Part shown: piece after piece, positions 1 through 64,000 of the stretch | Position numbering within the stretch: position 1 is the stretch's first letter | Layout of the letters: the number at the start of each line of letters is the position of its first letter | Source of the DNA: Guillardia theta CCMP2712 | Lineage: Eukaryota > Protista > Cryptophyta | Length of the DNA stretch: 64,000 bases | Reading direction: 5' to 3' | Assembly (NCBI RefSeq): GCF_000315625.1 | Contig: NW_005434604.1 | Location: 310,001-374,000 of the forward strand | Translations under genes and position numbers: made by a program | Notes under the pieces: model-generated | Database searches by the model: none | Told to the model about the DNA's origin: nothing | Seen by the model: only the letters and a program-made list of their open reading frames with translations

Positions 1-358
1 ATCCTTTCTCCTGAGATATTGCGGCCCCGTGACGTCACTAACCTGGTCGACCACTATCACTTCCAGCAGCACTCCAGCAAACGCTCACCAGTTGTCGATG
101 GCCCATGAGGGCTCGTGGGACCTCAACGCCATAGTTCTGCTCTATCCTCATCGCATCCGATTCTGTGTCTCTCCCCAAAGACATGGTCTCCTCCTCCGAA
201 AACTTCAGATCCATCTCGTCCGAACTGGACCCTCCCCGAAGGCTCAGAAAGGGCGCGTGTGCGTGAGAAGTGAGACCAGCGCATTGCACGGAATCAACAC
301 CGCAACCATGAAGCTGCGATACCAGAGACAACACGACTACCAACCCCACTGCCCCCAT
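1..358 (-). CDS. 5' part of a gene running off the window: signal-peptide protein with an LRGG motif
   Basis: ORF 38..358 starts with hydrophobic MGAVGLVVVLSLVSQLHGC followed by ...FLSLRGG; probable intron near 85. Confidence 0.5.
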
Positions 359-544
359 GCCCTTATGTCCGTTTGTAGCTGCGTTTCGTCATGAACATGT
401 TCTCGTCACTTCGCTATCATGGCTGCATGCTGATCGTCGCGCTACCTGCCATCGGCCTTGATACCCTCCCTCGCCTGCCGCACTAACCTCCTGCACAGTC
501 GCATTGCCATGCAAGGCACTGCCAGGGATTTTCGTTGACCAGCC

Positions 545-1140
545 CGCCTCAGTGAAAGTTTTGGATGTGACTCACTACTGTCAGTGACACTGCCGTCGTC
601 CACCGGCCCCGGGCCCCTCACCGCCGGTTCAAGCCGGGCTGAAAATCACGGTCCGGGACTCGGTCGGACCCGGGCTGGACCGGGCCGGCGGCTTCCGAGT
701 GACTGGGCCGTCTGCCGGCCCGACAGCAGCGGGCAGAAACAGTGGCTTGAACCAACGCAGAAGTTTCCTGCGCGGGGCCGACCCGGTCACCGGCGGCCCG
801 CCCCGGCGTTCGCAGTGTGGCCGGGCCCGCCCGGGTCTCGCCGCCCCCCCGGCTCTGGAAGTATGAGTTGTGACCTAAAGCACCTAGATAGGGTGGGGGT
901 CCTTCGAATGAGTACCCCCTACCCCTACAAACACTACCCTTACCTCCTTTTGGATACCACAATATGCAATAAAATGTAATATGGCACCCCACCCCCACAA
1001 ACAGAATTGTCAATTCGTTGTGAATTGGGCAAATGTATGGGGAAACTCAGGAAACTTTCTTGTTGCGCCATCTGCAACAACGGACTACCCCTAGTATGGT
1101 ACCCCCTACCCCCCATTTCACTCGATCACCCCTACCCCAA
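545..1140. other. GC-rich intergenic island A with TACCC/CACCCC-rich flank
   Basis: 545-860 dense in CCGG, GGCC, GACTC/GAGT and GTGAC; 880-1140 has many CTACCC/TACCCC; lies between divergent genes. Confidence 0.6.
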
Positions 1141-1160
1141 GGAAGTTCCTCAGACACGCC

Positions 1161-2872
1161 ATGCTAAGGATCCTCATCGCTCTTGCTGTCTGCGGCCATG
1201 CAGCAGCCTTCGCTCCCTCCCTGAACCCAGGTGTCACATGTCTTCTTCCTGCTCCTGCTCCTGCTCCTGCTCCTTATTCTCCTGCTCCTGCTCCTGCTCC
1301 TGCTCCTTATTCTCCTGCTCCTGCTCCTGCTACTGCTCCTGCTCCTGCTCCTGCTCCTTCTCATGTCCCTGAACCCAGGTGTCACATGTCTTCTTCCTGC
1401 TCCAGCTTCTCATTCTTCTGCTCCTTCTGATGTCCCTTCTTTTGTTTTTGTATTCTCTGCCATAAACAATGGCAAAACAATGCCATTTTACCTTCTCGCT
1501 TTGCACTTCTTTCTTCTTCCGACTTTCTCTCCTGTAACCATCACTCGTTTCATCCTTATCGTCTGTGTCAGGACGTTTGGCCCTCAGGAAGTCGCAGCCT
1601 TGCCCTCTCAAGCCTGCCCACCTTCCCGCTATCCTCTCGGACAAGCAGCACTCTGTGCCAGCAGTTGCACAGCAGGCTACTAAGGGCATCTCCTTCCCCC
1701 AGGTAAAGACGCCTGCCCTCAAGTTTGCATCTGACGTGCGTCAGCTCGACGGCAAGGGTATGAGAGTTGGGATTGTTTCTACCCGATGGAACGCCGAGGT
1801 TGTGGTGAGATATGTCCATCTCGTTTGAACCAAGGCTGAAGTTGGTCCATGCCTGCCTCAACAGAACAAGCTCAAGGATGGAGCTCGGTGACGCATCAGG
1901 CTCATCAGTGCCGTCTTCTTACTGATCGCTGGTTCGCAGTGCTGGTCTCAAAGAATGCCAAGTCGAAGACTCGAATGTCGTCGAGTTCGAGGTGAACACA
2001 ACTCCTCAGCCCCTTCTCAGTTTGGGTCTGATCTACATCTACATCTACATCTGCATCCGCATCTACAACTCTGATACCTTCATGTTCATGTTCATCGTGG
2101 TAACGCAGCATCGTGTCAGGTTCCAGGATCCTGGGAGCTGCCTCTTGCCTGCCGCTACATGGCTCAGACACAGAAGGTGGACGCCATCATCGCCATTGGA
2201 GTGAGCGAAGAGTTGCCATGCTCGCCGGATGATAACAGAGGCGTCAGGTCCTCGTCAAGGGCGAGACGGACCACTATGACATGATCAAGGACGCTGCTAC
2301 CGACGCGCTCATGATGGTAGAGCAGCTCGCTGTAGCGGGCCGCGATCGCTGATTCTTATGTTGCCCCAGCTCGGCCTCGAGACTGGGATCCCCGTGCTCA
2401 ATGGAATCCTTGGATGCCACACTATGGAGCAGGTAAGGAGATGGGAGGCAGTGGGGAGGAGGAGGAGGAAGGGGCCCGGGGTGGGGGAAGGGAAGCAGGT
2501 CACTGTCTACTGGATGCATGATCTTCAACCTGTGCAGGCTGAGGCTAGAGCAACAGGAGACAACAACCATGGAGTGTGCGTTCTCGCTGCGGGAGCTGGT
2601 GGCTGGTTGACTTGCTGCAGGTGGTGGGGGAAGACTGCGATCGAGATGGCTACCCTGCGAGCGACGCAGATGGGCAAGGTGAGGAGGGAAGACGAAGTAT
2701 GCGGGGGATGCAGAAAGGATGTGGAGTGGGAAGAGTAGTGGGAGAGGAAGGGAAGGTGGTGAAAGATAAACCAACCAAAGGGAGGAAGGGAGGACGGAGG
2801 GTGCGACTGACTAGATGCTTGTAGGGACCCATCGCAGCTTCTGGAGTGGAGAAGAAGAAAGTTTTGTTCTAA
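1161..2872 (+). CDS. ribH: 6,7-dimethyl-8-ribityllumazine synthase, plastid-targeted, about 10 exons
   Basis: Spliced: MLRILIALAVCGHAAAFAP (signal + FAP) ... MRVGIVSTRWNAEVV / VPGSWELPLAC / VDAIIAIG / VLVKGETDHYD / TGIPVLNGILGC / QAEARA..NHG / WGKTAIEM; TAA at 2870-2872. Confidence 0.93.
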
Positions 2873-3152
2873 GTGCTGGCAATCTCGAGAGTCCGTTTCG
2901 GTCTTCTGCTATGCTTTCGCAAGGAATTTTCAACCTGAGAGAGGGACCAGTTTGACTAGTAAACGATCAAAACTTGAATTTCGCGCTCTCCACATGATTT
3001 TCGCAAGCAGAACTTTTGAGAATGTCGAGGACATTCACTTCAAATTAACTAGATGAGATTTCCCCGCCCTCAACTCATACCACAAGACGACATGAAGTTA
3101 TTAGGGTTTATTTTGTCACACGTACACTCTACTATCTCCCCTCCTCACCCGT

Positions 3153-4736
3153 TCACTTCTCGCTCTTCTTACCGAACTGCTTCTCAGTGCATTCTTCACC
3201 CTGGATGGCGGTAGAGAAACCAACACCGTACATCGTCTGGAGCGTTCGGTCGATGAGATCAGCACCCGACCACTTCTGGTGCGTCAGCGTGTCGACTTCC
3301 TCCTCCGACTCAGGTCTCTGCACACCCTCCACGTATCCGAGCATCGACTGCTCCTCCACAAGGGTGCGGCATAGCCGGTTGGCGCTAAGGGAGGAGATGT
3401 GGAAGCCTGCGAGGGTCACGAACTGCCACACGAACCCGAGCTTTCCGAGCTCCTTGCAGAAGTTGTGCATCTCCGCATCCGTCATGCCGGCCGCGTCCCA
3501 GTTGAAGGAAGGAGAGAGGTTGTAGGCGAGGTACGGCTTCTGGCCCTGCCCATACACGTCTTCGAGCCCCTTGGAGAGCTTCTGGGCGTCGGCGAGGATA
3601 GGCTTGGCGGTCTCGGCCCACAGGATGTCAGCGTAAGGAGCGAAGTGTCGGAGGCGATGGATGCAGCTGTCGATGCCGGGCTGCATGGCAAAGTAGCCTT
3701 CTCGGGTCCGAGGAAGCTCCCAGCACCAGAAGATGTCCTGACCTCCCAACAGCTCCTTCGCAAGGATCCGCGCGTCCTCGTGTGCGATGCCAGGGAACGC
3801 GGAGTTCTCTTTGTTCCACTTTTCCAACTTCCAATCCTCGGCGCCCTTGGCCTTGAGCTCCCGCAGCACAGCTTTATGGTACGTCATGACTGGGTGCTGC
3901 TCCTTCCATGCCGCCACCTCAGCAGGTGACTCTGCGTTTCTGTAAGGCTTCGCCTTGGGGTCAGTGGTGCCCTGGATGAAGACATGATCCCTCGGATCCT
4001 GATTCGATTCGATCAGCTTGGCTGCTTCGGCATCTGTACGCGCAACAAGGACGGTGTCTGCTCCGAGGATGTCGCACTGCAGGCGGGCAGCCATAAGACG
4101 GTCGATGTGCTCCCTTGTGGACACCAGCACCTTTCCTCCCATGTGTCCGCATTTCTTCGCTCCGTGCTTCTGGTCCTCGAAGTGGATCCCAGACGCTCCG
4201 GATTCCACCATGGACTTGGTGAGGCGCATCACGGCCGTCATGCCACCATGCCCGGTGTCTCCGTCGGCGATGATAGGGCGGAGGTAATCGATCCCCTTGT
4301 CGAAGCTTCCCTTGGTCCATTGCGCTTCGAATTGTTTCCGGTCATGAAACTGCTGAGCTCGGAACAATCTCTCCACGTGCTTAGGGACAGTGTCGAAGGG
4401 ATAATCGGCGAGATCAGGGCCAGGCTCCATGAGAGTGGAGTGATGGGAGGAAGCCTGCCAACCTGACACGTAGATGGTCTCGGCAAACTGAACCATCTGC
4501 GTGAGCTGAGCGACATCCAGGCATCCAAACGTCACTGTGCATCTGTCCTGCTCTCGGAGGCTCTTGATAAGCTCGAACAACTTGGCGGCTGTAAGGGATG
4601 ACGCCGGGCGAGGCCATTCCACGGATCCTCGAAGCCTAGCCACGTCCTCTCCATTGTAGTTTCGGAAAGTGCGCTTGAATCGATCCGAGAACATCCAAGC
4701 TTCGATCTGCTTTACTCGCTGTTCGTGTGAGATCAT
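3153..4736 (-). CDS. ICL1: isocitrate lyase, intronless, 527 aa
   Basis: IYVSGWQ, PDLADYP, PIIADGDTGHGG, HFEDQ, catalytic KKCGHMGGKVLV, ARTDA, LAYNLSPSFNW, WQFVTLAGFH. Confidence 0.96.
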   Translation of the reverse strand: MISHEQRVKQIEAWMFSDRFKRTFRNYNGEDVARLRGSVEWPRPASSLTAAKLFELIKSLREQDRCTVTFGCLDVAQLTQMVQFAETIYVSGWQASSHHSTLMEPGPDLADYPFDTVPKHVERLFRAQQFHDRKQFEAQWTKGSFDKGIDYLRPIIADGDTGHGGMTAVMRLTKSMVESGASGIHFEDQKHGAKKCGHMGGKVLVSTREHIDRLMAARLQCDILGADTVLVARTDAEAAKLIESNQDPRDHVFIQGTTDPKAKPYRNAESPAEVAAWKEQHPVMTYHKAVLRELKAKGAEDWKLEKWNKENSAFPGIAHEDARILAKELLGGQDIFWCWELPRTREGYFAMQPGIDSCIHRLRHFAPYADILWAETAKPILADAQKLSKGLEDVYGQGQKPYLAYNLSPSFNWDAAGMTDAEMHNFCKELGKLGFVWQFVTLAGFHISSLSANRLCRTLVEEQSMLGYVEGVQRPESEEEVDTLTHQKWSGADLIDRTLQTMYGVGFSTAIQGEECTEKQFGKKSEK

Positions 4737-5319
4737 GTGACGCGGGTTCTTGCTATCAGATCTGATCCCAAAAGGTGCCCAAGCACTTCCAGGAGGTGGG
4801 GTGGCAAACTTAGACTTCTTTGAATCCCCGAAGCCCTGGTTGCATCGTCAGAACAAAAGTAACTTCACTCAACTCGACGCACCGGTGCAGGCATGTCGAA
4901 GGATGAACGAGCAGTCGGCTCGCTATGCGACCAACCATACTTTTGCTCTGAAAGAAGTCTAGAAGAAATGTGCAGCTTGCGAGCAGCTGCTTGAGCTGAC
5001 CTACAAACATCCAAGTTTCAATCTTGGTTTCTCACGTCTCGCCACGAAAACACGTACACTTGCTGTCTACTGCACGTCTTGAAATCAACATGAACATATC
5101 AAAGGATCTTGTCGTACAGATCCTTGCAAAAATTAATCTAAATCATCAAGATCCTCACCAACTCTATGCTTTCAATCACTCCATTAGCCATATCAAACTT
5201 ATTTTCTTTTGTTTCTCAAGCACTTTCCGTGTTCTCCTCTCCTCCACCGCTTCTGCCACCGCCGCCTTCACGACATGCACTTACCTTGCGCCTCCTGGTG
5301 CCATGGTGCTCCGACAAAC

Positions 5320-6760
5320 TTTTTCCACCCCTTCCCTTTTATACCCTGCTCATAGCACACCCCTACCACCTCGGCCCTTCATTGTCAACCACCTACCCTA
5401 CTGTAAAGTGCTAATTGCGCCTGCTCCGCACATTTTTCAGGGAAAAGTCCGGGTATTTTTAGGGAAAATCAGGGGTACTGAGAAGACCCCTGCAACAAGC
5501 TAGATACACCCTTCTCGACCACCCCACGATTTGTATACCCCACCCCCAAGGTTCAATTTTTTCCAGCCTCCAATCGGGGATCACCCCCACCCCCCCTTTG
5601 CCCAATATCTCAATGAAGGGACTTTTAAATCACTTATTGGATTGATCCAAAGACGAAAAGATATTTTATCGATAATTTGAGGAGTCACTTCTGCTCAAAA
5701 TGACTATTTTCACCATCTTAAAACTACTTATTAGTTATCCCCATACCATTTCGCCCCCACCAGGCCCCCCCGACCAGTTACTTGACTACCCCACCCCTCC
5801 CTCGGACCTCAGGGAATCCCCCGAAGTTCTGCATTGCGACCACCAGGCCTACACCAGCGCGCGGCCCTCCCCCTTCGCCCCCAGTCATTTATAACTCCCC
5901 GTCTCGAGTTTTAACCGCGCTCCGTCACAGGCCGGGCCGGGCGCGTCAGTTTCAAATTTCAACTACGTACTACGCAGTTGAAATTTGTGACAGTGTTGAG
6001 GCTGCTCGGAGTCCGATCACCGCCGGTGTAACCACGGTGACCGTACGGTACCGCCGTATCAGCACGGTCCGATCGACCATTGAGAGAACCGTTCGGACTG
6101 GCTAAAACGTGACGGTGCCACGGCCCGGGTGACGCGGCCGTACCGGAATCTGAGGCCGGGGCCGGTCAGCCAGTGACTCTGGCACCCGGCGGGCCGGGTC
6201 TTGCCGGCGGGCCCGCTGGGCCCCCGCCGTCGTCCGACAGAGGAAGTCAACAAGGACAGCTTTTCCTTTGATAGTCCAAAAATTCGCTGCCTTTTGTATC
6301 TCCTAGCAAATCGGCCGTTTTCCAACCGCCAGACTCTGCACCCACCCCTATGCAGGAGCGACCAGACCCCCATAGATCTCGTTCAACCCCCCAAATAATC
6401 ACCCCACCCTACTGTCTTCCAAAGTATTTTAGCCACAATTTCCGTTTGTACCCCTACTTTCTAATGCAGAGTACCCTACAATATCTGGTTTTCGATTCAA
6501 TCCTTTGGGATAACCCTACGTCGCATACACCAACCCCATCATTGAAAACCACCACCCCACCACCTAGCTTTGGTTTACTACCCCACGGGTTCGAATTTCA
6601 TCACCCTACCATTGCACAGAGCGATCATAATGATTACTTATGACCCCTACATGGAGTGGTCAAAGTAGGGGTGAATGCCTCTAAAAGTCAACCCCTACCC
6701 CCTGCCGAAAGGTGTTTTGTCCATAGTACCCCATCCAATCCCTTACCCACCAGGAGACTT
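5320..6760. other. GC-rich intergenic island B (core 5850-6240) with TACCC-rich flanks on both sides
   Basis: core has CCGTACGGTACCG, GGAGTC, GTGAC and CCGG; hairpin at 5953-5987; flanks rich in CTACCC/CACCCC. Confidence 0.6.
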
Positions 6761-7123
6761 CGCGCCATGTACTGCTGAGTTGGTGGGGAGCAAGGAGACA
6801 GGCACACAGGGAGGTGGGGACGTGGGGAAGGAGATGTTGTCAGGATAGATCAAGCGAAGCATTGCTGATCGGTATAGCTGCATAACTTGCTATGGAACAA
6901 TACGTCATCGTTTACCTCTGTGTGGAAGTGCAAAACAGGAAGTTAGTCTACTTGGGGCGTTGGGCTATTTTCAAGTGTTGGGATGTCATACACACGCTGC
7001 GTGCTTTGATACTTTTCAAGAGCCGCTATGATGTTCAACATAGAGTCTGATTTGATCTGCTTCAGAGTTTGGATTTCACGGATTGGTAAATCTTGCTATA
7101 GAAGCCGCGCGTAATCAAGCAGG

Positions 7124-10100
7124 ATGGCTGACGGGGAGAGTGTCCGAGTTGCCGTTCGAGTTAGGCCTTTCAATCAGGTATAGACAATGACACGATGTAA
7201 GTTCCGAGGTGATGGTGCCGTTTTGCAGCGTGAGAAGGACAGAGACTCAAAACTATGCGTCAGAATGTTGGGTCTGTGAAAGACTCGATGTCATAGAAGT
7301 GAGCTGGGTCTGAAATGCTATCTAGGACCCACGACAACGGTGATCAACCCAGAAGATGGCAAAGATAAGAGCTTCACGTTCGATTTCAGCTACTGGTCCC
7401 ATGATGGGTATGATAACTGTGCTGTTTCGGTGAGTTGGATTGAAATCCCCAGGGAACGAATGCGTCCGGACGGATATAATGAGTGTGGTGGAGAAGGAAT
7501 GGTGAGTAAGACACACATTTTCTGAACAACTCTGAGAATCCCTCGGGAGATTGTTTCCTGACCAATTATGTTTATTTGCAGGGGACTGATGGTGCTACAT
7601 ATGCTGATCAGAAGAAGGTTTTCGATGACCTCGGACAGGTCATTGAAAGCCATAGCCGTGTGGAAGAGTGTAAGCTTTACCTAGGGCGTTCTAAACAATG
7701 CATATGAGGGATATAATTCTTGGTACTTTGCATTATCAAAGATTTTTATGGATCTTGATGCCCATTTCAGCTTGTTTGCGTATGGGCAAACGGGTGCAGG
7801 AAAATCGTATAGTATGGTTGGCTATGGTGTCAACAAAGGTTATTCTAAACTTAAGCATTATCTTCAACGCTGATAGTCCATGGATTAGGAATTGTTCCAA
7901 TATCTTGTGATGAGATCTTCAAGAGAATCGAAGAGCAAAAGGCTTCAAGTCCAGACAAATATCAGGTCCAACCGATTTCTGGAGTCTGTGTTTCCCTTAT
8001 TTATGCTTTCACTTCATTTTCGGAAATTGCTCTTCTACTTCATGTTTGGATTTGACTTGACTCCTTGCACAGTTTCAAGTTACGATTCAAATGTTGGAAA
8101 TTTATAACGAACAGGTAAAACTCCCATTCCTTGTGTCATGAATTTTTAATATTTTTCCTCTCAGGTTCGAGATCTATTCTCCAAAACGAATCCATCTGGC
8201 GGACTCAAAGTAGGTTCACATCTCTTCTTCATGCTCTAAAATACCTTCAAGGTACGCATGAATCCGAAAAGTGGGGTCGAAGTAGTCGGCTTGACAGAAT
8301 GGCCGGTTGGGAGGTAAAAAGCATTTTGCTTGACCCAACTTGACCGAACTTGATTTTTCAGCTACCAAGAGATCGATGAACGCATTGAAACAGGTTCTGA
8401 GGCATGTTTGCATTGTTCAATCTGTCAACCATTGCCCTGCAGCAACCAAAAACAGGACCGTTGCGTCCACAAACATGAATGCCACGTCTTCTAGGGCACA
8501 TACAGTAGTGACGATCACATACACTCAGGCAACGTCTCAGGGATAGAATGCATGATATTCTAACAAACAAATACAGTTGGAACTGAACGCAAAGGGCCCA
8601 GGGAAACATTCTGAGAAGAAGGTCAGCGCCTTGTTCAATAGATCCCACTGATGATGAAGGGCTGCAGGCCAAAATGAATCTTGTTGACCTTGCGGGCTCC
8701 GAACGTGCAGAGAGCACAGGAGCAACAGGAGATCGATTGAAAGAAGGCGCAGCGATCAACCTTTCACTCACTATGTTAGGTATACAGCCAGGATTGTTGT
8801 TTCCTCGCATCCTCACAGATGGTTTTAAGGAAATGTGATCACTGCGTTGGCTGAGAGGTCGAACAATCCTAACAAGAAAGTTCTCATCCCGTATGACTGA
8901 TATATACAAAAAGTTTTTTTCGATATTAATCTTGGACTCGACGCTAATCAGATATCGAGACTCGAAATTGACTTGCATCCTGCAAGATGCCCTTGGTGGC
9001 AACTCAAAAACGATCATGGTGAGGCTTGAAATCCACCTTGTAATAGTTGGCTTATCTGTATTTGCAGGTTTGCGCTATCTCTCCAGCAGACATTAATTTT
9101 GAAGAGGTGCTCAACGATCCGAAGGAGCTGCTCTGTGATGCAATTCAAACAGACGGTGGGCACACTCCGATATGCTGATCGAGCCAAGCAGATCAAGAAT
9201 AAACCAAAGGTCATCTTACCCGACAGCAAGAAGTCTGCTGATAGCCTTGCAGGTCAACATCGATCCAACCGAAATGTTGATCCAGCAGCTCAAGGAGGAG
9301 GTGAGAGCATGCGACCACCAATGAAGTCTGGTTCACTGGTGAAACAGAACGAGAGATTGAAGCAGCAGATGGGCACTGGTGGAGGTCCACCAGGAACTGT
9401 CATGACAGAGGAAGAGAAAGAAGCGATGAAGAAGCAGGTCTGATCCTGACGCCCGAGAATGAGGTCACTCACTGGTGTACGTTCACAGTTGGAAGACGAA
9501 ATGGCGGCTAAAATGGCAGAGAATGAGAAGATGCTGGCCGAGATGTCCAAGGTGGCTATTGGTGTGCTTGCAGTTGGCCCAAGGATGATGGCAACTTTCA
9601 GAGTTGGGAGGAGAAGCTCAAGGAGGCGCAAGAGAAGGTCAGGATGCCATGCTTCCCAACCCTCCCTCCTTGCTTCTCTGCTTTCCTTGACCATTGGGCA
9701 GGCTGCTGCCGAAGGAGGGAGCGCGCAATCCGAGCAAAAGCGCCGCGAGGTACGATATGAGACGGCCAGGAGGAGAAACGTTGACATGATCTCACGCAGA
9801 CTGAGCCGCATATTCTCAATATCAACGAGGACCCAGTCTTGTCCAGGGCGATCTGTTACTTCTTCCCTTTGGGCGAAGAGATCAATATCGGAAATCGCGA
9901 CCGTCCTGGAGAGGTGATCCGTTCAGTCTCGGACCTAGTAGCTGATCATGTCGACCCATCTTTGCAGGAAGAGATATTGTTGGGAGGCGTCAGCATCCGA
10001 CCCGATCATTGTCGTGTTACAAATACTGACGGCAAGCTGATCATGGGAGTACGTGAAGAGGTCTTGGCTTCCCTCGCTTCCATCGTTGGAGTTCTGATAC

Positions 10101-12115
10101 GTTGTTTGCAGTGCAAAGTTCTGCTCAATGGTGCTGACGTCACTGGCAAGAGCGACCTTGAACTTCATCACAACGACAGGCTCCTTATCGGAACCAACTA
10201 CTACTTTGTTGTTGTGCACCCTTCGGAGAGGGATACTTCACCGCCAGAAGAAGGATGGCCTGAAGTTACGTGGGACATGTTCCAGCGAGAGATCGCCAAG
10301 GCACAAGGTCTCAATGTGGATGTGAACTGGGCGGCTATGACAGAGGAGGAGAAGAGGAGAGCCCTCCTGAACGATGAACTTGTACAAGTTATGCCACGAG
10401 TACAGGAAGCTAATGCTCTCAGTTCAGAGCTCAAGCGCGACATCAACTTCGAAACTAAAGTCACATCTGTTATGCACAAGACAGAAGGGACGGTCTCAGT
10501 TGTGATGGTCAAGGTGATTAATGAGGTGACGTCAGCAGAGTTCATCTGGGAGAAAGACAAGTTCATCAACCGGGTTTATCTAATGCGAGAGCTCTACTCC
10601 AAGTACCTGGAAGGCACGTTGGACCCAAGTCTATTCAACGGCGATCAGGATCCTTTCTGGGATCCGATCGAGCCTATGAACATCGGATACAGCACCATTT
10701 ACCTGAAGCCGCTGAGTTTCTGCATGCCTGCAGAAGACGACTATGCGATCTACTATGATTCCCAGCAAGCCGGTATCATGCATGTCAAGATTGAACCCTG
10801 CAAGCCAGACGGGGCTATTGTGGATGAGGAAGAAGAAGACGGGATCTATGACGACGTGGAAAACCCGAAGGATCTGCTGGGTCGCCGATTGGATGTGCTT
10901 GTGACTGTGTCGTATGCCAGAGGAATCAACAAGAAGTTTTCGTCAGAAGTTTACATCGAGTTCGAGTTTCCCAAGGCTCACAATCCAGAGAGAGAAGACG
11001 GGAGGTATTACACTCACAGCGTGAGGGACACCATGAATCCCAACTTCGACTTCAAGAAGCAGATCACCTGGGAGAAAGTCGACGACATCCTCCTCCACTT
11101 CCTCGAAACAGGCAGCGCGTACTTTCACGTCTTCGGCCTTCAGGAGGACAAGTCGGGCACTTCGGTGCAGCGAAAGAAGATGTTGAGCATGCAGCAAGTT
11201 GAGGAGCTACAGGCTAACTTCAAGAAGATGACGGACGACAAGGAGAGAAGCGACGACATCATGGGCAAGGTGCTGGAGAGGAGCGTGGTGGCTGGTAACA
11301 ACAGCGAGGCCACCGAGTCCTTCCTCCTCGAGATTGCAAACCTTCTGGCCGATGCCGGTTTCGATGTTCAGACCATCGTTGACGCCGCTCAGAACTCGAG
11401 CAAGAAGCTCGAGCAAGCTGCCAGCACCAGCTCAGCAACTCCGGAGGTGCAGGAAGGAGGGGGAGGCGACGCAGGGGAGCTCTCGGCGAAGCTTGAGGAA
11501 GCCATGAAGCAGATTGCAGCCAAGGACGCGGCGTTGAAGGCATCTGAGGAGCATGCTGCCACGATCGGCAAGCTGCAGGAGAAGATCAAAGAGCTGGAGG
11601 CGAGCAAACCAAGTGAAGGCGGAGGACCTGCTAGTCAGGGTGAAGCATCTGGGTTGGAGGAGGAGGTGAAGGAGCTGCGCAGTAAAGCCGCCATGGTCGA
11701 TGAGCTGCAGACGAAGATCAAGATACTCGAGAGCAAGGCAGCCGATCAACCCTCAACTGAGGGCAACTCGTCAGGCCAGGCTGATCAGGACAAGCAGCTG
11801 GAGGAAGCTCGGGCGCTCCTGGCGAAGAAAGAGGCAGAGCTGGTGGAGGCAAAAGCTGCAGAGGAGAAAGCACGAAGCCTTGCACGGGAGCAAGAGGAGA
11901 AGCACAAGGCAGAGCTGGCAGAGAAGGAGCAAGCATGGAAGTCACAGCAGCAGACGCCCGACAACGAGGAGCATCTCAAGAAGATCATCGAGCTGCAGGG
12001 CGAGAACTCCAAGTACAAGGAAGAGATTATCCAGCTCAAGGGTCAGCTGGACCTTGCAAGGTTGGAGGCAGAGACCGCGAAGAAGGCCGGGTCAAAGGGA
12101 TGCAGCATCCAGTAG
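7124..12115 (+). CDS. kinesin-3 family motor (KIF28/KIF13-like): motor, FHA, C2-like domain, coiled coil, C-terminal CaaX
   Basis: Spliced [119 protein letters not shown]; ends [11 protein letters not shown]. Confidence 0.95.
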
Positions 12116-12489
12116 ATGGACGTCAGATTAACGCACTCCCTTCGCCTGCCAGTATGCCTTTGTGCTCGCCTACCTCCGTCTTCCTCATCCTCAGCCGCCC
12201 CCACCCGCCCGCTCCTCGCCTCGCCTCTCCACCATCTCCTCCTCCTTCTTTACCTGCTGGCTATAGACGAGATGCTGATAGATTCTTACCGCGCGATATT
12301 CTGTGAAAGATACTGCTGATTCAAAAGTCGCGAAAGTTCCGCTGCAAGTTTCACATCTTATATAAAAGAATAACAGTTGTAGAAGTCGAGAGGGGAAAGG
12401 CAGAGACTAGAAGAGCCCAAGACCAGACACCCCGTCCCCCTCCCCCTCCCCCTCCTCCTTCCTCGCTTCACTCCCCCACTCCCACCCGC

Positions 12490-14518
12490 TATTTACAGTC
12501 TCCCGTGCGTTCGCATCCTGCGACAACTGCTGGTCAGCGGTGCTGAGGCCACGACGTCCTCACCTTTCGATCCTGCACCGCTCTGCTGACCTCAATGCCC
12601 TCCATGCTCGGCTGCTGCTGTAGGGGCGTAAGAGGAGGAGGAAGAAGAGGAAGAGAGGAGAACAAGGACGAGGACGAGGACGACGAGGAGGACGGGAGCC
12701 GCACCTCATTCTTGTTCAACACCCATTCCAAAGTTTCGCCAGCGCCAGTTGGAACCTGAGTGAGCGTGAGGACGACAGGAACGAGAGAAGGGGTAGGAGA
12801 AATAAGAGAGAAACAAACGGAGGGGGAGGACAATGAGAGGAGAAGAAGAAGCAGGAAATGGAGCAATAGCAGCAGCAGGAGCAGCAGCAGCAGCAAGGTC
12901 TACCTGCGTTAGATAAAGTCGATCACCAGGTCTCGCGCCGTCAGGCACTTCAACCAACATGGGACCCTGTCCCGCAACTTCTGCAGAGAAGAAATCTCCT
13001 GCTCTCCATCAGCTTTGACACAGAATTTGTGCAGGAGGAGGCAGAAGAGTGCAGATGATTAAGAGCAGAAGGAGGAGCAAGGGAGAGAAAAGGAGGGAAT
13101 GCTTACCTGCATGCTTGCCCTGAGGTACGAGGACAGAAGTAGAATGATCGTTGTTTAGTTGATGCATCATCCCCTTCCTTCCACCCAAAAGTTGACTCGA
13201 CCTCGCACGCATCTTCACGTCCTCCTTCCCTTCATCTTGCTTCGCTAACCCATCGCTCACAGAAGCTTCGGAGTCCATTGGAGCAGGGGCAGGGGCAGGG
13301 GCAGGGGCAGGGGCAGGGGCAGGGGCAGGGGCAGGATCGGATGAAGGCTGTGCACTAGCTGATGAAGGTTCTTCTCCACCACCTCCTCCTCCTCCTGCAC
13401 TCTTCCCTGTCTCCATTGTTGTATCAGCCTTGTTCGCCTCTTCTACTGTTGCTACATCCGTCTTCGCTGCCATCTCCGCAGCTTCCACACTCGCCGCATC
13501 TGTCGCAGTCTGCGAACTCTCTCCTGTGTGCTTCGTGATTCGAACTTGAATCGAAGGACCGAAGCCAAAGGAGCTCGAGCGCTGAAACGGCTCCATGTTG
13601 AGAGGCTTCAGGGCAGGAAGGGGGTGGGTTATAGCAGGCCAGGTACGACGAGGAGAAGGCTGTGCAAAGGTAGCGAAGGGGAGGGGCGACTGCTGGCCAT
13701 ACCGAACTTCCGCCTCCCTCCCACTCCCCGACTTGGTGAAGATGCTCATAGTCTCAGGATGAGAGTAGCTAACTGGGGTGTGCCTGCTCAGAATGCGCGT
13801 GAAGACCTCCTGCTTTCTTCGCTCCGGCTGGCCCCATGCCGGAGGTCCTTGGAACAAAGGTTGTACTGCCATGTTGGTCTGTTCAAAGAGCACGGAGGTG
13901 AGAGGCAAGAGAGGAAGAGGAAAGCAAGTTTCTCACCATAGGAGCAACGACAGCAGGATGGGAGGCAGAGTACATGCCGTACCACGGCGAGGGGTTCGGT
14001 GGGACGGCCAAGGGAGCTTGAGAGGGTAGAGCCAAGGTCTTTGAGGAGAAGGCAGGAGATAGACGCCAGGGGCTGACGATGGCCGGTGGTTGAGGCTGCT
14101 GACCTGCTCCTGGGTAGCTCAAGGTTGGAGCTGCGTAGCGACTCCATGGGCTCGAACCTACGTAGGAGAAGGGAGCAGGCAACACCGGGTAAACCTGCTG
14201 CACTGCTCTCTCAACGGGTTGTACGGTCAAGGAAGGAGCGGGGGCGGATCTCCTTCTCAGCGCAACTCTTGCCGCCATGACGGCCTTGGCAGCCTGCATC
14301 AGAGCAGGGCTGAGATGACGGTGAAGCTCGACGTACGCGGGAGCGACGGTCTGGAACAATTGGTTGGGCCCTTCCTCAGCATTGCGCAAGCTCCAACAGC
14401 AGAGGAGCAAGCAGAGAAGAGAGGCAGAGGTGACAGCCACACGGGCAGAAAATGAGAGGAGACTTCGCCTGCTGGCTCGAGAGTGAGAGGCAGGACGGGA
14501 ATCAACAGACCGTTTCAC
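12490..14518 (-). CDS. hypothetical multi-exon protein with an N-terminal membrane anchor and Pro/Ala-rich region
   Basis: ORFs 13883..14518 and 13009..13908 plus small exons (VLVPQGKHAG, VEVPDGARPGDRLY, VPTGAGETLEWV) with GT-AG boundaries; 3' end approximate. Confidence 0.5.
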
Positions 14519-15107
14519 CTCGCAATTTCTTCTCCCCCCACCGAGAACCCTGGCGTCTTCGACTGCAGAGAAAGAGGAAGAAAACGATCAGAACAACGGA
14601 ATAGGATAAGGGTGCTCGTCAGTCAGCAACGATGATCAACTTGAGATGGACGATGTGAGAGCTATAAGATTGCAAACACTGATGGAACTCCAGAAGGATC
14701 GTTCCGTGCAATCCTTGACCAAAGACTAGACGTCTCTCATGAACGCAACACATGTCTGAGCCCCGCACATGCTCACCTATGCCCTCTCATGTGCCATGTA
14801 TCTCGCACATGTCCTCTTCTCTTCCCTCTCTTTCGCCATTTCTTGCTACACCCCAGCGCTCTGCTCACCTCATCGCCATCAGCCATCGCTCTATTTCCGC
14901 CGGCAGGGTGCCGTGCCTCCGTTACATCCCAGCAACGGAAAAGCTTAAATAAAACTGAACGCGGAACGCAACTCTTCGCATTATTCTGTAAATGTGTCCA
15001 CCAATTTTGCATAAATTTGCAATAAACTCTGAGCAGAAGAAGATAAATCGGCAATAAAATAATGCGATATATAAACAGTAGGGAACCACGAAGTACCACG
15101 GCCGTGG

Positions 15108-15192
15108 CTCACCATAGCTCAGTTGGCAGAGCATCTGACTGTAGAGATTCGCAGACATCAGAGTGTCCTTGGTTCGATTCCGAGTGGTGAGA
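15108..15192 (+). tRNA. trnY: tRNA-Tyr(GTA) with a 12-nt intron at 37/38 (15145-15156)
   Basis: acceptor stem CTCACCA/TGGTGAG, D-arm GCTCAGTTGGCAGAGC, anticodon arm TCTGA-CTGTAG[intron]A-TCAGA, T-loop TTCGATT, T-run at ~15214. Confidence 0.95.
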
Positions 15193-15301
15193 GCCAACGT
15201 GCTATGGCCGTTATTTTTTGACCAGGGGGTACTCGCTGCCGTCTTTTTTTTTCATGCGCTTTTTGTACTTGAGCACGGGGGTACATCTGCCTTTTTGGTA
15301 G

Positions 15302-15478
15302 GGGTCGGTGGGTCGGTGGGTCGGTGGGTCGGTGGGTCGGTGGGTCGGTGGGTCGGTGGGTCGGTGGGTCGGTGGGTCGGTGGGTCGGTGGTTCGGTGGG
15401 TCGGTGGTTCGGTGGGTCGGTGGGTCGGTGGGTCGGGTCGGTGGGTCGGTGGGTCGGTGGGTCGGTGGGTCGGTGGGT
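15302..15478 (+). repeat. (GGGTCGGT)n octamer tandem repeat, about 22 copies
   Basis: directly visible; lies between convergent tRNA genes. Confidence 0.95.
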
Positions 15479-15562
15479 CAAGATTTCAAAAATTACTGTC
15501 AAAAATTAAAACTTGACACAAGGAAACAGAAACTGTGCCCAGCACGGCCAGCAAAAGGATAT

Positions 15563-15636
15563 TGCCTCTAGCGTGGCTCGAACACGCGACCTCACGCTTA
15601 CTAAGCGTGCGCTCTGACCAACTGAGCTATAGAGGC
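15563..15636 (-). tRNA. trnT: tRNA-Thr(AGT)
   Basis: reverse complement GCCTCTATAGCTCAGTTGGTCAGAGCGCACGCTTAGTAAGCGTGAGGTCGCGTGTTCGAGCCACGCTAGAGGCA folds as a cloverleaf with anticodon AGT. Confidence 0.95.
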
Positions 15637-15719
15637 TCATGACATCATTGTCCCTCAACACTTTATGTACTCTTTGCCACCCTTCACCGTGGCACAGCCT
15701 CGGACGATATCATGTGCCA

Positions 15720-15900
15720 CATGAGCCGGGCGGCGGGCCGCCCGGCGCGGCGCCGCCCGGCGGTCCCGGGGCGACTGGCCCGGCCGCGGGCGTTCAGTGA
15801 CTTGTGTCACTAGTACCGTACGGTAGTGCCGCGCGACTCCCCCGGCCCCGCCGGGCGCTGCCCCGTACGGTCACCTTCGGCTGCGACGTTGAATGATGTA
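15720..15900. other. GC-rich intergenic island C
   Basis: CCGG/GCGC clusters, GTACCGTACGGTAG, GTGAC/GTCAC, GACTC. Confidence 0.55.
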
Positions 15901-16099
15901 CTCGTAGTATGATTAGATTAATCGAGTACTTGGTTTAAGTTTAAAAAAAACACTGTCCCACACAGGCATGATACGGCGAGAACCTCTGAGAGAAAAGACA
16001 GTGAGAACCAACTCTCATCCGGCCCACACTGCTGTCCCCCAAACTTAACAGGTCAGTTAAGTTTTCAGGTTTCGCTGCAGAGCTTTGCCTGCCGTAGGA

Positions 16100-16800
16100 A
16101 AAGCAACACCTCAAGTCAACCGAAATGTCGGAAGAGATAAGAGTTCAGCGAAAACCTCGATTTCTCGCTGCAATCTCGCGATGATTTCATCTTCATCCTG
16201 GTGGTAAAGAGATCACTACGATGATATGACATATGCGTTCATTCTCACTCACCTTGCGCCTTCTCTGTTCCTCCTCTTGTTGCCTTTGATGCACCCTACC
16301 GATTCGATGGTCATCAGATGTCTCAGCATGTGAGCAGCACATAATGAGTACCCTCTTGTAATTGTTTCCAAAGTCTCTCCTTCGTGTTCCTTGCTCTGGA
16401 AAAGAAAATCAAATGGGGTTAAGACAAGACACATCAATTATCGACAACCTCGGATCCTCCTTGCCTTGGAATTGCGCCATACAAATCGTCACCTTGCTGG
16501 GCAAACGCTGACCATTCGTCTATCTCTTACAATCATACAGGGGGTTCGAGAAGAAAAGTGACCTTAATACCTACACTCTTCAAGGTATTGAGCTGAAGCT
16601 GGAGCTGTTGAATCCGTTCCTCATCAACCTTTTTCCTACGTTCCGAAGCTTCATCATGCTCCCTGCCCTTCTCTTCTTCAATCCTTTGCAGCAGCAGTTT
16701 CTCCTCATCACCATACTCCTTTTGAAAGAAACGGACTTAGAGCGATACTCAGAGTTTGTAAAGGGGAAGCAACCTTCTCTCCGACGGCACTGCGTACCAT
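16100..16800 (-). CDS. possible small multi-exon coiled-coil gene
   Basis: minus-strand charged stretches (QKEYGDEEKLLLQRIEEEK, VDEERIQQLQLQLNTLK, QQEEEQRRRK|gtgag); no family recognised. Confidence 0.25.
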
Positions 16801-17009
16801 ACATCCAACACGATGAAAGTCCGCATCGTCATCGAAAGTGAATTGCATGTTAAGGATGTTGGTAAGGTGTCTGTGCTAGGATGGAAGACGTGTGTAGGTA
16901 TGATGGCAGAGGAGGTCTGTCAGAGATGAGCCTGGATCGTGAGTGGAGCTAGCGAAAGGCGAACTCATGGCGGCTACATGAAGTTTAGGGGGACATGATG
17001 ACGTCATGA

Positions 17010-17083
17010 GCCTCTATAGCTCAGTTGGTCAGAGCGCACGCTTAGTAAGCGTGAGGTCGCGTGTTCGAGCCACGCTAGAGGCA
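17010..17083 (+). tRNA. trnT: tRNA-Thr(AGT), identical to the copy at 15563-15636
   Basis: same 74-nt sequence on the opposite strand. Confidence 0.95.
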
Positions 17084-18332
17084 ATTTGTTTTGGAGCCGG
17101 TGAAATTTTTTGCTGATCCATGCTGTTGAGCGGGGATGAGGGGAAAGAGAACTCTCCAGGGTGGGTAGTGAAGGCTGTTGTTCTTGCTATGGGCCTAATC
17201 CAGGGGGTGATCAAGGTAGTGACGTGGGGTGGATGTTGATGGGTACGCTAAAGAGAAGGGTAGTATGGGGGCGTTGTTGGATAAAGCAACTGGAAATAAT
17301 ACCGCCATTTTGGGTTTGGTACACAACGAATTGAGAATAATCATGCAATTTGAAATTAAATTTCAAAAGTTGATAAAGGTATATTCGGGAAAATGTTTAA
17401 AGTTTTATATTTTGTGGTCAACATTTACTCTCCATCCATACTGATTCATTTTGCATCGAAAATGCAAGGGTGAGCGGAGATGATTGTGTACACACTGAGC
17501 TCGTGCACTGCAAATCTCTTTCCTCCTCTGCTCTCAATCTCCTCCTGTCTTCTCCTTCATCCTACACAGACCTGCTTCAACTGTGTCCTTCCTCCTCCGA
17601 CCTTCATCCTCTTCTCTTCTTTTCTCCGTTACTATTTCTTCCTTACTCCCTTGTGATTTCCACTCCTTCGTCCTCCTACCTACCCTTCTTCAGCCTCCTT
17701 CAACATCCTTCTACCTCCATCAACCTCTTCCTGCTTCCTCAAATAATTTCCGCCCTAGGACTCCTCCTATCCTTGATGCTTTCCTAAACCCTTCTTGAGA
17801 TACATATAGATTCTTCTTTAGTCTTCCTGGAACACACGCATATTCTTCCTGGTTCTTCCTGCCTATTAAGGCCATTCCTCACCCTTCTCCAGTTTCAGTT
17901 TAACTTTATATCCTTGTGTTTCAACCTCTGTCTTCACGTATCCTGACTTCTTCTAAATGTGTTAATTTTGACTTCCTTCTCGTCTAATCCTGTTCCCTTT
18001 CCGCTCTTCCATTTCCTTACACGTTGCCCAACTTTCTGCTGACAGGAATGACCTTGCTTAGATAAGAATAGGCTATAGTTGTGTATCTCGTTGTTTTCCT
18101 TTTTCTCGCTACCTCGTCTCCATTCAATATTCTCCTTCAGCTTGAAGTTTTCCAGTTGCTGCTCTTAAAAACTGGTTTTGACTGCTGGCATGCTGACGCT
18201 TAATGCAGCTTTCAGAATTCTGGTTTTCCTCCCACCTTCCCGCCTTCTCAAGTAAGGAGTGAACCAGGGAACTCAATATGAAGAAGCCGTTCTGACATTG
18301 TTGATTAGTTTTCTCCCTCTGTCTCGGGCGGA

Positions 18333-19827
18333 ATGCATGGAAATTTTCCGTTTCTCCTGCAAGTATGTCCATCAAATGAAAATCGATGGCGTGTGCTCAT
18401 GAATAGTGGCAGTCACCGTCAGGACGTGATCCTGGCGGAGGATCACTCCCTCCAGACATGTCAAACGGAACGAAGTTTACCCGTGAGGTGTAAACTTCGT
18501 CTTTGCTATGGTTGTGTTGGTAGTCTGAAAATGTGCAGGAACACATGAAGTTCTTGAGAGCACTCGACGAGTTGGACTCAAACATCAACGGGAACGAATG
18601 GGAAAAGATTGCCAAGGAAGTGGGGAAGAGTGAGAACGAGGTCAAGGTGACAAGTCGATCAATGCTGTCTGAGCTTTCGCGTGACTGCTTTACAAGGTTC
18701 ATGCTCAGCAATACTTTCTCAAGCTCGAGAGAGAGCGAAGGATTCCAACAGAGAACGTTCTTTCGTCAGATCAAAACATGTCTAGCCAAGCTATGCAACC
18801 ATACATGTCGTCCTCCTTCATTGTTCCATTTGGAGGCGAGCTGTCTTCGAGTTCCAACGATCCTACGCAATCCAAGCCACAGGTCGTAGCTCCCCTCGAA
18901 TGTTTGCTTTCACGCCCTGAACTCATGGTCAGGGTGTGGTCTGGACACCTGAAGAAGCTCGTATTTTCGAAGACAAGATATCAGAGATAGATCCCAATGA
19001 TGACGACCGGTTAGCTTCGTTGCTCTCCCCGCAAGTTTTGACACATGTGCAGTTGGATGCGGATTGCCTCTCTGTTACCAAACAAGAGTGCCGATGATGT
19101 TCAGAGCTACTACACGTGGCTGCAAAATCTGCTTAGAGCTCGTGGAGCGGGTCAATCTTCCTCAAGTCCGATTGACCAGGCTACAGGGAAGAAGTCTGGA
19201 AAAGAAAAGGGAAAACTTGAGACTCATGGGCTGTCTTGGACCGAAGAAGAACATAGACGTTTCTTGGAAGGATTGGAAAGATTTGGGAAGGGAGATTGGC
19301 GGAACATATCAAAGCATTGCGTCGTCACTAGGACTCCCACCCAAGTCGCTAGTCATGCCCAGAAGTACTTTGTCAGACAACAAAATGCTGCTAAGAAGAA
19401 GGAGAAGCGCCGCAACTCCATCCATGACATCACGCCAAGCTCCATCAAGACCTACTGGTCGGGAGGCAAGGAAAAGGAAGGCTCATCTTCCCCGGATGAA
19501 GGAAACGAGAGTCAGGAGAACGAGAACCAACAAGGCACGCAAGGTTCGAGCAGCAACAACACCAGCGGTAACGTCTCTGGAGGCGCATCCAACCAAATCA
19601 ACCCGCTGAAAGGCGAGGAGACCAGCAAGGGAATCTTCGACTCGCCGACGAACAATTGTCTGCCACCAGAGACGCCACTTGGCATCTCCTTGTTCAGCTC
19701 CTTGTTACCCTCAGGCAGCGGGCCCGAGGCATCCATCTCATCCGGACTGACTCCTGAGGCCTCCCCCTTCGGGACCATGACTCTCTCTCAGCTCCAGGCT
19801 GGACTGCTGAAACCCGACGGCGCGTGA
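18333..19827 (+). CDS. MYB/SANT transcription factor with three repeats (DIVARICATA-like pair plus an extra N-terminal SHAQKYF-like repeat)
   Basis: Spliced: [34 protein letters not shown]; [32 protein letters not shown]; [55 protein letters not shown]. Confidence 0.92.
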
Positions 19828-20739
19828 GCCTCAGCGCAGCACTCGGCAGCTCCGGCCAACCATGTACACTAGGAGAAGTGCTGGATGAAAGCGAAAGCTC
19901 TCAGCACTTGGCCAGCCCTCAGATGGGACCACGCAAGAGAGCAGAGATAATGGAATAAAGCTTTCAGTACAACTCCTCGAGCACCTCTAAGTTGAAAACG
20001 CTCCAGGTGTGGTGGCATGAGAGAAAGACTGTCGGAGGGTTAGATGGGCTTTCAAGAGTTACATGCTGCTTTACCGCTCTGCTGGGGGCTTGACTCCAGC
20101 TTGAAGGATCCTGAGGGAGATCAGAGCAGCAAGCGAGCCGGTGCGGCAAACCTGAGAATGCCCACTAGCTCCACCGTTACCTTCCCCCACCTTCTGCTCT
20201 TGTGTCAATGGGAAGGGAGGAAACTGTCGGGAGAACTACCGCGAGTAAACGTGAGATTGCAGCTCGACAGCGCGGGTCATTCGCGTAGTCCATAAAGCGC
20301 TGAGATGAGCGCTACATCATTCACTCGGCTGACATGTTGGAACATCACCTGATTGTACTTGTCGTGCATGGAGCACAACTTCCTGATTTTGTCTTGTTCT
20401 TGTTCAGAAGAGACAGAGAAATAGCAGATTGAAAACCTTCGCTCAGATACCGAGAGAAGACATTGATGCATGCGTAATTGCCGTAGGCAGAAGCATCTGA
20501 TAACAACTTCAGCGGAGAAATCAAAGGATGAATTTACAATGAAGTGGGGTCTGGCCCCTCAAATCGCTGATATCAACAGTGCCTCCTCGCTGTTTCATTC
20601 ATGTCAGCTCATCTCAGACAGTCACTGACGTGCCTGTAAAATCTCTTCTACTATCCCCTCGTGACCATACTGACAAGCAACATGAAGAGCAGACACGGAG
20701 AAATGATCGCCTGGAACAATCTCATTCCACCAGAATCAA

Positions 20740-22282
20740 GAACAAGAGATGAGGTGACCCAAACATCTTGAGATCACATGAACTTTCACTTGCTCCTTGT
20801 TCACCTCGTTTGCCTTCTCTTCAACTGATTCCTGGATGCTCGCAAGATCTGCACAAGCACGTCAAAGTCCCGGGGCGGGGCTCCCACCAGACGCACCTCT
20901 TTGCAAGGACAAGAGCCTTTCCCGGCCTATTCTGAGCTCAGACTGGAGTTGGCTGAATTCTGCCGGAGAGAGGTTGGGAGATGCTATCGACCTTTCATTT
21001 TTGTCTATCTGTTCCTGGACTGCAGCAATGTCCGATTGCAACGACCTTATTCTCGATTCAGAGATCTGGTTCTCACGGCAGAGCTTCCCGATGTTCTCCT
21101 CTTTCAGCTGCTTCTTCCTCAGAAGCTCATCGGTTGCAATGTAAGCTCCGAGGTCCAGCAGGCGAGAGAAGCTGGAAGCATCTCCCGTAGAAGCGCTCAG
21201 TTGTACAGGCATCCACCTCAGGTATTGATTGTTCCACTCATTGATCAGCGAGCTTGTCTGTCTTGAAGCCGGATGCCTCTGTTTGTCTTCATGGTCTGAC
21301 TTTTCTTGCAGGAGTTTTGCCTTGGCGACGCGCTTTCGTCCTTGGGACAAGGTCTGATCGTCCTCGATCTCCTGCAGCTTTCTGTCGATATCTAAATCCT
21401 CTTCCACGTCTTGTCGAGGGAATTTGAATTGTTTCTGCTTCATATCTGTTGGGAAGCAGTGAGATCAAGTTAGAGATCAGCGGGAGGCATGCTTCAACCT
21501 TCAATCTCTCTCACTGATAGCGCTGAGTCGGCTTCAAGTACCTCCTGTTCCCTCTTGAGCGTTTCTAGTTCGCTTTCTAGCCTTGCGATCTTAAGCTGCT
21601 GAATCTCTTCCTTGCTTTCTACTCCTCTCAGCTCCATCAGGTCGTACTCGACCCTCTCGATCAGAGGAGCAAGCTTCCTCGGCTGCTCCTGCCGCTCCAG
21701 GTGGTCCTGCCATAGCTCCACCGCGACCGGGAAGTTGGAGATGGATTCCGAGTCAGCAGTGTAGGCCGCTCGGAGCAGCAAAGTCGCATTGTCGCATGGC
21801 ATGTAAGACTGGCAGAGATTCGGATCCCACAGACTGCTTCCGCGATATTCTCGAATCGCCTTGGCTTTCATGCTGCTTGAAGAAACGAAGATCTTGAGAC
21901 TTTCAATGGCAAGAGAGAGACTTTTGATCTCATCTCTCACTTCATGCAGCTCGTACTCGCTCAGCTTCTTCTGCGCTTGTCGTTTCATCATCATCTCGAG
22001 CCTCTTCTTGCGGACAGGCAGCAGCAACTTGTGTTGTGCGAACATGAACTTGGCGATGCTTCTGGCCTCCTCCTCCGACGCGGCACTTCTCCAGTCATCG
22101 ATGACTCGACCTGCATCTCTGCCCCCTCTTCCCCGTAGGAGGATGGGATATCCAATCCCTCTCCCGCCCTCCACCACCTCCTCCACGCTCGAGCATGCCA
22201 CCTCCTCCCTCCTGCCCGACATTCCGTCGCTCGCCGGGAGCAACGGGCGGTCCCAAGTAAAAGTTTACTCAAGTTTCCTCAT
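20740..22282 (-). CDS. hypothetical coiled-coil protein
   Basis: ORFs 21494..22243 and 20862..21443 are E/K/Q/R-rich and joinable by a short intron; ends approximate. Confidence 0.5.
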
Positions 22283-23039
22283 GGACAACTTTTCTATTTT
22301 TGAAAGAATTTCTCGGAGTAGCGCGATGGCGGGATGAGGTTGATGCTTGTTTTGTCAGTATTCAACCAAACGAATTATGATATGCTCATGCATATGTGAT
22401 GAACATAATGAATATATGGTAGGGATGGCGAGGGTGGCAGGGTTAGAGACAGGCAGGGAGTCAGGGGAACCAGGTAGGGAGGGGAGGGAGGGGAGGGAGG
22501 GAGGGAGGGGAGAGAGGAATGCTAGACGCCATGGTTCGAGCTGGGGAGAGAAACAAGTTTCCGCGACCGTACTTCCAATGTTACAGATATGATTGCATTG
22601 GACCGTACCACAACAAATAGGATGAGTGCCCTGGGACTCGTCTAATGCCATGACGAAGATGTTGTGTTCGTAAGTTCGGGTCTCATTCAATTCATTGCCT
22701 TTCACGTTTGCTCTTGTGCATGTCACAAGCCCCGTCGGAACGCTTCCGTGCGCCTCAGTTGACAAATGAAACCTTGGTGAATGAACAACTCTTTTTGAAA
22801 CATTGTTTCACGAAAAAAAATTCGTGGTTGACAGACGCCAAAGATTGTTCAACGAGCCTCCTAAAATGTCCATTTTCATTGGTTCATGATTTCATTAATC
22901 TCCTGCCGCGTTTCATATACTTTCCGATCGACGTGCTTGCTGGTCTCCAGCGGTCTCATACCTGACAGAGCTGACGAGCAGCGCCACAGACGGCATGGCA
23001 TTCCCCACTGCAGCCAACCTAAGTCCCCGGCTCAGGTAC

Positions 23040-24305
23040 GTTATACGTGTGCTGCCAGGCAGAGTCTTATTCAGAATACCTTCAAATCTCAACATAATTG
23101 TTCTCTATATGAGATCGACAATTTCAGCTTATCTAGCACGGGACGCGGCCACAGCTGTACTTGATATTGGAATGCATCGCCAGCCTTATGCCCTGCTTCT
23201 CCTCTGATCCCACCAGGTCGGCACCTTCCCCTTCTGATTAGCATCGTTTTCTTGCCATGCTCTTTGCACATCCATTGGTGTGAACCTGAATGGGAACACC
23301 TCCACATGGAGAGATGAATTATTTGATGAGTGTGCTGCAAGCAATCAGACATGTGACCAGCCTTTGTCAAGCATGAGCATCAGTGTGCTTTCATGCAGAA
23401 AGGGGGCGAATCATACAAAGCATTCCATCAACATCGATCGTGAGCTCAAGAATTCATTCTACCATTATCAACAAACTCACAGGTAGACGGCAATCAATCT
23501 AAGTCTATATGTCCAGAATTGCAAGATCTGAAGCCGTAGAATGCATTGCGCTCGTCATGCATTCGAGGTATCATCATACAGATCCAAAGTTTTCTTTACT
23601 GATGTCGACCTGGCAACCTTGCGAGAATGTCTTTCAAACAATGCCTAACAGCGAGATCGTGATGAGACATAAAACGTCGAGGCAGAAACCGTAGCAAGGA
23701 AAGCAATGACGGTAGAGCTCTCTGCAAGAGCAATGACATCTCACACCGTATCAATCACTTGCATCTCATCTACTCTCCCAGCCCTCCACCGCCGCGGCGA
23801 TGCTTGCTGCAATTTCTCAATACGTTTGACTCTGTCTTGATGTGACCATTTAGAATTAGAATAATACCGTACCACCATCATATAGTATGTTGCTTTCGCC
23901 ATAATCTTTTTACTTTCGGTCTTAAGGCTAGCATAGAGCACAACACTTATACTGTACAACAGCTGCTGGTTTGGAGACCATTCACTATGTCCGCTGGAGA
24001 AGGAACGACAGGTTGTACCAGATGCAATCGATTGAGGATCAGTGAAACATCAATTATCTGTACCACACTGTAAGGCATTTTCCATGGAAGCAGAGCTCTA
24101 CTCTTTATCGATGGCAACGTATGATATCATTTATTTGCACAATCTTCTTTCAGAGCTGCAGATTCCATCATTAACTCCAGCTCGAGTCTTTGTGGACAAC
24201 ACAGCTGTCATTCAATTTTCTCAAGGATCGTCTCATCAGACACGATCAAAACATTTCAATATGCCCTTCCATTACGTGAAGGAAGTTCAAACAAGCGTCA
24301 TTGAA
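23040..24305 (+). mobile_element. decayed Ty1/copia LTR-retrotransposon pol fragment (RT and RNase H remnants)
   Basis: QHNCSLYEID/(frameshift)ISAYL resembles the copia RT motif; AID*GS.KHQ then EAELYSLS.A..DIIYLHNLLSEL..P..VFVDNTAVI...HQTRSKHFNMPFHYVKE matches copia RNase H; stops and frameshifts; no LTRs seen. Confidence 0.8.
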
Positions 24306-25071
24306 ATATTTCATTTTCGGATCTGCTTACGACGATCCATTTTCGTGTATCTTTTGGACGCCTCCGTGATCAAGCTGCACAACCCCAGCGCGCTTGCATT
24401 TCTTCTGACCGGCTCTTCTTGACACCTTCGGGGGAAGAAGTAGAAGATCAGCGTGGCATCAAGATTTGAGCGACTCCATCAGCAGATCTCTTGCGTCGAA
24501 AGATGTCAAGAAGCTATGAGGAGGTTCAAATTCAAGAAGGGCAGCATCATATCATTGGTAACTTCTGATTCAACTTTGCTTTGACGAGGCAATTGCAGTA
24601 CATCATTGTCATCATCGGAAGGGATCGGAGCAAATATTTTATTCACGAAAAGGAACTCGGAACTGGACAATCTGACATTCATGAATCTTCATGAGGATAC
24701 AAGCATCAACATCGATATATCATCAGTTGTCATTCTCAGCTTTCGACGTCAAATCTGTCAACCCAATCAACGATGTCTTCGAGGAAGGGTGTCAGAAGAC
24801 AGACAGTTATGTATGAAACAGAGTAACTGTCTCAACTCAAAGTCCCATCGTCAAGCTGTTCTCTGTGTTGTTGTTGTGAGAGTTTATAAATGCTTTCTTG
24901 CACTTCATCCACTTATTCCTTCAACACTTATTCCTTGAATACGTGTCACAATCTTACTACTCTGTCACAGTAATGTGCATAAGAAACACACAGCATATCC
25001 TACAGTTGTAAAGTCAGAGCACTTGGCTGGGTACCGTCTGAATAACCTCAACGTGGTGTACTCTCTCACAC

Positions 25072-28000
25072 CCGCTCCTCCCTTGTCCTCTTTTTCCGCT
25101 CCTTCTTGGCTTGTGCCGCCTGGTTTTCCTGTTTGAAGCGTTGCTTGCAATGGCTGCATCCGCGCTACGCACACCATCTGTCAAGTCTCATCACAGGCAC
25201 AAAGAAGCACCTCATTGTAATTCTCCCATCCTTTGGACCTGCCGCACTGAACGCCGAAGTCAATCATCACATTCAGCGACAGGTCTATCTCTCTCGATCT
25301 GCTCAACTTACATTCTGCCATGGTTGTTTTCACCAGCAATGTACAACAACACAAAATTAGGAGGGCTTCAAAGAAAGTACAACGGCAATTCTTACACAGC
25401 ACTGACGATGTGAGTCACAGCCATACGAAAAAGGAGGAAAAAGGAATGTTAGTCCCCACAACCTCTGTGCCGCATCAATTGCATTCGGTACTCACACACT
25501 ATCCCAAACCATTCAAGCAGAAACATAAGGATTTGCACAATGAAATGTCAGCCAATCGTCCTCTTAGCGTGCATATTCGTCACTTACATCCTTTCCAGCC
25601 CCATCGAGAGTACAATCCGAGCAACAAACGATGAAATATGCCAAATGCATGTCAGCCAATCGTTCCCTGAGCGCAGCATTCACAATCGTCACTTACATCC
25701 TATCCAGTCCCATCGACAGTCCATCCGGGCATTAACCGTACAAAATCACAATACCATGTCAGTCCAATCGTTTCCTGACCGCATCTTTCAAGATTGTTAC
25801 TTACCATCTATCCAGTCCCATTCACATCCCAGCCGATGCCAAAACGAAAAAACGCAAAACCATATGTCAGTCCCTCTCGTCACCTGAGCGCATCTTTCAT
25901 CATCGTTACTTACATACTATCCAGCCCCATCAACAGTCCATCCGAGCAATCACCGATAAATACGCAAACCAAATGTCAGCAAATCGTTCTCTGAGTGCAT
26001 CATTGCATGTGTTACTTACTTTCTATGGAGACGGATTCCATCCATCCAAGCCATGAAAATATAGGATTTGTAAAACAAATGTCACCCAAATCGTTCACTG
26101 CCCGCATCATTTCATATGATACTTACTCGCTATCAGGCCCAAGTTCCATCCATCCGAGCAAGAAAAAAAATGAAATTGTCAGTCTAATCGTTCCCTGAGC
26201 GCATCTTTCATAATCGTTACTCACGTACTATCCAGCCCCATCAACAGTCCACCCGGGCAAAAAGAATTGCAAGGTTTATGTCAGCCAATCGTTCCCTGGG
26301 CGCATCAGGAAAGTGATACCGGCTATCCAGACCCATCAACAGTCCATCGATAAAAACCCGAATAAAACACAAATGCATGTCAGCCAATCGTTCCCCGACT
26401 CCGTCATAGCATATGATACTTACTCCCTATCAGGCCCACATTTCATCCATCCAAGGAGAAAGAATAGAGTTTGCAAGTACATGTCAGCCAATCGTTCCTT
26501 GAGCGCATCAGTCATCATCCTCGTCACTTACATTCTATACCGCCACATTCCATCCATCCGGGCAACAAGCGATGAGAATTGCAGAACACACGTCAGCCAA
26601 CTGTTCCCTGAGTGCATCAGTCAAACTCGTTACTTACTGGCTATCTCGCCCCACGAGCAGTCCGTCAGGTGAAAACAACGACAAAAACACAAAACCATAT
26701 GAGCCAATCGTTCCCTGACCGCATTATTGCATGTGATACTTACTCCCTATGCAGACCAATCCCGTCCATCCAAGCAAGGGAAAAATGAGAATTGCAAGGT
26801 TTATGTCAGCCAATCGTTCCCTGACCGCATCATAGCATATGATACATACTCGCTATCAGCCCAAGTTTCATCCATCCAGCAGAAACAACAGTCATTACAA
26901 AGTGCAAGTCAGTCAAATTATTTCTTTCTTAAGGGAATGATGGGCTTCACCGGGCAAACCTTCTTATCGCCCCTGTGATCTTCCTCCGTTTCTGCACACC
27001 ACTTGCAGGTGCCATTGTCATCCCGAACGAAGGTCTAGATAATTTATCAAAGTCCAATCGTTCCCTGAGCAAAAGGCTGCTTACATAGCAGGACTTGGAA
27101 GATCCATGATGATCCTTTTCAAGCATGGAGCAGATCTTGCACTTTCCTTCGGCTCCAGCTTGGAAACTTGCCTGTTGTAGAATTACAATCCAATCGTTCC
27201 CTGACCGCATCATAGCATATGATACATACTCGCTATCAGCCCAAGTTTCATCCATCCAGCAGAAACAACAGTCATTACAAAGTGCAAGTCAGTCAAATTA
27301 TTTCTTTCTTAAGGGAATGATGGGCTTCACCGGGCAAACCTTCTTATCGCCCCTGTGATCTTCCTCCGTTTCTGCACACCACTTGCAGGTGCCATTGTCA
27401 TCCCGAACGAAGGTCTAGATAATTTATCAAAGTCCAATCGTTCCCTGCCCGCATCATTTCATATGATACTTACTCGCTATCAGGCCCAAGTTCCATCCAT
27501 CCGAGCAAGAAAAAAAATGAAATTGTCAGTCTAATCGTTCCCTGAGCGCATCTTTCATAATCGTTACTCACGTACTATCCAGCCCCATCAACAGTCCACC
27601 CGGGCAAAAAGAATTGCAAGGCATATGTCAGCCAATCGTTCCCTGGGCGCATCATTCATAATCGTTACTTACATACTATCCAGTAACGTTCCGTACATCC
27701 GAGAAACAAGCGAGAAAAAGGCAAAACCAAATGTCAGCCATTCGAGCACATCATTCATAATCGTTCCTTACCGACTATCCCGCCACATTCCATCCATCCG
27801 GGCAACAAGCGATGAGGATCGCAAAATGCATGTCAGCCAATCGTTTTCATGCACTGATTCTCACCGCCTTTCAAGAAAGAACAATTACAAATCATCGTGA
27901 AACAAAACAAACAGTCAGGTACTTCAGGGTACAACAAAACAAGAAGTCGGCAAACTTACGCACTTCGTCTTGTCAGAGGTGCCCAGATCGACGATTATCT

Positions 28001-28084
28001 GAAACATCTCACGTCACAAGTTCTGAAGCAAGCATTGTGTCACAGCTTCTCCCTTGCCTGGCAGTTCGGACAGTTCCACTGCAT
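25072..28084 (-). CDS. micro-exon gene encoding a Cys/His zinc-finger protein (about 29 exons; 3' end unresolved)
   Basis: Exons 28058-28084 MQWNCPNCQ (GC donor); 27960-27998 IIVDLGTSDKTKC; 3-nt exons A,S,Y,Y,R; 27331-27414 TFVRDDNGTCKWCAETEEDHRGDKKVCP; R; 27085-27171 ASFQAGAEGKCKICSMLEKDHHGSSKSCY; 26951-27034 (copy of 27331-27414); R,G,P,N,G,P,Y,R,K,Y,M,D,D,C; CC; N; 25211-25246 CGRSKGWENYNE; 25072-25164 RGCSHCKQRFKQ...; all phase 0, no stops. Confidence 0.75.
25490..27870. repeat. degenerate ~100-108 bp tandem repeat, about 20 units (each an intron plus micro-exon)
   Basis: recurring ATGTCAGCCAATCGTTCCCTGAGCGCATC...ACTTAC-NNN-CTAT...CCATCC; exact duplications 26810-27067=27190-27447 and 26098-26274=27445-27621. 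Confidence 0.95.
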
Positions 28085-28109
28085 GGTCGCGGCAACCAGC
28101 AGAATGTGG

Positions 28110-28960
28110 GGTGCTAGTAGTGTGTAGGGGCGGTGGCGGAACCCCCCCTTTGACCGTAACTACCCCTGATCACCGTGATGTTTCTTAGCTCACAGAGGAT
28201 ATCGAGTCTTTTTTATTAGGGGGGTTTCCCGTCGCAGTTTCCTACTTTCTGACTTTATTCAAAGTAATTTGAAATTCCTGAGACGTCTTGCGGCGAGGCC
28301 GACTCGGAGACCACAGTCCAGCGCTGCCGTTTCCTTGTTCACCGAGGCGAGCGATCCCGGGCGTCGCTGGCCGGGCCAGATTCTACTATGATCAGTTTAC
28401 CCCAAGTTCCACCACTGGCACTGACTCTCAGTACACCTGCGATCCTCAGCACACCGAGCTTCAACGGTAGTTCTCAACGCTGTACAGCTTTACAACCTGC
28501 TGAGTTCCAACACTTCCACTGATGATGAAAGAAACCGTCTTTCGGGGGCCCCGCCCCGACTTTCCGGAGTCCGAAGTTCCCTAAGCGGCCCGGGCCCTCT
28601 CACTGTTCCCTGCCTCATTGGCCTCCAGGCCCTCGTCGATCCCCCGGTAGTAAGTACCCACCTAGTAATCGGACGCCGTTGAACATCCGAATTCTCGGTC
28701 CGACATCTTCGAGGCTCAGTGAGAAGTTAGTTCACCGGTAAGACACATTACTCTGAACTTTTCACCGACTCCAAGAACTTATCCGGGTTCTTACTTTTGT
28801 GTGAGTCGGCGTGAAACGGCCCGCAGTTCGCCGGCCGGCCCGGCGGGCCGTACCGCGCGCGGCGGGCCCGGGTGTCAGAGACGGCCGGGCCCGGGGATCG
28901 GACCGTCCGGGAGTCTGTAGGTGAGGCTTCCGGGCCCGGCCCGGTTAAGTTGAAATCGGT
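28110..28960. other. GC-rich intergenic island D with G/C-run flank
   Basis: CCGG, GGCC, GAGTC/GACTC and AAGTT clusters; lies between the micro-exon gene and the formin. Confidence 0.55.
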
Positions 28961-28999
28961 CCTTTGCTGCGACTTGTCCACCTACTCCATGTCGGGATA

Positions 29000-39210
<10,211 letters not shown>

Positions 39211-39399
39211 CGATCTGCTCTGGTCTGGTCTGAAATTTCTGATGCAGCAGCGAGGAGCGAGGAGAAGAGAAATTAGTTGTGTGATAGGGAGCATGTGAAC
39301 TAGTTGGAAGACAGGGCAAGACAAGACTCGAGGATCAAAGGAGGAGCCAATGGGAGAAACTTTTCTACAGTCTGTGCAGTCTCATTCTCTCTCTATTTC

Positions 39400-40032
39400 T
39401 CATCCTAATAGTAGTTTAAAGATTATCGTCACTGTGTTGAGTGCAATGAGAGGCCCTGAGTGGACAATCAGTCAAAGGAGGAAGGAGGGCGCGGGAATGA
39501 GGACAAGGACGAGGGAAATGCGTATGGACGTTGCTGGGGATGGGTAGCCGAGGTTTCAAAGAATGAAGAGGAAGGAAGCAGAGGAGGAGGGAGGAGGAGG
39601 AGGAAGGAAGGTAGTAGAGGAGGAGGAGGAAGAAAATAGAGGAGGAGGAAGGAAGTAGAGGAGGAGGAAGAGTGAGAGTGAGGGGTTACATGTCATAACA
39701 AGTCGGACTGCCTTCACCATTGACAAGATCTTTGACTTCAAACTTGAAGGGTTGAAGTTCACTTCCGGTGAGTTCGTGCTCCATCCGTCTGCCCATAATA
39801 ATCATCTTCGTTGTCCTCCTCCTCCTCCTTTTCCTCTTCCTCTTCCTCTTCCTCCTCCTCATCATCATCGTTCTCATCGCCGTCGGTATCATCGATTTCG
39901 CTATTCATGGCATCGTTATCTGCCCTCATCTCTCCACTCACATTTGGCGAGGAAGCGATCTTCGTTCAACACCGCGATGGCATTCAGGAAGAGGAGGGAG
40001 GACAAGTAAAGATCTCCCAGAGAAAGCCCCAT
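39400..40032 (-). CDS. YOS1: Yos1/IER3IP1 ER-Golgi membrane protein, 3 exons
   Basis: Spliced MGLSLGDLYLSSLLFLNAIAVLNEDRFLAKYGW...SLKSKILSMVKAVRLVMT.PLIALNTVTIIFKLLLG* carries the Yos1 family motifs NAIAVL.E.RFL and PLI..N; not recovered as an ORF in the track. Confidence 0.92.
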
Positions 40033-40361
40033 CCTGAGAGAAAGTCACTTCATCCTCCCATTTCTCTCTTCCACGTCCTCCCTCATCTGCTTCCCAGGCA
40101 CAGAGATGCATCATATTTCATATCGGCCGATCACACGATATTCGACTTCTCCTGCTTTCGTGTGTTGTCCTGATAATCTTTATCCTTTCGTTCATGTATG
40201 CCTTCTATTTCTCGTTTCTATTTTCATTTCTCTTCGCTGATTTTCTTTTGTGTACACAAACTCCTTTGCATCTGGCGCAATCTCCTCTTCGCTTCACTTC
40301 TACTCTCTATTCTTCTCTTCTCCCTCGCGCTTCCCCATCGCCATTGCTCTTCCTCCTGCTG

Positions 40362-40411
<50 letters not shown>

Positions 40412-40659
40412 CCTGCTGCTGCTCCTGATCCTCCTCCTCTCATGCTGCTTCTTCTTCCCCCTCCTCTCATGCTGCTTCTTCACCCTCCTCCTCTCATGCT
40501 CCTCCTCCTCCTCCTCCTCTCATGCTGCATCTTCTTCCTCCTCCTCTCATGCTGCTCCTTCCTCCTCCTCCTCTGAATCCACTTCCCACCACATCGCCAT
40601 TCATTTCTTGAGCATTGCGTCAACCGCATCCACATCCCCACTCGTACTCTTCCAGTCCA

Positions 40660-40830
40660 GTGAGTGACGGGCCGGATTCCGGGGCCGGTCCAATCGGCCC
40701 GGACCGTACCGTGCGGCCCGTCACCACTGCCAGGCTGAATGCACCCTACGGTACTGCAACCCTTCGGTACCGTGGTACTGCCTCAAGCCACGACTGCCTC
40801 ACCACGGCGAGACGTTGCCGCTGGGGCCGA
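40660..40830. other. GC-rich intergenic island E
   Basis: CCGG, ACCGTACCGT, TACGGTAC, GTGAC/GTCAC. Confidence 0.5.
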
Positions 40831-40872
40831 GCAGCAAAAAATTCACCGTTGGCATCTTTTCCCTTGTGACTT

Positions 40873-42470
40873 TTATTTCCAGAGCAAGTCGAACATCTCA
40901 AGTTTCATATCCGACAGCTCCTCAAGAGTTCAGCACCTTGAAGGGACTTCGTTGAACGAAGCTCGTGGCATCGAATCCAGTCGGTAAAACTTCGCAATGC
41001 TGGTTGTTGTCGAGCGAGACGACGGGAGTGCTTGCCTTGTCAATGGCGAGAGGACCTGAGACGTTGCCTTGCCTGCCAGGAACACTTTCAGCAGCCCCTT
41101 CCTCCTCCCCGCTCCTCAGTCTCCTCTCCCTCAGCCGAGCTCCCCGTAACGCATCCCCTGCTCCCCCCCCCTCCCCCCTTTCATTTCTCCTCTGCTGTCA
41201 GGGCCACTTACAAGTCGTTGTCAGTGACTTCTGCTGAGGCACCTGAGTAGATCCGAACGCCTCCCCAGCTACGGAAACAGGTGAGAAGGAGAGGAGAGGG
41301 CGAGGAGGGGAAAGGGGAGGAGGGATAACCAAAGAGGATGAGGACGTAGACGAGGAGGTCGGAAGGGCGAAGGAGGGGATCGGGGGTATGGAGGTAGGAG
41401 AAGCAAGCCCGGGCCTCACCCATTCCTCTGCATGTAGTTTCGCTTGATGATCGCATAAGTCCCCGGCTCATGGACGGTGATCCCGCTGTCCTGGTTGCTG
41501 TGGATGTAGTTTTCTTCCATCCTCAGGTGCGCCTGCAGCAAGATTGACGGAGAGGACGAGGACGCAGACGAGGAGGTCGGTGGGGAGATGGAGCATGGAG
41601 GGAAGCGAAGAAGGAGGAGGTCAAGGGTGAACGAAAGAGGACAAGAAGATGGGGGCTGCATGGAAGAGGAGTCAGGAGGGGTCAAAAGAAGCAGGAGGAG
41701 CAGGTCACGGGGATAACCTTGGCGTACACATAAACCCCATCTGAGCAGTTCTGGATGACGTTTCCTCTCAGTGACACAAACGTCCCGCTATCACTCGCCG
41801 ACACTCCTCGTCCTCTGTTGTTCAGGATCTCACACTCGGTCATTTCCAGTCGCGCTCCTCCGTACACGTTGACTCCCGTCCCCTTGTTATCATGGATTTG
41901 ACACCCCCGCACTATCGCATGTGCTCTGTTGTTGATGCAAAGTCCCCACGCTCCTCCCAGCATCTCACAGGCCTCGATCTCGAGGACTCCGTTCTCAACA
42001 ACAAGACAATGAAAGAAGTTGGACTTGTCCTCGACTTTCAGTGATAGATTTGCTATCTTCCCTTGTTTCCCGCTGAATGTGATGGTTGTGGCATTGTCAG
42101 ATATGATACAACAATCCTTAGGATCGCATCTGTGTCCTGATATTGTGATGTTCTTGGACAAGTTGATCGACTCTTTGTATTCACCTGGCCAACTGTTAGG
42201 AGATTGTGTGGATGTTCAGGTACAAGATCCATTTTTTTCCAATCTCACCTGGGGAGACGAGAATTGTGTCTCCTTCCTCCGCCATCTCCACTGCAATTGA
42301 TATAGAAGGAAAATCTTCTGGAACTGTCAAGGCATCAATTTCATCAGAGCTCCAAGCAGTATTCTCAAAATTCCCTCGTGACGTCTCACATGCTTAACAT
42401 CTTTTCTATCTCAGTACCATTCGCTTTTTAGCATCTAAATCTATCGTCCATCGTGAACAAATCTCTGACT
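40873..42470 (-). CDS. right-handed parallel beta-helix (PbH1) repeat protein
   Basis: repeats IVRGCQIHDNKGTGVNV, MTECEILNNRGRGVSA, LRGNVIQNCSDGVYV, MEENYIHSNQDSGITV; ends approximate. Confidence 0.75.
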
Positions 42471-42609
42471 GCATTGCTATCTTTGTCGTGAACAAGATTG
42501 AACTTCTTACTTCTCATCTCTTGTCTCTCTGTCTCTCTCCATCCTCTTCGCGCGCCTGCTCACCTTGGATCGTCGCTGGAATGTTCACTGCCATTGTGAA
42601 AACGGTAAT

Positions 42610-42945
42610 GCACCCGATGTGGGTAGGGTAGTCCATAATACCCACCTGTGATTTTGTAACATATGAAGCGTTATTAATAGGGGTGCAAGCAAATACTCTT
42701 ACCCCTACCCCTTGGGATGTGGGTTCAATTTTGAACTTGCGTGTAAAAGCGTGGCCCTGCTGCCGCGCCGCCTCGGAGTCAGCCTAACAGTGCCCGGCGC
42801 CGGGCCGGCGGGCCGGCCGGTCCGGACTCCGAGTCCGCCGCCGGGACCCGCCGCAGTACAGTGCCATCATAGTACTACTAGATAGTCGGACCGTCCGGAG
42901 TGCAGGCAGCCCAGGCTCAGTTTCACTAGATGTACCGTACGGTCT
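42610..42945. other. GC-rich intergenic island F with GGGTAG/TACCC flank
   Basis: GGACTCCGAGTCC, CCGG clusters, GTACCGTACGG; flank 42610-42730. Confidence 0.55.
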
Positions 42946-42971
42946 GTATTTATTCAAACTATTCTGTCAGA

Positions 42972-44966
42972 TCAAACTTCCTTTTTGGACAAGACCATCT
43001 CCGTGGTTAAAGATTTTGAGTTCGCAGCAATTCGCTCCTTCTCTTTTTCAATCTTGTTCTTGCGAAGTTTGTGAACGATGACAGCTGCAAGGACGAAGAA
43101 CAGCACTCCTCCGACGATGGAAGCTCCGACGATGAAGAAGAGCATCCTGTTTTGTTTGTCGATCTTGGGGAATTCGTATCTTGGTGATTTCAGTTGCATC
43201 GTCATGAACTTGTGGACCGCCGCTTCCCCTGTTGCTTTTCTGCGGGAGATTACATTGATAGCATACACGTTGTTGTTACTTTGATTCAAACCGTTGATCC
43301 CGAACTGTATTGCTCCACTGCTCAGCACCGTCAGAGCTGGTCGGGTCGTTCCATTGGAGTCTACGATGATGTCCTCTACCGCAATCCAGATCATGTCTCT
43401 GTCTCCTAAGTACGTGCTGGAGTTGGTGGAGATCTTGATTTGGCTCGCCAGGTACAAGGCCCACTCGTCCAGGCTCACAAGGTTGAACACTGTGGATTCC
43501 GGAGTGATCTTAAGGGGAGCGAACTCTCGTGGAACTTTGAGGTTCTTCGCGATCCGGCGCTTCCGGGCAGTTTCTGCAGTGTATTCTCCATTTTCATTCA
43601 CTTTGCCTGCCTGCATTTCAAGGCCGCACTGCGTCCAGATCGTGTAGTAGGAGGCATTCTTCACGTGCGCATCCCAGGTGACATTCGTCTGATTCATCGC
43701 CGTCTTGAGCTTTGACACGTTGTAAGTCAGGGAGTCGCAGAAGGTTGTAAACTCTCTCGGGCAGTCCGGATAGCTGTCTGGACACGAAACACAATTTCCC
43801 TTTGATACTTTCTTGCGCAGATTGCCTCCATTGCCGTCTGAACAAGAGTCGTAGGCGCAACTGGTGTAATCGTATTGATTCGATCGGCATGGACCTGACT
43901 GCGCATAACCATCGATGTCACGTACAAGGATAGGGCAAGAAGGATTGATCGCATTCTGAATGGCAGGTGGAGATGCACAACATGATCCAGGATCCACTGA
44001 GTTCGGATCTCTGCCGACTCGATCTGTTATTTCCACTATGAAGACTGCATACTCATACAATTTTGCAACGTCCAGAACGCTCATGGTTCGATTCTCGTAA
44101 TTCACTAGCCAGTAGTCCGAGGATGAGGAAGGAGGTTTCGCAGCAGTTTCTGCCGGTTGAGTTGAGGTGTTGGAAAGATTGCTCGCTGTTGCCGTTTGTG
44201 TTGTCGTCGTTGCTGTAGACAACACCGTTGTGCCATCAGTGGGAGTTGAAGTTACGTTTTGCTTGGTTCCATTCAAACCCGGAGGATACCATTGTACAGT
44301 GACATTCATTGGAACCTGCCTTGCGGTGTTTGCATCCAGCACTTGCCCTCCAGAGATTAGACCAGCAGCCAAGGAAGGCTGCACACGGACAACATTCTTG
44401 TCCCAGTTCTTCATGTTCTTTATAGGATACAGATCTTGTTGGGTCATTATTTCAGCGTCAAAATTGTGAAAGCTGATCTTGAAGGCGGAAAATCCTGAGC
44501 CCAGCGGGTTGTTCACCTCGAAGAAGTAGTTGCGATGGGTTGCATCAATGGCAAGGGACTGCACATCTCCCTGCCACTCCCAGTCTGCCTGCAGCATCTG
44601 TCCGGTGCTTTGTAGCTGAACCTTCATGGCCTCGGAGTAGTACTCCCAAACTTTGCGGTACCCGAGACTGGGGCATCCATAGACAGAAGCTGACAGTCTT
44701 GGGTAGCCGGAGCATGGCTCGAGCCTGGCAAAGATTTTGGGTTTCTCGTAGAAGACGATCTTTCGCAGCGTGGGCACGTCAAGAGTCATGTTATAACACA
44801 CCCATGCTCCCGGGTTGAGCGCGCCGGGAACCGTCAGAAACGTCGTCCCATAGTCTGCCATCAGGTCAATGACCAACCTGTCTGAGAGAGTCTCGTTCTT
44901 TGCTGCGCTTGGTTGCATCGTCCCAACCAATGCGAATGCCAGGATCAGAAATTTGTATGGGCTCAT
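42972..44966 (-). CDS. intronless type I membrane glycoprotein, 664 aa, unknown function
   Basis: signal peptide, Thr/Ser-rich linker, Cys-rich segment, many N-x-S/T sites, TM helix near the C-terminus followed by a basic tail. Confidence 0.85.
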   Translation of the reverse strand: MSPYKFLILAFALVGTMQPSAAKNETLSDRLVIDLMADYGTTFLTVPGALNPGAWVCYNMTLDVPTLRKIVFYEKPKIFARLEPCSGYPRLSASVYGCPSLGYRKVWEYYSEAMKVQLQSTGQMLQADWEWQGDVQSLAIDATHRNYFFEVNNPLGSGFSAFKISFHNFDAEIMTQQDLYPIKNMKNWDKNVVRVQPSLAAGLISGGQVLDANTARQVPMNVTVQWYPPGLNGTKQNVTSTPTDGTTVLSTATTTTQTATASNLSNTSTQPAETAAKPPSSSSDYWLVNYENRTMSVLDVAKLYEYAVFIVEITDRVGRDPNSVDPGSCCASPPAIQNAINPSCPILVRDIDGYAQSGPCRSNQYDYTSCAYDSCSDGNGGNLRKKVSKGNCVSCPDSYPDCPREFTTFCDSLTYNVSKLKTAMNQTNVTWDAHVKNASYYTIWTQCGLEMQAGKVNENGEYTAETARKRRIAKNLKVPREFAPLKITPESTVFNLVSLDEWALYLASQIKISTNSSTYLGDRDMIWIAVEDIIVDSNGTTRPALTVLSSGAIQFGINGLNQSNNNVYAINVISRRKATGEAAVHKFMTMQLKSPRYEFPKIDKQNRMLFFIVGASIVGGVLFFVLAAVIVHKLRKNKIEKEKERIAANSKSLTTEMVLSKKEV

Positions 44967-45942
44967 GACAGGTCAATGGTTGCCTTTCAATGGGTTGGTG
45001 GGAGGAAGAGAATCCTTGTCAGACAGGATCAAGCACAGAGCATGGAGAGGATTCAGGAACAAAGAATGGAAGGATATAGAGATCAACGCCAGGAACGATA
45101 TGTCTGCTTCTGATTCGGAGCGAGGTGATGGTTGATCAAGGAATGAAACAACGTCTGGGGTGTAAGATAGAGGGAGAGGTAGGAAGAGCAGGCTGCGTGA
45201 GGGATGGGATGGAAGCAGATGCTACAAGGACAGAGTTGAGGACGGAAGGCGGAGCGAGAGGGAGGAGGCGAGGGCGGAGTTGAAAAGCAGTTGAGATAAA
45301 GGTGACCGGCATCATGAACTTTTGATGAAATTACCAACCTCACATACCGAAGACATGAACTTCTAAAAAGAGAATTCACGAACTTTTCGCAGTTTACCTC
45401 CTTCCACCCACCCATGAAAGGTGCAAATAAGGGGTACAAGGCTCTGGACTACCCTCTTCCCATCTCAAGCCCCCTTGACTGCTCTATTTCGGGCATCAGT
45501 GATCTCCGGCGGAAATGGAGGAAGGGAAAATGACAGCCATGGCGGGGGGAGAGAGGTAGAGCAGAGGAGCGTCATAGGAGAGAGGGAAGGAACTTAAGAT
45601 CAGAAGTGCAGAGAGGGGAAGAGGCTCGAAGAAAACAGGACAGCAAGTGATGCGATAGTGAGAGTGCAACTCTGCAGCACCAAGACAAGGGGCAGCAATG
45701 GTACTGATCAGGAGTGAGAAAAGCACCGAAAGAATGGGAGGGCAGGGGGGGGTTGAGTACAGAGCTTGAAGTTAAACCATGTTCCTAGTGGCCTCATATC
45801 AAGAAGAGCAGACGAACGATAGATCAAATGAGAAAGACAAATTGGTAGGAAGGAAGTAGTACTGGAATCATTGATATATCCTCAAAGATATACTGAAAGT
45901 TTTCATTGGCTGCTTCTTTCTGACTCCAAGTCTTTATGTAGA

Positions 45943-47246
45943 ATGCATCACATCCCCTTGGGAGGCCCCACCTCTGCCGAAAGGGCTCGCCGCCTCGCAA
46001 TCATCCTCACGTCAGTCTTGACCTTCGGAGCGGTTTGCATGGTCGTTGCTGGATATGGTGCAAAGCCGCAGAAGCTTGCTGTGCGCAACGTGAAGTTTGC
46101 TGCTGCAAGGGCCACGCAGAAGTTGCAGGATGCAGGGAACGGCATGGCTATCCCAGACCCTGACGAGACTGCCAGGAAGGCTAAGGAAGCTATGTCCAAG
46201 GCCGGAGATTCAGCAAACAAGGCGTTGAGTGACGTGGAGAACGCTCTCGAGGATGTTCTCCCCGTCGGTGACATCTTCAGTGCTCTCGGGTGGCACTTGG
46301 ACCTCTGCTTCTACCTTGTCACTATTTACATTGTGTATTACATCTGGAAGTGCAAGGTATGGCACAAGGTCTTGCCACAGTTGATCTACGTTCGAACTGC
46401 GGAGGAGGAGCAGGCGGTCAAGGACGCAGAGCATGCCAACGAGAACTGGTCCTCTATCGGTGACTGGAGCGAGGACCCTCACGACTCCACCAAGCCCAAC
46501 GACCAAGACCTGCTTTGGTTCCGCACAGGCACCAACGAGGAGCGTCTCTTCTACGAGAAGCAGCGTGTTCAGCCAAGTTTCATCGACACCCTCATGTGCG
46601 GCTGCGGAGGAAACGTGTACGCAGTGGCCGTGACGAGCAAAAGGATCATCATCCAAAACGACAAGAGATGCTTGTTTGGCTCCACTGTCCTGACCACCAA
46701 CGAGGAATCCTACCTCCTGAGCACCGTCCACAAGGCCTCCCTGCACACTGACGGCGCCTTGAACCTTGGCATTTGCACTTTGCACTCCTCCGAGATGCTG
46801 TCTGGCGGCTTCAACTGGATCTTTCTCGGATTTTTGGTTGACATCGTGCTTGAGTGGAAACCCGCAATCATGAACTTCATCACCGATGATCGCCTCAAGG
46901 GCTGGATCAACTTGGTTCCCAACGACATCATCTACATGGTATTGAGTTTCTCGTTGGTTGTTTTCAAGCTCATGCTGATCTGCAGTTTTCGTCCGTTTTG
47001 GTCTTGTTCGGAGCCTTCCTCTTCCTTGCCCTCCTCTTCTTCTTGATCTGCCCTCAGAGCACCCTTGAGATCGAGTTCGTTAAGCAAGCTGGAGTCAGCA
47101 GCTACACCAAGAAGTTTGACTTCCCTGTGAGCAGATTGCTTCCTCATGCAGCAACTTGTCAATCTGACTCCCTGTAGGTGCGGACTGCTTACAAGATGTA
47201 CGACGCGATCATGCAAGGAAGGTTTGGCCACTCGAAGTCTGCTTAA
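45943..47246 (+). CDS. hypothetical multi-pass membrane protein
   Basis: long exon within ORF 45871..47046 with several hydrophobic helices, then two short exons ending TAA at 47244-47246. Confidence 0.65.
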
Positions 47247-47499
47247 GGCGATACAAATGTTCTACTTCATGTGAGAACCACTGGCGATATGAAGACAAAC
47301 ATAAAACCCCCCTGCAGGTTTGCTGAGGAGCCTGTGAGATAACAGGAGCGACTGGGACCGTTTTCATCTCTTTCCTGTTTTATTGCCTTTTGACGTAAAA
47401 CGGCAAACTTCACCCCCTCCTGTACTTGCTCAGAGTCTCCATGATGGGCTAAAGGAGCCGCATGTCACTTCAATCCTGCACAACTAGAGGACAGACCTG

Positions 47500-48941
47500 A
47501 AAGACGGGAGTCAACGAGCTTGTAAAGTCTTCCACCTCTTCCTCGTTGTATAAGCTGCGCAAGTAGATCAGAATTACAAGCGAGGGTTCACGAGCAGAAA
47601 CAACCTCTCGATCACTGCTCTAGCATCTTTTGCAATCACCCTGCAGTCCTCGAACGCCTGCACGGCCTCAGCTGGCCACCAAGTCAGAGCGACTTGTCAC
47701 CTGCCCAATTGTCTCTTCGGTAACTTTGTTGCTTTCATCCTCCACCTGGTCCAGAGCTCGCACCCGTTCCATGTAAAGTTTGATGGCCTGAGGTGTGGAT
47801 GAGGCAGGAGGAGCAAGCAGGGACAATGCTTGCACCTCCACGAGCTCCTCGGGCTTCACTAGAGCTCCGCTGTCCTTGATCAACTTGCCGTCAACGTAGA
47901 CGTACTCCTGCTCCTCCTCCGGCTTGGGCTTTAGATTGTGCCTGGAGGATGAGAATCAAGTCAGAAGGAGGGCAGCAACTCGTTGAGTCGCACTCGAGGA
48001 GGTTCATGCGGATCCCGGGCTCGTCGATGAGACGCAGAAGCTTGTGGAGGAGACCCAGGGAGGGCTTTGCTCGCTTCTCCAGCTCCTCCTGCACACGAGT
48101 GTAGATATGTCCGAGGACCTGGAGATGAGGTCAGGAGGTTGGCAGGGATAGAGACCATCTCGCCTTCACTCGGTTAGTTGTAATTTCGTCTGTCGCCTTC
48201 GCCTGCCGTTCGATCAGCACGCGAGCTGCAAGTGGGTAGGAGATGTGAGAGAAACCTGAGCATCGTTGATGTTCATGTCCAGGACGATCAGGAACGCTGG
48301 ATCAATCTCTCCAGATTTCACGTTCTCGACAATTCTGCGATCAAGGACGTTGATCTCTCCTGAGTTCAACAAGTCGACCAGAAGTTTCTTGCCGTTCTCA
48401 AGCCTTGTAGCAACATTTCAGCCCCCGAGGGACGTCGGGTCAGGCTCTCACCTTTCATTCGTCAACTTCTGAATGTCTCCGAGCAAGTTTTGCCACTTGG
48501 AGCTGTCGGACTCTTCCTGCAGCCTCCCCGCTAGGAACTGCATCGCCTCCTCGTTCATGAGATGGAATGATCTCCTGACTTCCGCCATCCTCGCCTCGCT
48601 GTCCTCCATGTCGCTGATCCGCTTCATCATCTCCTGGGGATCTTCCATCCTCTGCATCTGACTCTCACTTCCAGCAGCAGCCATCTCGTGCCTCACCTCT
48701 GCGCTGGCGCTGCTAGCATGCAACATGATCTGTCGTCGCAGCCTCGGCGTCTTCGCCATGTGCGCAACCCGGACAGTGGAGGAGCGGCATTGCACGAGCG
48801 GACATACCCTTGTAGAGAGCGACCTCCGTGCCATCAGTGCTTTGCTGCTTGCAAGGATATTCCACGAGAAGCATCCTGAACCTTGGTCAAGGAGTTTCGT
48901 GCCCGAAGAACGTGATACCTTGGACGAGCACAAAGGAGCAT
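47500..48941 (-). CDS. hypothetical multi-exon protein, possibly organelle-targeted
   Basis: charged helical exons (QEELEKRAKPSLGLLHKLLR, AIKLYMERVRALDQVE) with GT-AG boundaries; ends approximate. Confidence 0.55.
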
Positions 48942-49419
48942 AGTAGGATGCTCTTGAAAGCTCCCATTCCTTGTAACCTGTATTCTTTCACTACTTCAGT
49001 GTACATGGACACAACGGGGTAGCAAGGGCTCAGGTAGCATTATCTCATTTCACTCCTCAGCCTCCCTAACTGCCTCCCCTTAGGCTCTACCTGGCTCCGC
49101 CTGTGAGTTCCACCTGCTGCTCACAATCTCTTCTGATATTCTCCCCTCATTCCTGTCTCCTTCTGCCTCTCCTCCCCTCCCCTCCCCTCCCCTCCCCTCT
49201 CCTCCCTTCTCCTCCCCTCCCCTCCCCTCTCCTCTCTTCTCCTCTCCTCTCCTCTCCTCTCCTCTCTCTTCATCCCTTCCCTCTTCATCCCCCTTTCCCT
49301 GTCAGCATGCATCACGATCGTGTACAACATGTAAAGGAGGTCAGCCAACATTACCACTCCGCCCAGGTGTTCTCAGTAAGCACAAGCAAAGGACAGCGAA
49401 TGGTACATAGTTCTCTCAC

Positions 49420-49890
49420 TATGCCAGCGTCGGAATGAACCGTAGTAGTAATGATGACTCGGCCCGGTGGAGTCATCGAAACTTTGGCGTCGGAAGAGTC
49501 CGCCCGGTCAGAGTCAGCCCGAGTCAGCCGGGGGCAGGGCAGGGCCAGTGACTCAGTACTATGTGTAATCAACTCACGGTACTAGTGTTTTCGTCACTGC
49601 GACATCCGCGGCGCCGGGAACTTTCCAAGTTCCAGGCTTTACTCCGAAAGTTAAGTTAAAAATCAGAACTTCGGAACTTAGTAGTGGTCCTGCGCGCGAA
49701 GGTGACCCCGTGACCTGGCGGCCAGTTTCAAGTAACTTAGTAAATGACGGCCCCGGGCCCGGCGGGCCGCCGTTCACTGCACGGCGGACTCGAGGGCGGA
49801 CGTCACTGAGTCACGATCCGAGACTCGGGACGGCCGGCGACCGTTACTTCGCCCGGTAGTTTACTCAAAGTTAAGTTAAAAATCAGTACA
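49420..49890. other. GC-rich intergenic island G
   Basis: many GAGTC/GACTC and CCGG; direct repeat TTTACTC(CG)AAAGTTAAGTTAAAAATCAG at 49638-49666 and 49860-49886. Confidence 0.6.
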
Positions 49891-50095
49891 AGGACAATGA
49901 GAGGAGTCACCAGCTCATGCCTGTACAGGGGTAGTCATTCGGGCGAATGTACATTTTATCTGATTTGACTAAAACTGACTGAAGCAGTGGCTCTATATCG
50001 GAGGGCCAGACTGCTTGCTAGTAGGCTTGAAGATCGGAGGAGGCTGAACCGAGTCACTCTGTCACTTCATACAACTGTCCCAACCAAGGCCAAAG

Positions 50096-51040
50096 ATGCA
50101 AACAAGTCACTTGCAACTACCAGCTATCTGCTCTGACTGTTTGTCTGAGTTGAAATGCAGCGATTTAGACCAGCGAGTATCAGCTAGCTCCTGTGAAAGT
50201 GAACATGTGAACCCTGCAGTGGATGATAACGCGCAAGGAAGTGAAGTCAAAGCTCCTTGCTCCTTGAAATGTGGCAGACGATGGACAGAGCAAGAGCGGA
50301 TCAGTCACAAAAAGCATTGCAAAGGGAAGATCAGGTTGACTGCTGAGGAAAGAAAAGAGGTCATTCGGTTGAGTCGCACGAATGATCCACTTCTGAGAAA
50401 ATCGCAAACTGAATTGGCGGCCATGTTTGGCAAGAGCCGAGCAGCGATTTCAAAAATTCTCAAGTCAGAGGGTACCTCAAGGGCTGGAAATCAGTCTCCA
50501 CGAGCAGAATTTTCTCCTTTGGTGAGAACAAGTTCTGGTACAAGTTCTGGAACAAGTTCCACAAACTCTTGGGAGGAGCGCTTCTATAGCTTTGGCCATA
50601 GTGCGTGTGAAGAGAGCTCAATCTCCTCCTCTGGGTCTTATTCCGAACTTCGCTCAATGACGAGAAACTGTACAAAATATTTGCAACTCCTGAAAAATGC
50701 TTGTTTGCCACCTATCACAAAGTTCAAGGTCGGGTGTTTTCAAGACTCGGCTCTCACTTGGCGAAAGGTATTTGTTCGAACTGTTTTCAATCACCAGTAT
50801 GTTCCAGTAGGAAGCTACAGGGACTTGATGAGCATTCTCCTCAAGACGTCCCAGTGGCCAGTCGACAAGTCTCCAGTGCTATCGTACGTCGATGAAGAGG
50901 GAGACACGATCGTGGTAACTTCAGATAAAACGAGTTGGGAGTTGCTATCCGGCATTTTCCGATTTGGACAACTGTGCAGCTCCACTTGCGATTTGCCTCG
51001 TCTCACGGACCAGGATATCCTCCTTGACATGAGAACATGA
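50096..51040 (+). CDS. intronless protein with a CENP-B/psq-type HTH and a C-terminal PB1-like domain
   Basis: RLTAEERKEVIRL...SQTELAAMFGKSRAAISKILK (HTH); KFKV...LSYVDEEGDTIVVTSD (PB1 OPCA motif). Confidence 0.75.
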   Translation: MQTSHLQLPAICSDCLSELKCSDLDQRVSASSCESEHVNPAVDDNAQGSEVKAPCSLKCGRRWTEQERISHKKHCKGKIRLTAEERKEVIRLSRTNDPLLRKSQTELAAMFGKSRAAISKILKSEGTSRAGNQSPRAEFSPLVRTSSGTSSGTSSTNSWEERFYSFGHSACEESSISSSGSYSELRSMTRNCTKYLQLLKNACLPPITKFKVGCFQDSALTWRKVFVRTVFNHQYVPVGSYRDLMSILLKTSQWPVDKSPVLSYVDEEGDTIVVTSDKTSWELLSGIFRFGQLCSSTCDLPRLTDQDILLDMRT

Positions 51041-51044
51041 GTCT

Positions 51045-52060
51045 TCCTGCGCCGGAAGTTCACTGCCGCGGCAAACTTCTCGTCACCGTACTACCAACGT
51101 TACTTACCGTACCGTAAAATTACTAAGTTAGTAAACTGAGGCCCGGGTACGGTAGCCTGCCATTGGCCAGCCGTCACGCGGCGTGACTAGCCTAGCCTAG
51201 TAGGTCGGAGAACTGCAGTGCTGCTCACTGTCAGAAGTACGTCCTGGATCAGGGCCGATGCCCGGCCAGCCTGGCCGCACCCACGGTAGGTGCGGCACCG
51301 TGACGGCACCTACCGTAGTACCGTACCGCCGCGAGTCCGAGTCACGAGCCGTGACGGGCGCGGCCCGGCACGGTCCGACCGGGCGGCCCGCCGGGCCGCG
51401 GGGCCTGGGGCCCGCCGCGCGGCGTGACTCAGGGGCAGAGTCCGAGGCTGACTGTGAGTCCGTGATCCGGGACCGAACGGAATGTCGGGCCGCTGGGTCC
51501 GGGCGCGGCCCGCCGGGCCGGGCGTCTCAAAGTTTCAAGGTCCTGATCAGTGGGGGTGGTCGATGGGACCGGTGGGTATGTTGAGTCTTGCCCTTCAGGA
51601 TTGTTATGGAAATATGGGTAGGGTATATGCAACACCGGTTCCTTTGACAGGCAAAGAATAGGTCCTTTCTGCTATCTCACCCACCGGTGCACGTGTACCT
51701 ACCCCATTTAGAATACAAAAGCGCGCCAGATTTGAATTCCGCTGGACCCTACCCACTATTTTGGTATGTGTTGAAATGCCAGAACCCGTGGTCCCGCCAA
51801 AACAAGTGGAGAGTACCCCCCCTTTCTCAACGACCGATAGAGATATGATTTGATCAATCCACATGTCTGGATGATCTGTTGAAGGCTACATGTTTTATAT
51901 ATATACAATTAATGAAAATAGCCCATGTAGCGAGCATTGTTACTTCAGCATCAACACCGTCGACGTCATAACCTTCCACCAATAAAAACTAGTACCCACC
52001 CTTTCCTCAATAACCCCACCCTCCGAATAAATAAATCTCTCAACCCCACCCCGTCCTCCG
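51045..52060. other. GC-rich intergenic island H with TACCC-rich flank
   Basis: TACCGTACCGTA, GAGTCCGAGTC and CCGG clusters to 51550, then a GGGTAG/TACCC-rich stretch. Confidence 0.6.
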
Positions 52061-52090
52061 TACAGCTGTCCTCTGAAATCGCCGCCCGTC

Positions 52091-52663
52091 ATGGCAGACC
52101 ACGCAGATACCAGTCTCAATGCAGCGCAGGGGGAGGAGCCTCCTTACAAGAAGAACCTTGAGCGTCTCGCGGCCCTCCAGGAGCGTCTCAGCAAGGTGCA
52201 GAAGACTGCCGAATCCCTCCTCGCGACCGTTAGTGGCTCTGGTGGCGAGTACGCCGACAAGCTCATCTACTCTGATTTTAATCGTGTCAAGAGGTTCATT
52301 GAGTCCAACCCATCGGTGAGTATCTCATTTGTTATGTGGAATATTTTGATACATCGTCATTTTATGCGTCTACCTCCCTCTCATTGCTTCGATTCTGTCA
52401 CCAGTTCTTGTCGCTTCAAGTTTTTGTCAGTACATAATTTGCCAGTTTGCACATCATGATGATGAACCCGCTCACTTCCCTCTTGTTTTCAAATGTGCCA
52501 GTCAACGCAAAACTGAGAGGATGTTTTCTTTCAGAACATTCAGCCCGGCCTGTCCTTGGATGACGACAACACAGTGGAGATCCGCTTCGTTGTGAAATTT
52601 GATGACGCAGACGCAGTCACAAGTTCACTGAACAAGCTTAAGATCTCGACTGAATCATCCTAA
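52091..52663 (+). CDS. small two-exon hypothetical protein
   Basis: MADHAD...IESNPS|gtgag ... ttcag|NIQPGLSL...ISTESS* in frame. Confidence 0.6.
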
Positions 52664-53347
52664 GTGGATGAAGAAACACTTACTGACTGGATGGAATGAA
52701 TGGGCTATGTGTTGTTGCATGGTAATTATTGATCAATGAATACGTCGAATTGGCGGCTCGAATTCTGCGCAGATTCAGATCTTGGTCATACCTGCTGGTG
52801 CAAAATGAGCTAAGCCTGATAATGATTCGTAGATATTGTACTGCTCTTGGTAGAATCGCCTCCGCATGATTGAATGCCTTCTGCTTGCGGGAGGTTAGCC
52901 TCACTGATTGTTGCCGTTAATGCTACAGTCTGCGATGGTGTCTGCTAGAGTTAAACTCACTAGCTCCGAATTTTCTCCTCACATCAACGTAACATCATCA
53001 TAGTCTTGCAAGGTTACTTCATGAGTTACTGCTTGTGCGAAAGGATTGTGCAACTACGAATACCCATCATTCCCCTTGTCCGCCATACACTGATGTCAAA
53101 AAGATCGGATCGATGTACGCTAGAGCGACTTCCAACGAGCCTGTTGTCGCTCCATCTGTAGTTTTCCTCACTCAACAAATTAACAAAACCTTCCTTCCTC
53201 GTATTGCTGCTGACTTCTGCCGTGTTTCAAGGTTTCTTGTTTGAAAGTTTCTCCTTCCGGACAACCTTGTGAAGTAGATTACACATGATCTCTTGGTTGT
53301 TATTCGACATAACCGTCCGTAACCGTCGACCCCCCGGAAATAGCGCC

Positions 53348-55357
53348 ATGGCAGCGCTGTTGGACCGTTCAGGAGATGCTGGGCAGGTGAGGAAGAGAAT
53401 GGCGGAGTAGCGACCAAGGGAGCCTATCATTGCATACTGATGACCAATGTGTTCATGACATGTTGATATGAACTTGAAGGATTCGAAACCATTTCTGTTC
53501 GATGTGATGCAAAGCTGCTCCTTTAGTTTTAGGCAGTGTGTGTTGGTAATTGTTTTTCTCTGGTAGCTGTCGGTGTGAGTACACAAATGTTACAGGCTCG
53601 AACATGATTGAACCATTTAACATTGCAGGTGACGTATGGTAACTTCCAACATGCCGTGAATGGCCGACAAGAAAGCTCCAAGAGGAGGGTGTACCTGGTC
53701 TTCTCGCTAGTTGCCGGCCTCGCGTTGATAGCAGTTGTCCTCTCATCGGCGAGGAATGGCGATAGGCCAGTCCTAGCACATGCCTCCGTCTCCATTTCTG
53801 ATCAGGTCGATCAAAGGATCAGCCTTGGCAAGCCAAACACTCGAAAGCGATACTTCTCCCTGGCCAGCGACTCCAACGTCCAGGGAGCTGGAGGCTTTCC
53901 GTGGGGTTACAGCGGAGACACTGGGCCAGCCAAGTGGGGATCCCTGCATGGAGCATGGCAGTTGTGCGACAAGGGGCCGACGCAGTCGCCCGTCAACATC
54001 GTGACGTCAGACATCAAGGCAGACCTCGACCTTCCGGGCCTGACATGGCAGATTCCCAGCAGCAGTGAAGGTTCCGGACGAGCGAGGGTGTTCTACGATG
54101 GCCACAGCATCTGCCTGTCACAGCTTCAGGGGGTGCACCTTGACATCGTCGGTTTCTCTCGCTACCTCGACAGTTTGCCGCTGTCTGCTGTCGAGCATCG
54201 AAATTTCTCCTTGGTGGAGATGAGAATCCATACTCCCTCTGAGCACACTGTTGACGGCCATAGGTCACCTCTCCCTCCTCTCTGACTGATCCTCCTGATC
54301 CTCCTGATCCTCCTGATCCTCCTGACAGATACGACGCTGAGCTGCAGTTCGTGCATGAATGCACTCCGTTGACCGACCCGCCATGCCCGGTCAACAAGAG
54401 TCTGGTGAGAAAAGCAGGGAAGCAGGAGGCGCTCGGTCATTCCTGTTGCAGATTGTCTCTGCGCTGATGTCTCTAGCTAGAACGAACCTCGGGGAGGAGA
54501 GGTCTTGCTGTTCGCTCTAAGCCGTGCGCGATGCTCATACTTGTGCAGTCCTTCGTTCCTCACGGATATGGTGAATGACTTGAGGCTGATCCAAGGACAC
54601 TGGAATCAGTAAGAGACGAGGAGGGCGGGGGGCTGGAGGAAATTGACATCTTATCAGGTACATCGCGAGTTTCGGGTTTGACTTCGGGAACGTTGCAAAC
54701 GCACTGAAGATCTATTCGCACAGTTATTGGTTCTTCAAAGGAAGGTGATTTTCACAAGAGATGATGTCAACACAAAAAGGATGATGGAATGTTATTGGTG
54801 GTGGTGGTGGTGGTGGTTGTAATGATAACGACAATGATGATGATGAGGAGGAGGAGGAGTTTGATGTAACTCAATGCTGTCAAAATGGCTTGTTTGCAGT
54901 GAGGATGTGAAAAAGGATTGTGAATGTTGTGATATGTCGCCAATGGAGCTGAAAGGTCTCGCTTTACAGTCTAACCATGCCGCCCTGTACTGAGGATGTT
55001 AGCTGGATGGTCCTCCAGGTCCCTTCAGCTTGTTGCGCGCGAGTTTGTTGGGCTGATGTTTAGCAGGATCCGATTCCTATCTCCCAGTCCGACTTGTCCT
55101 TCTTTCAGTCGGTTCAGGTAACTGCATCTCTCTTGCTGTCAGCCTCTTGTCTTCTCTCCTCTTTATGTCTCGTTCCTCTCCCTCCTCCTACCTCTATTCT
55201 CAGCTCTCCTGCCTTTATTCTCAGCTCTCCTGCCTTTATTCTCAGCTCTCCTGTCTGTCTCCTCAGCTTTCCTCGTCTTCTCTCTCATCATCTGGTACAG
55301 GGTGATAATACGCGCCCCCTCCAACCTCTCAACGGTCGGCCCATTTTTTCTATCTGA
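53348..55357 (+). CDS. alpha-carbonic anhydrase-like protein with an N-terminal TM anchor, probably acatalytic (CARP-like)
   Basis: WGYSGDTGPAKW, C..GPTQSPVNI, EMRIHTPSEHTVDG, YDAELQFVH, YWFFKGSLTMPPCTEDVSWMVL, NTRPLQPLNGRPI. Confidence 0.9.
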
Positions 55358-55557
55358 GCCTTGAGAGCGACCTGTACATATAAGCTGCCTGAAGTTTCTC
55401 TTTTGCTTTATTGTTTGATACTTCTACCTGGTCGGCATATTGAATGACCATGAAAGAGTTGTTAAAGACGCTCGTCCTCCTGTTTCACTCCTCTCCTCCT
55501 CCTCCTCTTCGTGCTCCTCCTCCTCCTCCTGATCTTCAAGATTTTCCCTCCTAGCTT

Positions 55558-58500
55558 AACTGTGCGGCACTATCACGAATATTTACACGCCATGAGTGAG
55601 GCAAAGAAAAACGTCCGACGCTACGAGCGCTGTCACAGGAGCTCCTCCTCCTCGCTCAAAAGACTTTTTCTCACTTGTTGCTCCTCTACTGCTCTCCTGG
55701 CAGAATCTCCTCCTCCTCGAACGACTCTTGCGCATATCCCCAGTTCTGCCCGACAGCCGTCAGGTCCCAGCTGCCCCCCACGTCGCTCACTCACCTCGTC
55801 GTTGACAAGGATCGGGGTCATCTCCTCCAGCATCCACGTCACGTTGGCGATGAAGGCGCTGATCTCCTTCTCCCCGACCGTCTCAGCCACTCGCTGCGGC
55901 ATCGTGCCCTGCAAGCCCAGGGCATGAGGAGGACGATAAGGGACGGAGAAAATGTCGGAGAGGAAGGAAAATGAGGACGAGAAAGCGGCGGGCAGAGAGG
56001 GGGAGGGAGGGAAGAAGAGGGAAGGAGAAGACACGAAGAGCAGTGGGAAAGGAGAGGGAGGAGGTGAAAGGAAGGAGAGGAAGAGCAAACATCGTCACTG
56101 AGAACCTGAGGGTGGTACTGGTGAAAGACGCAGGCTGGTGGCATGAAGATGTTCTGCTTGTATCCTGCGGCGGCGGCAGCTACAGTGAGGAAGGAGTCGA
56201 CCAGGACCTTGTTGAAGTTGGTCAGCCAGAAAAGGGGAGGGGAGGGAGACTGACAGGAAGGGGAAGCTCAGGGTAGCCCCTCACTCGCATCACTGCATCT
56301 TTTGTTGAGAGAAAGAAATCTCCATCGGCATACGTATGCAGGTGCTGCTCGTTCATTTCAGCTAGAAGAGGCGGAGGAAGACAGGAGGAGGAGGATCGCA
56401 AGAGGGAGGAGGGAGGGAGGAGGAGGATGAGAAGAGGGAGAAAGAAGTGAGCAGGAGGACGAGAAGAGGGAGGAGGGAGCGAGAAGGAGTTGAATCCTAC
56501 CGGCATCATGAAGAACTTCCTCTTTCTTCCTCCAGTCTGGTTTGTCCGTATGACCAGATGCTGGTTTGCGTAGCCTTCTTTCTCCTCCTCCTCCTCCATC
56601 CCTTCCGGGGGATACCTGACCACTGGTCCGTCTCCCAACAGAGTCACAGCATCCCAATACCTGAATGGTGTGGTCAGTGAGAGGCTGGGACGAGGGCAAA
56701 CGGGGTGGGAGAAGCATCAAAAGGAGCAGGTGAAGAAGAAAACACGAGGAGGAGAGAGAAGATGAAGGGAGGGTGGGAGGACTTGCAAGAGCAGGAAGCG
56801 ATTGAAGGCAGCAGAGGTAAAGCATCGGCGGAGGACGAAGAACAAAGAGAGTATAAGGGCAGAGGCAGAGGAAGAAGCACGAGCTGGGGGGGCGGGGCGG
56901 GGAGAGACTGGGGGGGGGGAGGGGGACGTACTGTGTTCGAACAAGAAGGTCATCGGGAAAGGTGATTCGAAGATGTCCGTGGGTGGTCCTGTGAAGTTCG
57001 CCCAGCGCGTCCCATTCGAGCCCAACGCGCGACAGCAGGTCTCCCACCGCCAGCCGCTGCATCGTCATCACCCGCCTCAGGGCCCCCTGCGCCGCTTCCG
57101 TCATGTCGCCCTTCCTCATGGTGGGATGGAATCGCTGCAGGAGATCGTGGCGGTCGATGCGGTAGAAGGCCTCCTCGTCCAGCTGACGGTCAGCAAGGAT
57201 GCCGACAAGAACCTGCCCCAGCAGGATGTCGCCGTTGGTCACCAGCACGAACTTCCCGCGGGCTCGCCGCATACCGACGTTCTTGGCGTAGAACTGAGGA
57301 AACCCGTCCTTGGCCGCCTGCGGGAGAGCAGCGTGGATGCTCGCTGGGACGCGGATGATGCGGACGGGAGGAAGACCTGCCGGCCATGCGAGAGCGCGAC
57401 GGAGAGGAGGACGGTGATGGCTGGGAGCCCATTCGACGAGGACGAGCTCAGCGCTGAGGGTAGGATGCATCCTTGCTGCTGCCGCCAGCTGGTCGAGCGA
57501 CGTCTGCAGGCGCGTCATGAAGTTGCCTTCATGCCCGTCATTTCTGGCCGCGAGGATAATGCTCACGTACACCTCCTGCGGGAACTCCCGGCCTGCTCTC
57601 GCCCTCCTCCTCTCCCCTGCCATGCCCCCTTCTTGAACTTGCTTCTTTTCTGTAGCCAGCGGCTCTACCGTCATGGGGTAGACTGGCTCATGCTTGTCCC
57701 TCGTCCTCCCTCCCTCCTCCCTAGAGATCGTCTTGGGAGTGGAGTAGAGGAGGCCAGTCTGCCCGCGTGAGTGAGCGATGACCTGAGGGCCGTCCACCAC
57801 CACCTCCTCCTTCCCAGTCACTTTGTCCTTCAGCCGGATGTAGTCCTTGAAGGGGAGGTACGTCAACCCCTTGAACCTCCTTCTGGTGTACAAGATCACT
57901 CCTGCATCCCTTGCCGCTGGCTCGCTGGTGTGGAGGGCGGAGAAGAGCGCAGCGTTGAATCTTCTCTCGGGGCGGAACTTGAGGCCAGCAGCATGGAGGA
58001 GGAGGCCGAGCGGCGCCATGTCGAAGTTTGAGTTGACGATGGCGACAGCGTCCTTGGGGTAGATGCAGGAGAGGCGCATCGAGCAGCCAACCGCTGGCTC
58101 AATCACTTCCCTCATCGCTCGCCGGCCTCCTCGCGTGTCCAGGTTGATCCCCACCAGCCCTCCAGCTATGCAGGAGCGGAAGAGGAGAGGGCACTGCTCA
58201 TCGGGGATGCCGAACAGCTCATGGATAAGGCCTGGCGGGGTCTTGTCGCCGACCGTACACGCCTCCTGGGGGTCGCACGGGACGTCAGGGGCATCGGCGA
58301 GATTGCAACCTTGAGTGGTGAAGAAGTATCCGTCGGAGGCCAGCATCTCCCTCAGCTCTTCGATGGAGCTGCGAAGTTCTATGCTGGAGTCGAGGTACAG
58401 GATGTTGGTCAGCTCCTCGGCCGCGTGCTGGATCAGCGGCATCTTCCATGCATAGTTCGCCAACGTCCTGACGTGCTCAGGATGCTTGTCAAAGTTGTAC

Positions 58501-60489
58501 ACGCGCAGCTCAACTCCATCCCAGCTGGATAGCTCCTTCCGCTGCTCCTTTGACAAGCCCATGTCAAAGATGACAACCGGCAGGTCAGGCTCGCTAGTGT
58601 GGACGCTGCCTATCAAGTTTCTCAGCCTGTCAAAGTAATCCTTGCTGACAGCTGAGACGAGAGTCAAAGGAGCCTCTGAAAGAATGACCTCTTCTTCCCC
58701 CTCCCCTGCCAGTCGCTGCTGCTCAATGTCTCCCTCCCCTTCTTCCATCTCTAGAGCCTTCTCTGAGCATACAGTCCAGTCCTCAAGGCCCTGTGAGCCC
58801 TTCGAAGACTCAACAGAGAATCTCGGTTTCCTCGACTTCTTCGTGTGTCCTGTCCATGAGATGGAGATCTTGGAGGTTTGCTCACCCAGCTCTTGTGTTT
58901 GCGAGGATCTTGGAGAAGCAGATGGAGAGGATGAAGTGGAAGGGATTTGGCTCTTGCATGTCTTGAGCTTCTTCACTGGACGGAAGAACTCTCCTGTGTA
59001 AGTCGACCTTGCAACCTTCTGGAAGAGAAACGCCTGTCCCTGTACGCCCCCGGAGTTCATCTGAGCCGAGAAGAAGTTGTAAACCTTGGTGAAAAATCGT
59101 GAGAGGAGTTGTCAAGGAGAGCAACTTCATGTCTACCTTCTGCTTGTACCAGTCCAGCATCAGTGGGTGCTCCAGGTCGACCGAGTCGTTCACTGATGTC
59201 GAAGTCAGCTCAAAGGTAGCAGGGAGGAGAAAACAACTCCATGCATCCTCCAGCTCGTTTGGAAGGTCCAATGGAGGATCAGCAGCAGCCGAGTATCCCC
59301 TCACACGCATCCACTGAACAACTCGACGTAGCTGAGCAGCACATTACTGCTCCCCTCTGCTCCCCTCTCCTCACCCACGCATCCCTCCTCTCCTCTACTC
59401 TCCCCTTTCCTCCCTTCTCGTCTCGTGTCCCATTCCCTTCCCCTTCCATCATCTCTGCCTCCACCTGGTAGGGATAGACAACGACGAGAACATATCGCGG
59501 AGAGTCTTCGATGCCTCCAGCTAGCAGCGCATGCATTCCCTCCAGCACCTGAGGCTCTCGTGAACAATGAGGTAGAAGAAGAAGCAAGAGGAGGAAGAGC
59601 AGAAGGAGCCAAAGAATGCGCTGGAGGAAGCAGGTTTTACAAATTCTTCTGCTCCTTCAGCGCTGATTCTCACGATCGTGGGCTTCTCGATGAGTCCTTC
59701 ACTGCCTCGAGGTCAACATTTCACTCCACCAGCTTCTCTTCACCGCAAGGCGTTGTCGATGGTATGAGTCGGCAACGTGTAGATAGGACGCAGGTACTCT
59801 TCGCTGGTCTGATTCACAGTAGCGATACCGGAGTAAACGCACCCTCTCTCTGGACGATCTCAAGCTCTCAGCGCGTCCTCCTCCCTCTCGCACCCTCACC
59901 GGCCTTGCCGAACATGGTCGCATACCCCTCAACAGAGTTCGGAAGCCACGTCAGTAGTAGCACCCTGTCGGCCACTCCGTTCAATCTGATCGACTCGTCC
60001 AGGCTCTCTGCCAGCTCTGCGTCATACTCAATGGTCGTTACCCGCGCTCCTCTCCGTGCAGCCTGTAAGAAGAGCATGAGAGACAACGGAGGAGGAGGAC
60101 GAGCAGGAGAAGCTCTACCGTCAGCGTGAAAACTCCTGTCTCCCCACCAATGTCCAGGACATGATCAGAAGGTTTGAGCTCCGAGAGGAGAAACGTTGCA
60201 AGCTGACCCTCTTGCTCTCCATAGAAGAGGCGAGAGTACTGAGCCTGTCATGCCCTCAGCATGCAACATCTCCTTCCTCTTCGCTCGTCACCTCGCTCGA
60301 TAGTCGCACACTGAGTGGGGCTCCCCTTCGATCCGTAGTGGCGTTGTTGTAGAACCGCGTGTCTTGCGCTATCATGGGGAAGCTGACCTTCTCCTCCTGC
60401 TTCTCCTTCTCTCTTCCTCCCTCCCTGCTCTGCTGTCTACCTGCCTGCTCGCCCGCCAAAATTTCATTATGAAGAAGACCACAAGGCAT
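55558..60489 (-). CDS. multi-domain glycosylation protein: SAM methyltransferase-like + DUF1647-like + GT-A/GT2-like
   Basis: VLDIGGETG..AARRGARVTTIE; LVSAVSKDYFDRLRNLIGSVH..IFDMGL..YAWKMPLI..YLDSSI; VSIILAARND..AKNVGMRRARGKFVLVTNGDIL..GDFFL..VRGYPE; ends approximate. Confidence 0.7.
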
Positions 60490-60977
60490 GCTTCATACCT
60501 TATCCATCCCTTTGTTCGCCGCCTTCTTCTTCCCTGCTACCACATGGAGGAGGAGGAAGAGGGAGAGCAGCACTAGACAGGCTTTGATCCATATTCCTCC
60601 TCTCCTCTCCCTCCTTTACCTCCCTCCCCTCCCCTCTCTCCCTCCCTCCACGCTTCCCTGCATTACGCCATGGATCCCAGACTTCCACCCCCTTTCGCGA
60701 CCGGAACCACCCCTACCCGCTGAAGCTTCCTGCAGAGACGCAATGGCGATCAGCTAACTAAGTTTTGCTTCCTCGTTCACTGCCTGCTCCGCCAGCCCTC
60801 CCCCTCCCCCTCTTCCTCTTCTTCTTCTCATCTCGTGCTTGCTCTTGTCCTCTTCTTCTTCTCATCTCTTGCTTGCTCTTGTCCTCTCCCTCATCGTCTC
60901 GTCTCTCGGACCTTCTCTCCCTCGATTGCCTCAAGTGCTTTCCCCCAGTTCTCTCCCCCATCCTCCTCCTCGTCGTC

Positions 60978-63900
60978 ATGCTGCGCGTGTGGGCCTTGCT
61001 CGGGTGCCTCCTGGGCTCCTTGGCCTCAAGTCCGGTGGGTTTGCCGAGCCTTCGCCTTGAGAGGTGAGTGAAGCTGAATGCTCCTCCCTCCTCTCATCAA
61101 CAGCAGGAGGACCATGGAGCTCCGTCCTCACCCCAGACTGCTCTTGTCTACCATCCGAGGAGGCAACTGGTTGCCGCAAGTGTCACTTTCTCATCATGGT
61201 GACTGGTGGTCAGGGACGAAGACGATGAGGATGATGATGACGACGACAACGTCGATGGCGTTGGCAAAGATAGATATAGGGACATGCCTCCTCCTGTGTG
61301 GAATTCTTATTTTTTATTTCTTGCTGCTTGCTCCTCATCGGCGTCTGCAGGATGAGATAAGATACACGCATGGCATGCGAACAGGGAAATCAGCAAGAGA
61401 AGGCGCGATCATTCAAAACATGACGGTATGAGGCTGTGGCGAGGGTGTGATGGTGCTCACGATGTTGATACTGCAGGACAAGTCGTCGGCAGATTCTTCT
61501 GACGGTGCATGACAAGTTGTCTGTGTCACGATTGACCTGAGCTATGAAGATGATGAACCTGCATGGGTTGATGGGCAGATCAAACAGGTTCGACGCCAAA
61601 ACTCTTGCACCATGGATTGATCCCACTCTGCGCAGGGAGGAAAGAAGATCAAATATTACTACGGAAGGACCAACTATTGGAGGTGAGATAGCGAAGAGGA
61701 TTCACAAAGAGGATTGAGAAAGAGTCCCAACCCCTCACCTCCTGGCTTTCAGGGATGTTCTCAACCAAACAGATCCCTGGGAGCAGTTCGAGCCTGACCT
61801 CCATAAGGTGTTCTGGATGAAAGATGACGATGATGTGTATCGGATTGAATTCATTCTCTTTGAACACAGGGTCAAACATACGCAGACTTCATGTTTGCTA
61901 AAGAGCGTTTTGACAACGTGGACGTGATGGAGCAACATGGTAGATAGAGGGACATCAATAGATATTCCCGAACTGAGATCGTGTGCAGGGCCACTCAAGG
62001 ATCGGATGAGAGACTTGATCGCGGTCGCTGCTTTCTTGCATTGATCCACGATTGGGTCACCATCTCAAAACTTCTTTGCAGGAGGGACGTACAACCCCAG
62101 CTGGATATGGCCTCGTGAGTTTGAATTGTGATGTTCCGATTCCTGATCTGCGCTTGAGGTCAGGGGGGGGTTGTGAGCGCGAATTTCAGCTTTAGTTATC
62201 CTGAAAATCGATTCGCGACGATATGTGAGAGGGAATTTGAGTCCTGTCGATTGCTAATGTTGTCGCAGATCCAAATTTGACTGGCAACTTGAGCGAGATT
62301 CCGATTTATGAGTACATCTGTCTTGGACATTGAGATTGAATTTCACTGACGAGCGCCGGTGCTAGTTATGACTCGGAAAAAGACGAATATTTCTTGGGCA
62401 CGGTCAAAGTTTGTGCCAAAAATCTTCTTGTCTGAACAACTCTTTCGAATCCAGACGATTGTTCACAACGATGATTTGTCTGTTTCGCTGTCAAACAAAT
62501 CAAGGTGATGGAACAAGATTGGATCTTTTCTTTTATCGATTGTACAGATTGCTGGAGCCCGACGAAGTGTTCGCTCGCTTCGTTCCTTACCAGAATGCTG
62601 TGTGTCTCGAATCGGAGCGTGTTTTGAGAGTATGATGGTGTTGTTGCAGTCATACCCAGAACCAACGAAGAGCAGAGACAGGTACATCAAAGGTGAGAAC
62701 TCAACGATGTTCGACTCTTTATCATGTTTGATGGGGCTATAGCTTTCGAAGATCAGCTAAGGTGAAGCCTTCCTGCCTGAATGGCGGTCATCATTTCCTT
62801 GACAACCTAAAAGATGGGAGAACGGAGAACTTCCTATGCCTCTCAATGAAGAAGGAAAGTGTTTCTTCCTTCCTGATATTTGAGATTTGTTTGATTTCCT
62901 CTTGTTTCATCCACTCCAGACTTGGAAGAGATTGAAGAAGATAAGAGAAGACAGGTTGGAAAGTGATGAGGAAAATTCGCTGAGCGGGTTGACGTTTCCA
63001 ATGAATCAGATAAATGAACAACTATGCGAAGCGGCAGAGCAAGGATCAGTCGGGTTGTTCAAGTGCTGAGATTTGCGATCCCTCGATGTCAAGAGTCATT
63101 GAAACAATTTTCCTCAGATCTCTGATGCAATGTGGTGGAAATGTTTCCTGGCACATGTAAGTTTGTGGCTCCTTCCTCCTCCTCCCCTTGCACTCTTTCT
63201 CTCTCCTTCCGTGGCGTTGCCCTCCTCCTCTCCCCTTCTTCGTTCTCCTCCACTTCTTGAATCTTTGAGTTTCCTGTCAGGCCTCCCGACATGTTGGCGC
63301 CGTTGCACTACGCTGCGCTGAATGTGAGGAAGAGGGGAGAGGACGAGAACACAGCAAAGAAGGAGAAAAGAGACAGATAGAGAAAACCAAGGGAAGGGCA
63401 AAGGACAGGGAAGAGAAGGAACAGGGACAGGGAAAGGAAAGGAAAGCGAAAGGGAAAGGACATGGAAGGAGACAGGGAGTTGAGGTGCCTTGAAAGCTCC
63501 TGAAAGACTGTCAGGGCCATTTGGAGATCGTCAAGATTCTCATCGAGAAAGGGTGAGGCAGACCTGTTGTCTTCTTCTTGTCAATTCTCGCAGCGTCAAC
63601 GTGAGCGCTCGGGATGACTGGGACCGCACGCCGCTGCACTGGGCTGGTGAGGACAGAGGTGAGGTTGTCAAGCGCGAGTGACGAGGGTCGAGCAGCATAC
63701 AACGGTCACGTGGAAGTTGCGAAGGAGCTGATAGCCAACGGGGCGAACGTGATGGCCAAGGTGGGGAGGAGACGCTGGGAGGAAGAGGCGTTTGACGCAG
63801 TGGCGCAGACCAAGGGAGACTGTACCCCCTACGTGAGACTTTGCGGCTTCTTGTGGGGATGAGGTGAAACCTTGGCAGTCGTTCGCGTCGATGTTCATGC

Positions 63901-64000
63901 ACACGCACAACGACGTCATCCGCTACTTCCGCGACCAGGTCAGCTGCGGCCCTGCCTGCTTGCCTGTGATGCTCGGGCAGGAGAGCAAGTTGAACCCCTC
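60978..64000 (+). CDS. signal-peptide protein (IRGG motif) and ankyrin-repeat exons running off the window; may be two genes
   Basis: MLRVWALLGCLLGSLASS...LSTIRGG; ankyrin exons LCEAAEQG, PLHYAAL, GHLEIVKILIEKG, VSARDDWDRTPLHWA, AYNGHVEVAKELIANGANV. Confidence 0.65.

Follow-up and report, generated by a model that had tools for sequence, protein, structure and literature searches.

Strings of one-codon exons in a cryptophyte gene family and their putative diversification in the DNA

Brown algae possess ROCO and NB-TPR genes that have been described as candidate immune receptors with shuffled exons (Teng et al. 2024, PMC11378527, where Zambounis et al. 2012 is cited for these exon-shuffled receptors), the unit being a 72-bp phase-2 exon that encodes a leucine-rich repeat (LRR), and splice isoforms have been reported for them (PMC11378527). 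By analogy, the gene family of the cryptophyte Guillardia theta that we describe here would work most like these brown-algal receptors. A variable N-terminus built of tandem exons of the same phase, apparently shuffled at the DNA level, stands ahead of a Roc-COR core in both, a role in binding specificity has been proposed for the brown-algal proteins, and repeat-only copies without an effector are found in both. The Guillardia unit differs in being one codon, in phase 0, within a Cys-rich module to which Cys/His cassettes may be added; TIR, PARP and kinase-RING domains are also among the effectors, and no skipping was seen in the contigs available. The Guillardia arrays do meet the criterion of exon-unit shuffling in the DNA, within and between genes, as far as can be judged from their sequence patterns, and the copy with which this work is mainly concerned fails membership of the brown-algal group, having neither LRR exons nor a Roc-COR core (present in nine paralogues).

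In Dscam, one exon is chosen from each mutually exclusive array. The Guillardia genes resemble Dscam in their tandem duplicated exon cassettes within a putative recognition protein, but transcripts of the family take consecutive exons in order, and mutually exclusive exon choice was for this reason rejected. The micro-exon genes (MEGs) of schistosomes have exons mostly of ~15 bp, introns of 0.1-5 kb and secreted products with a signal peptide (PMC10526429). They share with the Guillardia genes a majority of very short exons, highly variable products and a tendency to be overlooked by gene predictors, whereas the Guillardia exons are uniformly 3 nt long, their introns of ~100 nt are homologous to one another, and the proteins carry intracellular signalling domains. 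The copy studied here meets the requirement of short exons in multiples of 3 and fails those of a signal peptide, as judged by eye, and of long introns. Finally, plants and animals have isolated microexons of 1-15 nt, single or paired and conserved (PMC8831610), isolated exons of only 1-3 nt being known (PMC8831610, PMC8632122), and the distance from branch point to acceptor is lengthened before microexons (PMC12871342). The Guillardia exons are likewise very short, genuinely spliced and preceded by a distal branch point; they differ in standing in series, from 8 to dozens, and in their hypervariable sequence. Tandem arrays of one-codon exons, of which the first-pass annotation of this DNA knew no example in an alga, were not found described in the full-text literature that we searched, which did not cover most subscription papers.

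Gene model of the window copy

The window is a stretch of 64,000 nucleotides of the G. theta genome, and the gene under study occupies positions 25066-28084 of its minus strand. The first-pass annotation had proposed here a hidden gene of 21 one-codon exons and one 6-nt exon. The minus strand does carry all of these AG-NNN-GT triplets as well as the 6-nt exon. The positions listed mark the lower boundary of each, and the triplets encode 11 amino acids, as had been counted; three cassettes of 84 or 87 nt and two exact duplications were missing from that inventory, and four ordinary exons complete the model. Local joining of the 29 exons, 22 of which measure 3 or 6 nt, yields an open frame of 174 aa with 18 Cys and a single terminal stop. 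Every junction is in phase 0, in agreement with the claim that the larger exons are in this phase and that the product is open and Cys-rich. The 28 introns range between 46 and 106 nt, the first being GC-AG and the remainder GT-AG. Over the whole window, the pattern YAG-N(k)-GTRWG occurs 23 times on the minus strand for k=3 and 3-7 times for other values of k, and for k=3 it occurs 4 times on the plus strand.

Exon 1 (28058..28084) provides the ATG and the first CxxC and has a GC donor; it rests on the joined model, and its GC intron is seen in paralogue transcripts, being still present in L048 and spliced out in P0114. Exon 2 (27960..27998) has 39 nt, terminates in a conserved K-C, and is kept in the paralogues and their transcripts. 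There follow five 3-nt exons (27474..27867; A, S, Y, Y, R), of which the leading A is invariant in the family, then an 84-nt phase-0 cassette with the motif C-x2-C-x6-H-x7-C (type B, copy 1; 27331..27414), a 3-nt exon (R; 27230..27232), an 87-nt phase-0 cassette of the same motif (type A; 27085..27171), a homologue of which is spliced in P0114, P0094 and P0048, and a second type B cassette (26951..27034) identical in sequence to copy 1. The run of fourteen 3-nt exons at 25496..26852 (R G P N G P Y R K Y M D D C) comes next, each exon being preceded by an intron of 89-106 nt with a conserved box, a distal branch point and an AG-free zone. A 6-nt exon (C-C; 25396..25401), invariant in the subfamily and joined to the following exon in transcript L049, precedes a 3-nt exon (N; 25312..25314) that has a fixed place in C-C-N-C and is spliced in L045, L046, L048 and L049. 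The 36-nt exon at 25211..25246 (C..GW..Y) is supported by the joined model and by paralogue transcripts, and the last coding exon (25066..25164) carries a CxxC, a short charged coiled coil and the stop.

No effector domain follows this exon, and none, Roc-COR included, was found in the window. Inspection by eye of the predicted protein, which begins with a polar CxxC, revealed no hydrophobic leader that could act as a signal peptide. The CxxC-x13-CxxC ribbon announced by the first-pass annotation stands as far as its spacing is concerned, the zinc-ribbon fold being supported at the level of the motif and by a low-confidence model only. The Cys/His motifs probably bind zinc, an inference from the motif without support from profile or fold: the Cys/His cassette has no Pfam match, the predicted model of the module (pLDDT ~50) gave no Foldseek hit, and Atlas scores stayed <0.9.

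The non-coding 3' tail (24780..25065) is common only to the effector-less sister copy C261 (L036), with a score of 196 vs a shuffle maximum of 55 and ~69% identity. That this tail is a decayed kinase-PARP exon was rejected, the score of that second comparison lying within the shuffle range. A Copia-like retrotransposon remnant, recognised by eye from an RNase H-like ORF on the plus strand, lies at 24042-24900, just past the 3' tail and ~700 bp after the stop; truncation of the gene by this fragment alone was rejected, given that the tail is common to C261. Upstream, a GC-rich palindromic element (28560-28960) is possibly a non-autonomous transposon, and motifs that resemble it are found at window positions 15733 and 51486 and beside L036. 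The window also contains an ORF for a Myb-like SHAQKYF transcription factor (19045-19827).

The paralogue family, its splice signals and its transcripts

Searches of the genome (87.1 Mb, 669 contigs) by DNA similarity and by pattern located one-codon arrays at more than 20 further places, the two-unit pattern giving 200 matches vs 4 in the control, and 20 paralogous regions were taken for comparison. The layout of the family comprises a CxxC exon, a GC intron, an exon ending in K-C and a fixed Ala in its 5' part; a string of variable 3-nt exons, into which C-x2-C..H..C cassettes of 27-29 aa may be inserted, in the middle; and a Cys-rich end, then a coiled coil and then an effector in the 3' part. 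String length ranges from 8 to 63 residues. Most paralogues fuse the micro-exon module to Roc-COR-TIR (at nine loci), to kinase-PARP or to tyrosine-kinase-like-RING (kinase-RING), as identified with Pfam. The TIR of the family matches the CRISPR-associated TIR Cat1 (E 2.6e-6), and inspection of the paralogues showed the TIR Glu and the PARP H-Y-E motifs to be present. GenBank models of these genes begin at or beyond the end of the array; the whole module is missed by gene predictors, and genes of this kind consequently do not show up in current annotations. A kinase-RING paralogue of G. theta (L047:1-200) has N-terminal LRRs and a hydrophobic segment rather than the micro-exon module, the kinase-RING effector being therefore also used with a classical receptor ectodomain. 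Some arrays, in a set formed by L037 (C146), L030 (C147), L038 (C21) and L039 (C167), look broken or orphaned, being interrupted after C-C, devoid of a downstream exon or reduced to two units, which suggests birth and death of copies. A tRNA-Ile gene with a GAT anticodon, uncommon in eukaryotic nuclear genomes, lies ~1 kb past the C261 array (L036:7122-7195). Some 9-nt 'exons' were rejected as chance matches, one of them falling within a Roc coding exon.

The AG-GT spacing of exactly 3 nt noted in the window copy was put to a test blind to the junctions, in which a profile trained on intron interiors only located adjacent units. All 191 of the 191 junctions, from ~21 paralogous arrays, conformed to AG-NNN-GT with this spacing. 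Neither was the absence of stops from the triplets peculiar to one locus: the 217 variable triplets of the family draw on 41 different codons, which between them specify all 20 amino acids. None is a stop, where position-wise composition would predict 16.3 (P 4e-8), and 97 of the triplets are one change away from TAA or TGA. The two genomic conditions under which the first-pass annotation would have regarded its idea as refuted, a spacing not kept at 3 nt and stops at random frequency, are therefore not fulfilled. Stop avoidance holds after collapsing cassettes at 90% and 80% flank identity (P=4e-5 at 80%) and is weakest under the harshest collapse (70%, TAA/TGA only), where significance is lost (P=0.12). 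The codon set is skewed because of the needs of the splice sites, only 6% of the family triplets having C as their third base. An AG between branch point and acceptor, which lie at a median distance of 59 nt, occurs in just one of the 21 window introns preceding 3-nt exons, where shuffling predicts 19.6, and in 15 of 224 introns family-wide (204.6 expected). In our reading the intron of ~100 nt is recognised as a unit, through its donor, distal branch point, AG-free zone and first AG, with the consequence that introns are removed singly and codons joined in genomic order, as the paralogues show and as we infer for the window copy. Long runs of 3-nt exons joined by the spliceosome offer a natural test of intron definition.

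Transcripts of relatives bear directly on the existence of such genes. For the paralogue on C60, the transcript-derived proteins P0114 and P0094 and the contig L048 show four triplets, then a cassette, five further triplets and C-C-N-C, all joined in frame, and the three genomic triplets visible at C60 have the same order as in the transcript. L049, another contig of this gene, has the 6-nt exon spliced to the 3-nt exon while the introns on either side are still in place, and introns are therefore removed one at a time. For the C116 gene, contig L044 has 63 in-frame codons between K-C and C-C, a long, Trp/Leu-rich string that matches two runs of C116 genomic triplets. Within it, L044:54-242 has ~26 codons where the assembly (C116:131978-132478) appears able to accommodate about five one-codon exons, a mismatch that may reflect an assembly gap, a larger exon or a difference in array length between cultures. 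Relatives in another alga, for which the first-pass annotation had proposed to look, exist in Hanusia phi, where L045 keeps the intron after an AG-ATG-GT exon, an intron that is spliced out in L046 from the same gene, and where P0048 carries a cassette and C-C-N-C. No exon skipping was seen in the few assembled contigs of paralogues and Hanusia, which display only full inclusion or intron retention; skipping is not excluded, because assembled contigs hide rare isoforms. The one-codon exons of the paralogues are thus spliced in genomic order, and the idea of a hidden micro-exon gene is upheld through them, the same being inferred for the window copy, whose own transcript was not seen.

Diversification of the strings and the function of the loop

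Comparison of close paralogues locates the diversity in the DNA, in so far as sequence patterns can reveal it, the recombination process itself being inferred. In the Roco paralogues L022 and L029, 900 nt of effector exon align at 99.4% identity and the 5' flank at 96%, and yet their strings, of 12 and 11 positions, have only 2 positions in common; other close pairs behave similarly. The unit of shuffling is a single exon-centred cassette of ~105 bp, shared exactly between genes: where the downstream flanks of two cassettes are nearly identical, the upstream flanks of these exons match too in 51% of cases, against 9% across the intron to the next exon and a background of 4%, and this linkage decays at a conserved box of ~27 nt surrounding the branch point. 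Different genes have nine exact matches of 110-127 bp in common, each of which covers a single cassette from one box to the next; four of these connect a Roco gene with a kinase-RING gene, where they stand in the opposite order. The two exact duplications of the window copy, of 258 bp (26810..27447; 27447-27190 = 27067-26810), with both ends inside the conserved intron box, and of 177 bp (26098..27621; 27621-27445 = 26274-26098), with two one-codon exons, likewise terminate at the box. Exact matches end in the box more often than expected (P 1e-4 and 4e-4), an excess that is inflated because such matches extend through any conserved box. A weak hairpin can be drawn in the box, without a shuffle control, and no weight is placed on it. 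The new aspect of this system would then be that array diversity arises in the DNA, through exon-centred cassettes that end in a conserved intron box.

The triplets also change on their own. When cassettes whose flanks are nearly identical are compared, 28-37% of the triplet sites differ, against 7-10% of held-out flank sites, a change 3-4 times faster, and triplet variability exceeds that of all but one of 100 flank columns. Nineteen single triplet changes include 3 synonymous ones vs 4.3 expected under neutrality; positive selection is therefore not shown and was rejected as an established fact, and the triplets may change rapidly because constraint on them is relaxed while their flanks remain constrained.

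Putting these results together, we propose that the N-terminal Cys-rich module of this cryptophyte gene family carries a loop written one codon per exon, each codon being embedded in ~105 bp of intron DNA that is homologous from unit to unit. This homology would allow unequal exchange or gene conversion, ending in the box, to add, remove or swap exactly one residue in frame; exchange of the same kind may equally move one Cys/His cassette, within and between genes, and point changes would accumulate in the triplet in addition. The loop may constitute the variable recognition surface of intracellular non-self sensors with Roc-COR-TIR, kinase-PARP or kinase-RING outputs. We infer this role because a hypervariable N-terminus is combined with TIR, PARP, Roc and kinase domains, whose outputs are taken from established domain knowledge; it rests on domain content and variability without ligand, pathogen or phenotype. 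The long C116 string, unlike a short binding loop, counts against it. The window copy, lacking an output domain, would most likely be a stand-alone sensor or decoy and a donor of cassettes. Our reading as a whole, that it is an expressed effector-less sensor or decoy with a shuffled one-codon loop, is given a probability of about 0.6, its expression being unproven. If correct, exon shuffling would be pushed to its limit, one residue per exon, and would offer a concrete and testable way by which a unicellular alga, of whose defences hardly anything is known, could acquire hypervariable receptors.

Other readings of the same data have to be weighed. The family could be real and the window copy a young or silent pseudogene that has lost its effector and serves as a passive reservoir of cassettes, as would fit the window without an effector, a sister copy (C261) that stops directly after its last CxxC and has no effector either, the Copia-like fragment beyond the stop, and the fact that no transcript-derived protein of this copy came to light. 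We consider this unlikely, although it deserves to be kept in mind, for the frame is open, all 28 introns have canonical ends, and the coding parts are intact despite a non-coding tail that has diverged to ~69% from that of C261; the databases, moreover, contain few G. theta transcripts and were queried with paralogue sequence. A more general objection is that the loop is a functionally neutral linker and the array a selfish or drifting repeat that grows and shuffles within the limits set by frame and stop avoidance. The lack of a dN/dS excess, the wide range of string lengths and the skew of the codon set towards splice-site needs all speak for it. Drift alone does not predict that so costly an architecture should recur on expanded signalling families of unrelated lineages (see below), and the triplets are more variable than 99 of 100 flank columns; we therefore regard a neutral linker as rather improbable.

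That the arrays diversify mainly by alternative splicing, with skipping of the Dscam or MEG kind and many isoforms per gene, would be permitted by their symmetrical phase-0 exons, any skip of which keeps the frame, and the window copy has a few weak sites (the donor at 26319 and the branch points before 26640 and 26022). We give it little credence, since every spliced contig available includes consecutive exons in order with intron retention as the only variant, and since turnover in the DNA already accounts for the differences between paralogues. As to a satellite repeat that mimics splice sites by chance, Tandem Repeats Finder does mark parts of the window array as a 99-109-bp repeat, and the first-pass annotation had remarked on this satellite-like look. 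Satellite status is refuted for the family by the spliced paralogue transcripts, the fixed spacing, the AG-free zones and 41 codon types without a stop, and virtually no weight is left to it here; true satellites that fit the same pattern show little variety of triplets, and 100 of their 519 triplets are stops.

Arrays and cassettes outside Guillardia

A profile of the cassette finds metagenome contigs with the same Cys-rich module. One fragment, L051, has 3-nt exons with different introns. In L050:3030-3420 the module is intronless, with two cassettes and short strings resembling spliced triplets, and has the appearance of a processed retrocopy, made from a micro-exon gene after splicing; close to its start, the contig carries telomere-like repeats.

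A generic three-unit splice pattern occurs in at least 120 metagenome stretches, 80 of which were analysed, the arrays being split by triplet diversity alone. Among the matches listed, 24 of the 25 diverse arrays are free of stops, the 14 stops (40 expected) all belonging to one satellite-like locus, and the homogeneous arrays hold 100 stops. Two groups were distinguished. The arrays of the first (L080, L127, L066 and L123; related L056, L057, L059, L069, L077, L099, L102, L106 and L119) are stop-free, with 18-50 diverse 3-nt exons and introns of ~55-65 nt, and lie downstream of an exon for a septin/MMR_HSR1-like GTPase; their nearest Atlas clusters are Basidiomycota (score 0.98), and L099 and L102 encode homologous peptides from different samples. 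Those of the second (L052, L061, L105, L124 and L093; also L085, L089, L096, L111 and L115) are AT-rich (GC ~0.2), with stop-free 3-nt exons and introns of ~100 nt directly upstream of kinase exons, and presumably resemble the TKL kinases that have expanded in arbuscular mycorrhizal fungi. We found no DNA similarity of either group to the Guillardia arrays, and the basidiomycete-type and AT-rich arrays appear from their sequences to be unrelated to them, being as yet without transcript support. They suggest the same annotation blind spot in fungi.

It is conceivable, though we would advance it only tentatively, that one-codon arrays are a general and overlooked generator of diversity in eukaryotes with independent origins in cryptophytes, basidiomycetes and AT-rich fungal-type TKL kinases. 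If true, recombination between look-alike introns would edit the loop of a receptor residue by residue, carried by Roco-TIR, kinase-PARP and kinase-RING proteins in cryptophytes, by septin-like GTPases in basidiomycetes and by the AT-rich fungal-type TKL kinases. The Cys/His cassette itself occurs in other contexts: two copies are inserted within the AAA domain of an RFC1-like protein from an unidentified organism (P0076 and P0083, with the cluster member P0101 named replication factor C subunit 1), and two copies precede the ankyrin repeats of P0090.
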